Origin: a virus
Length of the DNA stretch: 64,000 bases
Strand: one strand, 5' to 3'
IMG/VR virus record: IMGVR_UViG_3300023179_000039
Span: 32,001-96,000 of that record
The position numbers and the translations under genes were made by a program. Below are positions 1 to 64,000 of this stretch, piece after piece (the first letter of the stretch is position 1; every line of letters starts with the position of its first letter). The notes under the pieces were generated by a model, which saw only the letters and a program-made list of their open reading frames with translations, was not told where the DNA came from and did not search any database.

Positions 1-1473
1 GTTAATGGCGAGGATAAAACTCGCGATAGTATAAGCAATACTAACTCATTTATTGCATCAAAATTTAATAGTAATACTGAGGTATTTCAAAACTGTGTTA
101 TTATGACCATAAACAACGTCATTCCGTTTATGGCAAAAAAGAAGCAAGAAAAGAGAAAATTTATTGAAGATATCTTTAACCTTGGTATTTTTGGTGATAT
201 GTTAGATATACTGAAAAACGATATAAATGAGAATAAAAAAAGCTTTGATCTCGAAGTTACAAAGCATGATGAAATATCTAAAAGCATATTGTCTTTAGAA
301 GCACAACAAAAGAAATTTGCTGAAGAAAGAGAGCGTAAGAAAGAAAAATACACCACTCGTCAAGAAAATAATATCAACGAAATAGACACAATTAGTAAGA
401 AGTTAGCAAATTTTGTGCTACCTGATGTTGCAGAAATTAAGAAAGAAATTACTGAGCAAGAGACTAATAATACTAAAATAGATAAAAAGCTACAAGATGC
501 GCGCCATTTAATTTCAGAAAACACCACACTTATTACACAAGCTAATAAAAAATTATCTTCTGTGGGCACAGATAAAGATGTATGTCCTACTTGTTTGCGT
601 ACTATAGAGGAGAATGACCGAGATCATATTAAAAATGAAAAGAAAAAGATTAACAGTGAGATTGATAGTTGTGAGGACAAGATAACTAAATTTAAAGCAG
701 AAGAAAAGCAATTCTTATCTCTCCAAGAGAAAGTAAAATCAAAAATGTTGAAGTTAAGAGATAATCTTAATTCTTACCAACATAAAGTGAAAGAAAGAAA
801 TGATTTAGAAGCAAGACTTAATCAATTAAGAACGTGGCAAACTGAACTCGAGCAAGATTTAAAAGATCTTGAATCTGACCATAACACTTTTGATAATTCC
901 ATTAAAGAACAAAAAACGAGACTCGATACGGTAAAGAAACAAATAGATATAATTAAGGAAAAATTAAACACCTTAGATGTAGTTAAATTTGTAGTTTCTG
1001 AGGAAGGCGTAAAGTCATATATTGTTAAAAAGATGCTTCAATTGTTTAATAGTAAACTTGCATATTATTTGAAAAAAATGGATGCAAACTGTGTATGTAC
1101 ATTTAATGAATATTTTGAAGAAGAAATTATTGATAGTAGAGGCAAGGTATGTTCGTATTTTAACTTTAGCGGAGCAGAGCGTAAGAATATTGATTTAGCT
1201 TGCTTATTTACATTTATGGATATTCGTAGATTGCAGGGTGATGTGACATTTAACTTTAGCATTTATGATGAGCTATTTGATTCTAGTTTAGATGAAAGAG
1301 GTGTAGAATTGGTTATCAACATATTACGAGAGCGTGTTGAGAAATATAATGAATGTATTATGGTTATAAGTCATAGAAAGGAAAGTATTAAAGCTGCAAC
1401 TGGCGATATTATATTCTTAGAAAAGTCTAACGGTATAACAAAGCGAGTTGATTATAAAGAATATAGCAGTTAA
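1..1473 (+). CDS. gp46: Recombination endonuclease ATPase subunit (gp46/SbcC/Rad50-like), 5' truncated
   Basis: Frame is open from base 1 (VNGEDKTRDS...). Coiled coil with CPTC zinc hook, signature FSGAE, Walker B IYDELFDSSLD, and ISH motif. Confidence 0.93.
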   Translation, partial: VNGEDKTRDSISNTNSFIASKFNSNTEVFQNCVIMTINNVIPFMAKKKQEKRKFIEDIFNLGIFGDMLDILKNDINENKKSFDLEVTKHDEISKSILSLEAQQKKFAEERERKKEKYTTRQENNINEIDTISKKLANFVLPDVAEIKKEITEQETNNTKIDKKLQDARHLISENTTLITQANKKLSSVGTDKDVCPTCLRTIEENDRDHIKNEKKKINSEIDSCEDKITKFKAEEKQFLSLQEKVKSKMLKLRDNLNSYQHKVKERNDLEARLNQLRTWQTELEQDLKDLESDHNTFDNSIKEQKTRLDTVKKQIDIIKEKLNTLDVVKFVVSEEGVKSYIVKKMLQLFNSKLAYYLKKMDANCVCTFNEYFEEEIIDSRGKVCSYFNFSGAERKNIDLACLFTFMDIRRLQGDVTFNFSIYDELFDSSLDERGVELVINILRERVEKYNECIMVISHRKESIKAATGDIIFLEKSNGITKRVDYKEYSS

Positions 1474-1486
1474 TATTATATCATCT

Positions 1487-2704
1487 ATGCATGGTTCGCC
1501 CTTCGTCTCTCCGTTTACTTCACCCTTTGTATCTCCTTTTGCTTCACCGTTTGCCTCCCAGCAATCACCACAGCCGGAGATACCCCGTCCGCCGGAAATG
1601 GATCTTCAGCGTGTAATGAACTATTATGCAGATTATAGTGGCTGTGGATTCTGGAGAATGATTTGGCCTGAGCATGTGCTCAATGCACATCAAAAACTTA
1701 TAGTTCATGGTAGTACTGTTATGTGCTTTGATCCAAATTATTATAGAGGTACAAAAACAATTCGAATTCAAAGACAAGCAACATCCAGTCAGCTTAAATT
1801 TGTTCAGTTTCTTAAGGAGTTGAGTAAGAAAGTAGGTTTTCGTTTAGTATATGAAATTGATGATTTAGTGTTTAGTGAAGATATTCCTGAATACAATAAA
1901 TTTAAGCCAGCATTTACAGATCCAGAGATTAGAAAAACCGCTCAATCGATTATGGAGCTGTGTGATGAAATTACCGTAACATGTGATTTCATGAAAGAGT
2001 ATTATCTAGGCAAAACGAAAAACCAAAACATTACAGTTATACCTAATTATCCGCCTAAGTTTTGGATGGGTCATTTTTATGATGAAAAGCGCATTTCATC
2101 AAATTATGATGAATTTGAGAAGAGACCTAGAATTTTATATGCAGGTTCCGGTGCACACTTTGATGTAGATAATAGGGTAAATCAACATGATGACTTCCAT
2201 CATATCGTCGATACTATTATTAAAACGAGACACAAGTATAGGTGGGTCTTTTTAGGTGCATTTCCAATTCCATTGAAGCCGTATATTCAAAACGGTGATC
2301 TCGAATTTCATTCTTGGCAACAACTTTATAGTTACCCAGAAAAGATTTATAATTTAAAGGTTAATATGATGGTTGCGCCATTACAAAACAACACTTTTAA
2401 TAAAGCTAAGAGCGATTTAAAATATATAGAAGCCTGTTGCTATGGCTTGCCCATTGCTTGTCAAGACTTAGTAACATATAGTAATGCACCTATAAAGTTT
2501 AATACTGGTGAAGAGATGGTAGGGTGTATTGACGATGCTTTATCTAAGAAGGGAAAATATATGAATATGTGTGCTAAATTTAGAAAAGTTGCAGAAGATA
2601 GATGGCTGGAAAACGAAAATAACTTGCAAAAGTATGTAGAACTGTATACACTACCTTATGGGCATAAAGACAGAAAGCTTTTAAATTCTGTAAACAGTCT
2701 ATGA
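1487..2704 (+). CDS. Glycosyltransferase, GT-B (GT4-like) fold, with N-terminal SPFx repeats
   Basis: GCGFWRM, YEIDDL, ITVT and APLQNNTFNKAKSDLKYIEA are typical of phage GT-B enzymes. ATG 1487 preferred to the track's TTG 1448, which lies inside gp46. Confidence 0.75.
   Translation: MHGSPFVSPFTSPFVSPFASPFASQQSPQPEIPRPPEMDLQRVMNYYADYSGCGFWRMIWPEHVLNAHQKLIVHGSTVMCFDPNYYRGTKTIRIQRQATSSQLKFVQFLKELSKKVGFRLVYEIDDLVFSEDIPEYNKFKPAFTDPEIRKTAQSIMELCDEITVTCDFMKEYYLGKTKNQNITVIPNYPPKFWMGHFYDEKRISSNYDEFEKRPRILYAGSGAHFDVDNRVNQHDDFHHIVDTIIKTRHKYRWVFLGAFPIPLKPYIQNGDLEFHSWQQLYSYPEKIYNLKVNMMVAPLQNNTFNKAKSDLKYIEACCYGLPIACQDLVTYSNAPIKFNTGEEMVGCIDDALSKKGKYMNMCAKFRKVAEDRWLENENNLQKYVELYTLPYGHKDRKLLNSVNSL
1496..1555 (+). 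repeat. 5x SPF(V/T/A) tetrapeptide repeat
   Basis: SPFV-SPFT-SPFV-SPFA-SPFA encoded with varied codons. Confidence 0.85.
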
Positions 2705-2880
2705 GAAAGTTATCTAGAAAAGAAATTAAAAAATTAGAAGAGGAAGGGCGTTTAAGAGATTTAGTTGAAATCTGGGTTGACCGCCACAATCATAAGCTTG
2801 AATTATTACGCACACTTACAAGCTTTATTGCCGCAGCATGCTCTTCTGTTGTTTTGTTAAAATTATTTCACTTGATTTGA
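2701..2880 (+). CDS. Small 59-aa protein with hydrophobic C-terminus (not in ORF track)
   Basis: ATGA overlap with upstream stop; MRKLSRKEIKKLEEEGRLRDLVEIWVDRHNHKLELLRTLTSFIAAACSSVVLLKLFHLI fills the gap. Confidence 0.7.
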   Translation: MRKLSRKEIKKLEEEGRLRDLVEIWVDRHNHKLELLRTLTSFIAAACSSVVLLKLFHLI

Positions 2881-2899
2881 CAAGTATTTAAGTTATAAT
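2872..2899 (+). promoter_or_regulatory. Sigma70-type promoter, leaderless geometry (gp43)
   Basis: TTGATT-N16-TATAAT-N6-GTG. Confidence 0.75.
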
Positions 2900-2905
2900 T
2901 TTTAA

Positions 2906-5497
2906 GTGTATCGTAACGTAGCATATCTTCCAAAAGATCAATTAATGCGACTATTCACTTGGGATAGTGATGGTAAGCGTGTAGCTGTCGACACTACCTA
3001 CGAACCGTACATATATTTGGAAACTAATAATCATCCGGATAGTAATAGTATTTTTAATACAAAGTTAAAAAAGAAAAGGTTTAAAAACCAAGCTGAGCGC
3101 TCACGTTATCTTAAGGATAATAAAGTCACGCGCGTCTTTGAAAACTTAAATATACAACAACAGTTTCTTATTGATAACTTTTGGGAGCTTAACGAGAAGG
3201 ATGAATTCACTAAACATCCTATACGCGTGCTTTTTATAGATATCGAGACATATAGCCCGGATGAATTTCCACAAGTAGATAATCCCAACCATCCAATTAA
3301 TGTTATAACCGTTTATGATACATTAAGGAAGCAGTTTATAACATGGGGGTTAAAAGCTTTTCATAAGAATATTAATAACGGTATATATATCTATTGTAAG
3401 ACAGAAAAAGATTTGTTATCAAAATTTATAAATTTCTTTGCATCTGATTATCCAGATATTTTATCTGGATGGAATAGTGAATTTTTTGACGTACCTTATA
3501 TTATTAACCGTATTACACGTATCTTAGGTGAAGATGAAACGAAACGGCTTTCACCGGTAGGCTATATTCGTCCTATTGTGTTTAAGGGTAAGTTTGGAAG
3601 AGAGCAGGTACACTGGCATATAGAGGGCGTATCTTGCGTTGATTATCTAGATATCTACAAAAGATTTTGCCCCACATTGCGTGAATCATATAAGTTAGAT
3701 GCTATCGGCGAACTTGAGCTTGGTGAAAATAAGATAGATTACGGTGATACTAATCTAGCAAGTCTTGCTGATGATAATTGGGAATTATTTATCGAATATA
3801 ATATTCAAGACGTAAACCTTCTTGTACGCCTAGAAGAAAAGCTACAATACTTGAAGCTATTGAAAATGATTGCATATGCCGGGCTAACAACGTTTGAAGG
3901 CGCGCTTGGCTCTTTGTCCGTTATTACAGGGCTTTGTGCTATCAGAGCACGTGGTCGTAATCAAAGAATCCCCACATTTGTTAAAACCGTTACCAACGAT
4001 GAGCAGAATGCTGGGGCTTATGTGGGTGAGCCTCTTAAAGGGTTTCAAGAAAATATAGTATCATTTGATGCAAACAGCCTATATCCAAACGTAATGATTA
4101 CTTTAAATTTATCTCCAGAAACTAAGGTAGGTGTAATTACAGAAAAAACAGATAAAGAAATTACTATTCATCATGTTAACGGTCAAGAGTTTAAACTTTC
4201 GGTAAACAGTTTTGTTGAGTTTATAAAGAAAGAGAAGATAGCTATATCAAAAGCTAAAGTATTATTCACACAAAAAGAAAAAGGTATTATACCTGAAACT
4301 GTTGATCATTTTTATAAAAAGAGAGTAGAAATTAAAAGACAACTTAAACTTCTAAAGAAGAAACTAGTAAGTCTAGACATTAAATCAGAAGAATATACAA
4401 CACTAAGCCAACAAGTTGATAATTTAAATATTTTACAACATACAATTAAGATTTTAATTAATACAATCTATGGCTACTTCGGTAATAAGCATAGCCCTCT
4501 TGGCGACGACGAACTAGCAGAGTCAATTACACTGACCGGTCAAGCCGTGATTAAGGAATCTAACAGGTTACTAGAAGAATATGTAAAACAAAAAACAGGA
4601 ATGACAGATAAAGATCTTTTAGAAGATACGCCTATTATATACAACGATACAGACAGTTCCTATATTTCTATAAAACATATTGTTAAGAAAACAGGATTAA
4701 AAATGTTCGATAATAAAGGTAAAATTACTCCAGAATACTACAAAGAAGTGCAAAACATAGAAGATTATCTCAATAAAAATATTATTGTTTGGGGCCAGAC
4801 AGCTTTAGGTTCAACAGATTGCCGGCTAAATTTTAAGAGAGAAGCGATCGCAGATACCGGTATCTTTCTTCAAAAAAAGCGATATGTTCTACATGTTCTC
4901 GATGAAGAAGGTATTCCGTGCGATAAATTTAAGTATACAGGTGTTGAGGTTGTACGCACAACTATGCCAGCGCCTATCAAGCCTTATGTAAAGAAGATTA
5001 TTGAAACAATGCTTCTCACAAGAGATTTGGGGGAAACAAATAAAATCTTTAACGAAACATATGATATTTTTAAAGGGTTAGATGTGGAGGACATTGCCTT
5101 TGTTATGGGAGTTAAGGGATATGAAAAATATGCTTCAATGTGTGACGGATTTAAAACTGCCAAGCATATGCCTATTCACGTCAAAGCAGGATATTTTTAC
5201 AATCTGCTCCTAGACAGATTTAACACTGGTAAAAAATACGAAAAAATATCCTCTGGAGATAAGGTAAGATACTTTTATGCTAAACAACCAAATAAATTCG
5301 GCATATCGACAATAGGTTACAAATATAGTTATCCCAAAGAATTTAGAGAAGTTTTTGAGCCTGATCACGAATTAATGTTTGAGAAGATTATCTTTTCAGT
5401 TATTGAAAGGTTTTACGAGGCCGTGAATTGGAAATTATTATCTCCTGGCTGCCAAGTACAGACAGATTTATTTGATTTATTAAGTGTTGATAGTTGA
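2906..5497 (+). CDS. gp43: Family B DNA polymerase
   Basis: ExoI DIET, ExoII WNSEFFDVPY, motif A DANSLYP, motif B KILINTIYG, motif C YNDTDS, KKRY. Confidence 0.97.
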   Translation: MYRNVAYLPKDQLMRLFTWDSDGKRVAVDTTYEPYIYLETNNHPDSNSIFNTKLKKKRFKNQAERSRYLKDNKVTRVFENLNIQQQFLIDNFWELNEKDEFTKHPIRVLFIDIETYSPDEFPQVDNPNHPINVITVYDTLRKQFITWGLKAFHKNINNGIYIYCKTEKDLLSKFINFFASDYPDILSGWNSEFFDVPYIINRITRILGEDETKRLSPVGYIRPIVFKGKFGREQVHWHIEGVSCVDYLDIYKRFCPTLRESYKLDAIGELELGENKIDYGDTNLASLADDNWELFIEYNIQDVNLLVRLEEKLQYLKLLKMIAYAGLTTFEGALGSLSVITGLCAIRARGRNQRIPTFVKTVTNDEQNAGAYVGEPLKGFQENIVSFDANSLYPNVMITLNLSPETKVGVITEKTDKEITIHHVNGQEFKLSVNSFVEFIKKEKIAISKAKVLFTQKEKGIIPETVDHFYKKRVEIKRQLKLLKKKLVSLDIKSEEYTTLSQQVDNLNILQHTIKILINTIYGYFGNKHSPLGDDELAESITLTGQAVIKESNRLLEEYVKQKTGMTDKDLLEDTPIIYNDTDSSYISIKHIVKKTGLKMFDNKGKITPEYYKEVQNIEDYLNKNIIVWGQTALGSTDCRLNFKREAIADTGIFLQKKRYVLHVLDEEGIPCDKFKYTGVEVVRTTMPAPIKPYVKKIIETMLLTRDLGETNKIFNETYDIFKGLDVEDIAFVMGVKGYEKYASMCDGFKTAKHMPIHVKAGYFYNLLLDRFNTGKKYEKISSGDKVRYFYAKQPNKFGISTIGYKYSYPKEFREVFEPDHELMFEKIIFSVIERFYEAVNWKLLSPGCQVQTDLFDLLSVDS

Positions 5498-5521
5498 TTT
5501 ATTCTTATAATATTATAATAT
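5494..5521 (+). promoter_or_regulatory. Sigma70-type promoter, leaderless geometry
   Basis: TTGATT-N16-TAATAT-N6-ATG 5528. Confidence 0.7.
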
Positions 5522-5527
5522 AACTAC

Positions 5528-5881
5528 ATGAGCGAACAAAATCTTATTACATTTATTGACCATATTGGTAGAACAATTCTTGCAACTTTAGTTGAGCAGG
5601 ACAAGACAACACTTACCGTGAAGAACCCTGCTATTATTCATGTACAGCCCACACAGCAAGGTCAACTAAATGTACAGACAATCCCGCTTTTCTTTAGAGA
5701 GTTTATCGGTGAAAAGTCGAAAGCCAATGGAACGACTTGGAAGTTTAATCTTAATACTGTTGTTCTTGGGCTGGATATTGATAATGACCCGAGACTAGTT
5801 GAGCAGTACAATAGGCTTTTCTTGCCCCCGGCTCCGGCTCCTGAGTCAACCGCTCCCGTAATTAAGTTGTTTGACGAGTAA
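5528..5881 (+). CDS. Hypothetical protein (small beta-rich, possibly Sm-like)
   Basis: 117 aa between polymerase and recombinase, with its own promoter. Confidence 0.75.
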   Translation: MSEQNLITFIDHIGRTILATLVEQDKTTLTVKNPAIIHVQPTQQGQLNVQTIPLFFREFIGEKSKANGTTWKFNLNTVVLGLDIDNDPRLVEQYNRLFLPPAPAPESTAPVIKLFDE

Positions 5882-5889
5882 TTTTTTAC

Positions 5890-5917
5890 TTGTAATTTCA
5901 TCTAGTTCATTTATACT
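5890..5917 (+). promoter_or_regulatory. Sigma70-type promoter, leaderless geometry (uvsX)
   Basis: TTGTAA-N16-TATACT-N6-ATG 5924. Confidence 0.7.
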
Positions 5918-5923
5918 AGACCT

Positions 5924-7042
5924 ATGAGTAAAGACCTTAGTAAGATATTTGCATCGTTAGACAAGCTAAACAGTGAAGCCTCGTTTTTAAACGAAAACGC
6001 TTTAAGTAAAGTAGATGAATGGTTTGATACTGGCTGCTATGCTCTCAATGCCATATTGGGTGGCAGCTGTCGTGGTGGCGGTGTCCCTAAGGGAAGAATT
6101 ACCGGCTTCTCTGGCCCTAGTCAGACAGGCAAGACTTTTATTGTTAACAAGATTCTTGCAACGGCGCAAAAGAAAGGCATCACGCCAGTTATTTTTGATA
6201 CAGAGATCGCTATCGACGAGAATAGTACAAAAGGTGTAGGTCTTGACCCCGAAAATGTAAAATATGTACCGGTAGATACAATTGATCAGTGCCGTAATCA
6301 GATCAGTGCATTACTTGATAGTATTATCGAAAACAATGCTAAAGGTAAGTTTATTATTAGTATTGACAGTTTAGGTAATCTTGCTTCACAGAAAGAGCTG
6401 GATGACGTAGCTAAGGATAAATCTGCTGCAGATATGGGTCTTCGTGCAAAGTCTTTAAAGAGTATGTTTCGTACTTTAACTTTTAAAGCTGCTAAGGCTG
6501 GTGTTACAATTCTGTTTACTAATCATACTTACGATGACCCGGCTGCAATGTTCCCTAGTCTTGTAAAGAATCAAGCCGGTGGCTCAGGACCTGTATATAT
6601 GGCTAGTATTCTTGTACAGCTTGCCAAGCGTCATGAGAAGGAAGGCGAAGGCGATTCAATGGATACAGAAGATAAAAAGCTTGCTGAAGCAAACAAATAC
6701 AGCGGTACAACACTTCGTGCATTAACTGTAAAGAATCGCTTTCTACCACCGTTTTTAGAGACAGAAATGTATCTTTCCTTTAAGACTGGATTGAACAAGT
6801 ATAGCGGTTTGCTTGGTATGGCTGCAGTGAGAGGTATCGTTGAACAAAATGGTGCAACCTATACTGTAGGTGTTACCAGTGGTAAGTATAAGAAGGGCGA
6901 TAAACTAGGATATGCAAAGACATTTGCAAAAGATCCCGCTTTCTACGAGGAATTCATTATCCCTGAACTCGACAAGCGCTTGGCTGAAGAATACAAGTAT
7001 AACGTAAATGAAGCGCAAGGCGAAGAAGAACCTCACGAGTAA
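5924..7042 (+). CDS. uvsX: RecA-like recombinase UvsX
   Basis: DTGCYALN, Walker A GPSQTGKT, FDTE, IDSLGNLAS, DMGLRAK, TNHTY. Confidence 0.93.
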   Translation: MSKDLSKIFASLDKLNSEASFLNENALSKVDEWFDTGCYALNAILGGSCRGGGVPKGRITGFSGPSQTGKTFIVNKILATAQKKGITPVIFDTEIAIDENSTKGVGLDPENVKYVPVDTIDQCRNQISALLDSIIENNAKGKFIISIDSLGNLASQKELDDVAKDKSAADMGLRAKSLKSMFRTLTFKAAKAGVTILFTNHTYDDPAAMFPSLVKNQAGGSGPVYMASILVQLAKRHEKEGEGDSMDTEDKKLAEANKYSGTTLRALTVKNRFLPPFLETEMYLSFKTGLNKYSGLLGMAAVRGIVEQNGATYTVGVTSGKYKKGDKLGYAKTFAKDPAFYEEFIIPELDKRLAEEYKYNVNEAQGEEEPHE

Positions 7043-7748
7043 AGCTGTAGTCCCCATTTCCGGAGGAATGGACAGTACTGTCCTACTACATTTAGCTGCT
7101 AGTAGGTATGATAAGATAATCACGGTTAACTATGATTACGGGCAGAAGCACCGTGATAAAGAAATAAATTGCGCTTCATTTCAGATTGAATCGGTTGATA
7201 TGCCGGTTGACAGTTTACACATAAAATTACCGTTTTTTAAGGATATATGTCAGGTTTCTTCACTTCTTAATAACAAGGTTGCAGTTGCTAAAGCCAAGGA
7301 TGTAATGGGCGATCCGCAGACGGTTAACTATGTTCCCTACCGTAACTTGATGTTACTTAGCATTTCACTAGCTATCGCTGAAAACTACGGTGCTAGCACG
7401 GTTTTTCATGGTGCAGCACAAGCCGATAGTGTTGCAGGATTCTGGGATGGAAGCGAGGAGTTTCTTGATCAAATTAATAAAGTATCAGCTCTTAACAGAA
7501 GAAACAAAATTGTTGTACAGGCGCCATTAATTGACAAATCTAAAGAAGAAATCATAAAATTAGGTGTAAAGCTTGGTGTAAATTTTAGCCAGACATGGAC
7601 TTGTTATGAGGGAGAAGAACAGGCCTGCGGTGAATGTACTGCGTGCTCTTTAAGAATAAAAGGCTTTATAGATGCAGGTTATGTAGACCCGTTAAACTAT
7701 AAAATCTCAATACCTTGGGAAAAATATAAGTGTAAAGAAATAATTTAA
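7008..7748 (+). CDS. queC: 7-cyano-7-deazaguanine synthase QueC-family protein
   Basis: PP-loop ISGGMDS, DYGQKH, VPYRN and zinc site TCY...CGECTAC. Start uncertain: ATG 7008 or near 7035. Confidence 0.9.
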   Translation: MKRKAKKNLTSKAVVPISGGMDSTVLLHLAASRYDKIITVNYDYGQKHRDKEINCASFQIESVDMPVDSLHIKLPFFKDICQVSSLLNNKVAVAKAKDVMGDPQTVNYVPYRNLMLLSISLAIAENYGASTVFHGAAQADSVAGFWDGSEEFLDQINKVSALNRRNKIVVQAPLIDKSKEEIIKLGVKLGVNFSQTWTCYEGEEQACGECTACSLRIKGFIDAGYVDPLNYKISIPWEKYKCKEII

Positions 7749-8284
7749 CCTATCCGGTAAAATACAGCTCCGCTGTTTCTTTCATCAGCATCCCAAAAAG
7801 GATAAGAAGTAGGAGCTGTTATATCCATGTAATCACCTGCAGCGAGATCAAAAATGTAAAAACCAGTAACTTGCCAGTAGGGTTGAGATGATCCACCTGC
7901 GTAAGGTTTCAACGGAAAATCTACTCCATTTTTTCTATAAAAAAATTGAGCATAAATATTATTAGCTTTTGAAATCATAAAAACACCAAAATAATATCTT
8001 CCAGCTACTGGAGCAGTAAACCTACCATTGGTGTTATTATACAAATTATTATCATTAATATCTGCAATATCCCAAATCACTACGTAATCAGTATTATTAC
8101 CTACATATTTTGAAATACGTCTTACAGAAGCCATAGGCATGTAAGGCTTGTTAATAATACTTGAATAAGCCACAGGTAAAGAAGAAATTTGCGCTGCATT
8201 TGTAGAGTTGTTTTGACTGTAAGGCAACAAAGCACTACCAGCAGGCGTTCCTTGAGTTAACTGAGAAATCGTAACATCAGCCAT
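7745..8284 (-). CDS. C1q-domain virion fibre/decoration protein
   Basis: YNNTNGRFTAPVAGRYYF is a C1q/TNF-like signature; N-terminal MADVTISQL resembles phage fibre attachment segments. Confidence 0.7.
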   Translation of the reverse strand: MADVTISQLTQGTPAGSALLPYSQNNSTNAAQISSLPVAYSSIINKPYMPMASVRRISKYVGNNTDYVVIWDIADINDNNLYNNTNGRFTAPVAGRYYFGVFMISKANNIYAQFFYRKNGVDFPLKPYAGGSSQPYWQVTGFYIFDLAAGDYMDITAPTSYPFWDADERNSGAVFYRIG

Positions 8285-8293
8285 ATTTTATCC

Positions 8294-9193
8294 TTAGACA
8301 GTACTATATTTATCAAATTCATCCATTGGCCCGCTTCTACCAACATAGCCTAAATCTCTTGCAACAGATGTAGGTTCATCGGCTTCTGGATATTCATCTA
8401 TAGTTTCTACTTCTCCGGAGCCTTCACCTTCTTTTGCTTTTTCAGAAGCCGGTGAATAGCTGTTTTTATACTTCAACGAGTCAATAAAGTCTTGAACCAT
8501 CTCTTTGTCGTTTGCCATTTTTTCATCATATGCGCGCACAATAGCATCAACTACTTCTTTTCTTAGCTCAGGTGAATCATAAAGATCACCCTTTGCAACA
8601 GTAATTTCATCAGGAAGCTCTGCAAAAATAGGCATCCACTCTTTAATGAACCTTACATCATTTTTTACAAAAGAATTAGCAGCAGGTGTAGCAGGCGCAG
8701 TACTTGGTGTACCAGGAGCCACGACTTTCTTACCTTCAACGCCAGCTGTTACAGCTTGTTTAACTTGAGCAGGGCTAGCAGCAGCACCACCTTCAACATC
8801 AACACGTAAAACATTTAAAAGATTGTCGACAACACGAGCTGTGTATTTAGCTTCTGTACCACCTATTTTAAGCTCGTTCTTTATTAAATTTTCTAAATCA
8901 GTTCTAAACTTCATTTTAGAACCCGGGTAGTAAAGCTTATATTCTTTACCATCGATAGTATGAATAGCAGGTTTAAATAGCTTTGTTTGAATAACTTGCA
9001 GTAAACGGTTAGCAATTTCAGCTTTTGATTTGCCTTCTTTTGCTGCAGTTTTACCTATTCCATAACCTTTGCCAGGTGCTTTTTCAATATCACCAGTATA
9101 ACCTAAATCATCAGCATATATAGGCGCTTCACTAACTACCTGTTTTTTCTTTGAAATATATGCTTCGTATATAAATTGTACATCTTTGTTCAT
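8294..9193 (-). CDS. Hypothetical protein, candidate internal head protein
   Basis: 299 aa, preceded by late-type TAAATA; N-terminal FIYE motif. Confidence 0.7.
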   Translation of the reverse strand: MNKDVQFIYEAYISKKKQVVSEAPIYADDLGYTGDIEKAPGKGYGIGKTAAKEGKSKAEIANRLLQVIQTKLFKPAIHTIDGKEYKLYYPGSKMKFRTDLENLIKNELKIGGTEAKYTARVVDNLLNVLRVDVEGGAAASPAQVKQAVTAGVEGKKVVAPGTPSTAPATPAANSFVKNDVRFIKEWMPIFAELPDEITVAKGDLYDSPELRKEVVDAIVRAYDEKMANDKEMVQDFIDSLKYKNSYSPASEKAKEGEGSGEVETIDEYPEADEPTSVARDLGYVGRSGPMDEFDKYSTV

Positions 9194-9194
9194 C

Positions 9195-9222
9195 TTGAAT
9201 TATTTATTCTTTATAATATAAT
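9195..9222 (+). promoter_or_regulatory. Sigma70-type promoter for the amidotransferase operon
   Basis: TTGAAT-N16-TATAAT; followed by AGGAGGT (9227-9233) rather than a start codon. Confidence 0.65.
9201..9206 (-). promoter_or_regulatory. Late-type promoter TAAATA
   Basis: 7 nt before ATG 9193. Confidence 0.55.
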
Positions 9223-9242
9223 AATTAGGAGGTATATAATAT

Positions 9243-9926
9243 ATTTGCGGTATATTTGGTTCTAAAGACTTTACAACATATGTAAAGCTTTATAAGAGTA
9301 ATAAGAAAAGAGGCACCTTTTCTTACGGGGGTCTATTAATTGGACATAAGATACATGCCTTGTTAAAAACTCCAGGAACTGCAGAATTACATAAAAAGCT
9401 AGTTATCGAATACGGGAGAAAGAAGAGAAGTATTACTGATTTTGAAACGTTTTTAGGTCATACACAAGCACCTACATCAAGCCAGAGACGATTTACACCT
9501 GCCACTTCTCACCCTTTTCAATATAAAAACTGGATCATTGCACATAATGGCGTTTTAACAAATGATAGAGAGCTTAAGAAACTTATAAAAGATAAAAAAT
9601 CTTTTAATGTAGTTGACTCATCTGTTATTGCACCTTTAATAGATTTTAAATTTAGGGATATAGGGGATGAGGTAGCAGGTATATGTAGCGCGCTTTCTAT
9701 GCTTAAAGGTACCTTCGGGTTATGGATTTATGAGCAAAAGAGCGGAAACATATACCTTGCAAGATCCGGTAGTACGATTTATGCAAATTTTATCACTAAT
9801 GACTTCTCATCTCTTAAAGAAGAAGGCTTTGTTTCATTAGATGAAGGAGTTCTCTATCTCTTAACAAAAGAAGGCATTACATCTGTAGGCGTCTTTAAGA
9901 CAAACTCACCTTTTTTCTCACCATGA
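9243..9926 (+). CDS. Class II (Ntn) glutamine amidotransferase, apparent ATT start
   Basis: Frame extends upstream of track start 9360 to ATT-TGC-GGT-ATA-TTT-GGT (xCGIFG, catalytic Cys), bounded by in-frame TAA at 9237. Also RG, GHT, HPF and AHNG motifs. Confidence 0.85.
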   Translation: MCGIFGSKDFTTYVKLYKSNKKRGTFSYGGLLIGHKIHALLKTPGTAELHKKLVIEYGRKKRSITDFETFLGHTQAPTSSQRRFTPATSHPFQYKNWIIAHNGVLTNDRELKKLIKDKKSFNVVDSSVIAPLIDFKFRDIGDEVAGICSALSMLKGTFGLWIYEQKSGNIYLARSGSTIYANFITNDFSSLKEEGFVSLDEGVLYLLTKEGITSVGVFKTNSPFFSP

Positions 9927-10597
9927 AGACGGCATTCTATACATGTACAAGGCGTTCAATAATTGATGAGACGTTTGCTTTCAAGTCACTAAGAAGACTT
10001 TGTGATAAAATAGAATTTTTTTACGATTGTAATAACAAAGAGGGCCTCAGCAAACGTTACAACGATATTCTAAAAGAACATGCAAACTCATTTGATAATA
10101 TAGTATTCTTGCACGACGATGTTTATGTCGATGATCTTTATGTTATTGAAAAGCTAGAAAAAGCGCACACCGTTTTTGATATTGTTGGTCTTGCTGGAGG
10201 AGTTAACCCAACCGTTAAGACACCTGCACTATGGCATTTAATGTGTGGGGGGTTCGGTAGCGGTAACTTGAGAGGCGCAGTCGCGCACCCGACAGGTAAC
10301 AAAGCAAATGATCAGATATTTGTAACTAGCTTTGGCCCTACACCTAGCCGAGTAGCTATTTTAGACGGTTTATTTTTAAGTGTTAATACAAAATGCTACT
10401 TAGATAAAAACTGGAAATTTAATGAAAACTATACATTTCATCATTATGATATAGCTAGCAGTCTAGATGCAAATAAAGCTCAGCTTAAGCTAGGGGTAGT
10501 GCCTATTTGGTGTGTACACAGTTCTCCTGGTCTTTTAAATATAGAAGACAAATTATTCTTAAATAGCCAACAAAAGTTTTTAGAAGAATATAGTTAG
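9923..10597 (+). CDS. Glycosyltransferase, GT-A (GT2-like)
   Basis: GLSKRYN, VFLHDDV (DxD-like), VGLAG, LDGLFL, FHHYD. ATGA-coupled to the amidotransferase. Confidence 0.8.
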   Translation: MKTAFYTCTRRSIIDETFAFKSLRRLCDKIEFFYDCNNKEGLSKRYNDILKEHANSFDNIVFLHDDVYVDDLYVIEKLEKAHTVFDIVGLAGGVNPTVKTPALWHLMCGGFGSGNLRGAVAHPTGNKANDQIFVTSFGPTPSRVAILDGLFLSVNTKCYLDKNWKFNENYTFHHYDIASSLDANKAQLKLGVVPIWCVHSSPGLLNIEDKLFLNSQQKFLEEYS

Positions 10598-10599
10598 CA

Positions 10600-10627
10600 T
10601 TGATTATTTGTTTTTATAATTTATTAT
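10600..10627 (+). promoter_or_regulatory. Sigma70-type promoter, leaderless geometry (gp41)
   Basis: TTGATT-N16-TATTAT-N6-ATG 10634. Confidence 0.7.
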
Positions 10628-10633
10628 AATGTA

Positions 10634-11962
10634 ATGGGCAAGTTAGATCTAGACTTTTTTGAAACAGTTATTGCTTTTAAGTCTTTAACTGATGAAACCT
10701 ACCTCGCATCCATAGTAGATCATATAAAACCTGTTTTTTTCAAAAATAAAGATATTAAATCGATTTTTACTATTATTCGCGATTTCTATGAAAGTAGAAA
10801 CGCGTGCCCCACTCTTACTGAAATTAAGTCTTATCTTACTACAGAAGAATTAAAAACGTCATTTAAAAATACCGTAAATCTGTTTAATAATCTTGATAAA
10901 AATTTTAATAACGACGAGCTTTCATTTAATACTGAAAAATTTATTAAAGAAAAGTCTGTATACCATACAATGATGGATGTAATTGAAGATATCGACAAGA
11001 ATAGCGTTGATACCTCTAAAATTTTAGCGAAGTTTGAAAAGGCTTGTAATATTTCTCTCACCACCGAGATTGGTTTAGATCTCTACACAGATATTGATAA
11101 AGTTATTACAGACTTACATTCGAATGAAAAATATTTGCCTTCAAAATGGAAATGGTTAGATGAAAAAATAGGAGGTGGGTTTTTAGAGGAAGGTAGAGCA
11201 TTATATTTGTTTGCCGGTGAAACTAATATTGGTAAGAGTATATTTCTAGGCAATGTTGCAATTAATGTGGCTGATCAAGGCAAGACCGTCCTGCTTGTTT
11301 CTTTGGAAATGCCTGAAATAATTTATGCAAAAAGGCTTGTTTCAAGCGTATCTAAGATACCGCTTAGTCAATTAAAGGTTGAATCTGATACTTTAAAAAA
11401 TCAAATAAGCGAATATTGTATAGAGAATCCTAATGCTAAAATTTTAATTAAAGAGTTTCCCCCTGCTACAATCACACCCAATCATTTAAAGGCATTTATT
11501 AAAAAGCTTTTTCAAAAAGGTATAAAAATCGATGCAATTGTATTAGATTATGTAAATCTATTACATTCAACTATGGGTGATTCGAGTTATGAAAGGGTAA
11601 AGATATGTACAGAACAACTCAGAGCTCTAAGCTATCAGTTTAATTGCCCTGTTATAACAGCTACTCAATTAAATCGTGAAGGATATGAGATAACCGATCC
11701 CGGTCTTAAGACAATTTCTGAAAGTATAGGATTAGCAATGACAGGCGATGTCATTATGAGTATTTGGCAAGAAGATACAGATAAAGAGTTAGGTGTTATA
11801 AAAATGGGGTTAATGAAGAACAGATTTGGGCCAAATTTCGGCCATTGCGCTATGAGAATAGACTATTCTACATTGACTATAACAGAGGACGAACATATAA
11901 ACGACACGGAGGCAAGTACATCATCTATTAATACGTTGACAAAATTAGCTATAGATAATTGA
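10634..11962 (+). CDS. gp41: DnaB-like replicative helicase
   Basis: Walker A GETNIGKS, SLEM, IKEFP, LDYVNL, TATQLNR, MKNRFG. Confidence 0.95.
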   Translation: MGKLDLDFFETVIAFKSLTDETYLASIVDHIKPVFFKNKDIKSIFTIIRDFYESRNACPTLTEIKSYLTTEELKTSFKNTVNLFNNLDKNFNNDELSFNTEKFIKEKSVYHTMMDVIEDIDKNSVDTSKILAKFEKACNISLTTEIGLDLYTDIDKVITDLHSNEKYLPSKWKWLDEKIGGGFLEEGRALYLFAGETNIGKSIFLGNVAINVADQGKTVLLVSLEMPEIIYAKRLVSSVSKIPLSQLKVESDTLKNQISEYCIENPNAKILIKEFPPATITPNHLKAFIKKLFQKGIKIDAIVLDYVNLLHSTMGDSSYERVKICTEQLRALSYQFNCPVITATQLNREGYEITDPGLKTISESIGLAMTGDVIMSIWQEDTDKELGVIKMGLMKNRFGPNFGHCAMRIDYSTLTITEDEHINDTEASTSSINTLTKLAIDN

Positions 11963-11987
11963 TTTATTAGTTTTGAGTAATAATTAG

Positions 11988-12284
11988 TTGTTGACTGTGA
12001 AAGGTTACGATCCTTCTGAACTGATAACTGATTATGAACAAACACATTTGTTTTTATCGTTTTGTTCGTTTGTAACATTAACAAATACTAAAAAACTTAA
12101 TCTAGCTAATGTTTTTATATGTTTACTTAAACATAAAGAGTTTAGAGACGTCTTTAAAGTATATTGTGATTTAAAAAATGATTTTAACGCCGTTAAATTT
12201 TTCTTGCAATTTGATTCAAGTTTGTATAAAAGTAAATACATTATGAAATTTTTAAACAGTAACAAAAAGTTTTTATTAGTATGA
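11988..12284 (+). CDS. Hypothetical protein
   Basis: Fills the gap, ATGA-coupled to the next gene; start uncertain. Confidence 0.6.
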   Translation: MLTVKGYDPSELITDYEQTHLFLSFCSFVTLTNTKKLNLANVFICLLKHKEFRDVFKVYCDLKNDFNAVKFFLQFDSSLYKSKYIMKFLNSNKKFLLV

Positions 12285-12493
12285 GTAAAGTAATTAACGT
12301 TTCCGTTTCTTTAGACAAAAAGAAATGCACAGATAAAGCTTATTTTGATAAAGCTTATAAAAAATTTGCAAGAGAAGTTTTAAGAGCAGGTATTTCTGAA
12401 GATCTACGTTTTAAGCGTTATTATCTTAAGCCGAGTGCGCTTAGAAAGCTTAAAAAGCAGTTCAGCAGACAAAAGTGGAAATTTTATAATTGA
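12281..12493 (+). CDS. rpsU: Ribosomal protein bS21 homologue
   Basis: 70-aa basic protein. FDKAYKKFAREVLRAGISEDLRFKRYYLKPSALRKLKK fits the bS21 pattern (A.++F.+...+.G...+.R.+.YY.KPS..R+.K). Confidence 0.75.
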   Translation: MSKVINVSVSLDKKKCTDKAYFDKAYKKFAREVLRAGISEDLRFKRYYLKPSALRKLKKQFSRQKWKFYN

Positions 12494-13131
12494 TAACTGA
12501 ATTTGAAAAACACATTTACAATTCTTTCTTAAAAGTTACTCGCTCAAATAGTAATTTACCGTACAAGCTTCGCAAAAATTTTGAAAATGTAGACGAAAAA
12601 ACATATTTATCGTTAAAAAAGCTATCATTGTTTTTTAAGAAATACCCCCATATAAAAGTAGAAGACTTTTTCAAAGCACCTTATTTGCTATATAAGGATG
12701 AAAAATATTTTCCATTAGAATACTTTTATACACTTAAGGCAATAAAATCCTTTACTCTTAATAATCAAAGGCAAAATAATTTAGATCCAGATAGTGACGA
12801 GCAGTTAAATAATATTAAACAGTCATTAGTCTATATTTTAAATTTTTGTAACAAGCATAACATTGATGTAGAAAATTATATTTTTCACAAAACTAATAAT
12901 GAATATTCTTTTTTATTACACCTCAAAGAACATAATGTTAATATGTATACTCTTTTAGGCTATAATAATTTTGAAAAGGTGCTGCGCTCCTGTAATGCCG
13001 AAATAACAAAATTTATTATTGGTGAAGAGCTCTACAACAACGTACAGACATTTAGAACAAAACTCTTTAATTCAAAAAAAGCTGCAAAATTAGTTTCACT
13101 TGGCCTTAAAAAAATTATAGAAAAGTCTTGA
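12490..13131 (+). CDS. Hypothetical protein, possible gp59-like helicase loader
   Basis: 213-aa basic, aromatic-rich protein immediately before gp32, the position of gene 59 in T4. Function is positional inference only. Confidence 0.5.
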   Translation: MITEFEKHIYNSFLKVTRSNSNLPYKLRKNFENVDEKTYLSLKKLSLFFKKYPHIKVEDFFKAPYLLYKDEKYFPLEYFYTLKAIKSFTLNNQRQNNLDPDSDEQLNNIKQSLVYILNFCNKHNIDVENYIFHKTNNEYSFLLHLKEHNVNMYTLLGYNNFEKVLRSCNAEITKFIIGEELYNNVQTFRTKLFNSKKAAKLVSLGLKKIIEKS

Positions 13132-13155
13132 TTTACATTTTAAATCATATATCAT
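13128..13155 (+). promoter_or_regulatory. Sigma70-type promoter, leaderless geometry (gp32)
   Basis: TTGATT-N16-TATCAT-N6-ATG 13162. Confidence 0.7.
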
Positions 13156-13161
13156 AATAAC

Positions 13162-14022
13162 ATGAGTACATTTACCACATCGATGTTTGAAAGTATTAAA
13201 GGCGCGCTGACAAAGAGTAACGAATCAACTGCTTCGAAGATAAAAGATTATCTAAGATGTGAGGTTGGCAATACATATACAGTACGACTTCTCCCTAATG
13301 TTAAGGACCCATCAAAGACATTCTTCCATTATTATTCCTACGGATGGAACAGTTTTTCAACAGGAGAGCTAATTACTGCTGTTAGCCCTACAACCTGGAA
13401 TCAGCGTGACCCTATTGCAGAGGAACGCTATAGGATTCTTCGTACGGGCACTGAAAAGGAAAAGGAAAAGGCCCTGGCTATTAAGCGTCGCGAAAACTGG
13501 CTTGTTAGTGTTTATGTAGTTAATGATCCGGTTAATTCTGATAACAACGGTAAGGTCAAGCTGTTAAGGTTTGGTCGCCAGTTGCATAAGATTATTATGG
13601 GCGCTATTGAGGGTGAGGAAGCAGAAGAGCTCGGTCCTCGCATATTCGATCTTTCACCTAAAGGCTGCAACCTTAAGATTAAAGTAGAAAAGCAAGGTGA
13701 ATATCCTACTTATGTTTCATCTAAGTTTACTACACCCAAGGAAATTGAAGGCCTAGATGATGATTCTTTTAAGAAAGTATATAGCAGCGCCTTTGATCTC
13801 GAATCGTATGTTAGTGTAAAGAGTTATGATGAACTTAAGGACATCCTCGATTCACATTACCATGGCACTAAGGACGTTGAAGATGTAATTGAAGAGCCTG
13901 TAGCTAAAAAGACATCAGCTCCAACCCCTTCCGTTAATGTTACAGTCAAGCCTTCGAAAACAGAAGCAAAAGCTGTTACAGAAGACGACGAGAGCATTAG
14001 CGAACTTCTTAAGGACCTTTAA
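13162..14022 (+). CDS. gp32: Single-stranded DNA-binding protein
   Basis: VRLLP, VYVVNDP...NNGKVKLLRFG, IFDL..KGCNLKIK, Y.SSKF, acidic tail. Confidence 0.9.
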   Translation: MSTFTTSMFESIKGALTKSNESTASKIKDYLRCEVGNTYTVRLLPNVKDPSKTFFHYYSYGWNSFSTGELITAVSPTTWNQRDPIAEERYRILRTGTEKEKEKALAIKRRENWLVSVYVVNDPVNSDNNGKVKLLRFGRQLHKIIMGAIEGEEAEELGPRIFDLSPKGCNLKIKVEKQGEYPTYVSSKFTTPKEIEGLDDDSFKKVYSSAFDLESYVSVKSYDELKDILDSHYHGTKDVEDVIEEPVAKKTSAPTPSVNVTVKPSKTEAKAVTEDDESISELLKDL

Positions 14023-14025
14023 TTA

Positions 14026-14445
14026 ATGGAAATGCAGGAACTTTCTCCTGAAGAGCTCAAATTAACAGCTCTTCAATTTATGGGTCAACATCTCACTGGT
14101 GATCTTAAGGAGTTAAATAAAAATATTGTAAGTCAAAATAGAACATTACAGGGCATGACTATAGACCCTGTGAGAATTATTAACACTATTCCTGCAGGGC
14201 ATAATAATCAGCATATAAACCCATATGCTAATGTTGTTAACGCTGGTATTAATGTAGCCCAGCAAAGACCAATCAACGTTCAAGCCTCCGCTGTACATCA
14301 AATTCAAACTGAACAACCAGCAGTTATTAATGACCCGAATCAGCTTGAATTTGAATTTAATAACTCAACAATTGCAAAACAAATATTTGAAAAATTAGAT
14401 ATTATTCTCAAAAAAATTGATAGTTTAGAAAACAAGCTTAAATAA
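14026..14445 (+). CDS. Hypothetical protein
   Basis: 139 aa, N/Q-rich with DPNQLEFEF and a C-terminal coiled coil. Confidence 0.7.
   Translation: MEMQELSPEELKLTALQFMGQHLTGDLKELNKNIVSQNRTLQGMTIDPVRIINTIPAGHNNQHINPYANVVNAGINVAQQRPINVQASAVHQIQTEQPAVINDPNQLEFEFNNSTIAKQIFEKLDIILKKIDSLENKLK
14439..14444 (+). promoter_or_regulatory. Late-type promoter TAAATA
   Basis: 5 nt before ATG 14450. Confidence 0.55.
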
Positions 14446-14449
14446 GTTT

Positions 14450-15130
14450 ATGCCTGATTTTGAGAACTTAGTGATTCATACTCATTTAGGTTTAGGTGAT
14501 CACTTTATTTGTTGCGGATTAGTTAGAAAGCTAGCTTTAAAAGGCGACTATAAAAAGTATTACGTTGCTGTTAAAAAAAATAATTTTTCTTCTGTAAAAC
14601 CGCTCTACAGTGATTTAGAAAATATTGATTTTATAGTTGTTACACAGGACAATGAGGTAGGAGGTAGCTTACCTCCTAATAGCGAATATTTGAGAGTAGG
14701 CTTTTTTCAGCGCCCTTGGCTTAGATTTGATATAGGTTTTTATGATCAAGTTGGGTTTGATATTAAAGACAAATATGAATATTTTAAAATTAATAGAAAC
14801 ATAGAAAAAGAAAAAGAAGTAATTGATAAAGTTTGCCCACAAGGAGATTTTATTTTTGTAAATAATACATCTTCTTCTGGTACTTTTGATTTTAAAATAG
14901 ACAATAATTTACCAGTGGTATTACCAGATCCCAGCTTAGAATTTGCTGCTGTTGACTATTTAGGGGTTATTGAAAAGGCTAAGGAAGTTCATCTTCTGCA
15001 TAGTAGTTTTCTATGTCTTACCGACTTAGCGCTAAATCGCGGCGAGCTGTTTTTTCATAGAGTTAAAAAGAGTAGTGATGATGAACTTAATCCCGATCTA
15101 AGACTTAATTGGACTAAAATTGATTATTGA
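14450..15130 (+). CDS. Putative glycosyltransferase (GT-B-like, HxGLGD type)
   Basis: HTHLGLGDHFICCGLVR and IEKAKEVHLLHSSF resemble GT9-like/fucosyltransferase-like viral proteins. Confidence 0.55.
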   Translation: MPDFENLVIHTHLGLGDHFICCGLVRKLALKGDYKKYYVAVKKNNFSSVKPLYSDLENIDFIVVTQDNEVGGSLPPNSEYLRVGFFQRPWLRFDIGFYDQVGFDIKDKYEYFKINRNIEKEKEVIDKVCPQGDFIFVNNTSSSGTFDFKIDNNLPVVLPDPSLEFAAVDYLGVIEKAKEVHLLHSSFLCLTDLALNRGELFFHRVKKSSDDELNPDLRLNWTKIDY

Positions 15131-15154
15131 TATCTTGCATATATAAGCTATTAT
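15127..15154 (+). promoter_or_regulatory. Sigma70-type promoter, leaderless geometry (gp45)
   Basis: TTGATA-N16-TATTAT-N6-GTG 15161. Confidence 0.7.
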
Positions 15155-15160
15155 AAACAT

Positions 15161-15892
15161 GTGAATTTAAATGTAAAAGATAAAGATAATTTTTTATTAA
15201 ATTTTGTTACACCGTTAAGCAAAGTTGCTGATAGCGCAGTTTTAAAAGTTAAGAATGGTAAAATAACATCATTAATATCGACAAGCGATAATACTATTAT
15301 TGTATATTCTGAATATAATGACGATGCAATTAAAGCAGATTCTACTCTTAATATTCCTGACCTAAAGAAGTTAAGTAGAGTTATTTCATGTGTTGAAGAG
15401 CCAAAATTAGATTTCGATATATCATCAAACTATATCGGATATAATTCGAATAATGTAAGATTTAAATACCATCTTTACGATGACGGTATTATACCTTCAC
15501 CTAAACTTAGTATCGATAAACTTAATGCTTTAGAATTTGATGGTAAATTCACCCTCCCTTTTAGTTCCGTTATTAATCTTATTAAAGGCAGCTCTATTAG
15601 TACCGAAACAAATAAAGTTTATATCAGTGTAAAGAATAATTCTGTATTTGGTGAGCTAACTGATAAAACTAGAGCTAACATAGATTCATATGGAATTAAT
15701 ATTTCTACAGATTATGAAGGCACACAGTTTGCCATTGCTATACCGTTGAATTTTGAGATATTTAGAATAATTTCTTCTATGAAGTTCAAAGAGCTACAAG
15801 CCCACCTTATTACAAAAATGGGCGTAATGACGCTTGATTTAAATCTTGATAATGCAAAATTTAAATTTGTTATTTCTGCACTAGCTAACTAA
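15161..15892 (+). CDS. gp45: DNA polymerase sliding clamp
   Basis: 243 aa; LNIPDLKKL and FKYHLYDDGII resemble gp45 I.DL..F and I.Y..AD; two-domain beta/alpha pattern. Confidence 0.7.
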   Translation: MNLNVKDKDNFLLNFVTPLSKVADSAVLKVKNGKITSLISTSDNTIIVYSEYNDDAIKADSTLNIPDLKKLSRVISCVEEPKLDFDISSNYIGYNSNNVRFKYHLYDDGIIPSPKLSIDKLNALEFDGKFTLPFSSVINLIKGSSISTETNKVYISVKNNSVFGELTDKTRANIDSYGINISTDYEGTQFAIAIPLNFEIFRIISSMKFKELQAHLITKMGVMTLDLNLDNAKFKFVISALAN

Positions 15893-15893
15893 T

Positions 15894-16268
15894 ATGAGTA
15901 AAAATAAAATTAAAACACCTAGTTACTTTATTAAGCGTTTGCGAGATAACGGGTTTGTTGTTATTAAGCTTTTTAATGTCTATAGCAAATGTGACCCGCG
16001 TAGATGGACAGTAATGGTTAACCCTAGTTTTGAATCTGTTCTTATTACATGCTATACAAACAAGGATAATATTGATGAGGTGTTGTTTGAATTTAATGAT
16101 GGCGATAGAAAAATTCAGCGTAATTTCTCAATTAAGACAGATTCTATTGAAGTAATAATAACTTTCTTAATTAGACATGGTATTTCTAATAATGTTGATT
16201 ACCAAGGACGTAGCAGATACTTGTCAAGGAGACTAAATAATTATGATGAAAAACAAAAAGTTGCCTAA
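15894..16268 (+). CDS. Hypothetical protein
   Basis: 124 aa, TAA-T-ATG coupled. Confidence 0.7.
   Translation: MSKNKIKTPSYFIKRLRDNGFVVIKLFNVYSKCDPRRWTVMVNPSFESVLITCYTNKDNIDEVLFEFNDGDRKIQRNFSIKTDSIEVIITFLIRHGISNNVDYQGRSRYLSRRLNNYDEKQKVA
16234..16239 (+). promoter_or_regulatory. Late-type promoter TAAATA
   Basis: 6 nt before ATG 16246. Confidence 0.45.
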
Positions 16269-16569
16269 AGACAATAGTTCTGATAAAAACTTTAATCCTA
16301 ATGAGAATAAAGAAATTAAAGAACTTACTCACAAGGCTTTGCTGTCATTTTTAAAAGAACAGATTTCCGAAAGAAACTCAAATAAAAAAGACCTCGACGC
16401 GTTACACGCTCAAATACTAGAATTTCTTAATTGCTTTATTTTAATTGGCTACAATTTTCAAGGCGAGCCAATTTCAATGATATCTGCGCACAATCAGCAA
16501 GAGGCCGACTCTTTAGCCGCTTTAATTAATAAATTTATTTTGAACTCTTCTAAAGATCAAAACGATTGA
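16246..16569 (+). CDS. Hypothetical protein
   Basis: About 107 aa; start 16243 or 16246. Confidence 0.7.
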   Translation: MKNKKLPKDNSSDKNFNPNENKEIKELTHKALLSFLKEQISERNSNKKDLDALHAQILEFLNCFILIGYNFQGEPISMISAHNQQEADSLAALINKFILNSSKDQND

Positions 16570-16593
16570 TATAGCTATTTTTTCTATTAAAAT
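16566..16593 (+). promoter_or_regulatory. Sigma70-type promoter, leaderless geometry
   Basis: TTGATA-N16-TAAAAT-N6-GTG 16600. Confidence 0.7.
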
Positions 16594-16599
16594 AATCGA

Positions 16600-17433
16600 G
16601 TGAAAGTATTAGTCCTAGGAAAGGGATTTATTGGATCTAAGCTTATTGATTTTTTAAGATTAAAAGATGTTGATACTTTTGGTATTGCGCAGAACGAAAT
16701 TAATTATACTAGCTCTAGAGCGCTTGCTAATCTTTTAAGAGATTACAACTTTACTCACGTTATTAATTGCTGCGGGTATACAGGTGTACCGAATGTAGAC
16801 GGATGTGAGAGTAATAAAGAAGACTGTTGGAAATATAATGTAGTTATTGCTTCAAAAATTGATAGCCTTGTAAAATACTATAATAAAAAAATGATTCACA
16901 TTTCAAGCGGTTGCATATACACCGGATATGAAAAAGAATTTGAGGAAACAGATGTACCTAATTTTGGATTGTTTAATCCGCAGTCGAGTTTTTATAGTAA
17001 AACAAAACACGCATTCGAGACAATTATTGACACACATTGCTCTGCAATATTTAGAATAAGAATGCCTTTTACCGGGTTACGTGAAAATAAAAATTATCTT
17101 TACAAGCTTTTAAAATATGATAATTTAATTTCTATGCCTAATAGCTTAACAGGCGTTAATGATCTTAATGAACTTGTTTATAAATTTATTTTAGATTTTA
17201 GACCAGGACTATATAATGTAGTTAACCCTCAACCTTTGACAGCTAAAGAAATTGTCGATATTATGAAAAAATATAATATTAATAATGTAAATTGGAAGTT
17301 TATTGATATATCTAATCTTAATACTGTAGCAAATAGGTCTAATTGCGTGTTAAGTGCTAATAAACTAAAGAGCTTAGGTCTATCATTACCAGATACATTA
17401 GTTTCATTAGAAAACTGTATAAAGTCCTTATGA
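16600..17433 (+). CDS. NDP-4-keto-6-deoxyglucose 3,5-epimerase/4-reductase (RmlD/NRS-ER-like SDR)
   Basis: GKGFIG Rossmann motif, GYTGVPNVDGCE, SSGCIY, catalytic YSKTK, RIRMP, RSNCVL. Confidence 0.85.
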   Translation: MKVLVLGKGFIGSKLIDFLRLKDVDTFGIAQNEINYTSSRALANLLRDYNFTHVINCCGYTGVPNVDGCESNKEDCWKYNVVIASKIDSLVKYYNKKMIHISSGCIYTGYEKEFEETDVPNFGLFNPQSSFYSKTKHAFETIIDTHCSAIFRIRMPFTGLRENKNYLYKLLKYDNLISMPNSLTGVNDLNELVYKFILDFRPGLYNVVNPQPLTAKEIVDIMKKYNINNVNWKFIDISNLNTVANRSNCVLSANKLKSLGLSLPDTLVSLENCIKSL

Positions 17434-17720
17434 TATTTGGCTTTAATAAACACCCCAAGCGTAAAGTTGTCTATGCTATAACCGGCGGCAAATATCTAGG
17501 AGAACTATTTGTTTTTATGGAAGAAAAAGATAATAATTTTATTTTTCTATCTTTACCCGAAATGATTGTTAGAGAAGTTCCTAAAGAAAAATTTATGTTT
17601 GGGTTAACCGAAAAAATTATTGATGTCGTCCAAAAGATACCTAGCTATGTTTACAATGTATGTAAAGCACAGTATAATAAGAATAAAACACGTGAAACAG
17701 CATTAGCTGTTAATAAATAG
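17430..17720 (+). CDS. Hypothetical protein
   Basis: 96 aa, ATGA-coupled. Confidence 0.7.
   Translation: MIFGFNKHPKRKVVYAITGGKYLGELFVFMEEKDNNFIFLSLPEMIVREVPKEKFMFGLTEKIIDVVQKIPSYVYNVCKAQYNKNKTRETALAVNK
17714..17719 (+). promoter_or_regulatory. Late-type promoter TAAATA
   Basis: 5 nt before ATG 17725. Confidence 0.6.
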
Positions 17721-17724
17721 TTTT

Positions 17725-17931
17725 ATGGACTTTATCGTACCTAAGAAAATTGTTTCACCTATAAGCGGCGAAACAGTCGTTCCTCGTTTACATACATATG
17801 TGAGAGAGGGTAAGCAAATCGTAGAAGCAGAATATATTGACCCTGCAAGCGGAGTCTTTATTAGAAAAGGCATTGTTTCAGTAACAGATTTGCCTAAACA
17901 AAATAAAAATACAGACAAAAAAGCTGAATAA
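17725..17931 (+). CDS. Hypothetical late protein
   Basis: 68 aa with late promoter geometry. Confidence 0.7.
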   Translation: MDFIVPKKIVSPISGETVVPRLHTYVREGKQIVEAEYIDPASGVFIRKGIVSVTDLPKQNKNTDKKAE

Positions 17932-17939
17932 CTTTTGTC

Positions 17940-17967
17940 TTGTATTTGTTTGTTAAACTATTATACT
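17940..17967 (+). promoter_or_regulatory. Sigma70-type promoter, leaderless geometry (primase)
   Basis: TTGTAT-N16-TATACT-N6-GTG 17974. Confidence 0.7.
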
Positions 17968-17973
17968 TAACTT

Positions 17974-19005
17974 GTGTTAGTTCCTACCGAATATATACTG
18001 CAAAAATTCTATCAATATGCAGGCTACCCGCAATTTAAGAAAACAAGCAATACGTATATTGCAGGGTGTCCAATTTGTAGGGAGGGTAAATCGTGGGGTA
18101 AGAAGAGAAGATGTATTTTTATACCTGAAGATGGTGTTGTATGTTGTCATAATTGCGGGTGGTATAGTAATGCTGTAAAATGGATAACTGAGGTATCTGG
18201 TCTTTCGTTCTCTGAAATAGTAAACGAATCTAAAGAATTTGATGTGTTGCCATTAAACGTGTATCAAGAAGAAAAAAAGCCTGTTAAAAAACCAGCTGCT
18301 ACTTTACCTTCTGATTGTATAAATTTGTTTGATTCAAATCAGATAGATTTTTATAAAGATAACTCAGTAGTAAAGGATGCCTTAGAATTAATTAAAAATA
18401 GAAAATTAGATGTAGCTATTAATAGACCGGATACGCTGTGGGTTACTTGTAAAGACAAGATTCATAAGAATAGAATAGTGATACCTTTTTATGATGAAAA
18501 CAATAATATTATTTTCTATCAAACCAGGCTCATATATAAAAAAGATGAGCGAATGTATCCAAAATATCTAAGCAAGGTAAACGGTGAAAAGTCACTATAT
18601 AATGTTAATAAGATTTCATCTAATTTAGAATATATTTTTATTTTTGAAGGCCCTATAGATGCTTTTTTTGTTAAAAATGGAACAGCTGTTGCTGGTATTC
18701 AAGAGAAAAGTTCTAATACATTTTCTACACTACAAGAGCATCAAATGTTATCTTATAAATTTTTTAATAAAATATGGGTATTAGATAGTCAGTGGCAAGA
18801 TAAAGCTAGCAGAAATAAAACTAATAAATTAATTGAATCTGGTGAAACAGTATTTATTTGGCCTGAAAACGTTGGTAAAAAATATAAAGATATTAATGAG
18901 ATGTGCGTGGACAGAGACTTATCTCAAATAGATCCAGAGTTTATAATTAGTAACTCACACAAAGATATGAAAGCCAAGCTTTTAATGTCTATTATCTGTC
19001 GTTAG
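17974..19005 (+). CDS. gp61: DNA primase
   Basis: CPIC...CHNCG zinc finger, RIVIPF, TOPRIM FEGPIDA, KDINE. Confidence 0.95.
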   Translation: MLVPTEYILQKFYQYAGYPQFKKTSNTYIAGCPICREGKSWGKKRRCIFIPEDGVVCCHNCGWYSNAVKWITEVSGLSFSEIVNESKEFDVLPLNVYQEEKKPVKKPAATLPSDCINLFDSNQIDFYKDNSVVKDALELIKNRKLDVAINRPDTLWVTCKDKIHKNRIVIPFYDENNNIIFYQTRLIYKKDERMYPKYLSKVNGEKSLYNVNKISSNLEYIFIFEGPIDAFFVKNGTAVAGIQEKSSNTFSTLQEHQMLSYKFFNKIWVLDSQWQDKASRNKTNKLIESGETVFIWPENVGKKYKDINEMCVDRDLSQIDPEFIISNSHKDMKAKLLMSIICR

Positions 19006-19396
19006 CAGAAATAAGATATCCCTTTAACGATTCGCTTAGCGAGCTTAATTCTGAAGCAAGTCTCGCTATTTTCTTTTTTTCACTTCTAGCAATATCTTCA
19101 AAAATAGTATCACAAGCTGCTGTATGTAATTGTACTTGCATGCTTGAAGGTTCTGTACTATTTAAAAACTTAATGAATTCATCTATTTGAGAAATCCATT
19201 CTCTTAGCTTTTGAACTTGTTCTGTCTTTCTGTGATCCTGTACTTGCTCTCTACCACCTTGTACATCAAAATCTTCAGGCTTTGCATTAGTTAATGTCTG
19301 TGCCATAGCTTCTTTGTCGTTAGCAGGAGCAGCAGGTTCTGGGGTAGTTTCGTCAGCTTCTAAAAGCGTATAAAATCTTTTAACAAATGAACTCAT
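18992..19396 (-). CDS. Hypothetical protein, candidate internal head protein
   Basis: 134 aa, late promoter, N-terminal FVKRFYTLLE. Confidence 0.7.
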   Translation of the reverse strand: MSSFVKRFYTLLEADETTPEPAAPANDKEAMAQTLTNAKPEDFDVQGGREQVQDHRKTEQVQKLREWISQIDEFIKFLNSTEPSSMQVQLHTAACDTIFEDIARSEKKKIARLASELSSLSESLKGYLISANDR

Positions 19397-19401
19397 ATTA
19401 T

Positions 19402-19421
19402 TATTTATTATTGAATAAATA
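19402..19421. promoter_or_regulatory. Back-to-back late-type promoters
   Basis: TAAATA on - (19402-19407, 5 nt before ATG 19396) and on + (19416-19421, 5 nt before GTG 19427). Confidence 0.65.
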
Positions 19422-19426
19422 ATTTT

Positions 19427-19813
19427 GTGAGAAAAAAGCTTGTTTTTGAAGATATTCTTAACTATAACAAATGGGTTTCTGGTATAGCTTCAAGAGAGCT
19501 TGCCACTCAAAAAGTTACACTTAAAGACATTTTTAACGGACCTTCCACCGAACAAAGCCCTAATGATGCTAAAGCAGACCCTGTAGTACCTTATCCTTTA
19601 CAAAATACTGTACAACAGATAGGAGAGCTTTATATTAATGCTACTAATGCAAAACAATCAGTTCTAAGCTCTTTAAATAACCCTGTATTAAAAGATAATA
19701 AAATAGCAAAAGAAGCAGTTAAAGGTGTTTTAGAAAGATTAGATATTATTATAAACACCGTACAAGACATAATAAAGTTAACTAATAAGCCGGTTGCAAA
19801 AAAAGAAAAATAA
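19427..19813 (+). CDS. Hypothetical late protein
   Basis: 128 aa, N-terminal LVFE. Confidence 0.7.
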   Translation: MRKKLVFEDILNYNKWVSGIASRELATQKVTLKDIFNGPSTEQSPNDAKADPVVPYPLQNTVQQIGELYINATNAKQSVLSSLNNPVLKDNKIAKEAVKGVLERLDIIINTVQDIIKLTNKPVAKKEK

Positions 19814-19821
19814 GTTATAAT
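19794..19821 (+). promoter_or_regulatory. Sigma70-type promoter, leaderless geometry
   Basis: TTGCAA-N16-TATAAT-N6-ATG 19828. Confidence 0.75.
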
Positions 19822-19827
19822 ACTATA

Positions 19828-20268
19828 ATGGCAAAAAGACTCTTGGGTCAACTAATATCTTTGTTATTAGTTTCAGTTATTTTTAGTGTGTTATTAAAAC
19901 ACTTTGATGTAAGCTATTGGGTGGGTGGGCTGTTCGGTATTGCAGTACAGTTTGCCGGGTTTTATGCTTTTAAAGCAATTCTCTCTACTTACGCAGCATT
20001 ACAAGATAAAAAGCTAGAAAACGAGCGCATAAAAGAATTATCGTATCAAGGGCTAAGCGTAGCCTGCCCTTGTTATAAAGCAGTTAAACAGTTTGTTCCT
20101 ATTAAGCTTAATGCACCTAACTATTACAAATGCGGCGATTGTAACAAACTAGTAGGCGTTTATGTAAATGCAGAGACTGCTATTGTAACTGAACCGCAAG
20201 AATCTAGTCTAGAAGCAGTAAATAGTTTATTATCTAAGAGCGTTGCTGCAGCAACTAAAACCGTATGA
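19828..20268 (+). CDS. Membrane protein with two TM segments and a CPC...CxxC zinc ribbon
   Basis: Two hydrophobic N-terminal stretches; ACPCY...KCGDCNK. Confidence 0.7.
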   Translation: MAKRLLGQLISLLLVSVIFSVLLKHFDVSYWVGGLFGIAVQFAGFYAFKAILSTYAALQDKKLENERIKELSYQGLSVACPCYKAVKQFVPIKLNAPNYYKCGDCNKLVGVYVNAETAIVTEPQESSLEAVNSLLSKSVAAATKTV

Positions 20269-20717
20269 ATGTACCACAAAGCATAAGTTCAATTACAACT
20301 GACACATCTCCTGATCCCTTTGCCTCGGTAGTCAAATTACCGGATCTTCCTTTAGATGAAATTATAGCTGCCTTTAAACGCTCTTTAACCGCTAAAGAGT
20401 TAGAAGACTTTCAAACTGGCTTGGCTTATTTTAAAAAAGATATATCTTCAGAAAAAGCTATACTAAAAAATATTTTTAATTTGGTATGTGAAATGTTAAT
20501 TAAAGCTATTAACAATAGCGATTTAGATGTAGATTTAAAACCCACCCTTGCAGTACAGATTAAAATGTCAATAGAGAGTCTTTGTAATAATTTTGATGCT
20601 TTTTACACGACTTTAATTATTTTAAATAAAAATAAAAATTTACTTGACGTGAAAGGATTAATCCTGATAATAATAGGATATGCAATCAGTCTTCTCAAAA
20701 AAACAAATAACGGTTGA
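20265..20717 (+). CDS. Hypothetical protein
   Basis: 150 aa, ATGA-coupled, hydrophobic C-terminus. Confidence 0.7.
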   Translation: MNVPQSISSITTDTSPDPFASVVKLPDLPLDEIIAAFKRSLTAKELEDFQTGLAYFKKDISSEKAILKNIFNLVCEMLIKAINNSDLDVDLKPTLAVQIKMSIESLCNNFDAFYTTLIILNKNKNLLDVKGLILIIIGYAISLLKKTNNG

Positions 20718-20982
20718 AACATCTAAAACAAAGCACGTACTAGACGCTGAAGAATATACTAGATGGCTTTGTCTTATAGAAGCTTTAGATATCATTTCAA
20801 AAAGTGCAGAGCGCTTTAAAGTCGACTTAAACAATAGCGACTGGATTAAGCCGCTATCACTACAAAAATATATTGTCGAAAGGTTTGAATCAATGATAGA
20901 TGAAGTGTCGATGAACGAAGGTATTAAGATAAATATTAAAAAATTACCATGCACTACATTGTCGGAACCAGTTTTAGAGTAG
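20680..20982 (+). CDS. Hypothetical protein
   Basis: About 100 aa; start uncertain. Confidence 0.6.
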   Translation: MQSVFSKKQITVETSKTKHVLDAEEYTRWLCLIEALDIISKSAERFKVDLNNSDWIKPLSLQKYIVERFESMIDEVSMNEGIKINIKKLPCTTLSEPVLE

Positions 20983-21224
20983 CGCCTAATAGCAAAGTTA
21001 ATATTAGGGATAAACGTTTTGTTCCTAATCAGAGTTATGTACTAACCTACATTTCTAGAAAACAAGATAAAGTAATTTATTTCTTTTCTGGTGGAGGTCA
21101 AAAATTTCAAATTGAATTTAATAGCTGTCGGGAAGGTGACGCGCTTATTTCAAAATTTAGAAATGAAAATATTCCTAACTACGAAGAACGTGTAGAAGAA
21201 GTAGTAGATGTTTTAAACGATTAG
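20949..21224 (+). CDS. Hypothetical protein
   Basis: 91 aa, last gene of the + strand run. Confidence 0.6.
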   Translation: MHYIVGTSFRVAPNSKVNIRDKRFVPNQSYVLTYISRKQDKVIYFFSGGGQKFQIEFNSCREGDALISKFRNENIPNYEERVEEVVDVLND

Positions 21225-21946
21225 TATCCGCCGTAAACATTACCGTAGTCTGTCTTAGAATAATCAAAAACAGTTTTAGAAGCAACATTTACATCATATT
21301 CATAAGGTTTATCTGCACCCGATGCATAAGGGCTTTTTGAATCTTCGAATATTTGCTGGTTTTGTGCCTCTTGTGTAACACCAGGTTCAAATGAATATTC
21401 AAATCGTTTGGCTTTTACCAACCATACGTAATGGCCCATTAGAGGGTTAATCTGTGCAATATCTTGATCTAACCTTTGTGTTATTTCGTAAATGTTACCA
21501 TTTCTTCCCCCGGGTCTGTCACTGCCATATTCAGTTAATTGCATAAGGTCACCCGACTTAGGCTCTGCGCCAGGGCCAAAGGTAGCATAGAAAGAGCTTA
21601 TATGAATAAATGCAGTCATCTCATCATCTGAAACAAGACCAAACTTGCTTAACAACAATGCATTTTCATTTAAATTTATTCCTATTATTAAGTTTTGAGG
21701 GGGAGAGTATTGCTGTGTTGGTTGTTCACCGTAAAGCATATCAGCGCTTAATGTTGTTGTATTATTAACAATATAACCTATTTTTTGCCCGTATAAATTA
21801 ATCTGTTCTCTCCAGTAATTAGAAATAGTATTTCTTTCATCAGCATTCTTCTCTTTATCAGTAAATCTAAAACACGTGTTATCTTCAAAAAAGAAAGGAT
21901 ATGTTTTTGGCTGCTCTAAATTACCTGTATAATATTGTGTAGACAT
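21221..21946 (-). CDS. gp14: Neck / head-tail connector protein
   Basis: EQINLYGQKIGY, LYGE, LSKFGL..DDE, PKSGDL match the T4 gp14 pattern. Confidence 0.75.
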   Translation of the reverse strand: MSTQYYTGNLEQPKTYPFFFEDNTCFRFTDKEKNADERNTISNYWREQINLYGQKIGYIVNNTTTLSADMLYGEQPTQQYSPPQNLIIGINLNENALLLSKFGLVSDDEMTAFIHISSFYATFGPGAEPKSGDLMQLTEYGSDRPGGRNGNIYEITQRLDQDIAQINPLMGHYVWLVKAKRFEYSFEPGVTQEAQNQQIFEDSKSPYASGADKPYEYDVNVASKTVFDYSKTDYGNVYGGY

Positions 21947-21947
21947 G

Positions 21948-22268
21948 TTATTTCTCTAGAACTGCCTTTCCAATTAATGGATCAAATCTTAAAATTATCC
22001 CAGTATTACCTAGTTTTTTTGGTGTAGTACTAGCATATTTTAGATTAAACTCATCTTCTATTTGCTTTATTTCGGCTGTATTTAAAACGACTCTACCTTG
22101 TGTTTTACGTAATAGACCCTCTACTTTTTGATTTTTATGAATGGTTCTATGTGCTTTCGGTACAAATCTTGATTGCGAAGGCAGGGTAGCTCCTAGACCT
22201 TCATGACGCTTTTTAACAAAATTACCTTTTTTATTGAATTTACGCCAATGGTCTTTAAACGTATTCAC
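21948..22268 (-). CDS. Hypothetical basic late protein
   Basis: 106 aa; GTG start 5 nt after TAAATA. Confidence 0.7.
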   Translation of the reverse strand: MNTFKDHWRKFNKKGNFVKKRHEGLGATLPSQSRFVPKAHRTIHKNQKVEGLLRKTQGRVVLNTAEIKQIEDEFNLKYASTTPKKLGNTGIILRFDPLIGKAVLEK

Positions 22269-22273
22269 ATTAT

Positions 22274-22279
22274 TATTTA
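22274..22279 (-). promoter_or_regulatory. Late-type promoter TAAATA
   Basis: 5 nt before GTG 22268. Confidence 0.6.
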
Positions 22280-22282
22280 AGC

Positions 22283-22313
22283 AAAAAAAAGGGCCTAATT
22301 TGACTTAGGCCCT
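22283..22313 (-). terminator. Rho-independent terminator
   Basis: Stem AGGGCCTAA (22290-22298) / TTAGGCCCT (22305-22313) followed by a T run on the - strand, just after the 22337 stop. Confidence 0.85.
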
Positions 22314-22336
22314 AATTTTTATTAGCTACTTAACGC

Positions 22337-23266
22337 TTATTTAAGACCGGCTAGATAAGCTCCAACCTTTGATGTCTTAGAAGCAACTACGTTAGCCTTA
22401 CCCTTAGGGGATGTGGGAGCGCCACCTTTTACGCCACCACCTACTAGAGCATGGCCTTTTTCACCATCATTACCGACTTTGTCAGTAACTTTACCATCAC
22501 CAGCACCGTGAGATGTTAAACTCTTTGTTACATCACCGACTTTATTGTCTTTCTTCTGTAGGCTTTCACCGGCAGAAGCGGGAAGTTCCTTAAGTTCAGT
22601 GGCTTCCTTAGCTACATTCCTGGAATTCTCTTCGTTATCTTCGTCGGAATCCTTCTCTTCATTATCTTCTTCAGCAGCTTCTTCTTCTTCGTTAGATTCT
22701 TCGCTACCAGCAGCTTCTTCACCACCAACTTCATCGCTTGTTTCATCAGCTTTATGAGCTTCTTCACCGGAGAGCAAATCAGCGAGAACGTCATGAAGCT
22801 TTTGAGCTACATCGCGAGGTAATGTTAAAGTTACTTCTTCTTCACCACCCTTATCTTCACCAGCATCAACGCTAGGAAGACCGAGTGCGGCGATATCGTC
22901 CGACTCAGCGTTCTCGGCCTGTCCGGCCATTACATCTTCAAAAAGTTTATCGAATATTGATTTGCTCATAAAAGTATTTATTGTTTGTACTTCCGTTTTT
23001 TCAAGGTTTTGTGAGAATTTTTTAGGTTCAAAGAAATTTTCTTTTTTAGAAGAATTAGGATCAACGATATCTTTATTAAAGCCATCCGCGTTTTCAGGTC
23101 CAGAATTCTTAGGGAGAAAAGCTTTCTTATCAGCCGTTGCTTCAACAGGCTTTTTATCATCAGCAACCTTAAAAGTGCCCTTAGGAGGAAAGACTGACTT
23201 TTTCTCTTCAATAACTTGCTTTTCATAGAAATCACCGAGTGTTACTAGAGTTCTCGCACCGTTCAT
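22337..23266 (-). CDS. Acidic low-complexity late protein (prohead core/scaffold or internal protein candidate)
   Basis: 309 aa with Glu/Asp-rich centre and Gly/Lys-rich C-terminus; own late promoter and terminator. Confidence 0.7.
   Translation of the reverse strand: MNGARTLVTLGDFYEKQVIEEKKSVFPPKGTFKVADDKKPVEATADKKAFLPKNSGPENADGFNKDIVDPNSSKKENFFEPKKFSQNLEKTEVQTINTFMSKSIFDKLFEDVMAGQAENAESDDIAALGLPSVDAGEDKGGEEEVTLTLPRDVAQKLHDVLADLLSGEEAHKADETSDEVGGEEAAGSEESNEEEEAAEEDNEEKDSDEDNEENSRNVAKEATELKELPASAGESLQKKDNKVGDVTKSLTSHGAGDGKVTDKVGNDGEKGHALVGGGVKGGAPTSPKGKANVVASKTSKVGAYLAGLK
22975..22980 (-). promoter_or_regulatory. Internal late-type promoter TAAATA
   Basis: 5 nt before in-frame ATG 22969 (Met100). 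Confidence 0.5.
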
Positions 23267-23272
23267 ATTAAG

Positions 23273-23278
23273 TATTTA
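23273..23278 (-). promoter_or_regulatory. Late-type promoter TAAATA
   Basis: 6 nt before ATG 23266; overlaps + strand TAAGTA (23269-23274) ahead of gp17. Confidence 0.6.
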
Positions 23279-26055
23279 TGTTATATATGCCTAAAAAACA
23301 AGAAAGTCAATTTTATTTAGGAAATCAAAATTTACCCACAACAGATGCTGTATTTGATTATGAAGCACATCCAGAATGGGTACAAGATATAGCCAGATGT
23401 AGAAAAAATATATTATATTTTGCTGAGAACTTCTTCTATATTACCAATCTAGATGAAGGTAAGATGAAAATTAAACTTCATACTTATCAAAAGCGTATTT
23501 TAAGAAGTTTACGAGATAATAGATTTGTATGTTTATTAGCAAGTCGTCAAATTGGTAAAGCACTTGCTTTAGACACCCCAATACCTACTCCAGCTGGATG
23601 GACTACTATGGGTGAATTAAAAGACGGGGACATTGTATTTGGTTTAGATGGTAAAAGATGCAAGGTTGCAAAAGCTCATGATATTTTATTAAATAGAAAT
23701 TGTTATGAAGTGTTGTTTGATAATGGTGAAAAAATAATTGCTGACGAAGATCATTTGTGGTTAACACAAACTAGAGCCGAAAGACATAAAGAGATACAAG
23801 GTAGTAAAAAGACAACTAAAGAAATTTTCAATACTTTATTAACTAAATCTAAAACAAGACAAGAACCAAATCATAGAATTCCGGTTTGTTTGAATGGTAT
23901 AGAAACGAGTAGAAATTTACTACCAATAGATCCTTATGTTCTAGGATTTTGGTTGGGCGATGGAGCTTCTGAAGGCGGTACAATAACTGTTGGTAAAAGA
24001 GATTTAGATAATGTTATCTCTATTCTTAAAAATAATCAAATGCAGTTTAACAATTTAATTGTACATAAATACAATAAAAATGCTTTTACAGTGCGCATTA
24101 CAACCAGCAAAAACGTAAAGACTGAAAGTTTAAGCACATTATTAAAGGAAAATAATTTAGTTTTTAACAAACATATACCGCAAGAGTATATGTTAAGTAG
24201 CAGAACACAAAGATTATCTTTACTGCAGGGGTTAATAGATAGTGACGGCTATATAACAAAACATGGTATAGCTCAATTTTATAATACAAATTTAAATTTA
24301 GTAAAGCAGGTAAGAGAACTTATTGAAAGTTTAGGATACAAAGTAACTTACAAAGAATTTATTCCAAAACTCAGAGGTGTTGAATGCAGTAAAGTAGGCA
24401 CATTGACTTTTACTCCTTATGAAGAGGTATGTCTTTTAGACTTTAAAAAATCTAGACTAAAGAAAATAACTAAAAAAGAAAACGTTTCTAAATTAAGAGC
24501 TCAATGGCATTACATTAAATCTATAACCCCTGTAAAATCTGTGCCCGTTAGATGTATAACTGTAGATAATGAAACAGGGACATTTTTATGTGGAAAACAG
24601 TTTATTCCAACAAGTAATACTACATTAATGACAATATATGCTTTGTGGATAGCCTGTTTTTTTGAAGACCAACGTACTCTCATTGTCGCTAATAAAGAGC
24701 AAACAGCAATTAATATTTTTAAGAGAGTTCGTTTAGCTTATGAAAAACTACCAAACTATCTTAAACCAGGAACCGTAGAATATGGGAAAACATCAATGTC
24801 TTTGGGAAACGGGTCTAGTATTGGTATTTCGACGACAAGTAGTGATGCAGGCCGAGGCGATAGCTGTAATGTTTTAATTTTGGATGAGTTAGCATTTATT
24901 GACAACCATCTTGTTGAGCAATTCTGGAGTTCAGTATACCCAATTATTTCATCGTCCAAAAAATCTAAAATATTTGTTGCATCAACGCCAAACGGAACCG
25001 GTAATCTTTTTCATGAATTATATTCTGGGGCAATAGAGGGTAAAAATGATTGGCATGCTGAAAAAGTTGATTGGTGGGAGTTTCCCGGGCGTGATGATGT
25101 CTGGAAAGAAAAAACAATTAAAACTTTAGGCAGTAGAGAAGTTTTTGATCAAGAATTTGGTAATGTATTTTTACAAGCCGGAGAAAGTGCCATCGATGAA
25201 AAACTTTTTGAAGAAATGAAAACTGAATGTATTGAACCTAATTTTATTTTTGAAGAAGGAAAATATTTGATGTGGGAAGAGCCCTCACAGGATAAAATTT
25301 ATGTCGTCGGAGTCGACATAAGCGAAGGCGTAGGAGAAGCTGCAAGTGTTGTTCAAGTTTTAGATATTACGGATTTGAGAGAAATAAAACAAGTAGCAGT
25401 TTATCATGACCGTACAATTAGCCCTTACAATTTTACAACTAAGTTACACGAAATCTTAAAGCACTGGGGATCACCTCTTGCCATGATAGAAAGAAATAAC
25501 TGCGGTGCACAGGTTGTCGATCAACTTAAAAATACTATGGGATATGAAAATATAGTTTCATATGGAATTAAATCTGGACCGGTTTCGTTTAATAAAATTG
25601 GCGTACAAGCCCATACCAACACAAAATATAAAGGTGTAATGAATATGCGGTATTGGATGTCAGAATTAAAAGTATTAAAAATTAGAGATTTAAAAACGTT
25701 AAACGAATTAAAAGGGTTTGTTCGCTATCCTAACGGCACATGGGCGGCTAAACAAGGTTCAGATAGCTGGGATGATAGAGTAATGAGTCTTATGTGGGGG
25801 CTAATGATTTTAGAAAACGGGTTAGTGGAAAAATATTTTGAAATTGTAGAGTTTGATAATAATAAAAAACCATTAAAATTAAAATCTTTAGATTATGGAA
25901 TTAAGTATTTTCTAAACCCTGCATCAATTTATAACAATGAAAAAAATGGCTTAGAAGGGTTACCACCTTTACCTATAGTAATACAACAACAAGATAATAA
26001 TGATTTTAATGAAATAGCTGATTTAGAATCACAAGGCTACCGCCGAATTCAATAA
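23278..26055 (+). CDS. gp17: Terminase large subunit, intein-containing
   Basis: LHTYQK, Walker A SRQIGK/T split by the intein, Walker B LILDELAF, STPNG, nuclease GVDISEG and DDRVMS. Start 23278 or 23287. Confidence 0.95.
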   Translation: MLYMPKKQESQFYLGNQNLPTTDAVFDYEAHPEWVQDIARCRKNILYFAENFFYITNLDEGKMKIKLHTYQKRILRSLRDNRFVCLLASRQIGKALALDTPIPTPAGWTTMGELKDGDIVFGLDGKRCKVAKAHDILLNRNCYEVLFDNGEKIIADEDHLWLTQTRAERHKEIQGSKKTTKEIFNTLLTKSKTRQEPNHRIPVCLNGIETSRNLLPIDPYVLGFWLGDGASEGGTITVGKRDLDNVISILKNNQMQFNNLIVHKYNKNAFTVRITTSKNVKTESLSTLLKENNLVFNKHIPQEYMLSSRTQRLSLLQGLIDSDGYITKHGIAQFYNTNLNLVKQVRELIESLGYKVTYKEFIPKLRGVECSKVGTLTFTPYEEVCLLDFKKSRLKKITKKENVSKLRAQWHYIKSITPVKSVPVRCITVDNETGTFLCGKQFIPTSNTTLMTIYALWIACFFEDQRTLIVANKEQTAINIFKRVRLAYEKLPNYLKPGTVEYGKTSMSLGNGSSIGISTTSSDAGRGDSCNVLILDELAFIDNHLVEQFWSSVYPIISSSKKSKIFVASTPNGTGNLFHELYSGAIEGKNDWHAEKVDWWEFPGRDDVWKEKTIKTLGSREVFDQEFGNVFLQAGESAIDEKLFEEMKTECIEPNFIFEEGKYLMWEEPSQDKIYVVGVDISEGVGEAASVVQVLDITDLREIKQVAVYHDRTISPYNFTTKLHEILKHWGSPLAMIERNNCGAQVVDQLKNTMGYENIVSYGIKSGPVSFNKIGVQAHTNTKYKGVMNMRYWMSELKVLKIRDLKTLNELKGFVRYPNGTWAAKQGSDSWDDRVMSLMWGLMILENGLVEKYFEIVEFDNNKKPLKLKSLDYGIKYFLNPASIYNNEKNGLEGLPPLPIVIQQQDNNDFNEIADLESQGYRRIQ
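23560..24618 (+). mobile_element. Class 3-type intein with LAGLIDADG homing endonuclease (353 aa)
   Basis: Begins ALALDTPIPT, block B DEDHLW, LGFWLGDG and LLQGLIDSDG, block F VRCITVD, ends FIPTSN before Thr+1. Confidence 0.92.
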
Positions 26056-26058
26056 ATA
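26053..26058 (+). promoter_or_regulatory. Late-type promoter TAAATA
   Basis: 5 nt before ATG 26064. Confidence 0.65.
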
Positions 26059-26063
26059 TTTTT

Positions 26064-26726
26064 ATGGCAAACTTAGTTACATACACCCAAAGCCCTTTTA
26101 ATAAGGCGCGTAAAGACAAATTTTTATTTGTCTTAAATTTACCCCCTTGCTTAAAAGACATCTCTAGAAAAACCGAACGTAGTAATCAAACAGTAATGCC
26201 TGATTCTTTACAATTTTCAGTTTTTGGTGCAATCGTACCAGAAGTAACAGTACCTTCTGTACAATTAAGATATTCCGGTCAAACTTTACACAATTCGAGT
26301 CATTCACGCGACCCCTACCCTCCCGTTACAATTAATTTTACTGTTGACAATAGATTTAATAATTACTGGATCATTTATAAATGGCTGGACCTTCTTAATA
26401 GCGCAAAGTTAAGTTATTATGATGCAAATAATTTGACAAAATCTAATATTAAGGAAACACCGGGAAATATTGATCCTCGCGAAAATTCGAATTCTGCTCT
26501 AGCTGCTGTTGGCTATGATTATCTTAAGTTTAGAGCTAACTTTTCATTGTTTGCGTTAGATGAATATGATAAAAGAATTATTGAATTTATATACAAAGAA
26601 GCGTTTCCTACAGCTATAGGAAGTATTAATTTTAACAATAGAGATGCCTCAGAATTAGAAACTTCTTTTACGTTTGAATATTCTCAGCTGGAAGTATCTC
26701 TTATTGAACAGGTAGATAGTTTGTAA
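26064..26726 (+). CDS. gp3: Tail completion / tube terminator protein (gp3-like)
   Basis: YPPVTINFTVDNRFNNY.IIYKWL and F..AFPTAIGSINF...TFEYS follow the gp3 tube-family pattern. Confidence 0.7.
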   Translation: MANLVTYTQSPFNKARKDKFLFVLNLPPCLKDISRKTERSNQTVMPDSLQFSVFGAIVPEVTVPSVQLRYSGQTLHNSSHSRDPYPPVTINFTVDNRFNNYWIIYKWLDLLNSAKLSYYDANNLTKSNIKETPGNIDPRENSNSALAAVGYDYLKFRANFSLFALDEYDKRIIEFIYKEAFPTAIGSINFNNRDASELETSFTFEYSQLEVSLIEQVDSL

Positions 26727-26755
26727 AAAATTAAAAAGTTTTATCCAAAAAGACA

Positions 26756-26761
26756 TAAATA
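26756..26761 (+). promoter_or_regulatory. Late-type promoter TAAATA
   Basis: 6 nt before ATG 26768. Confidence 0.65.
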
Positions 26762-26767
26762 CTTTAT

Positions 26768-29065
26768 ATGGCACGTACAATTCAGTCACCCGGAGTTGAA
26801 ATTCAAGAAATAGATTTATCGTTGAGAAACGCTGGTGCACCATCTACCGTGGTGTTTGTTCCAGGATTTGCATCAAAAGGCCCTTCTTCAGAACCTATTA
26901 GCGTTACATCGTTATCAGAATTTGAACAGATTTTTGGTCAGCCTACCAACTCCGCTGAAAGATATTTTTATCACTCTGTAAAAGCTACTCTACAGTCACC
27001 TGCAACTCCTATTGTATATCGTCTACCTTACGGTGCCGGTGCAGGAGTAGATACAAGTGATGAATACAGTGCTTTGGTATATCCTGTTAAGACCTACTGC
27101 CCTTCCACCGGATATGTAGATACAGATTTAACAAAGCCCGATAGCGTTTACTTTTTTGGAGCTCCTACTCACTTAAAACTTACACAATCAGAATATCTTT
27201 CAATCTTAAAGGGCGATGCTTTTAGCTGGGATAGCAATACATACGGCAGAACAACATTTAATTCTGTAACAGCTCTAAGCGGCGCAGGAATGATAGTTTT
27301 AAATAAAGGACAAACAACAATCAATACAAAGTTTGAAGGTGTATATATTGGTGTTATAGATAATACAAACCTAAATCCAGCTACACCTTACAATGATGTT
27401 AATGCAGTATACAGTGTCAACAAGGAAGACAAATCAATCGAAGGATCAAACTACGTTACAATTCCTGAAGTTCGTCTTAACTTTACTCTTTCCGCTGATT
27501 CAACAGGCTTACAGGGCAGTGTATCCGAGGTATTAGAAAATATACCTACATTTGATATTTCTTCAAATCAGTTTGATGATACCGTAACAATCGGCGTCTT
27601 TAAGCTCAGACAATCAGTATTCTCACCAGATACAATTGCTCTCGATTTCGTACTACAAGAAGGTTATACAGCTTCATTCGACGCCAACCGTCAGATTAAT
27701 AGTACTAATGGCGGACCCGCTGTTAGCTACTTCATGGAAACCGCAGATCAAAATTCTACAAATATTACAACCATTATTAACCCTTATATTTCTAATAAGG
27801 GTGCAAATACATGGCTAGATGCAAATGGTGTTCCGGTTAAGAAAGTACGTTTTCTTAGCACCGGCCTTGCAACGCCTCTAGATGGTGAAACATCAACACA
27901 ATATTTAGCCCGCGTCGGTGCACCTCAGGCAACAGTACAGAGCTTACTTGCCTCACTAGGTACAACAAACGCTCTTTACGCTCTAGGTGATTATAATAGT
28001 GAAGATCTTTCTACAAAAATCATTGGTAATGTACCAGCTAAGCTTTCGATAGCTACAGAAAAGATAACAAATTCTGATCTCTATCCTTTAAATCTAACTG
28101 TAGAGGCTGGTCTCGGTACAGTGTACGTAAATTCGTTTAACCCTTCAACATACGGTTATTTTGATGATAGTGTACCTTATGATCTAGTCAATGAAACCTT
28201 AGCTATACAAAATCCTAGCACAACTTCTGATATTGTACAACAATACAACGCAGTAGTTGCACCGTTTATTAATTTAACGTTAACACGAAAAGATCATATG
28301 TTTATCGCTGATGCGATTACTAACATCTTTATACAAGGTGCTAATCTTAAGACATTAGATATTCCGGATAACACATTTTCATCTCATATTTACTGGCCCC
28401 TAAAGAATCAATTTGCTGGTGTAGATACTAGCTATGCTTGCACATTTGGTAATGTAGCTAAAGTAGCTGATCCTTCAACAAACCAACAGGTTTGGGTTCC
28501 ATTCTCTGGATTTGCTGCAGCATCAATGGCTTCAACTGATACTAACTTCCAGCCATGGTATGCACCGGCAGGCTTTACCCGTGGTATTATCAATGGCGTA
28601 GTAGATATTGGTATGTATCCTAAGCAGAAACAACGCGATCAGCTTTATCGTATTAATATTAATCCGGTAACATTCTTCCCTGCAGAAGGGTTTGTAATCT
28701 TCGGGCAGAAGACTCTTCAAAAGAAGCCAAGCGCTTTTGATCGTATTAATGTACGTAGACTGTTCTTGAATATCGAAACAGCAACTCGCGATACAGTTAA
28801 GTTCTTCTTATTTGAGCCAAACACATTGTTTACCCGTACTCAAATTATCAATAGCTTAACACCAATCTATGATAATGCTAAAAATACACAAGGTATATAT
28901 GATTATCTCTTAATTTGCGACGAACGTAATAATACGCCCGAGACTATTGATGATAATACAATTGTAATAGATGTCTATATTAAGCCTGTAAGAGCTGCAG
29001 AGTATATACTTTGTAACTTCTACTGCACAAGAACTGGTACAAACTTCCAGGAGATTGTAACTTAA
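26768..29065 (+). CDS. gp18: Tail sheath protein
   Basis: SPGVEIQEIDLS, PWYAPAGFTRG, RDQLY...INPV, GQKTL, FDRINVRRLF, FEPN. Confidence 0.97.
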   Translation: MARTIQSPGVEIQEIDLSLRNAGAPSTVVFVPGFASKGPSSEPISVTSLSEFEQIFGQPTNSAERYFYHSVKATLQSPATPIVYRLPYGAGAGVDTSDEYSALVYPVKTYCPSTGYVDTDLTKPDSVYFFGAPTHLKLTQSEYLSILKGDAFSWDSNTYGRTTFNSVTALSGAGMIVLNKGQTTINTKFEGVYIGVIDNTNLNPATPYNDVNAVYSVNKEDKSIEGSNYVTIPEVRLNFTLSADSTGLQGSVSEVLENIPTFDISSNQFDDTVTIGVFKLRQSVFSPDTIALDFVLQEGYTASFDANRQINSTNGGPAVSYFMETADQNSTNITTIINPYISNKGANTWLDANGVPVKKVRFLSTGLATPLDGETSTQYLARVGAPQATVQSLLASLGTTNALYALGDYNSEDLSTKIIGNVPAKLSIATEKITNSDLYPLNLTVEAGLGTVYVNSFNPSTYGYFDDSVPYDLVNETLAIQNPSTTSDIVQQYNAVVAPFINLTLTRKDHMFIADAITNIFIQGANLKTLDIPDNTFSSHIYWPLKNQFAGVDTSYACTFGNVAKVADPSTNQQVWVPFSGFAAASMASTDTNFQPWYAPAGFTRGIINGVVDIGMYPKQKQRDQLYRININPVTFFPAEGFVIFGQKTLQKKPSAFDRINVRRLFLNIETATRDTVKFFLFEPNTLFTRTQIINSLTPIYDNAKNTQGIYDYLLICDERNNTPETIDDNTIVIDVYIKPVRAAEYILCNFYCTRTGTNFQEIVT

Positions 29066-29069
29066 TAGA

Positions 29070-29075
29070 TAAATA
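29070..29075 (+). promoter_or_regulatory. Late-type promoter TAAATA
   Basis: 5 nt before ATG 29081. Confidence 0.65.
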
Positions 29076-29080
29076 CTTTT

Positions 29081-29629
29081 ATGGCAGACGTAAATCAATT
29101 AATTACAGACTTCTACAGAGTAGCACAAAATCGCGAGTTCGCTCGTGATTATAACTTCAGAGTATTATCAATTAATACTGGAGGCGCTAGCAACGTAACA
29201 TTCGATCAAGACGATCTCGTATATGTTAAGACAGCTTCTTTACCTGCCCGTCAAATAAAAAACGTCGAAGTACCTTACATGGGATTAAACTTTAACCTTC
29301 CTGGTAATGCTACGTATCCCGGTTCTGATGCTTATGAAATGGCATTTTATGCTGATGCACAGTCTAAAATTCGTCAGAAATTTGAAACATGGTCATTAGA
29401 TATCTTTAATGACGCTAATTCAACCGGTAACTATTTTGCACCAAAGCAGACAGCTATTATTGATTTAGTTCAACTCGATAACCAGCTTAACAAAGTTGCA
29501 CAGTATCAATTAGTTGGTGTTTCAGTAAGAAATGTTGGCCCGATAAGCTATAACATTGCTGCTGGCACTGGCGAAACAATTGAATTTACCGCTACAGTTT
29601 CTTATCACTATTGGAGAAATATCGGCTAA
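29081..29629 (+). CDS. gp19: Tail tube protein
   Basis: KTASLP...VEVPYMG, IRQKFETW, VQLD, EFTATVSYHYW; follows the sheath gene. Confidence 0.88.
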   Translation: MADVNQLITDFYRVAQNREFARDYNFRVLSINTGGASNVTFDQDDLVYVKTASLPARQIKNVEVPYMGLNFNLPGNATYPGSDAYEMAFYADAQSKIRQKFETWSLDIFNDANSTGNYFAPKQTAIIDLVQLDNQLNKVAQYQLVGVSVRNVGPISYNIAAGTGETIEFTATVSYHYWRNIG

Positions 29630-29642
29630 TAGTGTCGGGTAA

Positions 29643-29648
29643 TAAATA
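29643..29648 (+). promoter_or_regulatory. Late-type promoter TAAATA
   Basis: 5 nt before GTG 29654. Confidence 0.65.
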
Positions 29649-29653
29649 ATTAG

Positions 29654-30562
29654 GTGAATAACCCGCTCACCGATGCGCTTAATGGTTTAGGTAAAAATTT
29701 TACCGGTTTATTTACAGGTACTAATCCGTCTTTTTCTCCTCAAATTACTGATCTGTTTGGGTTTAATATACCCGGAGTTCCTTTAATTAGTGTACGTGAT
29801 TATTTCCTCGTACAAATGGAATCTTGGTTTACTTCAATACCAAATTCTACACAATGGATAATTGTAATTGATAGATACCCATCATGTTTGAGCACAAGCG
29901 TTATTCAAGGTCTTGAGCGTACTGATGGTGCAAAGAAAGGGTTTAATATAGATACTGCTGCATCGATTTTAAAAAGTTTTCCTTTTCAAAAAATTATAGG
30001 TTGCTTGTTTGCACATGAGGTAACTATTCCTACCGAGCAGTTCGAAGTACAAACGGCTAATGTTAATAACAACAGAGGATTTTTACCAGGTATTTTAGGT
30101 GGTCCGAGGAGTAATGATTTTCCTTCTCTAGTAATAGATTTTCGCGAAACTAACACTTCATTTATAGATTTTGTTATAAGACCCTGGGTTATTTTAGCAT
30201 CACACTTTGGAATGGTTGCACGACCTGGTGACACAGGTAGATCACGTGATCCTAATAATGTTAAATGTAATATGACATTACTTAACTATACCCGTACAAG
30301 CGCAGGTATTTCAATGGTACCTCGAAAAGCATTTACATTTTTTAATTGTGTGCCTTATCAAGTCAGTGAACAATCTTATGACTACACAGATGAAAAATTG
30401 TTGTCATATCAAACTAGATGGACATATTCGCATTATACAGTAGAGAATAGTTTGTACTTGCCTATTGGAGACTTAGTGAATAGAATATCTCAAGGTGAAA
30501 TACCGAGAGTTACAAGCTTCCAAAACGGACTTAGTATTCCTAATCCGGTAAACTTCTTATAA
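29654..30562 (+). CDS. Tube-fold baseplate protein (gp54-like tube initiator)
   Basis: VTIP, IDFRET...RPW, F.NCVP..V....DY....WTYSHY tube-family pattern. Confidence 0.6.
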   Translation: MNNPLTDALNGLGKNFTGLFTGTNPSFSPQITDLFGFNIPGVPLISVRDYFLVQMESWFTSIPNSTQWIIVIDRYPSCLSTSVIQGLERTDGAKKGFNIDTAASILKSFPFQKIIGCLFAHEVTIPTEQFEVQTANVNNNRGFLPGILGGPRSNDFPSLVIDFRETNTSFIDFVIRPWVILASHFGMVARPGDTGRSRDPNNVKCNMTLLNYTRTSAGISMVPRKAFTFFNCVPYQVSEQSYDYTDEKLLSYQTRWTYSHYTVENSLYLPIGDLVNRISQGEIPRVTSFQNGLSIPNPVNFL

Positions 30563-31401
30563 TGTCATTTCATTTAAACTTTACATCTCCAACACTAAAC
30601 AAAAATTTTAAACTTAAAGAACTAAGTTTCTCTCAATATAGGACGCTGAATAAATTTTTAATTAACAATAACAATAATCATATTTCAGAATATTTAGACA
30701 TCATACTACACGAATGTCTAGTAGAAAAAAATGAGTTCTTAGATCTTTCAAGTTTTGATAAATTTTGCGCATTGTTCTTACTTAGATGTACATGTATTTC
30801 TCCAGAAATAGAATTTTTAAAGAATAATTTAAAATCAAAAGCTTCTTTACTACCTTTTTTACAGAAATGTCTAGATTTTAAAACAGAGTTTTTTGAAACT
30901 GTTAAAGTAGATGAAAATATTGAATTAAAATTATCTTTACCGAAAATATTTTTCTTTGAAACTTATTTCGATGCAATGTATGAATCTATTGATTCTGTAT
31001 ATCACAATGGCAACCTTGTAGAATATAGCAACAAAAAAGAACTAGTAGAGATTTTACCTGCAGGGGTTCTTAATTCTTTAAAAGAGTTTAGTGAAAAAAT
31101 TACTGACGCTTTTAAGCCATTAGTTTTAAATATTGGCGTAAACGAAAAAGATCAATTTTCTTTGACACCTTATAATTTGTCGTTTTTAGAAATTTTAAAA
31201 GCACTTTTCTCTGCTAATTTAAAAAACATATTTGAACTGCAATATGTTTTAGTTAGTAAATGCAGATACAATCCTGACTATGTTGACAAAAACACATTGG
31301 CAGAAAATTTAATTCTACTAAGCGTTTATGAAGAAGAAGTAAAAAAGATTAACGAAGAACAGAGCAAATCAATTGATAAACAAAATTTAGGTAATAAATA
31401 G
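30562..31401 (+). CDS. Baseplate hub assembly protein (gp26/gp51-like)
   Basis: LSSFDKFCALFLLR resembles gp26 L..FD.EY.FL.LR; C-terminal part is gp51-like. Confidence 0.55.
   Translation: MSFHLNFTSPTLNKNFKLKELSFSQYRTLNKFLINNNNNHISEYLDIILHECLVEKNEFLDLSSFDKFCALFLLRCTCISPEIEFLKNNLKSKASLLPFLQKCLDFKTEFFETVKVDENIELKLSLPKIFFFETYFDAMYESIDSVYHNGNLVEYSNKKELVEILPAGVLNSLKEFSEKITDAFKPLVLNIGVNEKDQFSLTPYNLSFLEILKALFSANLKNIFELQYVLVSKCRYNPDYVDKNTLAENLILLSVYEEEVKKINEEQSKSIDKQNLGNK
31395..31400 (+). promoter_or_regulatory. Late-type promoter TAAATA
   Basis: 5 nt before ATG 31406. Confidence 0.65.
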
Positions 31402-31405
31402 GCTT

Positions 31406-32155
31406 ATGAGTACTTTTAATTCTGCTTTAAGTTCCTTAGAGTCACTCACAAAAATTTACGATATATTTGTACCTTCTCTTAACAAGACTGTCAAATTTAA
31501 AGGATTAACTACCAAGCAACAGAAAGAAGCTGTAAAAACCGCTCTAGATAAAAATATAACAGGAATTACTTTTTCAAACCTTTTAAATCAGGTTATTATA
31601 GAAAATTCTACAGAAAAAAACAAATATCTTCTTTCTGATAGGAGTTATATTGTTACTGCACTTCGTGTTACTTCTCTATCTAAAACCTTTACGGTAGATG
31701 AAACGGTTGTAGACCTTTCTTTTGTAAGTAACAATAAATTCGCTTTACCTGAGGATTTAAAAACAAAGGAAATAGTAGATGATAATGTAAAGATATCTGT
31801 TTCTATCCCAACCCTAGAAAAAGACACTTACGTTAATAATGAAACTCGTAAGAAATTAGCAGTACTTCCAGATAATGATAGTTTTGCCAAAGAGTCTATC
31901 GGTGAGGTTTTTGTTAATGAATTAGTAAAGTATATCGACTCTTTGACAATAATAGACGGTCAGCAGCCAACGACTATTGTTTTTAATGAACTAACTTTTG
32001 AACAAAAACTTCAAGTTGTAGAAAGCTTGCCTCTTAATATTAATACAAAGCTTGTAGATTATATAAATTCAGTAAAACTGTTTGAAAAGAAATACTTTAC
32101 AGATAACGGTAATACTGTAGATTTTGAGTTAGACCCCACACTTTTTACTGTCTAA
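31406..32155 (+). CDS. Baseplate hub assembly chaperone (gp26-like)
   Basis: VPSLNKTVKFKGLTTKQQK resembles gp26 LPS....+.+RPF.VK+EK; VESLP. Confidence 0.65.
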   Translation: MSTFNSALSSLESLTKIYDIFVPSLNKTVKFKGLTTKQQKEAVKTALDKNITGITFSNLLNQVIIENSTEKNKYLLSDRSYIVTALRVTSLSKTFTVDETVVDLSFVSNNKFALPEDLKTKEIVDDNVKISVSIPTLEKDTYVNNETRKKLAVLPDNDSFAKESIGEVFVNELVKYIDSLTIIDGQQPTTIVFNELTFEQKLQVVESLPLNINTKLVDYINSVKLFEKKYFTDNGNTVDFELDPTLFTV

Positions 32156-32169
32156 TTTAGTTAAATAAT

Positions 32170-32175
32170 TAAATA
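32170..32175 (+). promoter_or_regulatory. Late-type promoter TAAATA
   Basis: 6 nt before ATG 32182. Confidence 0.6.
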
Positions 32176-32181
32176 TTATTA

Positions 32182-34104
32182 ATGAATGATGATGGGGTAT
32201 CTGCTATACTCAATAATAGTGCTGCTATACAACAACAGCTAACTACAATTCTAGCACTCTTACAAAAGAAAAAAGATGTAGATGGTAATTTTAAACCTGA
32301 AGAATTAAAAAATCTTCAAGAAATGCTTTTTCCAGAGCAAAAAAACGATAGAACAGCTTTTCGCCGTTTAAAGCAAAAACAAAAATCACTTCAAGGTATT
32401 CCTGTATCTTTAGACTCTATTTCTCCTGAAGGTAAGAGAGATATTAAGAAGGCTTTTAGTAACTTATTTTCGTTTAAAATGGAGACAAAAAAACCTGATG
32501 AAAAAAGCAGCCCTTGGGCTAAATTATTCTTTGTTATTGCGTTTGTTGTTGGATTTATAATTGGTGCTATTCAACAAGTTTTTAAAGATATAAAGTTTTT
32601 ATTCAGTCTCTTAAAGGGTAAGCTTGCCGGGCTCTTAAAAATGCTAGGCGAAACTAAAATTGGTTCTGCTATAAGAGGCCTTTTTAGAGGTGTAAAACTA
32701 AAGTTTTTAAATGCTATAAGACAATTAAAAAATACGTCTATAGTAAAATCAATAAGCGGTTTTTTTAAAGAGCTTAAAGTAGCTCTTAAATCAAAATTTA
32801 CTAAAATTATTGAAATAAGTAAAAATGCATTAGGTACAGTGGGTAAAAGAATAGGTTCTATTTTTAGTAGCGTTAAAAAGGTCATTTCTAAAATAGGCAA
32901 TTTCTTTAAACCTATTACGAGCTTTTTAAGTAAGTTTAAATCTGTTGGTAAAATTACAAGTGGTCCCGGCAAACTTATAAAAGGATTTTTAGGCTTTTTT
33001 GGTAAAATATCTAAATTTTTTAAACTCGGATTAAAGGTCGGCAAACTTTTTGGTAGGCTTTTAGGACCATTATTTGCAATTTTTGAGGTGTTTACTGGAA
33101 TATTTAAAGCATTTACAGATGATAAGCTTACTGATAAATCTTTTATGCAAAAGCTTATTACCGGTATTCTAGGCGGTCTAGGAAGCTTTTTTGATTTATT
33201 CTCAATTTTCGGTTTGGAATTTTTTAATTTTGATGAAATTAGAGATAGAATAGAAAAAATATTTAAACCGTTTAGAGAAGGTAAATGGCTAGAAGGTTTA
33301 GGGCAAATTATAAATCAAGTTGTTTCGTGGTTTTTAGCAGTACCTGGTAAAATAGTTGGCTGGGTTGTAGGCTTCTTTAATAAAGACTTAGGTAAAAAAA
33401 TAACCGAATATTATCGTAAATTTGATTATTTTGAATGGTTAAAAGGTGTTTTTGCTACTTTAATGAAGTGGGTAAAAAAATTCGCACACTTTTTTGTTAG
33501 TATAAAAGATAAAGTAATAGAAATTTATGATAAAATAAAAGGGTTTTCGTCTACTGTGTTTGATAAAATAACAAGCTTTATTCAAAAGCTCGTTGATTCG
33601 ATAGTAAGTATTTTTAGTTTCGGTAAAATTAAAAATTGGATTAAGGAGAAATTAGGATTTGGTGAAAATAAGCAAGAAGAAACTGGTACCAAGCCTAAGC
33701 CTACCGGTGATTTTATTGAAACATCGGAAAGAACATTAACCTCTGGTAGAGGAGCTGTTAGCTTTGATAAGAATGATGAAATTTTAGCTATGAAAGAAGG
33801 CGGACCTATTTCTAATATTTTAAGACGCGCAAGCGACGAAACCTCTGCATCTATAAACAATCTTACATCTACCGTAAAGCAAATTAACGATGCTTTTGCA
33901 AAATTCGTTAAAGCAGCTACCACTATGCAGCAAAACGAATTAAAATTAATGGCTGAAAATATTAACCTTTTAAAAGATATTAGAGAAAAGAAAAATGATT
34001 CTAGTGTAATAGTACAAAACAACAACAATAGTAGCATTTTTAATGAAAAAGTAGCTTCTAATTTAGATTTTAGACGCTCAATGCTTGCTAAAGGAGCATT
34101 TTAA
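32182..34104 (+). CDS. Tape measure protein (gp29-like)
   Basis: 640 aa of amphipathic K/F/G-rich helices with a hydrophobic segment; tail-module position. Confidence 0.75.
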   Translation: MNDDGVSAILNNSAAIQQQLTTILALLQKKKDVDGNFKPEELKNLQEMLFPEQKNDRTAFRRLKQKQKSLQGIPVSLDSISPEGKRDIKKAFSNLFSFKMETKKPDEKSSPWAKLFFVIAFVVGFIIGAIQQVFKDIKFLFSLLKGKLAGLLKMLGETKIGSAIRGLFRGVKLKFLNAIRQLKNTSIVKSISGFFKELKVALKSKFTKIIEISKNALGTVGKRIGSIFSSVKKVISKIGNFFKPITSFLSKFKSVGKITSGPGKLIKGFLGFFGKISKFFKLGLKVGKLFGRLLGPLFAIFEVFTGIFKAFTDDKLTDKSFMQKLITGILGGLGSFFDLFSIFGLEFFNFDEIRDRIEKIFKPFREGKWLEGLGQIINQVVSWFLAVPGKIVGWVVGFFNKDLGKKITEYYRKFDYFEWLKGVFATLMKWVKKFAHFFVSIKDKVIEIYDKIKGFSSTVFDKITSFIQKLVDSIVSIFSFGKIKNWIKEKLGFGENKQEETGTKPKPTGDFIETSERTLTSGRGAVSFDKNDEILAMKEGGPISNILRRASDETSASINNLTSTVKQINDAFAKFVKAATTMQQNELKLMAENINLLKDIREKKNDSSVIVQNNNNSSIFNEKVASNLDFRRSMLAKGAF

Positions 34105-34110
34105 TAAGTA
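34105..34110 (+). promoter_or_regulatory. Late-type promoter variant TAAGTA
   Basis: 6 nt before ATG 34117. Confidence 0.55.
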
Positions 34111-34116
34111 AACATT

Positions 34117-35400
34117 ATGGATCAGCTTTTTTCAATTAGTAGGACGCGTTCTTTTTCTGATTTTAAGCAAGATAATACTGTTGACGTTGAACCACCAATT
34201 TTAGTTGCTCCGCAGAATACGCCTCTTGGTTCTGGCATAGGACAGAGTACTGCAACACCTTTAGGCGGTGTTGTTGATGTGGTTAGTGGGTTTTACTGGA
34301 CAAGCTCTAAACTTAATTCTGCAAGAAAAGAAGTACCACGTATTATTTTATCAGAAAAGAAATTAAAGGCTAACGCGTTGATATCACAGTTAAAATACTC
34401 CTTTGGCGCGTCGCGCAATAATGTAAAAGGCATTGTTAACAACTTACCTGATAATCTTGCAAACCCTCTTCAAAAATGGGTTTCAAAAGCTACAGAAGCT
34501 GCAGGCGGTACAGAATTAGGTCAAGCTGCTACTGACGCATACAATCAAGCTGATTACATGCAGGATAATAATGATATATACAAAACTAACCCTTATTTAA
34601 TACCATATCAAAACTTATATATCACCGAGCCTACAGGGTGGGAATTTATTTTACCATACTTCGATAATTACAACAACTCTGCACTAAATGCTTTCTCAAA
34701 CGATATGGGCGGCAGCACAGGACTTAGCTTTCTTCAACAAGCAAGAGATATTGCAACTGACATTGCTGAAATAACTAGTGTATTAAGATCACCAACACAA
34801 ATTACGTTCGTAGAAAAAGCCAAATTTTACAATTACCCATCAGAAGGTGAAGAATTTACTTTCGGTTTTCCTCTTATTAATACAGGCGCTGCCACTTTTA
34901 ATGATGTAGTTAGAAATTGGCAATTATTATTCCTATTATTGTATAATAATAAGCCGTCTAGAAGAAATGTTTCTGTTGTTGATCCGCCTGTACTTTATCA
35001 AGTTGAAATACCTGGAGTAAAATTTCTACCGTTTTGCTACATATCTAATATAGCAGTCGACTTTCAAGGGTCTAGAAGAGAAATTAATTTTAATCTATCT
35101 ACTACAGAAAATTTAAATGTAGATGCTTCTGTTTCATCAATAGGGCCTACTAGAAAAGATGAAGTATTACCTGAAAATACTGTTAGATTTTTTAATAATC
35201 AATCTTCCACAAAAAATGTAAGCACCATAATACCTGACGCTTACAGTGTAAGAATAACTATTAAAAGTTTATTGCCAGAGACTAAAAACTTTATGTATAC
35301 TGTTCTCAATAAATCAAATCTTGTTTCGACAAATACACTAGGAGCGGGTGTAGAAGGTACTTTAAACCCTATAGTTAACGCTAATTTGCCACAAGGCTAA
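34117..35400 (+). CDS. Baseplate tail-tube cap (gp48-like)
   Basis: FTFGFPL, PP.LYQV, CYISNIAVDF tube-like C-terminal domain; lies between tape measure and gp53. Confidence 0.6.
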   Translation: MDQLFSISRTRSFSDFKQDNTVDVEPPILVAPQNTPLGSGIGQSTATPLGGVVDVVSGFYWTSSKLNSARKEVPRIILSEKKLKANALISQLKYSFGASRNNVKGIVNNLPDNLANPLQKWVSKATEAAGGTELGQAATDAYNQADYMQDNNDIYKTNPYLIPYQNLYITEPTGWEFILPYFDNYNNSALNAFSNDMGGSTGLSFLQQARDIATDIAEITSVLRSPTQITFVEKAKFYNYPSEGEEFTFGFPLINTGAATFNDVVRNWQLLFLLLYNNKPSRRNVSVVDPPVLYQVEIPGVKFLPFCYISNIAVDFQGSRREINFNLSTTENLNVDASVSSIGPTRKDEVLPENTVRFFNNQSSTKNVSTIIPDAYSVRITIKSLLPETKNFMYTVLNKSNLVSTNTLGAGVEGTLNPIVNANLPQG

Positions 35401-35424
35401 CATAGTTAAATTAATATATTACAA

Positions 35425-35430
35425 TAAGTA
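35425..35430 (+). promoter_or_regulatory. Late-type promoter variant TAAGTA
   Basis: 5 nt before ATG 35436. Confidence 0.55.
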
Positions 35431-35435
35431 ATATT

Positions 35436-35801
35436 ATGGACGGCGAATTTCAGAGCCAAATTGCTGGATTACCCGGTTTAAAGAGTTTTAGATATGAAAA
35501 TATTTTTAAACTATACAAAACCGACAACGATCAGTATTATTATAACCTATTACAATCAGTTTTTTTGCCGGAAAAAATAAGCGAAAATTACATTTACTAT
35601 CAATTAATTACCACTAAAATGCCTTGGACGATTGTAAGCTTTAATGCTTATAAAACCATAGAATTGTGGTGGCTTATTTGTTTAACTAATAAGATTTATA
35701 ATCCCGTTATTTTTCCCGAAGAAAATACATTAGTAAAAATTATTAAACCGCCCTTTGTTTCTGCAGTTATTAATGAAATAAGCAATTCTATAAAGAAATA
35801 A
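35436..35801 (+). CDS. gp53: Baseplate wedge protein (LysM-like)
   Basis: VSFNAYKTIELWWLICLTNKIYNP matches gp53 +S...YG....WW+I...N.I.+P. Confidence 0.75.
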   Translation: MDGEFQSQIAGLPGLKSFRYENIFKLYKTDNDQYYYNLLQSVFLPEKISENYIYYQLITTKMPWTIVSFNAYKTIELWWLICLTNKIYNPVIFPEENTLVKIIKPPFVSAVINEISNSIKK

Positions 35802-35802
35802 T

Positions 35803-37404
35803 ATGGCCACGAGTATTATAACTACCGGTACTAATAACAATGCTAATGACACATCTAACCGCTTTAAAACGGTTATTAATAATAACCCATACAAGTTTAA
35901 TATAGGGTTAGCAACCTCTGATGGTAGATATCAAGAACTAAGAGTAGGTGCTATTAACAATCTAGTCATTCAAGATACTTTTTTAAATTTTTACACAACC
36001 GGATATATCATTATTAATAATACTTTTGATGCTGTTGAAAGATTATCTGAGTTTGAAAATTCAAAAAACACACAGACAACAAATAATAACTCTTCTGTTC
36101 AAGGATATCTGATGAGGGGCGATGCAAGAGATGTGTTAATTGTCGATATTATGCCTGATTTATCTGAAAATGCAAATTACGGTAACGTAAAAGATTCTAA
36201 TGCCGACAAAGCTTTTAAAATGTCATATATTTTTGCCATATACAATACAGAAGAAATATTAGGTAATTCACCAGGACAAAAATTTAAAAAAATGTATTTT
36301 TGGGATATGTATTACGAGCTTTTAAGAGAAAAAAATTCTTATTTTTCCACAGCAAATTCTATTAATAGTCAACAGATATCTTCTTTCGACGATAATGAAA
36401 GAGGAGTATTTACTGGAGATGCAGTAAAAGCGTTTTTAACAGACTTTTTTAAAGATGATGATGGATGGCCCGTTAAGATAGGTAATACTTTTGATCAAGG
36501 ATCTACTAAAATATTTTTTTCAGCTCCTGCTAGATACAAAGGTATAGATTGCTTGCACTATCTACTCGATAGACACACATCTAGTGTTAAAAATAGTTAT
36601 GATAAAGCGTTTTTGAGAATTGATAGAAGTGATAGTACGTTTAATCTAGAGAGTTTAAATGATATTTTTAAAAACGCATTAAACAACTCGTCAAACAATC
36701 AAGCTGTAATTGGATCTAGTTATCTAGAAACGTTTAAATTAGGTGCTTATTCACAGACAAGGGAAACGTCTTATGAAATAGAGAGTGTAAGCTTTACTCC
36801 TTTAAACGCTTTGTTCATGGACAAGTATGGAACAATTAACAATTTTACTGTAGACCCTATGCCTGGTGAATTCACACAGGAATTTATTGCTCCTGTATTA
36901 GTTCACAGTTACAGTCATAATGAAAAGCTATTTCAAATTGATCAAGAAAGAAATTCTATGAATGCTTCACTTAGCGTTTACAAAACAAATTACGTAGACA
37001 TATTTAAAAATGCAGGTCAAAATACAGGTGAAATTTTTGAAAATTTATTTCCTGGACAATATAGGTTAACTAATAAAAATGTTAAAAACGTGTTTTCTAT
37101 CATAAGTGATGATCCCGATCAACGCCTTTCTCAAGGTAGAAATAAAGTACTATTAAATTCAGTATTTTTTAATAATACGGTAAATTTTAGAGTTCCTGGT
37201 GCTACGTTTAGACAGTCAGGTCAATTTATGGGATTAACGTTTGACGGTGCAGGAATTAAGAGTGAATTTAATAAAAAACTGCTTGGTGTATATTTTATTA
37301 TTGATGTTAAACATATTTTTACTGGAAATGAATATTTTAATGAATTAAAGTGCGTAAAAACATATAACAGCGATAATCTATTATTGAACCCGGATAGCAA
37401 ATAA
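35803..37404 (+). CDS. Baseplate hub protein (gp27-like)
   Basis: C-terminal VPG...R.SG and GVYFIIDVKHIF are typical of gp27/gpD-type hubs. Confidence 0.65.
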   Translation: MATSIITTGTNNNANDTSNRFKTVINNNPYKFNIGLATSDGRYQELRVGAINNLVIQDTFLNFYTTGYIIINNTFDAVERLSEFENSKNTQTTNNNSSVQGYLMRGDARDVLIVDIMPDLSENANYGNVKDSNADKAFKMSYIFAIYNTEEILGNSPGQKFKKMYFWDMYYELLREKNSYFSTANSINSQQISSFDDNERGVFTGDAVKAFLTDFFKDDDGWPVKIGNTFDQGSTKIFFSAPARYKGIDCLHYLLDRHTSSVKNSYDKAFLRIDRSDSTFNLESLNDIFKNALNNSSNNQAVIGSSYLETFKLGAYSQTRETSYEIESVSFTPLNALFMDKYGTINNFTVDPMPGEFTQEFIAPVLVHSYSHNEKLFQIDQERNSMNASLSVYKTNYVDIFKNAGQNTGEIFENLFPGQYRLTNKNVKNVFSIISDDPDQRLSQGRNKVLLNSVFFNNTVNFRVPGATFRQSGQFMGLTFDGAGIKSEFNKKLLGVYFIIDVKHIFTGNEYFNELKCVKTYNSDNLLLNPDSK

Positions 37405-39791
37405 TGAATACAAATACAAGCTCATTAACTAATAAGATATTGCTTAGCAATTTAATCTCTTATGATAATACTAGAAAATACACTACTTTTTATCAAGTTT
37501 TAGGCAGTCAAGAACCCACAGAACAGGGGCTAGGAATTGCATCAAGTGCAGGGTTTCAACAATCCGGTACTGCAGGCGGAATCTATGGCTCAGCATTTAG
37601 CGGCTATTCCACTACTATACCAAGCTCTAAACGTGAAGATGCTGATGCTATCTACAATACTTTAAGAGAAAAAATAGCAGTTTCGTCTCTTAATGGGTAT
37701 ATACCTGCAGATGGCGAAAAATATGGTATTAACGGTACGCCTGAATCATGGGCAAACTTTTTAACTAACCTTGCCTACATAGAATCCGGATTTAAAACTA
37801 CTGCTGTTGGAGATGTAGGTAGATTTGTAGGTGGTTCGAACGGTCTTTTTCAATTATCACCCAACGATGCATTGAATTACAAGATTCAAAGCACACCGTT
37901 TACTATTGCACAATTACAAGACCCTAACTTTAACATGGATGTCACAGTAAAAATAGTTACTGATTTAACTAAAAAGTCTGGTGTTATTGGATTAGGAGGG
38001 CAGGGAATGGCTAGATATTGGGGACCCATTCAGAGAGGATGGACTCCTTCTAGAGACGCAATTTACGGTGGATTTAGCCCAGCTGCAAGTAAAATTGCGT
38101 CTGATAAAATTGCAAATTCAGCCCAAGTAGCATGGGAATATTTAAAAATGAAGGCTTCACCTGATCCTTTCACCGGTCACCTTAGTTTTTATGATCAATA
38201 TGTAAATAATTTTGCGCAAACGCTAGATAATTATCAGCGAGAAGAATACGGTATAGGGCTTTTTAATTCCACACCAAAATATTTTCAAGATAGCTTAACT
38301 GAAATGCTATTTCCTACAGATAAATACCAATCATCTTTTGATACGTTCATAGGACCTGTGAGTGAAACAGTAGGTTTTTTTGCAACTAATACCTATGGAA
38401 AATATACTGACAGTGTGGCGCCTTATTTTGATATACCCTCAATTTCTTTTGCTACAGATGCTTTTAGTATAGACCCCAAAAAATATACTATAGGTTTCGG
38501 TGGTCCTGATTATTTAAATCCTAGCGATTTAACAAAAACTCCACAATACGTTTTTGATAGTATAGGCACTAGTTCAGAAATTTTAAAAGGCACTGAAAAT
38601 GTTAATTTAAAAAATTTCTTAAAACCCGACGATAACGCAAATGTCTATGCAGGTGCTGCGCAAGACCAAGCAACCTCTTTAGTCGGTACATCTGATATAC
38701 CCAGCTTTATATCATTTAATGAAAATAAAGAAGTTTATTTAAATGAGTTTAAAAGTCTATTTCCAACTACGTTTGACTACATTTCTTATTTTGGCACTAT
38801 AAATGATACAGTCGGTTACAATCCTCGTGACTATAGAGGTAAAAATTTAGAAAAAATGAATGATTTTTATTTTGATATTAATGTAGAAGGTAAAATTATA
38901 TCAGTAGATTTGCTACAGAAAAAATACAAACACTCTATCAGTAGAAGAAGTATTAAAAAATCATTATGTCTAAATACAGGATGTGGTGATAAAGACAATA
39001 AAAAACAAGAACAAGCAACAACAGCTTCTATAAACAAGGAATTTTTAGCACAAAACTCTAACCCCACTTCAACTAGTACAGCAGACACTGCGGTAACCAC
39101 ACCTACAACCCTTGCAGTCAGTAGAGCATCAGCATTAAGATCTGCAAATAATACCGCTTCTAATAAATCTAGTGGTCCTATTTTTAACTCTTTTTCAGAC
39201 AAAGCTGTATCCACATTAGAACAAGCAAATCAATTTATGTCTATACCGCAGCAACAAGTTGCAGAGCTATCTTATCAAGTAAGTAAGATAGGTATAGGTA
39301 ATCTGCCTGTAGCAGGGCCTTTACTTATGAGCCCAATTCAAGACTTATTTGGTTCTGTTTCACAGCTAGCTGCGTTTCCTCAACAAGCACTAACTAAGTT
39401 TCCTAGTGTATTACCATCTATAAACCCAGGATCATTCCCTCAAATAGCTGGTTTAATGTTAAATACTAATTGGGAAAATCTTGATGTAAATTCAGCTATA
39501 GGTGTTGCGCAGCAAATTAATAAAATAGTATGCGATTTCAAATTACCAATTATAGGTAAAATAGACTTTAACAATATTACAGATATTAAAATGGATGATT
39601 TCGGTGATGAATTTGAAAAGATTTTCCAAGGATTCCAAAAGAAGTTTGAAAAAGCATTTAAGGACTTACAGAAAAAGATTAAAAATATTATTCCTAACTT
39701 TATTAAAAACATTAAAGCGCTGTTTAAGAGTATATTTGAATGTCAAGATAAACCAAACATTAAGAATTCAACAAAGAAGACGTCTAGTTAA
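37404..39791 (+). CDS. Virion protein with lytic transglycosylase/lysozyme-like domain
   Basis: LAYIESGF (catalytic Glu), SNGLFQLS, LQDPNFNM; amphipathic C-terminus. Confidence 0.7.
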   Translation: MNTNTSSLTNKILLSNLISYDNTRKYTTFYQVLGSQEPTEQGLGIASSAGFQQSGTAGGIYGSAFSGYSTTIPSSKREDADAIYNTLREKIAVSSLNGYIPADGEKYGINGTPESWANFLTNLAYIESGFKTTAVGDVGRFVGGSNGLFQLSPNDALNYKIQSTPFTIAQLQDPNFNMDVTVKIVTDLTKKSGVIGLGGQGMARYWGPIQRGWTPSRDAIYGGFSPAASKIASDKIANSAQVAWEYLKMKASPDPFTGHLSFYDQYVNNFAQTLDNYQREEYGIGLFNSTPKYFQDSLTEMLFPTDKYQSSFDTFIGPVSETVGFFATNTYGKYTDSVAPYFDIPSISFATDAFSIDPKKYTIGFGGPDYLNPSDLTKTPQYVFDSIGTSSEILKGTENVNLKNFLKPDDNANVYAGAAQDQATSLVGTSDIPSFISFNENKEVYLNEFKSLFPTTFDYISYFGTINDTVGYNPRDYRGKNLEKMNDFYFDINVEGKIISVDLLQKKYKHSISRRSIKKSLCLNTGCGDKDNKKQEQATTASINKEFLAQNSNPTSTSTADTAVTTPTTLAVSRASALRSANNTASNKSSGPIFNSFSDKAVSTLEQANQFMSIPQQQVAELSYQVSKIGIGNLPVAGPLLMSPIQDLFGSVSQLAAFPQQALTKFPSVLPSINPGSFPQIAGLMLNTNWENLDVNSAIGVAQQINKIVCDFKLPIIGKIDFNNITDIKMDDFGDEFEKIFQGFQKKFEKAFKDLQKKIKNIIPNFIKNIKALFKSIFECQDKPNIKNSTKKTSS

Positions 39792-40254
39792 CATCAATAA
39801 TTTCAGAATCTATTATTTTTGCACTGTTATTTGCACTGTCTATTAACATTTTAAACACTTGTTCTCTCGTAGCGAGTAATTTGGTAGCATTATCTGCTTG
39901 TTTAAGTTCTTTTCTAGATTCAATATCCATTTCTTTTGCTTTAATAACAGTTTGATTACGCTTATCCGTTACAATAATCTTGTTTAATGTTTCTATAGCT
40001 GTGGCAGTAGCAGCTATTAACTCCGATAAAGAGCTTACGTCCTTATTTTCAGGTGCTGAAGATATGTAATCCTTTACATTTGACATTACTTCTATGCTTT
40101 CTTCTACAAGTCTACCAGCTTTTTCAATAACAAATTTTTCCATATTGTCTTTTGTTAGTGGTTCAGGTTGTTTCTTTACTTTTTCAGCTTCTTTGTTAGC
40201 TGTTTGAAGTTGTTCTAGTAAATCACCTACCATTTCGTTAAGTTCTTCACTCAT
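39784..40254 (-). CDS. Putative terminase small subunit (gp16-like)
   Basis: Helical 156-aa protein; LLATREQVFKML resembles the gp16 C-terminal FVGST.EL.K.L. Start reassigned to ATG 40254 by promoter geometry. Confidence 0.55.
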   Translation of the reverse strand: MSEELNEMVGDLLEQLQTANKEAEKVKKQPEPLTKDNMEKFVIEKAGRLVEESIEVMSNVKDYISSAPENKDVSSLSELIAATATAIETLNKIIVTDKRNQTVIKAKEMDIESRKELKQADNATKLLATREQVFKMLIDSANNSAKIIDSEIIDVN

Positions 40255-40259
40255 AATAA

Positions 40260-40265
40260 TATTTA
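40260..40265 (-). promoter_or_regulatory. Late-type promoter TAAATA
   Basis: 5 nt before ATG 40254. Confidence 0.6.
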
Positions 40266-40272
40266 TACCCAA

Positions 40273-40300
40273 TTGATATTTTACAATTGTATTATATAAT
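40273..40300 (+). promoter_or_regulatory. Sigma70-type promoter, leaderless geometry (dut)
   Basis: TTGATA-N16-TATAAT-N6-ATG 40307. Confidence 0.75.
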
Positions 40301-40306
40301 AGGTTT

Positions 40307-40765
40307 ATGTATACTAATATTGATCCTAATTTACAGTTTTTGCCTGTTTTAAAGTTTGAAAAGACGCATGATTTAGCTAAACTACCTACTAAAAACCATG
40401 AATCAGATACCGGTTATGATGTCTATTCAGTAGAAGACAAAATCATACCTGCAAAAAGTAGTAATGTTGTCGGTGTAGGGCTAAAATTTGCGTTTATACC
40501 TGAAGGGTATTGGGTAAAAGTTGAAAGCCGTAGTGGTTTAGGGTTTAAGCATAGTATTTTAGCTCATCCTGGTATTATAGACTGCGGATACCGCGGTGAT
40601 GCCGGTGTAAAACTATACAATTTGTCAGATAAAGACTACGAAATTAAAGCAGGTGATAGAATTGCACAATTTGTAATATATCTTAACATTTCTACGCCTT
40701 TAGAATGGGGTAAAGCAGAAGAATCTGAGAGAGGTGAAAAAGGATTCGGCTCTTCAGGTAAATAA
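40307..40765 (+). CDS. dut: Trimeric dUTPase
   Basis: GYDV, RSG, GIIDCGYRG, GDRIAQ, RGEKGFGSSG. Confidence 0.97.
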   Translation: MYTNIDPNLQFLPVLKFEKTHDLAKLPTKNHESDTGYDVYSVEDKIIPAKSSNVVGVGLKFAFIPEGYWVKVESRSGLGFKHSILAHPGIIDCGYRGDAGVKLYNLSDKDYEIKAGDRIAQFVIYLNISTPLEWGKAEESERGEKGFGSSGK

Positions 40766-41700
40766 TGAATTATAATTTTAATAATCTATGGGTTGAAAAG
40801 TATAGACCCAGTACTCTAGAAGATTTTATTATTACAAACGATAATAAAAACATTATTGAATCTTTTAAAGTAAAGAAAGAGATACCAAATCTATTGTTTT
40901 TAGGTACTCCTGGGCTAGGTAAGACTACTCTTGCTAAGATTATAGTAAATGATATTTTACAGAGCCAATATCTTTATATAAATGCCAGCGATGAAAACGG
41001 AATTGATACAATAAGAACAAAAGTCACAAGCTTTGCACAGACAAAAAGTCTAGACGGTACAGTAAAGGTTATTATTTTAGATGAAACAGACGGGCTATCG
41101 ATAGACGCGCAGCGTGCATTAAGAAATACCATGGAAGAGTTTGCTAAAATAACTCGGTTTATACTTACAGCTAATTACAAATACAGGGTTATACCAGCTT
41201 TGCAGAGTAGATGTCAGAGTATAGATTTAACTCCGCCTCTAGAAGGTGTAGTTAAAAGGTGCGGTCACATTTTAAAAGCAGAAAAAGTTCAAATTTCAAA
41301 TGAAGTAAAGCCTCTATTACTAAATTTTATTAGATCTAATTATCCAGATCTTAGAAAATGCATTAATGAGCTACAAAAATATTCATCTACAGGTACATTA
41401 TTGTTAAAAGGCGATAATAATGAAATATTAAAGCTTATTTTTGATGAAATGACTAAAAACAACACACTTCAGCTACGAAAAGCATTAATAGAAAACGAAA
41501 ACCAATTTAATTCCGATTATGTTGTACTGCTTAGAAATCTTTTTAATTATGTAGACACTTTAGATATTAACTCTAACCTCAAGAAGCAGTATTTATTGAC
41601 CATTTCTGAATATTTGTACAGAAGTAGTTTTGTAGTTGATCAAGAAATTAATTGTTATTCTTGCTTTTTAGGTCTTAGCAATATTAAGGCAAGTATTTAG
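40765..41700 (+). CDS. gp44: Clamp loader ATPase subunit
   Basis: LWVEKYRP, GTPGLGKT, INASD, LDETD, AQRALR, SRC. Confidence 0.95.
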   Translation: MNYNFNNLWVEKYRPSTLEDFIITNDNKNIIESFKVKKEIPNLLFLGTPGLGKTTLAKIIVNDILQSQYLYINASDENGIDTIRTKVTSFAQTKSLDGTVKVIILDETDGLSIDAQRALRNTMEEFAKITRFILTANYKYRVIPALQSRCQSIDLTPPLEGVVKRCGHILKAEKVQISNEVKPLLLNFIRSNYPDLRKCINELQKYSSTGTLLLKGDNNEILKLIFDEMTKNNTLQLRKALIENENQFNSDYVVLLRNLFNYVDTLDINSNLKKQYLLTISEYLYRSSFVVDQEINCYSCFLGLSNIKASI

Positions 41701-42283
41701 CTGTATAGCTAGCGGGATCAGCTTGACCTACCGCCGGAGACGAAGGTATCTTTACATTGGTATTATTTAACTCTCTATCACCTTTTACTAATTTACCACC
41801 CACATCAGAAAGCTTTGTTTGTGCAGTAGAATAAAAAGGTACTTCCTGATTTTCATCTTTTAATTTCTTTGGCTTAATGTTTACTTTCTTAGAGGGGTCA
41901 TCTTTCTTAAACACTTCAGGTACTTCAGGTAAATTAGGATAAGAACTCTTAGGTTCTACAAGTCTTGAAGGTATAGTTACGAAATCCATATATCTTCCAG
42001 GTGCTATTTCAGATGTAATATCGAGATTTACCTCATCACTATTATAATCTGTATTACCTGCACCACTTACATTAGGTCTTACATTTTTAATCGCAGAAAT
42101 TCTAAGATTTAACCCACTATTAATCATGCTTTTAATTTTTTCAATAGTATTAGTGCCTTTATCTTTAAACCAAGGGTCTCTCAATGCACCTTCTTTAAAA
42201 ACAACAACGTCGCCAGCTAGAAATCCACCTAATGTATATCTTTGCATTGCAGATTCGTATAGCTTGACAAAATTACGCTTCAT
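41684..42283 (-). CDS. Hypothetical protein, candidate internal head protein
   Basis: 199 aa, late promoter, N-terminal FVKLYE. Confidence 0.7.
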   Translation of the reverse strand: MKRNFVKLYESAMQRYTLGGFLAGDVVVFKEGALRDPWFKDKGTNTIEKIKSMINSGLNLRISAIKNVRPNVSGAGNTDYNSDEVNLDITSEIAPGRYMDFVTIPSRLVEPKSSYPNLPEVPEVFKKDDPSKKVNIKPKKLKDENQEVPFYSTAQTKLSDVGGKLVKGDRELNNTNVKIPSSPAVGQADPASYTAKYLP

Positions 42284-42289
42284 TTAAAT

Positions 42290-42295
42290 TATTTA
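42290..42295 (-). promoter_or_regulatory. Late-type promoter TAAATA
   Basis: 6 nt before ATG 42283. Confidence 0.6.
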
Positions 42296-42341
42296 TTGTT
42301 TGGAGCTCATTAAAATCATTTTTAAAACACGAAATTTAACA

Positions 42342-42347
42342 TAAATA
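42342..42347 (+). promoter_or_regulatory. Late-type promoter TAAATA
   Basis: 5 nt before GTG 42353. Confidence 0.65.
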
Positions 42348-42352
42348 TATAT

Positions 42353-42835
42353 GTGGCAACGATAAAAGTACAATCTCTTGCAGAGCCTAAGAAAGCATCA
42401 AGTAATTTTACATATACAGACCTTATGCTTGATCTTAAAGTAGATTATACGCAGAATAATGAATTTTTAAAGAATAAAGAAATTAAAGACCTTAAGATTG
42501 ATTATGACTATGCAGCAGTTCGTAATTCTATCTTTAATTTGTTTAATACTATACCCGGACAACGAATTTTAAATCCTTATTATGGGCTAAATTTACAAAA
42601 ATACTTATTTTATGTTGCCGACGAAATAAGAGCTCGTCTTATTGGCAATGAAATATTAAACGGAATATCTACATTTGAACCTAGAATAAAAATTAATAAT
42701 ATTGACGTTGCTGTTGACACATTAAATCAACAATATGTAATTACTTTAATAGTTTCTATAGTTTCTATCGACCCTACCACTGGTTTTAAATTCGTAGGAT
42801 TATTAAGTAATTCAGGATTTAACTTTGTAAAATAA
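42353..42835 (+). CDS. gp25: Baseplate wedge subunit
   Basis: AVRNSIFNLFNTIPGQRILNPYYG, FEPRI. Confidence 0.92.
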   Translation: MATIKVQSLAEPKKASSNFTYTDLMLDLKVDYTQNNEFLKNKEIKDLKIDYDYAAVRNSIFNLFNTIPGQRILNPYYGLNLQKYLFYVADEIRARLIGNEILNGISTFEPRIKINNIDVAVDTLNQQYVITLIVSIVSIDPTTGFKFVGLLSNSGFNFVK

Positions 42836-42836
42836 T

Positions 42837-44690
42837 ATGGCAACATTTAACGATTTTAATTTATCAAAAGACGGGTATGTAGCGTTCGATGCATTGAGTT
42901 TAAAAAGCTTAATTACCACCAGACTTAATACAAATAATGTTTTTACAGATCAGAATTTTGAAGGTAGTAATATTTCTTCCATTATTGATATTATTGCTTA
43001 TGCATATCATGTTTTAATTTTTTATCTTAATAGATCTGCAGCAGAAAGTACTTTTACTACAGCTGAGCTTTACGAAAATATCAATAAAATAGTAAAAATT
43101 TTAAATTATAATCCTATCGGCTATCAAACATCTATTTTATCATTTTTAGCAACAGCTCAATCATCTCTACCTGCATCTACTTACACTATTCCTAGATATT
43201 CCTACTTTACTATCAACGGTTCGCAGTTTTCATTTAATCAAGACATTACTTTCTCTAAAAACACTAATGCAACAGAAACTTTAACAAATTTACAGGAAAG
43301 CAATCTCTTATATCAAGGTGCCTATACAGAATATCCTACATATGTTGCTACTGGAGAGCCTTTTGAAGTCGTTACCATGACTCTTGTAGATACCAATAAT
43401 CAGAATATTTTAATCGATCATTTTAATATGGATGTATACGTGAAAGACAATACTGTTGTCACACCAGTTTGGGAAAAATGGGAACCATCGCAGTCATTGT
43501 TCTTAGAAAGATCAAATTCTAAAGTATATGAAGTAAGACTTAATGAAAATGGAAGATATGAATATAAATTTGGTAATAATGTTACAGGTAAAAAACTTAA
43601 TGCAGGTGATGAAGTAGCTATTTATTATTTAAAATCTAGTGGTAAAAAAGGAGAGGTAGGTACAGGTCTTCTTAACAATAGTAAGCTCTTCTTCTACAGT
43701 ACACAAAGATTTACGCAGATTCAAAATGATACTACACCCTCAAATATAACATTAATTAACTCTGCACAAGCTAGTAAGATCAATTTCAATAATATAGATG
43801 CATCCACTCCGTTTGTAGACAGAGAATCCGTTTCTAGTATTAAATTAAACTCTCTTAATACATTTAGAAGTCAGTATAGATTAATTACCGGTGAAGATTT
43901 TACCAATTATGTGCTTAAAAATTATAGCAATATTATTTCTTCTTCAGTAGCCGTTAACAACTGGGATTATATTACTGGACATTTAAAGTATTATTTTGAT
44001 CTAGGTGTAGATAAGCCTAATTATGAAAGCAGAGTACTCTTTAACCAAGTCAAATTTGCAGATTCGTGTAACTTTAATAACGTTTATGTTTATGCTGTAC
44101 CTAAACTAGAAAAACTTACATCCCTTACAACTAGAACCAATTACTTAAATTCTGCTCAAAAGCAATTAGTGTTAAACGACTTACAAAAAGTCAAACTTAC
44201 TACAGCTGAAATTATAATAAACGACCCTGTTTATGTTGCTATTGATATTGGCGTTAGATATCCCGGTGAACTTTTAACCCCTTCAATTGCTGATAATACA
44301 TTTTTAGAAATTGAAAGAGAAGTTACTGCCAAACGCAACCCTGAAGCTATTAAGCAGCAAATTTCTCAAATATTTTCTGATTATTTTTCAACTCTTAAAG
44401 ATAATTTAGGATTGCAAATAAGCCTTACAGAAATTACAAATAAAATATTAGCCATTGACGGGGTAAAAGACATTAGAACAAAGAGAACAGAAGGAGATCA
44501 AACTATTACTGTACCTGGCATTAGCTTATTAATCTATAATCCTGTATATCCAGAGACAGACATTAAAATTACTACACAGGACGAAAAATTACCATACTTT
44601 AAATATCCATTTTTAAATAATCCTCTTGATTTTCAAGCAAAAATCAATGTCGTAACACCATCTATACAGACATTACAACGTGAGTTTTAA
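42837..44690 (+). CDS. gp6: Baseplate wedge subunit
   Basis: FTDQNFEGSNISSIIDIIAY, YKFGNNVTGKK, ESVSSIK, QYRLITGEDF. Confidence 0.9.
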   Translation: MATFNDFNLSKDGYVAFDALSLKSLITTRLNTNNVFTDQNFEGSNISSIIDIIAYAYHVLIFYLNRSAAESTFTTAELYENINKIVKILNYNPIGYQTSILSFLATAQSSLPASTYTIPRYSYFTINGSQFSFNQDITFSKNTNATETLTNLQESNLLYQGAYTEYPTYVATGEPFEVVTMTLVDTNNQNILIDHFNMDVYVKDNTVVTPVWEKWEPSQSLFLERSNSKVYEVRLNENGRYEYKFGNNVTGKKLNAGDEVAIYYLKSSGKKGEVGTGLLNNSKLFFYSTQRFTQIQNDTTPSNITLINSAQASKINFNNIDASTPFVDRESVSSIKLNSLNTFRSQYRLITGEDFTNYVLKNYSNIISSSVAVNNWDYITGHLKYYFDLGVDKPNYESRVLFNQVKFADSCNFNNVYVYAVPKLEKLTSLTTRTNYLNSAQKQLVLNDLQKVKLTTAEIIINDPVYVAIDIGVRYPGELLTPSIADNTFLEIEREVTAKRNPEAIKQQISQIFSDYFSTLKDNLGLQISLTEITNKILAIDGVKDIRTKRTEGDQTITVPGISLLIYNPVYPETDIKITTQDEKLPYFKYPFLNNPLDFQAKINVVTPSIQTLQREF

Positions 44691-44692
44691 TA

Positions 44693-47600
44693 ATGGCTAA
44701 TTCAGTCAATTATACTTACGTATATTTTAATATAGTAGGCTTTACCGGGACAAATACTCTATCCACATTTACACTTTCTAACACCCCTTTAACATTTTAT
44801 CCTGATTTTACTACATCACCTACGTTAACATCAACCGATAATATTTCTAACAAAATTATTAGGTGGGATTTTGGTGATGGTAATTTTTCTAACTCTCTAA
44901 CTGCAGTTCATCATTATAAATGGCCGGGTAAATATAATGTTAGGTTGACTATTTACGACAAGCAAGGTAATAGTTTTGATAGTTCATTTAGACCTGTAGT
45001 TAATGTTTATGATTATGTTTATGATCAATTACAGTTTCAAGATTATTTTAAATTTATTTATGATGTACCTGCTAGCAAAATACAAGACCCAATTATTATT
45101 CAAAGACAAAATAGCTGGCAATCATACAATGCATTAAGTGCTACAGGCTACACTACCTTTTTATATGCTTCTGGTGCAAACGGCCAATATCAAAACATTT
45201 TTAATTTTTATGATGATAAGTGGTCGCATTTAAGAGCATTGAGTAGATTTTATGAAAAGGTTAAAATAGGAACATCTTACGAGTTTAAATCCGTCGATCG
45301 CGTTACAACATCAAATGAAGAAATATATGTAAAAATACAAAACAAACAACTCGTTCAATGTAAACAAACTGATTCCGGTGCCGTATTAGCAGGTACAAAA
45401 GGATCTGCTAGCTTTTATTATGTGGATGATGTAGCTAAAAATTATACGTCACGTGAACCACCTATCTTCTTATTTGCCACTCTCGATGCATCTAAGATGC
45501 AAGACGAGTATACAATTAACCATGATACTTTTAATTATATAAACTACCCTCCTTACAGTTTTCAAAATTTAAAACCTGCAGTTCTACCTATTATTAAAGT
45601 AAGACATAACGATGCAGTAAAGCTATCAGTTACTACTACAGGTATTGATGGTGAAGGCAATCTTTCCGCAACAAATTTTAATATACCCGAGATAAGCTGG
45701 CAAAAAACAGAAATACCTTTTGTAATAAGATTAAAAGATAAGGATTATTATACCACTAAAACATATCCTCCTCTTTCTTCCTCTACAATACATACAAATA
45801 TAAGCTATCTTACCGCTTACGATGTAAATTTTGGTATAATATCTAAAACAGATACCGGATTTAAAGAAGTTACCGGTGTTAGTTTTTATGAAGACTTTAC
45901 TGATGATGCACCACAAAGCATAGGAGCATTTTATAAAGGCTATTTTGTTGCACCTGAAGTAACATATAACTGTATATTAACTGCATCGGTAAATATTGTT
46001 GATCCATTAAACTTTCCTAAAGATTCATTAATAGGTTGGATAGCTATACCACAATATAATAAACTAATAAGATTTTTTAGACAGCAAATTTATAGTAACT
46101 GTCCAGGCTATCTAGTAGTTAATATTTCTGCATCACAACAGTTTTTTAATTCTTATGAAAACAGAAATGTTTACGCCATACAAGTAGCGCCCTCTGGCAA
46201 TGGACCTGGTCGTGATTATGAAACTTGGTTTGCTGACGGTACGCGCAATACTATTTTTAAATTCGACGCTTACGGTAACCAGATACTTAATATTGACCTT
46301 ACTAACGCCCCGGTATTGACTGCTGTCGGGGAAATGGGATATTTAAACTTATGCTCTCCAGTTTTAAGTAGTGCAGGACCCGGAAGTATTACTCTTGATA
46401 GATACAACGACGTCTGGGTTGCGTTGTTTGATTCCGTTTCTTGTATAAAAATAGATTCAGTTGGCGGCTATATTAAATCTACAGCAGTACCTCCCTATCA
46501 AAATTTAGTTTACTCCTTAAGTTCTGATTATAATATACCAGAATTACAGGGATTTGCTGGAGAAAATATACTTTTACCTTCTTCAGTAGATACAGATAGA
46601 GATAATAATTTATGGGTTTCATATACACACCCTGTTTCAAACTTTATTATAAAATATAATAGTGTGGGTGAACATTTACTAACTGTTCCTATGCCACCCT
46701 TACATTCACCGGTAGAAATATGTATTGATAGAAATAGATTTGTATGGGTAACAACATATAATCTAGATACATTTGCGCTAGATTTGACTGCTAAAAATGA
46801 TTATCTTTATAAGTTTAATACTGACGGTACTATTGTGCCGGGATATCCTTTAGACGGGTTTAGGTTAATTGGAAATATTACTGTAGACGGTAATCAAGAT
46901 GCTTGGGTAGCGCACGATAAGGATACTATAACAAAAATTGATGGTAAATTTAATACCAAAACAGACTTTATTGCAGGTTCAGGTAATTCTACAAATTATA
47001 TAGAAAGTATCGGAGGCATAGCTGTTGATACGAGTAATTATTTGTGGGTAATAAACAATTTTAATAATAGATTATATTTTATCGATACGCTTAGACCTCC
47101 TGTTTCTTCTCTGGAAAATCTTGATTATGTAGACATTTCATACCCAGTAACTAGTATTGAAAATAATCGTCCCGAATTTGAAGATATACAAATACAAGCT
47201 TATGGTGATTGGCTAGGTAGTAGATGGATCAACAAACATATGTTAGAAGAAACAACTAGCCGTACAATTACAGGTGAATCAACATTGTTTAATGTCTATC
47301 CCCTTTCAGGTGTTTATAACTTGTTTAAAGTTAACGAAGATTTTGATGCCGAAAGCTTTTACAAATCATTAATCTTTACAGAAAACTTACAGGATAAGAA
47401 AGTATTTTTTGAAGACTTTTTAGGCACTATTGTCGGTAAAAAGAACGCAATGCCATACGAGTTAGGTAAAACGGTTTACGAAAAAATTGCTAATTATGTA
47501 AGTAATGTTTCAGATATAGATACGGTAAACCTAGATCAGCTTCTTTCGTTTTGTGATGAACTATCAATTCAATTTGAACAATACAACTACCCGTTTCCTC

Positions 47601-57545: not shown

Positions 57546-59857
57546 TTAATACAAATAAAATACTTTCTTTTAATAATAAAAAACTTGATCCTTCTATAGT
57601 TAATACTGATCAAATAAAAAACATAGTACTTTATTTAGCTAGCTGTATTGATAGTAAACTACCTGGTGATGTAGTTGAACTTGGCTGCTATGTAGGTGAA
57701 ACTAGCAAATATATTTCTAAAACTATTGAAGAATCTAAGTCTAATAAAAAATATTATGTTTATGATTCTTTTGAGGGGTTACCCGATCTATCTAAATTTG
57801 AAGAAGGTACTGGGTGGAAGCCACGGACTCTTAATACTACTGAAGATATTCTTGTCTCAAATTTCGAACTTAATAATGTTCCGCTTCCCATTATAACAAA
57901 AACCTGGTTTAAAGATATAAAAAATAAGCAACTACCAAAGCAAATTTGCTTTGCTTTTTTAGATGGTGATTTCTACACATCAATTTATGAAAGCTTAGAA
58001 AAGGTATATGATAGAGTAGTTGACGGCGGTTATATCTTAGTACATGATTATAAAAGACCCGATCTACCAGGTGTAGAAGCAGCAATACAGGAATATTTTA
58101 GAATCAATAAATTAGAACTTAATATTATTGAAGCTTGTGAACAATTAGCAGTAATTAGAAAAAACAAAAAACCTGAAAAAATTAATACGCAAAAATCATG
58201 TTATACGATTGTAACGGGTCTTTGGGATATAGGACGCGATAAGTTAAAAGAAGGTTGGTCACGTGGTTATTCACATTACTTAGAAAAATTAGAAGAACTA
58301 TTAAAAGCTGATTTTAATCTTATTATTTTTGGCGATAAAGAATTGGAGAAGTTTGTTAGCGAGCGTAGATCTGACTACAATACACAGTTTGTCTTAAGAG
58401 ATATCGACTGGATTAAAAATATGCCATTTTTTGATAAAATTCAAGAAATTAGAACTGATCCTGACTGGTATACGCAAGCAGGTTGGTTAGCAGATTCAAC
58501 CCAAGCAAAGCTAGAGCTTTATAACCCCTTAGTAATGTCTAAGGTATTTTTATTACACGACGCTAAAATTCTTGATAAGTTTGATTCTGAATATTTGTTT
58601 TGGCTTGACGCAGGCATTACAAACACAGTGCATTATGGTTATTTTACACATGATAAAGTTTTAGATAAGCTACCTTCAATACTAGAAGATAAGTTTTTGT
58701 TTGTCAGTTTCCCCTATCCTGATGGCGCAGAAATTCATGGTTTTTCGCGTAATAAAATGAATGAAATAGCTCAAGCAGAGAATGTTGAGTATGTTTGTAG
58801 AGCGGGATTTTTTGGCGGGCCTAAGAATGTAATTTCTGAAATTAATAGTATTTATTACGGGCTATTGAACAGTACTTTAAGCGAAGGTTATATGGGTACA
58901 GAAGAAAGTATCTTTACCCTAATGACATACTTACACCCTCATTTATTTACAAGATTTTCAATAGAGGGTAACGGGCTGCTAGGTAAATTTTTTGAAGATT
59001 TAAAAAATATTAAAGTAGAAGATAAAAAGAAAGCAATTGATACAAATATCTTATCCGGCGTAACTCTTTATGTAATCACATTTAATTCACCTAAACAGTT
59101 CGCTACATTGTGTGAAAGTTATTTAAAGCAACCAGGTTTTATAAAGGAAACAACTAATTATCTTCTTGACAACAGCACAGACGCGTCTACATTTGATGAA
59201 TATAAAGCTCTTTGCGATAAATATAACTTTGTTCATATAAAGAAAGATAATCTTGGTATTTGTGGTGGTAGGCAGTTTATTGCTGAGCATTTCCACGAAA
59301 GTAATTCTAAATACTGCATTTTTCTAGAGGATGACATGACATTATGTACCAAAAATTTTGCACCATGTAAGAATGGGCTATCGCGCTTTACTAATAATTT
59401 ATTTTATAAGATAGTAAAAATTATGGATAAAGAAAAATTTGACTTTCTCAAGCTATCTTTTACAGAATTTTTTGGCGATAACTCTATTCAATGGGCATGG
59501 TATAATGTACCTCAGCATGTAAGAGAGAGTTTTTGGCCAAACAATAAAAAACTACCTCAGATGGGATTGGACCCTAATGCACCTAAGACAGAATTTAAGC
59601 ATATCAATAATATAGACGGTCTTAGCTATATTAATGGCGATATATACTATTGTAATTGGCCGCAAATAGTCTCAAAAGCAGGTAATAAAAAAATGTTTAT
59701 TGATACTAAATGGGCATCGCCTTTTGAACAGACATGGATGTCATATATGTTTCAGCTTACTAAACAAGGCGATTTAAAAGGCGGGCTTCTATTATTATCT
59801 CCTATAGAACATAATAGATTTGATCATTATTCTAATAAATTACGTAGAGAAAACTAG
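57542..59857 (+). CDS. Trimodular protein: TylF/NovP-type O-methyltransferase, HtrL/YibB-like transferase, GT-A domain
   Basis: PGDVVELGC, YDSFEGLP, FLDGDFY, HDY...PGV (TylF); TIVTGLWDIGR, WLDAG, TEESI (HtrL-like); FLEDDM (GT-A). Start moved to ATG 57542 (ATGA overlap). Confidence 0.78.
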   Translation: MINTNKILSFNNKKLDPSIVNTDQIKNIVLYLASCIDSKLPGDVVELGCYVGETSKYISKTIEESKSNKKYYVYDSFEGLPDLSKFEEGTGWKPRTLNTTEDILVSNFELNNVPLPIITKTWFKDIKNKQLPKQICFAFLDGDFYTSIYESLEKVYDRVVDGGYILVHDYKRPDLPGVEAAIQEYFRINKLELNIIEACEQLAVIRKNKKPEKINTQKSCYTIVTGLWDIGRDKLKEGWSRGYSHYLEKLEELLKADFNLIIFGDKELEKFVSERRSDYNTQFVLRDIDWIKNMPFFDKIQEIRTDPDWYTQAGWLADSTQAKLELYNPLVMSKVFLLHDAKILDKFDSEYLFWLDAGITNTVHYGYFTHDKVLDKLPSILEDKFLFVSFPYPDGAEIHGFSRNKMNEIAQAENVEYVCRAGFFGGPKNVISEINSIYYGLLNSTLSEGYMGTEESIFTLMTYLHPHLFTRFSIEGNGLLGKFFEDLKNIKVEDKKKAIDTNILSGVTLYVITFNSPKQFATLCESYLKQPGFIKETTNYLLDNSTDASTFDEYKALCDKYNFVHIKKDNLGICGGRQFIAEHFHESNSKYCIFLEDDMTLCTKNFAPCKNGLSRFTNNLFYKIVKIMDKEKFDFLKLSFTEFFGDNSIQWAWYNVPQHVRESFWPNNKKLPQMGLDPNAPKTEFKHINNIDGLSYINGDIYYCNWPQIVSKAGNKKMFIDTKWASPFEQTWMSYMFQLTKQGDLKGGLLLLSPIEHNRFDHYSNKLRREN

Positions 59858-59888
59858 ATCAAGCACGTTTAAATAGCTGTAATTTAAG

Positions 59889-59894
59889 TAAATA
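59889..59894 (+). promoter_or_regulatory. Late-type promoter TAAATA
   Basis: 5 nt before GTG 59900. Confidence 0.6.
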
Positions 59895-59899
59895 ATAAT

Positions 59900-60628
59900 G
59901 TGAATTACGTTTATTATGTGCTTTCTAGTGTACAAACTTCAGGAACACCTTCTTTATTAAATCACTATCTATTCACCGACCCCGTTTACGGTACTAATAT
60001 TGTTTACCCTAATAGCGCTAATGGCTATATTTTTGACATACCTACAAGCTATGTATTCGATGCTTCTGCTAACGGAGGCAAGTACTTTCCGTGGGGATAT
60101 TCAGTTGAAAACACATATCTAAGTGCAGATTTAGGGTTTTTTAAAGGGCAATGTACACTCACCTTTATACCTTCTGGTATTGATAACAAATATTACACAA
60201 CATTAAAAATAGTTTATGATTTTAATGATAATGAAATTATAGACATTGAAAAAGGTATAGTACAAAACATTTTACCCGGTAATGTTGCTTTTCTGGACAA
60301 TGGCTCACCTAACAACACCAATGTTTCTCATGTTTATACTTCTAAATCATTAAGTAAGACGACTTATTTTCCAACAGTTACTGTTTTAAATGGAAATATG
60401 GTATTAAACGTTTTTAATTTTAAATTAACCATATTACCCGGTACTGTTTTTGATTTTGAAGACTTTCATTTAATAAATTCTGCACAACTAACAAAATTTG
60501 ATAATACGCAATTTAAGTCATTAGAAGTTTTTGAATTTAACGAGACTAGCGATGATGAAAATTATTTAACTAATTTCTTATTAACCAGTGCAAACGCGAC
60601 TATAACTACATCTAGCTCATCAGCGTAA
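59900..60628 (+). CDS. Hypothetical virion protein (PKD-like segment)
   Basis: 242 aa, YDFND...SHVY...Y.PTV, late promoter. Confidence 0.65.
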   Translation: MNYVYYVLSSVQTSGTPSLLNHYLFTDPVYGTNIVYPNSANGYIFDIPTSYVFDASANGGKYFPWGYSVENTYLSADLGFFKGQCTLTFIPSGIDNKYYTTLKIVYDFNDNEIIDIEKGIVQNILPGNVAFLDNGSPNNTNVSHVYTSKSLSKTTYFPTVTVLNGNMVLNVFNFKLTILPGTVFDFEDFHLINSAQLTKFDNTQFKSLEVFEFNETSDDENYLTNFLLTSANATITTSSSSA

Positions 60629-60633
60629 AAATG

Positions 60634-60641
60634 TATAAATA
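60634..60641 (+). promoter_or_regulatory. Full T4 late promoter consensus TATAAATA
   Basis: 6 nt before ATG 60648. Confidence 0.7.
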
Positions 60642-60647
60642 TTTATT

Positions 60648-63600
60648 ATGGATGTAATTAACTTAGCCTCAACAAATTTTGTTGGACTATCATCTAGGTA
60701 TAAGGAAGATGAAACATTAAAATTTAATGAGAATGTTATTTTTTCGGAACAAAATATTTTACTTCCTATTAATAACATACTAAAAGAAATTAATGATAAT
60801 AAAATTAATAATTTTTCTAATTTATTTTTAACCGAAAAAAATACTCTATCAAACGCTTTTACTGTCGAAAAGCTAGACCCATTATCCGATGAAGGATTTT
60901 CTACCTATTTTGCTGCAAACGCTGCAGGTTCTATTACGCCGTCTACAAAGTTTTGGGTAGTAGAAGAACCTAATATCTTAACAAATATTGCTCAAGTTAC
61001 TGTTGATGGTGAGTTTACAAATATTAATAATCAATACTTTTTTGATGTTGAATTAATTTCTGATAAGCTTTGTAAGATTTCGCATGAAAATGAAAATATA
61101 GTAAGATATTTAACAGTAGATTATACCGGCAACCTTTCTTTTACAAAAGATGCACAGTTAGATATTATCGGCCCGTTAAGCCCGCAAATATTTTATTATG
61201 TTTATGATAGAGGTTATAATTACATGGTTCTTATAAAAAATATTAATGATATACCTAAGTTTGTTACGTTCAATGCTAATGCAAGCGATTTATCATTAAC
61301 CGATCCAATTACTGGTACAAGCGTTCCATACTCAATATCATCTATTTTTAGAGTGAGAGAACGAAATCCTATTCCTAATAAAATTGATTTATTTGATCCT
61401 TGGGTTAGCTATAATAAAAATTTTAAAACAAATTCGCAAGATATTAATTTGGATAGAAGCTTTAATAAAATAAATAATAATTTTCTTTTAAGTAATGAAT
61501 TTTATAATATTTCATCAAACTTTATAGATTTTAATATTCTTTCACTTAAAAATAATTTTACCCCTGAGTATAATTTATCTAGAGGCAATCCATTTTTTGA
61601 TGAATCAAATGTAGAATTGCGTGACTATCAAAAAATAAACTCTGGCACCTATCAAAATTTAGGTAACGATAATATTACACTAAGCTATGAAAGCTATACA
61701 TCGAATATTATTCTTAAAAAAGATAAGATAACATATTTTCATATACCTCAAATTTTTTATCCATTTGAAAGGCTTAACATTAATGATTCAAATTTAGTTA
61801 ATGCAGGGGCTATAGCAGGCGATCACCCTCTTAAATCGGATAAAATATTTAAAAAGAAAGCTGATTACAAATATACTTCTAATTATGGTAATACTATAGA
61901 AGAAAATTCTGGTGAATTTTTATGTGCATGGCTTTCAGGTAGCATAGATCCTACCACCAGGCCTATATGGGTAGACAGATATTATAACCCTAAAAAGATA
62001 TCTGGCTATCAAGCATTAACCGCTTCTGATTTTAAAGCTATTAAATACATTTCTAATTTTGACTGTTTAGTAGATAAAGCATTTGAGACGTTTGCGAAAG
62101 ATGTTCCTGTTTTCGACAAACCTTCAGATTTAATCTTTGAGAAGGGTACCTATTATGCATATCATCATTATGGCCCTAGAGATGTAGAAAAATTTATAAA
62201 TTCATTTTCTAAAAATTTAGCAGTTAAAAACATTCCTAATTATAAATTTTATAATGGCTCAGACGCTACATACTTTTCTACTGTTATTGATAATAGTAAT
62301 AATATCTCAGAATATATCTTTAATGGTCAAACATACGGTATAACATCGCCTTTATCATCAATTCAAGAATCAAATCAATTTACTCTTATATTTGATGCGC
62401 ATAGTAATGATTGGTCTGCACCACTAGGCTATCAACTAGTAGGAAATTATGATAGAGATGGGTTTGGAATATTTAATGAAAACATTGTAACCCCTACTTT
62501 GTTTATACCGTACTTAAGCGGTACCTACGTTACAAATTTAAATTATAAAAAACTTAATACTCTAGCATTTAACAGCAATCTAAAAGCAATTATTCGACTA
62601 CAAGGTATGAATGACTTTTACGGTGTATTTGAAGATAATAGCTTTAGACGTTTTAATTTAAATTACTCTGAAACAAGAAGAAATTATCCCTCAGATCCTT
62701 CCGATCAATTGGGTAAAGTAAGAGGGTACGATTACAGTGAAACAGATGTTAGAGTCTTAATAGGCGATAATCCAGGCGCTAAGAAAATAATGTTATTAGA
62801 TTTAAAATCTCAAGAAATAACAGATATTACTACTGGTACTTTAAATCTTGCTAGATATCCTAGAAGATACCCCACAGATGTAACAAATATTAACTCCGCA
62901 AATTCTTTAATTCTCTATAATGATACAATGTATTTGTTAAGAGGCTCTAAAGCGTTTAGAGCTAATGATTCTATTTTTTATAGCTATGATAGCAAGAGAA
63001 TATTTTTATGGGAAAATATTTCAGACATCACAAGCGTTACGCCGACTACAGCATTTGCCTCTTCTACTGTTATAAATGATTTTTCTATCGATTTCGATCA
63101 TAATTTATGGATATTATTTGACGACAATAAATTTGCAAAATATTCATATGATAGAGTATTTTTACTTTCAGGCCATTTTACTGATACTATAGATAAAAAC
63201 TACACCAACTTTAAAGTAGATTTTACTGCAGATTTTGATAAGGGAAATTACAATACCTATGCAGTAATTACCAGGCAATCTTATACTGGGGAAAAGAAAA
63301 ACTTACAATTTGTAAAAATGTCATTAAGCGGTAATAACGTAGAAAGATCATTATTTAACAGAAATGTACCGCTTGGTGATAATTATATTATACAACAATA
63401 TATTGATGGTACAGTATTTTCTACTTCACAGACGCTTTCAAGTAAATATGCAACAGGATTAGATGTAGGTAGAATTATACCACAATCTGATTTTAATACT
63501 ATTTTATCGTTTAACCCTTCACTTGCTTCTTACGCCTCATTTATGTCAAACAACACAATTAATTTTTCTAATAGTAAGTTTTTATCATCTTTTATAAAAG

Positions 63601-64000
63601 ATAAATACCCACCCTCAAGTATAAATGTAAAATCACAACTCACCAATATTTTTAATATAAACGATACTTCATCTGCAGAAATAATTTTTGATTTAGCAAA
63701 ACTCGATCCTGGATATCATAATTTTGCTGTTAGATTTGACGCTGATAACGGACTTATGCATTTGTTTGTCGATGGTCAATTGCAAGGTTTTAGCGAATTT
63801 ACTCCTAGAAAGTATAAATTTAGCGATTTAATAAACAGGCCTTTCTTAATAGGTAGCTCTAGTTATGCTTATTCACTACCACTATTTTCATATTTAAAAA
63901 ATACATCATTTATAGCATCTGATATCACTATCAAGAATTTTTATTTATATGATAAACCGCTTTTTGATTTTGACATTTTGTTTCATGCTAGAAAAGGTAT
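60648..64000 (+). CDS. Large virion protein with LamG/ConA-like domain, 3' truncated (not in ORF track)
   Basis: Starts MDVINLAST; the same frame near 63.7 kb reads GYHNFAVRFDADNGLMHLFVDG (LamG pattern). Absence from the track implies no stop before the window end. Confidence 0.8.
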   Translation, partial: MDVINLASTNFVGLSSRYKEDETLKFNENVIFSEQNILLPINNILKEINDNKINNFSNLFLTEKNTLSNAFTVEKLDPLSDEGFSTYFAANAAGSITPSTKFWVVEEPNILTNIAQVTVDGEFTNINNQYFFDVELISDKLCKISHENENIVRYLTVDYTGNLSFTKDAQLDIIGPLSPQIFYYVYDRGYNYMVLIKNINDIPKFVTFNANASDLSLTDPITGTSVPYSISSIFRVRERNPIPNKIDLFDPWVSYNKNFKTNSQDINLDRSFNKINNNFLLSNEFYNISSNFIDFNILSLKNNFTPEYNLSRGNPFFDESNVELRDYQKINSGTYQNLGNDNITLSYESYTSNIILKKDKITYFHIPQIFYPFERLNINDSNLVNAGAIAGDHPLKSDKIFKKKADYKYTSNYGNTIEENSGEFLCAWLSGSIDPTTRPIWVDRYYNPKKISGYQALTASDFKAIKYISNFDCLVDKAFETFAKDVPVFDKPSDLIFEKGTYYAYHHYGPRDVEKFINSFSKNLAVKNIPNYKFYNGSDATYFSTVIDNSNNISEYIFNGQTYGITSPLSSIQESNQFTLIFDAHSNDWSAPLGYQLVGNYDRDGFGIFNENIVTPTLFIPYLSGTYVTNLNYKKLNTLAFNSNLKAIIRLQGMNDFYGVFEDNSFRRFNLNYSETRRNYPSDPSDQLGKVRGYDYSETDVRVLIGDNPGAKKIMLLDLKSQEITDITTGTLNLARYPRRYPTDVTNINSANSLILYNDTMYLLRGSKAFRANDSIFYSYDSKRIFLWENISDITSVTPTTAFASSTVINDFSIDFDHNLWILFDDNKFAKYSYDRVFLLSGHFTDTIDKNYTNFKVDFTADFDKGNYNTYAVITRQSYTGEKKNLQFVKMSLSGNNVERSLFNRNVPLGDNYIIQQYIDGTVFSTSQTLSSKYATGLDVGRIIPQSDFNTILSFNPSLASYASFMSNNTINFSNSKFLSSFIKDKYPPSSINVKSQLTNIFNINDTSSAEIIFDLAKLDPGYHNFAVRFDADNGLMHLFVDGQLQGFSEFTPRKYKFSDLINRPFLIGSSSYAYSLPLFSYLKNTSFIASDITIKNFYLYDKPLFDFDILFHARKG

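What the first reader, a model, noticed from the sequence alone, without database searches (positions are those of the whole stretch)
9227..9260. Amidotransferase appears to start at ATT behind the strongest Shine-Dalgarno in the window
Seen: AGGAGGT-N9-ATT-TGC-GGT-ATA-TTT-GGT, with an in-frame TAA at 9237 that excludes any upstream ATG. Known: Ntn amidotransferases need Cys at residue 2, and AUU starts (E. coli infC) respond to IF3 levels. Inference: this is the one sigma70-promoter gene of twelve that breaks the leaderless rule, and it may be a translational sensor of IF3 or anti-SD availability, possibly tied to phage bS21.
Basis: partly seen in the sequence, partly recalled or inferred. 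Interest (0 to 1): 0.7.

Follow-up and report, generated by a model that had tools for sequence, protein, structure and literature searches.

The report
Phage amidotransferase gene starting at ATT
A lake phage's glutamine-amidotransferase gene really begins at the rare start codon ATT, behind the genome's only strong ribosome-binding site. Its relatives use either this layout or a plain ATG at the very start of the message, so the family is a natural experiment in how translation-start signals balance each other.

Summary
AGGAGGT lies at 9227-9233, followed by 9 nt, ATT (9243) and TGC (Cys). An in-frame TAA lies two codons upstream. The ORF 9243-9926 is an intact class-II (Ntn) glutamine amidotransferase.

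ATT is not a sequencing error:
- All 45 ATT-start homologues, from independent assemblies, keep ATT plus a GGAGG-type SD.
- Within the window's own clade, codons 2-33 have dN/dS 0.08 at dS 1.17.
- Four-fold sites changed 7-12 times on the tree. The third base of ATT never changed.

This is the only functional-looking SD in the 110-kb phage record (-11.5 kcal/mol; the other 59 starts average -0.7). The other early genes are leaderless. Across the family, ATT goes with a strong SD, and ATG goes with no leader or with a weak or badly spaced SD.

The proposed IF3 or bS21 "sensor" role is untested. The comparative data give it no support, because bS21 occurs in ATG lineages too.

In some relatives the ATT+SD leader sits next to a GIY-YIG homing endonuclease inserted exactly at the start codon. 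The layout may therefore partly be a mobile-element legacy. The window itself has no such gene.

The scan found the same thing earlier on other genomes. RefSeq already annotates an ATT-Cys amidotransferase start in phiEco32.

The parts
9195..9200 (+). -35 hexamer TTGAAT of the early sigma70-like promoter. It overlaps the upstream region of the divergent gene.
   Evidence: 10 of 12 match, 16-nt spacer. Conserved in 70+ related loci.
9201..9206 (-). TAAATA late-promoter-like core of the divergent gene 8294-9193, read on the minus strand. It explains why the spacer TATTTATTC is so conserved.
   Evidence: The same motif lies 4-7 nt before 19 other starts in the window.
9217..9222 (+). -10 hexamer TATAAT.
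9229..9229 (+). Predicted transcription start, the 7th base after the -10, as in the 11 leaderless early genes. It falls on a G of the SD, so the leader is only about 14 nt and begins with the SD. This is inferred, not measured.
   Evidence: Geometry. In 32 of 32 type-A loci the 7th base after TATAAT is the first or second G of GGAGG.
9227..9233 (+). Shine-Dalgarno AGGAGGT, 9 nt before the start codon.
   Evidence: GGAGG-type SD in 45 of 45 ATT homologues.
9237..9239 (+). In-frame TAA that closes the frame two codons before ATT.
9243..9245 (+). ATT initiation codon.
9246..9248 (+). TGC, the catalytic Cys. It becomes residue 1 after Met removal.
   Evidence: Invariant in the alignment.
9243..9926 (+). 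Stand-alone class-II (Ntn) glutamine amidotransferase, 227 aa.
   Evidence: PF13522 and PF13537 above their cut-offs. The GlmS glutaminase domain 1xff is the closest solved structure. dN/dS 0.08 for codons 2-33.
9923..10597 (+). Downstream gene, Glyco_tranf_2_5-like. Its start overlaps the amidotransferase stop (ATGA), so it is probably translationally coupled.
   Evidence: Adjacent in all related loci.
8294..9193 (-). Divergent 299-aa gene of unknown function. Its ATG abuts the -35 hexamer.
   Evidence: Homologues occupy the same place in 48 loci of both start types.
7008..7748 (+). QueC (7-cyano-7-deazaguanine synthase), the likely functional partner.
   Evidence: PF06508 E 3.5e-56 and TIGR00364. 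QueC lies directly upstream of the amidotransferase in the distant locus L014.
12281..12493 (+). Phage bS21 gene. This is context only; no specific link to the ATT start was found.
   Evidence: PF01165 36.8 bits, TIGR00030, distribution.

Best explanation
The gene at 9243-9926 encodes a functional stand-alone class-II glutamine amidotransferase, and its translation starts at AUU.

How it most likely works:
- An early sigma70-type promoter produces an mRNA whose roughly 14-nt leader begins with the Shine-Dalgarno sequence.
- SD/anti-SD pairing holds the 30S subunit so that initiator tRNA can read the near-cognate AUU 8-10 nt downstream.
- Methionine is then removed, which exposes the catalytic Cys.

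The strong SD and the weak start codon form a co-adapted pair. Together they replace the phage's default of an AUG at the 5' end of a leaderless mRNA, and they most likely give a modest level of translation similar to the default. A dedicated sensor function is less likely.

Shown here: ATT is real and under purifying selection, the SD is unique in the genome, and ATT and SD co-vary across the family.

Inferred: the transcription start, SD dependence, and the expression level. Also inferred is that the enzyme works with QueC, QueD and FolE in 7-deazaguanine DNA modification.
For: Sequence anatomy:
- Motifs, coordinates and the in-frame stop are as described.

Enzyme:
- Pfam GATase_6 and GATase_7 score above their cut-offs.
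- C2, H101-N102-G103 and D125 are invariant. The HNG and Asp motifs align with those of GlmS 1xff.

ATT is not an error:
- All 32 members of the window's clade keep ATT plus (G)GAGG at 8-10 nt, as do 7 metagenome contigs, some of which are the same assemblies.
- Database gene calls for this clade are truncated to 174-216 aa because gene callers miss ATT.
- Codons 2-33 have dN/dS 0.08 at dS 1.17.
- Neighbouring four-fold Gly sites changed at least 7-12 times on the tree. The third base of ATT changed 0 times.

The SD is unique:
- It is the only GGAGG placed before a start in the 110-kb record.
- Its duplex energy is -11.5 kcal/mol against a mean of -0.7 for the other starts.

Covariation:
- ATT loci (n=45) have SD duplex energies of -13.6 to -8.8 kcal/mol.
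- ATG loci (n=55) average -1.0, and most have the ATG 6-11 nt after the -10 hexamer.
- At least 6-7 state changes are needed on the tree.
- Five of 5 tree-independent pairs go the same way.
- Seven of 7 hand-picked sister contrasts have the stronger SD with ATT.

Pathway context:
- The order UvsX-QueC-(variable gene)-Gat-GT-DnaB is conserved in all loci.
- QueD and FolE are present in the genome.
Against: - There are no expression data of any kind.
- The independent-pairs test cannot reach significance with 5 pairs (p 0.06).
- The contrasts are not fully independent. The SD+ATT leader of some relatives is clearly one homologous module that sits in three tree positions next to a homing endonuclease. 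Part of the covariation may therefore be linkage in a mobile cassette rather than repeated selection.
- If the transcript starts at 9229, the SD is shortened to GAGGU.
- The host is unknown, so whether its ribosomes use SD pairing is inferred only from the conservation of GGAGG.
Confidence: 0.78

Rival explanations
1. Legacy of, or immunity to, a homing endonuclease. The SD+ATT leader was brought to this start codon by a GIY-YIG homing-endonuclease cassette that inserts between the promoter and the first codon. Such an insertion destroys leaderless expression, so a leader with an SD is needed. The ATG-to-ATT change alters the conserved target sequence. After loss of the endonuclease gene, the window's clade keeps the leader as a working, cleavage-resistant allele. 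This is an account of origin, and it is compatible with the best explanation of how the start works today.
For: - In L073, L075, L076, L077, L087 and L088 a 244-aa protein lies divergently 43 nt from ATT. It matches phrog_314 'homing endonuclease' at E 7e-35, with sub-threshold GIY-YIG, NUMOD1 and NUMOD3 Pfam hits.
- Compared with ATG sisters, a cassette of about 745 nt replaces only the last 12-30 nt before the start codon.
- L071 keeps the leader and ATT but has lost about 615 nt of the endonuclease gene.
- The module (GGAGGGTAAC-N3-ATT) occurs in three tree positions. A very similar one (AGGGTAAC-N3-ATT) occurs in a Gat only distantly related to the others.
- Leaders without an endonuclease in L089 and L093 (GGAGGTTAACG...) resemble it.
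- Earlier scan reports on other genomes reached the same reading.
Against: - The window's genome has no such endonuclease.
- None of the 21 non-redundant type-A loci examined has one. The same 299-aa neighbour sits 47-49 nt upstream, as in ATG loci.
- The type-A leader is only 12-14 nt longer than the leaderless form and keeps the original promoter intact. A simple deletion of a 745-nt cassette does not predict that.
- Similarity between type-A and cassette leaders outside the SD and ATT is 5-6 of 8 bases in AT-rich sequence, which is not decisive.
- The endonuclease copies are as diverged (about 70% nt) as the flanking genes, so there is no sign of recent spread.
Confidence: 0.3
2. Regulatory sensor. 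AUU behind a strong SD makes translation depend on relaxed start-codon proofreading, meaning low IF3 activity, altered bS21 or anti-SD state, or excess initiator tRNA. Leaderless AUG mRNAs are also antagonised by IF3 and favoured by excess initiator tRNA. The SD+AUU layout would therefore keep the gene in the same regulatory class as the rest of the phage's leaderless programme.
For: - A well-spaced strong SD with ATG was not seen in about 100 homologues.
- ATT is strictly kept, with no ATA, ATC or ATG, while silent sites are saturated.
- The review PMC9031893 states that IF3 inhibits leaderless translation and that extra fMet-tRNA strongly enhances it.
- The genome encodes bS21.
- It also encodes an initiator-like tRNA(CAU) with a 1:72 mismatch and only two of the three anticodon-stem G-C pairs.
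Against: - There is no functional data.
- bS21 occurs in ATG lineages too.
- The product is a metabolic enzyme with no evident feedback on translation, unlike infC.
- L090 and L091 carry ATG with a 5'-terminal GAGGAG, and L231-L234 carry ATG behind the same uORF and a weaker SD. The rule therefore looks like a graded trade-off in strength rather than a switch.
- The IF3 facts come from E. coli, and the host is unknown.
Confidence: 0.13
3. Artefact or dead gene. ATT is a miscalled or recently mutated ATG, or the real protein starts at the downstream TTG (9360) or at an upstream codon followed by propeptide cleavage.
For: - Automatic gene calls start at TTG 9360 or similar positions.
- Some Ntn enzymes are made with a propeptide (own knowledge, for example B. 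subtilis PurF).
Against: - ATT is identical in 45 independent assemblies that differ at silent sites.
- Codons 2-33, upstream of the TTG, have dN/dS 0.08.
- A start at 9360 would delete the invariant Cys.
- TAA at 9237 closes the frame two codons upstream of ATT.
Confidence: 0.02

Closest known systems
E. coli infC (IF3) and pcnB, the classic AUU-initiated bacterial genes (own knowledge; IF3 discrimination reviewed in PMC9723500, listed)
   Same: A conserved AUU start codon read by initiator tRNA, preceded by an SD. Expression is expected to be low and sensitive to IF3 proofreading.
   Different: The product here is an amidotransferase, so there is no autoregulatory loop. The leader is only about 14 nt and probably begins with the SD. 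The gene alternates in evolution with a leaderless AUG form. IF3 dependence was not tested.
phiEco32 gene phi32_83 (GlmS-like amidotransferase), annotated in RefSeq NC_010324 from ATT-TGT
   Same: A phage class-II amidotransferase whose annotated CDS begins with ATT directly before the catalytic Cys codon.
   Different: It is a long fused 676-aa enzyme in an E. coli podovirus that otherwise uses SDs. Its leader has a weaker SD (AGGTGGA) and a GC hairpin. There is no detectable sequence relationship to this protein at E 1e-5.
Gat-QueC of phage 9g and Crenarchaeota, the dG+/archaeosine amidotransferase (PMC6884629)
   Same: A class-II glutamine amidotransferase module associated with QueC and with FolE and QueD in a phage.
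   Different: Here Gat and QueC are separate genes with two other genes between them. Gat does not match the Gat-QueC PHROGs at E 1e-3. No DpdA/TGT was detected in the half-complete record. The product of the pathway is unknown.
Leaderless mRNAs such as lambda cI (PMC9031893, PMC10491246)
   Same: The rest of this phage's promoter-proximal genes, and the ATG forms of this very gene in relatives, have the start codon at or within a few bases of the predicted 5' end.
   Different: This gene is the exception, with a short leader, an SD and a non-AUG codon.
E. coli mRNAs with a 5'-terminal AUG plus a downstream SD-led gene (PMC4965119)
   Same: Relatives L071, L073-L077, L087, L088, L074 and L111 have a near-leaderless mini-ORF of 3-11 codons. 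It contains the SD and stops 4-5 nt before ATT.
   Different: The window's own leader has no such upstream ORF.

Membership tests
Class-II (Ntn) glutamine amidotransferase | Domain profile match above the curated threshold | tested here: met
   PF13522 scores 36.5 bits (cut-off 27) and PF13537 scores 29.2 bits (cut-off 25). The GlmS glutaminase domain is the best solved relative, E 1e-11.
Class-II (Ntn) glutamine amidotransferase | Catalytic Cys as the first residue after the initiator Met | tested here: met
   TGC directly follows ATT. C2 is invariant in the 17-sequence alignment and in all loci.
Class-II (Ntn) glutamine amidotransferase | Oxyanion-hole Asn-Gly and glutamine-binding Asp | tested here: met
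   H101-N102-G103 and D125 are invariant. They align with the HNG and ETDTEV motifs of GlmS 1xff.
Class-II (Ntn) glutamine amidotransferase | Glutaminase activity coupled to an acceptor enzyme | not testable with these tools
   The partner is inferred only from gene order: QueC, or the overlapping GT-like gene.
AUU-initiated, IF3-controlled genes (infC type) | AUU start conserved among orthologues | tested here: met
   Thirty-two of 32 in the window's clade and 45 of 45 ATT-state loci keep it. There were 0 changes on the tree against 7-12 at silent sites.
AUU-initiated, IF3-controlled genes (infC type) | Expression responds to IF3 level | not testable with these tools
   No expression data.
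AUU-initiated, IF3-controlled genes (infC type) | The product feeds back on initiation (autoregulation) | tested here: not met
   The product is an amidotransferase.
Gat-QueC (dG+ synthase) | Gat domain fused to QueC | tested here: not met
   Gat (9243-9926) and QueC (7008-7748) are separate genes with two minus-strand genes between them.
Gat-QueC (dG+ synthase) | Co-occurrence with preQ0 genes and a DNA transglycosylase (DpdA) | tested here: inconclusive
   QueC, QueD and FolE are present. There is no Pfam TGT hit, but the record is about 51% complete and phage DpdA proteins are divergent. QueE was not searched.
Leaderless mRNA | Start codon at or within a few nt of the 5' end | tested here: not met
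   There are 20 nt between the -10 hexamer and ATT, against 6 nt in the 11 leaderless early genes. The transcription start is predicted, not measured.
Homing-endonuclease-linked start-codon cassette | Endonuclease gene adjacent to the ATT start | tested here: not met
   No homologue in the whole record. The neighbour is the ordinary 299-aa gene. The feature is met in relatives L073-L077 and L087-L088.

The most novel reading that the evidence does not exclude
Leaderless AUG and 5'-terminal-SD plus AUU are interchangeable because both are initiation modes that normal IF3 proofreading disfavours. On this reading the phage reprogrammes initiation to favour such starts, using its own initiator-like tRNA(CAU), which has a weakened G-C signature in the anticodon stem, and perhaps its bS21. 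The amidotransferase mRNA would then be switched on only in the reprogrammed cell.
Probability: 0.12. Interest if true: 0.85.

Novelty: new variant of a known kind. Interest (0 to 1): 0.5.

Why it matters
- **Annotation.** Public gene calls for this whole clade are truncated by 11-68 residues and lose the catalytic Cys. A widespread phage enzyme is therefore systematically mis-annotated.
- **Translation biology.** About 100 natural alleles of one gene show a clean trade-off: a strong SD with AUU, or no leader with AUG. The genome is otherwise free of SDs. This gives ready-made constructs for testing how start-codon identity, SD strength, 5'-end proximity and IF3 proofreading combine.
- **Evolution.** The same start codon is also an insertion site for a homing endonuclease. 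This links mobile-element biology to the evolution of initiation signals.

Tried and rejected
- **Sequencing error or pseudogene.** Rejected on conservation and dN/dS.
- **Start at TTG 9360, or upstream with a propeptide.** Rejected.
- **Riboswitch or structured leader.** No Rfam match at E up to 1. The fold of 9228-9300 is unremarkable (z -1.6).
- **RegB-type nuclease as a reason for a lone GGAG.** No PF10715 hit, but the control genomes did not ring either and the record is half complete, so this is uninformative.
- **Cys codon forcing U at +4 as a handicap for leaderless initiation.** Weak support only. Twenty-six of 31 leaderless starts have a purine at +4, but 3 of 12 early ones have T.
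- **Host from bS21.** The genome scan returned only Gemmatimonadota hits, selected by the peptide patterns, at 42-61% identity. That is implausible for a 33% G+C phage, so I did not use it.
- **Cultured relatives.** No DNA match. gp32 is only about 30% identical to cyanophage and pelagiphage proteins.
- **Extended promoter motif elsewhere in the window.** Not enriched.
- **Specific link to bS21.** Not found.

Full report
**Observation.** The sequence is exactly as described. AGGAGGT lies at 9227-9233, followed by nine bases, ATT at 9243-9245 and then TGC GGT ATA TTT GGT. TAA at 9237-9239 is in frame, so nothing upstream can start this frame. The first canonical start is TTG at 9360. From ATT the frame runs 227 codons to 9926.

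**What the gene is.** The product matches the class-II glutamine amidotransferase domains PF13522 and PF13537 above their thresholds. Its closest solved relative is the glutaminase domain of GlmS. In an alignment with 16 homologues, C2, H101-N102-G103 and D125 are invariant. The last two motifs align with the HNG oxyanion hole and the glutamine-binding Asp of GlmS. Enzymes of this class use the N-terminal Cys as nucleophile, so translation must begin at the codon just before TGC.

The window is part of a 109,659-bp IMG/VR virus record. It belongs to a distant T4-like phage of about 33% G+C with no cultured close relative. The gene order UvsX-QueC-(variable minus-strand gene)-Gat-GT-like-DnaB-p98-bS21 is kept in all related loci. 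QueD and FolE lie elsewhere in the record. A role with QueC in 7-deazaguanine DNA modification, like the fused Gat-QueC of phage 9g (PMC6884629), is therefore likely. It remains inferred, because the two genes are separate and no DpdA was detected.

**ATT is real and selected.** Seventy-eight IMG/VR loci with homologues were fetched and their starts read.
- All 32 members of the window's clade (67-81% amino-acid identity, SH-aLRT 98) read ATT-TGY.
- In all of them (G)GAGG lies 8-10 nt upstream, behind the same TTGAAW-N16-TATAAT promoter.
- Seven metagenome contigs read separately show the same layout. Some are the same assemblies as the IMG/VR records.
- In this clade codons 2-33, which lie upstream of any canonical start, have dN/dS 0.08 at dS 1.17.
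- Four-fold Gly sites nearby changed at least 7-12 times on the tree, whereas the third base of ATT changed 0 times.
- Public gene calls for the clade are cut to 174-216 residues, because gene callers do not consider ATT.

**The SD is unique in this genome.** AGGAGG is no more frequent in the window than chance predicts. In the whole record, however, only this copy lies 4-12 nt before a plausible intergenic start. Its predicted duplex with the anti-SD is -11.5 kcal/mol. The other 59 starts average -0.7 (sd 2.4).

Eleven early genes show the rigid geometry TTGnnn-N16-hexamer-N6-start. Nineteen genes have a TAAATA late-type motif 4-7 nt before the start. Promoter-proximal genes therefore look leaderless, as earlier notes of this scan also said. 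Applying the early geometry to this promoter puts the transcription start on a G of the SD, at about 9229. The same holds in 32 of 32 clade members. The mRNA would thus have a 13-14-nt leader that begins with the SD. This is inference.

The conserved spacer TATTTATTC is explained by a TAAATA late-type motif for the divergent 299-aa gene on the other strand.

**Family-wide pattern.** Adding more distant homologues gave 100 loci.
- ATT loci (n=45) have SD duplex energies from -13.6 to -8.8 kcal/mol.
- ATG loci (n=55) average -1.0. Most have ATG 6-11 nt after the -10 hexamer, which is leaderless or nearly so.
- The few leadered ATG forms have a distant or weaker SD: L090-L092, and L231-L234 compared with their 88%-identical ATT sisters L229 and L230.
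- The tree needs at least 6-7 changes of start codon.
- Five of 5 tree-independent pairs change SD in the same direction. This cannot reach p<0.05 (p 0.06).
- Seven of 7 sister contrasts that I picked from the tree have the stronger SD with ATT.

A well-spaced strong SD with ATG was never seen. The simplest reading is a trade-off that holds initiation strength within bounds.

**A complication: a homing endonuclease.** Following a lead from earlier reports of this scan, I examined the relatives whose leader differs.
- In L073, L075, L076, L077, L087 and L088 a 244-aa GIY-YIG homing endonuclease lies divergently 43 nt from ATT. It matches phrog_314 at E 7e-35, with sub-threshold Pfam GIY-YIG and NUMOD hits.
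- Against ATG sisters, the cassette of about 745 nt replaces only the last 12-30 nt before the start codon.
- The cassette carries a promoter, a near-leaderless mini-ORF that contains the SD and stops 4 nt before ATT, and the ATT itself.
- L071 keeps this leader but has lost most of the endonuclease gene.
- A similar mini-ORF leader serves a very distant Gat.

The ATT+SD state can therefore be installed and moved by a selfish element, and the transitions on the tree are not all independent. The window itself has no such gene anywhere in the record. All type-A loci keep the ordinary neighbour and the intact promoter. Whether the type-A leader descends from such a cassette is open.

**The sensor idea.** In E. 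coli, IF3 disfavours both non-canonical starts and leaderless mRNAs, and extra initiator tRNA favours leaderless translation (PMC9031893). Replacing a leaderless AUG by SD+AUU could therefore keep the gene in the same regulatory class. This is attractive but untested.

The proposed tie to bS21 has no comparative support. bS21 is found in ATG relatives (G003 strongly, G002 weakly) as well as in an ATT relative (G005).

Outside the window the record encodes a tRNA(CAU) with a C1:C72 mismatch, an acceptor stem like that of E. coli tRNAfMet, and only two of the three anticodon-stem G-C pairs. A type-A relative encodes another tRNA(CAU) with a U1:U72 mismatch. These are leads for the more novel reading, not evidence for it.

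**Comparison with what is known.** AUU starts are classic in infC and pcnB (own knowledge). RefSeq already annotates an ATT-Cys start for the GlmS-like gene phi32_83 of phiEco32, which I checked in the record. My literature searches found no description of the alternation between leaderless AUG and SD+AUU in this family. This scan has reported the same phenomenon on several other genomes of the family.

**Verdict.** The finding is real, well conserved and mechanistically interpretable. It is a new variant of a known kind and of moderate interest.

Noticed in passing
G000 109492-109564, minus strand (outside the window, about 13.5 kb beyond its end); locus L286:193-265: The phage encodes a tRNA(CAU) with a C1:C72 mismatch and an acceptor stem CGCGGG like that of E. 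coli tRNAfMet. Its anticodon stem has G29-C41, G30-C40 and U31.G39, so only two of the three initiator G-C pairs. It looks initiator-like. A type-A relative (L287:1028-1104) has a tRNA(CAU) with a U1:U72 mismatch and the T loop TTCAAAT. This could matter for a leaderless or non-AUG programme.
   Followed up: partly
L073:1723-2457 (minus); also L075, L076, L077, L087, L088; remnant in L071: A GIY-YIG homing endonuclease (phrog_314, E 7e-35) is inserted exactly at the start codon of the amidotransferase gene in some relatives. It comes with its own promoter, a mini-ORF, the SD and ATT. L071 shows a degraded copy.
   Followed up: yes
window 9195-9222 (+) and 9201-9206 (-): The early promoter of the amidotransferase gene and a TAAATA late-type motif of the divergent 299-aa gene overlap back to back in a 49-nt intergenic space. 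This block is conserved across loci whose Gat proteins are only 50-80% identical.
   Followed up: partly
window 9923-9926: The downstream Glyco_tranf_2_5-like gene starts with ATGA overlapping the amidotransferase stop. It has no SD, which suggests translational coupling. Whatever controls the ATT start would then also control this gene.
   Followed up: no
window 2906, 15161, 16600, 17974, 53613: Five of the eleven apparently leaderless early genes start with GTG. That would be unusual for E. coli-type leaderless initiation and hints at a host or phage machinery that tolerates non-AUG codons at the 5' end.
   Followed up: no
window 12281-12493: The bS21 gene lies in the replication cluster, stop/start-coupled to its neighbours. 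Homologues are present in both ATT and ATG relatives.
   Followed up: partly
Database proteins P0002-P0064: About 40 clusters (at 90% identity) of this amidotransferase clade are deposited as N-terminally truncated proteins of 159-216 aa that lack the catalytic Cys. One (P0004) is over-extended upstream.
   Followed up: yes
L042 = record G005: IMG/VR classes this 157-kb relative as a 'provirus', although the family looks like lytic T4-like phages. This is possibly a classification artefact.
   Followed up: no

What the first reader, a model, noticed from the sequence alone, without database searches (positions are those of the whole stretch)
12281..12493. Phage bS21 within a nearly Shine-Dalgarno-free gene expression programme
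Seen: a bS21-like ORF with an aromatic C-terminus (KWKFYN) in the replication operon. Nearly every gene in the window either starts at its predicted transcription start or is stop/start coupled (ATGA, TTGA, TAATG, TAA-N-ATG at 2701, 9923, 12281, 12490, 15894, 17430, 20265, 21946, 30562, 35803, 37404, 40765, 42837, 51278, 56904, 57542). SD-like sequences are rare (9227, 16226, before 8284). Known: bS21 sits beside the anti-SD, helps occlude it in Bacteroidota, and phage bS21 genes are reported. Inference: the phage protein may retune ribosomes away from SD-led host mRNA toward leaderless and reinitiated phage mRNA.
Basis: partly seen in the sequence, partly recalled or inferred. Interest (0 to 1): 0.85.

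Follow-up and report, generated by a model that had tools for sequence, protein, structure and literature searches.

The report
Phage S21 gene, leaderless-type genome
An uncultured lake T4-like phage carries a real but unusual copy of ribosomal protein bS21 in a genome that uses almost no Shine-Dalgarno sites, but relatives lacking the gene are organised the same way, so the gene did not create that programme.

Summary
The ORF at 12281-12493 is a genuine, divergent phage bS21. It scores 37.5 bits on PF01165 (cut-off 27), the three best structural matches of its AlphaFold model are bS21 chains, and dN is far below dS.

The window lies in a 110-kb T4-like myovirus contig from lake water. The SD-free claim holds:
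- SD 4-mers precede 5% of 114 genes, against 6% at internal ATGs (T4 44%, Pelagibacter phage HTVC008M 43%).
- 38 genes have a T4-late-type TAAATA box 3-8 nt before the start; in 21 it is exactly 5 nt.
- 14 genes show TTGAYW-N16-TATAAT-N6-start geometry, and 38 are stop/start coupled.

Sixteen syntenic relatives without bS21 have the same architecture. On an outgroup-rooted helicase tree they form the basal grade, so the programme predates a single bS21 gain. Conversely, the bS21-carrying pelagimyophages are SD-rich.

Nothing links the phage to Bacteroidota: its promoters are canonical sigma70 type and the protein shows no Tyr54 signature.

One new point: the single perfect SD (AGGAGG, 9227) is conserved and serves an ATT-start amidotransferase gene.

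The scan met this phage group before on other contigs, with the same outcome.

The parts
12281..12493 (+). Phage bS21 gene (70 aa). Its ATG overlaps the orfA stop (ATGA) and its TGA overlaps the orfB TTG start (TTGA).
   Evidence: PF01165 37.5 bits, above the cut-off of 27. phrog_21469. AF2 model pLDDT 83 with helices 19-36, 38-46 and 51-68. The top three VIA-align matches are bS21 chains, Z 6.2-4.7. Conserved in 34 relatives. dN 0.16-0.28 with dS at or above 1.3 or saturated.
11988..12284 (+). orfA, conserved gene of unknown function upstream of bS21; exact start uncertain (TTG 11988/11991 or GTG 11997).
   Evidence: No Pfam or PHROG hit. Present in both S21+ and S21- relatives.
11959..11964 (+). 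-35-like TTGATT overlapping the helicase stop codon. Likely sigma70-type promoter heading orfA-bS21-orfB, with a TAATTA-like -10 downstream.
   Evidence: Conserved position in relatives. In L055 it shows the full TTGATT-N16-TAATTA-N6-GTG geometry. Inference only, no transcript data.
12233..12245 (+). TAAATA-N4-ATG inside the 3' end of orfA, 39 nt before the bS21 start. A possible internal late promoter giving a 13-codon leaderless mini-ORF that ends in the ATGA overlap.
   Evidence: TAAATA or TAAGTA in most S21+ loci. Basal S21- loci use AGC (CAAATA) at the same Ser codon. Cannot be separated from protein-coding constraint.
12490..13131 (+). orfB (213 aa), conserved gene directly before gp32. 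Its position and size resemble T4 gp59, but this was not shown.
   Evidence: Present in all relatives. In S21- relatives it follows orfA after 11-63 nt (248 nt in L086), which leaves no room for bS21.
10634..11962 (+). gp41/DnaB-like replicative helicase, used as the phylogenetic marker.
   Evidence: PF03796 and phrog_19. Trees.
10600..10633 (+). Example of early/middle promoter geometry: TTGATT-N16-TATTAT-N6, then the ATG of the helicase gene.
   Evidence: One search lists 11 such genes and their position matrix.
13162..14022 (+). gp32-like single-strand DNA-binding protein with the same TTGATT...-N6-ATG geometry.
   Evidence: PF08804 and phrog_224..
9227..9232 (+). The only intergenic perfect SD (AGGAGG) in the window, 10 nt before an ATT start codon.
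   Evidence: AGGAGG-N8-10-ATT-TGY-GGN is conserved in about 28 crown-clade relatives while the flanks vary.
9243..9926 (+). Class-II glutamine amidotransferase gene. The true start is ATT 9243, giving (M)CGIFG, not TTG 9360.
   Evidence: In-frame TAA at 9237. Relatives have ATG at the same codon, followed by TGY GGN ATH TTY GG. PF13522 hit.

Best explanation
The ORF encodes a divergent, phage-specific bS21.

Shown:
- It is a bS21 homologue under purifying selection.
- It is translationally coupled (ATGA/TTGA) inside the helicase-SSB replication operon.
- It was gained once inside a freshwater T4-like lineage.
- That lineage's whole expression programme is older than the gene and persists without it. 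The programme comprises late TAAATA boxes and sigma70-type promoters placed so that transcripts should begin at the start codon, stop/start coupling, and no SD.

Inferred:
- The protein is made from early/middle times onward, possibly boosted late from an internal TAAATA.
- It exchanges into host 30S subunits at the bS21 site beside the 16S 3' tail. bS21 is loosely bound, and the HTVC008M protein does this in E. coli.
- Its 5-residue N-terminal insertion and its short Trp-containing C-terminus change how the anti-SD and the mRNA exit region are presented.
- The result is a quantitative advantage for phage messages.

It is therefore an accessory tuner of translation, not the cause of the SD-free programme.
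For: Identity:
- PF01165 above cut-off.
- F29, P51 and S52 are invariant in an alignment with cellular bS21.
- The AF2 helix-loop-helix model has bS21 chains as its three best structural matches.
- dN is far below dS.

Clade-specific features:
- A KKKCT insertion and a KWK[FY]Y[NS] end replace the long basic tail.
- Only 7 representative clusters reach E<=1e-10 among 1.84 billion proteins. Cellular bS21 appears only at E>=1e-7.

Operon and coupling.

Programme independent of bS21:
- S21+ relatives: SD 5.6% (control 5.9%), 13% late-abutting, 15% early, 33% coupled.
- S21- relatives: SD 6.8% (control 7.8%), 11.5%, 19.7% and 33.7%.
- Two S21- records of 109-120 kb have 26 genes each with TAAATA 4-7 nt before the start.

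Single gain: S21- lineages form six successive basal branches. S21+ is one crown clade of 34, with one nested loss, L073.

Ribosome incorporation of a phage bS21 is shown for HTVC008M in E. coli (PMC6375957).
Against: - There is no direct evidence of expression, ribosome binding or any effect on mRNA choice for this protein.
- No RNA data exist for this phage.
- The host is unknown, so it cannot be said whether host mRNAs use SD.
- S21- records are only 30-59% complete, so a bS21 copy elsewhere in those genomes cannot be fully excluded. In all 34 carriers, however, the gene is at the one syntenic site.
- In E. coli, ribosomes lacking uS2 and bS21 translate leaderless cI mRNA better (PMC10491246). 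That argues against a simple 'bS21 helps leaderless' model.
Confidence: 0.6

Rival explanations
1. One reading: the phage bS21 occludes or redirects the anti-SD. Host SD-led mRNAs are then shut out, and ribosomes are channelled to leaderless and reinitiated phage mRNAs.
For: - The genome is SD-free while a bS21 variant with an invariant Trp66 and an aromatic end is conserved.
- E. coli ribosomes carrying HTVC008M bS21 translated an SD-led GFP template at about 5% of control (PMC6375957).
- F. johnsoniae bS21 sequesters the anti-SD (PMC7797042).
- Among ten T4-like genomes (phage 11b, also, is not T4-like), late boxes abutting starts occur only in this clade and in the two bS21-carrying pelagimyophages, with 13 and 5 genes. 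The five other S21- phages have 0-1.
Against: - Basal relatives without bS21 have the same architecture.
- Pelagimyophages with bS21 keep 42-43% SD.
- Early genes must be translated by unmodified host ribosomes, yet they are leaderless and SD-free too. The host therefore already handles such mRNAs.
- The Tyr54-equivalent residue is a variable Gln.
- One phage gene keeps a perfect, conserved SD in bS21 carriers. That fits badly with blanket anti-SD occlusion.
Confidence: 0.2
2. Spare-part model: the phage supplies bS21 only to keep 30S subunits complete and active during infection. Host bS21 synthesis may stop, or host bS21 may be limiting or exchangeable. There is no change in mRNA selectivity.
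For: - bS21 is a late-assembling, exchangeable protein and by far the commonest ribosomal protein in aquatic phages (PMC6375957; PMC9976891).
- The gene is dispensable on evolutionary time scales, with one nested loss in L073.
- It is made from the replication operon, before the bulk of late protein synthesis.
Against: - The protein is far from any cellular bS21, with best cellular E-values of 1e-7 to 1e-5.
- It has clade-specific insertions and a remodelled C-terminus.
- A plain replacement part would be expected to resemble the host's copy, as HTVC008M's does at 54% identity (PMC6375957).
Confidence: 0.15
3. Extraribosomal role: the small basic RNA-binding protein acts in the replication module, for example on primers or mRNA, and has nothing to do with ribosomes.
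For: Its position is between helicase and SSB, coupled to two conserved unknown genes. bS21 has been reported in a non-ribosomal RNP (PMC12054373, title and abstract).
Against: The bS21 core residues that define the family are retained: the F29 and KPS motifs and the helix-loop-helix. No precedent was tested here.
Confidence: 0.05

Closest known systems
Virus-encoded bS21 of Pelagibacter myophage HTVC008M, and of Mosig (Mizuno et al. 2019, PMC6375957)
   Same: A bS21 gene in a T4-like aquatic myovirus. It is under purifying selection and is proposed to replace host bS21. Both phages also have some late TAAATA boxes 4-7 nt before start codons, in 13 and 5 genes.
   Different: Only 32% identity over 31 residues. 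The HTVC008M protein is host-like and scores 65.7 bits on PF01165, whereas this one scores 37.5 bits and has no identifiable donor. The genomic context differs. Those phages use SD before 42-43% of genes, against 5% here.
bS21-encoding freshwater myoviruses predicted to infect Bacteroidetes (Chen et al. 2022, PMC9723584)
   Same: Freshwater lake phages with a conserved bS21. The hypothesis is the same: substitution into host ribosomes to favour phage transcripts.
   Different: Their gene lies on the reverse strand in the structural module (TerL, MCP, protease), is expressed late, resembles Flavobacteriia bS21 and keeps an aromatic residue at Tyr54. This gene is in the replication operon, has no Bacteroidota affinity, and has Gln at the extrapolated Tyr54 position.
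Flavobacterium johnsoniae bS21: anti-SD sequestration and rpsU autoregulation (Jha 2021, PMC7797042; McNutt 2023, PMC9976891)
   Same: An SD-free gene set with a single exceptionally strong, conserved SD on one gene. Here that gene is the ATT-start amidotransferase and there it is rpsU. In both cases bS21 sits beside the 16S 3' tail.
   Different: The strong SD is not on the bS21 gene. The Tyr54 signature is absent. Phage promoters are TTGAYW/TATAAT, not TTTG/TAnnTTTG. The SD+ATT arrangement is not strictly co-distributed with bS21.
Leaderless mRNA systems: lambda cI (PMC10491246), mycobacteria (PMC4633059), Deinococcus deserti (PMC4007540), and the TA-signal criterion of Zheng et al. 2011 (PMC3160421)
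   Same: A -10-type box at a fixed 5-7 nt before ATG or GTG start codons, the usual in-silico mark of leaderless genes. GTG starts are common among them, as in mycobacteria.
   Different: Here the pattern spans a phage genome and involves two promoter classes, including the T4-type late box read by a phage sigma. In E. coli, loss of bS21 (not its gain) favours leaderless cI. No transcript 5' ends are available here.
T4 late promoters (TATAAATA) with SD-led late genes
   Same: The same late box, and T4-like replication and virion genes.
   Different: In T4, S-SSM4, BUCT-ZZ01, C48C1 and phiM12 the box lies 9-40 nt upstream and SD is enriched at 27-47%. Genes with the box 4-7 nt from the start number 0-1.

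Membership tests
Ribosomal protein bS21 (PF01165) | Profile HMM match above the curated cut-off | tested here: met
   37.5 bits against a cut-off of 27; residues 22-63 align to profile positions 10-51 of 55. The whole-contig search gave 36.8 bits.
Ribosomal protein bS21 (PF01165) | Two- or three-helix hairpin fold of bS21 | tested here: met
   AF2 model with pLDDT 83 and helices 19-36, 38-46 and 51-68. The VIA-align top three are bS21 chains 28jw_u (Z 6.2), 5mmm_u (5.0) and 6eri_BU (4.7), rmsd 2.7-3.1 over 58-61 residues. The Z values are modest, and Foldseek found nothing.
Ribosomal protein bS21 (PF01165) | Conserved core residues (Phe in helix 1, Y-x-K-P-S turn) | tested here: met
   F29, P51 and S52 are invariant across 29 phage and cellular sequences.
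Ribosomal protein bS21 (PF01165) | Binds the 30S platform next to the 16S 3' tail | not testable with these tools
   No RNA-protein modelling or biochemistry is available. Shown only for HTVC008M bS21 in E. coli (PMC6375957).
Bacteroidia-type anti-SD-occluding bS21 (Jha 2021) | Signature Tyr54 that stacks on A1534 | tested here: inconclusive
   The phmmer alignment to 7jil_z is ungapped with an offset of 10 over residues 18-60. Extrapolated, Tyr54 corresponds to residue 64, which is Q/L/F/K/N in the clade. An invariant Trp66 lies two residues further on. The alignment does not itself reach position 54.
Bacteroidia-type anti-SD-occluding bS21 (Jha 2021) | Closest sequence affinity to Bacteroidota bS21 | tested here: not met
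   7jil_z has E 0.15 and ranks about 34th, whereas L. lactis 5myj has E 4e-5. The best cellular hits of the profile are from WWE3, Gemmatimonadota and Parcubacteria.
Bacteroidia-type anti-SD-occluding bS21 (Jha 2021) | Very strong SD upstream of the bS21 gene (autoregulation) | tested here: not met
   The upstream sequence is A/T-rich with no SD, and the start overlaps the orfA stop.
Chen 2022 bS21 phage clades | bS21 on the reverse strand within the TerL-MCP-protease-portal block | tested here: not met
   Here the gene lies between the gp41-like helicase and the gp32-like SSB on the forward strand, in all 34 carriers.
Leaderless gene architecture (in-silico criterion, Zheng 2011) | A -10-type signal at a fixed short distance before the start codon, well above background | tested here: met
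   TAAATA at exactly 5 nt in 21 of 114 genes against 1 of 386 controls. TATAAT-like box at -12..-7 with TTGAYW at -34..-29 in 11 genes.
Leaderless gene architecture | Transcript 5' ends at the start codon | not testable with these tools
   No RNA run holds this sequence.

The most novel reading that the evidence does not exclude
In this lineage the bS21 variant, with its insertion in the N-terminal loop and a short Trp-bearing C-terminus, repositions the 16S 3' tail. Ribosomes are thereby switched between two initiation modes. One mode serves the leaderless and coupled phage messages. The other serves the single SD-dependent, AUU-start amidotransferase gene, whose perfectly conserved AGGAGG would then act as a built-in reporter of anti-SD availability. 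This would be a phage counterpart of the rpsU switch of Flavobacteriia. bS21 would have been recruited independently in two T4-like lineages (this clade and the pelagimyophages) because both use leaderless late mRNAs.
Probability: 0.1. Interest if true: 0.8.

Novelty: new variant of a known kind. Interest (0 to 1): 0.45.

Why it matters
What phage-encoded bS21 does is an open question, even though it is the commonest ribosomal protein gene in viruses. This lineage offers a natural comparison: sister phages with and without the gene share one unusual expression programme, with predicted leaderless early and late mRNAs, coupling and no SD. That shows the programme does not depend on bS21, and it narrows the question to what bS21 adds. 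The genome-wide placement of T4-type late boxes 5 nt before start codons was not found described in the paper library searched. The conserved AGGAGG plus ATT-start gene shows that the host's anti-SD is canonical and usable, and it gives a concrete reporter for testing any effect of phage bS21 on SD recognition.

Tried and rejected
- DNA and protein searches of the phage collection with the locus and with the bS21 protein found nothing. The DNA polymerase and TerL are only 30-35% identical to those of cultured T4-like phages, so there is no close cultured relative.
- No tRNA genes were found in the window or in six relatives.
- Sequencing runs: one lake-water DNA holder, probably the source sample, and no RNA holder listed. 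Transcript starts could therefore not be mapped, and read laying was not used.
- Foldseek against the PDB gave no match.
- Donor and host inference from bS21 failed because the clade is too isolated.
- Host inference from genome bins was rejected as mis-binning.
  - Related phage contigs sit in an 'archaeon' MAG and in an 'uncultured bacterium' MAG.
  - The latter's order lacks PF01165 in 0 of 10 genomes, has bS6 and has no WhiB.
  - However, its genomes are SD-rich (39-66%) at GC 40-52%, while the phage-like contig has GC 32.6% and no SD.
- Full dN/dS could not be computed because dS is saturated for most pairs. One sequence (L060) was misaligned and ignored.
- The careful IQ-TREE search did not finish. 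A quick IQ-TREE tree and an outgroup-rooted FastTree tree were used instead.
- No complex prediction was run, as no protein-protein binding claim is made.

Full report
**The object.** The window is bases 32001-96000 of a 109,659-bp viral contig, estimated about 51% complete. The only sequencing run that holds it is a lake-water metagenome. The gene content is that of a T4-like myovirus:
- gp43-type polymerase, UvsX, SbcC, terminase, sheath and tape measure;
- a gp41/DnaB-type helicase and a gp32-type SSB.

The polymerase and terminase are only 30-35% identical to those of cultured cyano-, pelagi- and coliphages.

The ORF at 12281-12493 encodes 70 residues ending in KWKFYN.

**Is it bS21?** Yes.
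- It scores 37.5 bits on PF01165 (cut-off 27) and matches phrog_21469.
- Against solved structures, 38 bS21 chains match. L. lactis bS21 is best (E 4e-5) and F. johnsoniae bS21 is near the bottom (E 0.15).
- An AlphaFold2 model built on 29 sequences has pLDDT 83 and three helices.
- Foldseek found nothing. An exhaustive VIA-align search put three bS21 chains on top, with Z 6.2, 5.0 and 4.7 and rmsd 2.7-3.1 over 58-61 residues.
- F29, P51 and S52 are invariant across phage and cellular sequences.
- Against close relatives dN is 0.16-0.28 while dS is at least 1.3 or saturated, so the gene is under purifying selection.

The protein belongs to an isolated clade. In a profile search of 1.84 billion representatives, only 7 clusters reach E<=1e-10. 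Cellular bS21 appears only from E 1e-7, from WWE3, Gemmatimonadota and Parcubacteria. Two features mark the clade: a five-residue insertion (KKKCT) before helix 1, and a short KWK[FY]Y[NS] end in place of the long basic tail. It is only 32% identical, over 31 residues, to the bS21 of Pelagibacter phage HTVC008M.

**The SD-free programme.** I called 114 genes on the contig with a simple ORF rule and applied the same script to comparators.

| Genome | Genes with AGGA/GGAG/GAGG at -18..-4 | Control (internal ATGs) |
|---|---|---|
| This contig | 5% | 6% |
| T4 | 44% | 5% |
| HTVC008M | 43% | 5% |
| Mosig | 42% | – |
| BUCT-ZZ01 | 47% | – |
| C48C1 | 40% | – |
| phiM12 | 34% | – |
| S-SSM4 | 27% | – |
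| Flavobacterium phage 11b | 3% | – |

TAAATA ends exactly 5 nt before the start in 21 genes, against 1 of 386 controls (p 1e-13), and 4-8 nt before it in 31 genes. With the T4 late box at -13..-6, that spacing puts +1 on the first base of the start codon.

Eleven genes have TTGAYW ending 28 nt before the start. The matrix at -12..-7 reads T91 A91 t64 a55 A91 T82, which is a canonical sigma70 promoter whose +1 is again the start codon. Five of these genes start with GTG.

With slightly relaxed rules the 114 genes split into 38 late, 14 early, 38 coupled, 1 SD-only and 23 unclassified. Several of the unclassified genes have a lone TATAAT-N6-ATG.

These are sequence-geometry predictions. No RNA data exist.

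**Does bS21 go with the programme?** Sixty-five related loci were fetched through the helicase. All share the order helicase-orfA-[bS21]-orfB-gp32.
- Thirty-four distinct loci carry bS21 at that site.
- Sixteen do not. In most of these, orfB follows orfA after 11-63 nt.
- Five of the bS21-less records, 64-127 kb long, have no PF01165 hit anywhere, although they are only 30-59% complete.

| Pooled statistic | S21+ loci | S21- loci |
|---|---|---|
| SD | 5.6% (control 5.9%) | 6.8% (control 7.8%) |
| Late-abutting | 13.4% | 11.5% |
| -35 at 27-29 nt | 15.1% | 19.7% |
| Coupled | 32.9% | 33.7% |

Two bS21-less records of 109-120 kb each have 26 genes with TAAATA 4-7 nt before the start, and 15-16 with the early geometry.

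On the helicase tree the carriers form one crown clade with a single nested non-carrier, L073. Rooted with four T4-like outgroups, the non-carriers form six successive basal branches. The programme therefore predates one gain of bS21 and works without it. Whatever the root, lineages without the gene keep the programme.

The converse also fails. HTVC008M and Mosig carry bS21 yet are SD-rich.

One weak point runs the other way. Among ten T4-like genomes, late boxes abutting start codons occur only in this clade and in the two bS21-carrying pelagimyophages (13 and 5 genes, at annotated starts). The five other bS21-less phages have 0-1. That amounts to two independent acquisitions in lineages with leaderless-looking late genes, which is too few to weigh.

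**Host and the Bacteroidota analogy.** The host is unresolved. Background-level SD resembles a Flavobacterium phage, but several points argue against a Bacteroidota-type system:
- The early promoters are TTGAYW/TATAAT.
- The Bacteroidota -7 motif TAnnTTTG is not enriched (4 upstream against 7 inside genes). In phage 11b the counts are 12 against 3.
- The protein has no special affinity to F. johnsoniae bS21.
- The Tyr54-equivalent position, extrapolated from an ungapped alignment, is a variable Gln; an invariant Trp lies two residues further on.
- There is no SD before the phage bS21 gene, unlike rpsU of Flavobacteriia.

Early genes are leaderless and SD-free and must be read by unmodified host ribosomes. 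The host therefore probably handles such messages natively, which undercuts the premise of SD-led host mRNA to be shut out.

Related phage contigs binned into two MAGs gave no usable host signal.

**A conserved exception.** The SD-like site at 9227 is real. The glutamine amidotransferase gene does not start at TTG 9360. It starts at ATT 9243, giving (M)CGIFG, with an in-frame TAA at 9237, and it is preceded by TAGGAGGT ten bases upstream.
- In about 28 crown-clade relatives, AGGAGG-N8-10-ATT-TGY-GGN is conserved while the flanks vary.
- In basal and mid-clade relatives the same codon is ATG behind TATAAT-N6, the leaderless type.
- One bS21-less phage (L094) also has GGAGG plus ATT.
- AGGAGG as such is at chance frequency in the window, and this is the only intergenic copy.

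So the host's anti-SD is canonical and usable, and the phage reserves it for one weak-start gene. This recalls the lone strong SD of rpsU in Flavobacteriia. Its distribution does not track bS21 strictly.

**Expression of the bS21 gene.**
- Its ATG overlaps the orfA stop, and its stop overlaps the orfB TTG.
- A TTGATT box overlaps the helicase stop and is conserved, which suggests an early/middle operon.
- Inside orfA, TAAATA-N4-ATG lies 39 nt upstream. It would give a 13-codon leaderless ORF ending in the ATGA overlap.
- Most carriers have TAAATA or TAAGTA there, whereas basal non-carriers use AGC (CAAATA) at the same Ser codon.
- This is suggestive only, because the motif lies in coding sequence.

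**Comparison with what is known.**
- Phage bS21 is well known, with about 1,300 contigs, mostly aquatic and lytic. Replacement of host bS21 has been proposed, and incorporation has been shown for HTVC008M in E. coli, where the loaded ribosomes translated at about 5% of control (PMC6375957).
- Chen et al. proposed selective translation of late phage transcripts in Bacteroidetes hosts (PMC9723584). McNutt et al. discuss the same idea.
- In E. coli, loss of uS2 and bS21 favours leaderless cI (PMC10491246).
- I found no paper in the searched library describing genome-wide leaderless geometry in a T4-like phage. That is not proof that none exists.
- Earlier notes of this scan report the same phage group on other contigs and reach the same verdict. 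My tests were run independently.

**Verdict.** The bS21 identity and the SD-free, promoter-abutting, coupled programme are real.

Noticed in passing
window 9226-9926: The glutamine amidotransferase gene starts at ATT 9243, not TTG 9360, behind a perfect AGGAGG. SD plus ATT is conserved in about 28 crown-clade relatives and in one bS21-less phage (L094), while other relatives have a leaderless-type TATAAT-N6-ATG at the same codon.
   Followed up: yes
L002, L005-L009 (HTVC008M); L148-L152 (Mosig): The cultured Pelagibacter phages HTVC008M and Mosig have 13 and 5 genes with TAAATA 4-7 nt before annotated start codons (tape measure, baseplate, head closure and others), although 42-43% of their genes have SD. 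This gives a culturable system in which to test leaderless late mRNAs.
   Followed up: partly
window 12233-12245: TAAATA-N4-ATG lies inside the 3' end of orfA, 39 nt before the bS21 start. The Ser codon is AGT (making TAAATA) in most bS21 carriers and AGC in basal non-carriers.
   Followed up: partly
window 23278-26055: The large terminase is 925 aa, about 300 aa longer than T4 gp17. It has extra PHROG hits to helicase-loader and primase families, and some matching phage records annotate the region as DnaB. An intein or an inserted domain is possible.
   Followed up: no
window 7008-7748 and 9243-9926: QueC (190 bits) and a class-II amidotransferase lie close together, suggesting a 7-deazaguanine DNA-modification module.
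   Followed up: no
window 7745-8284 (-): A C1q-domain protein (PF00386, 33.7 bits). This is the only gene in the window whose sole upstream signal is an SD-like AAGGA.
   Followed up: no
L068, L073, L078, L080 (about 11320-12260 in each): Some relatives carry an extra gene of about 900 nt between the helicase and orfA. It is absent from this window.
   Followed up: no
L119 (NYZO01000029.1), L120 (CAZIJP010000021.1): Phage contigs of this group are binned into public MAGs labelled 'archaeon' and 'uncultured bacterium'. GC (32.5%) and absence of SD differ from the rest of the bacterial bin, so these look like binning errors.
   Followed up: partly
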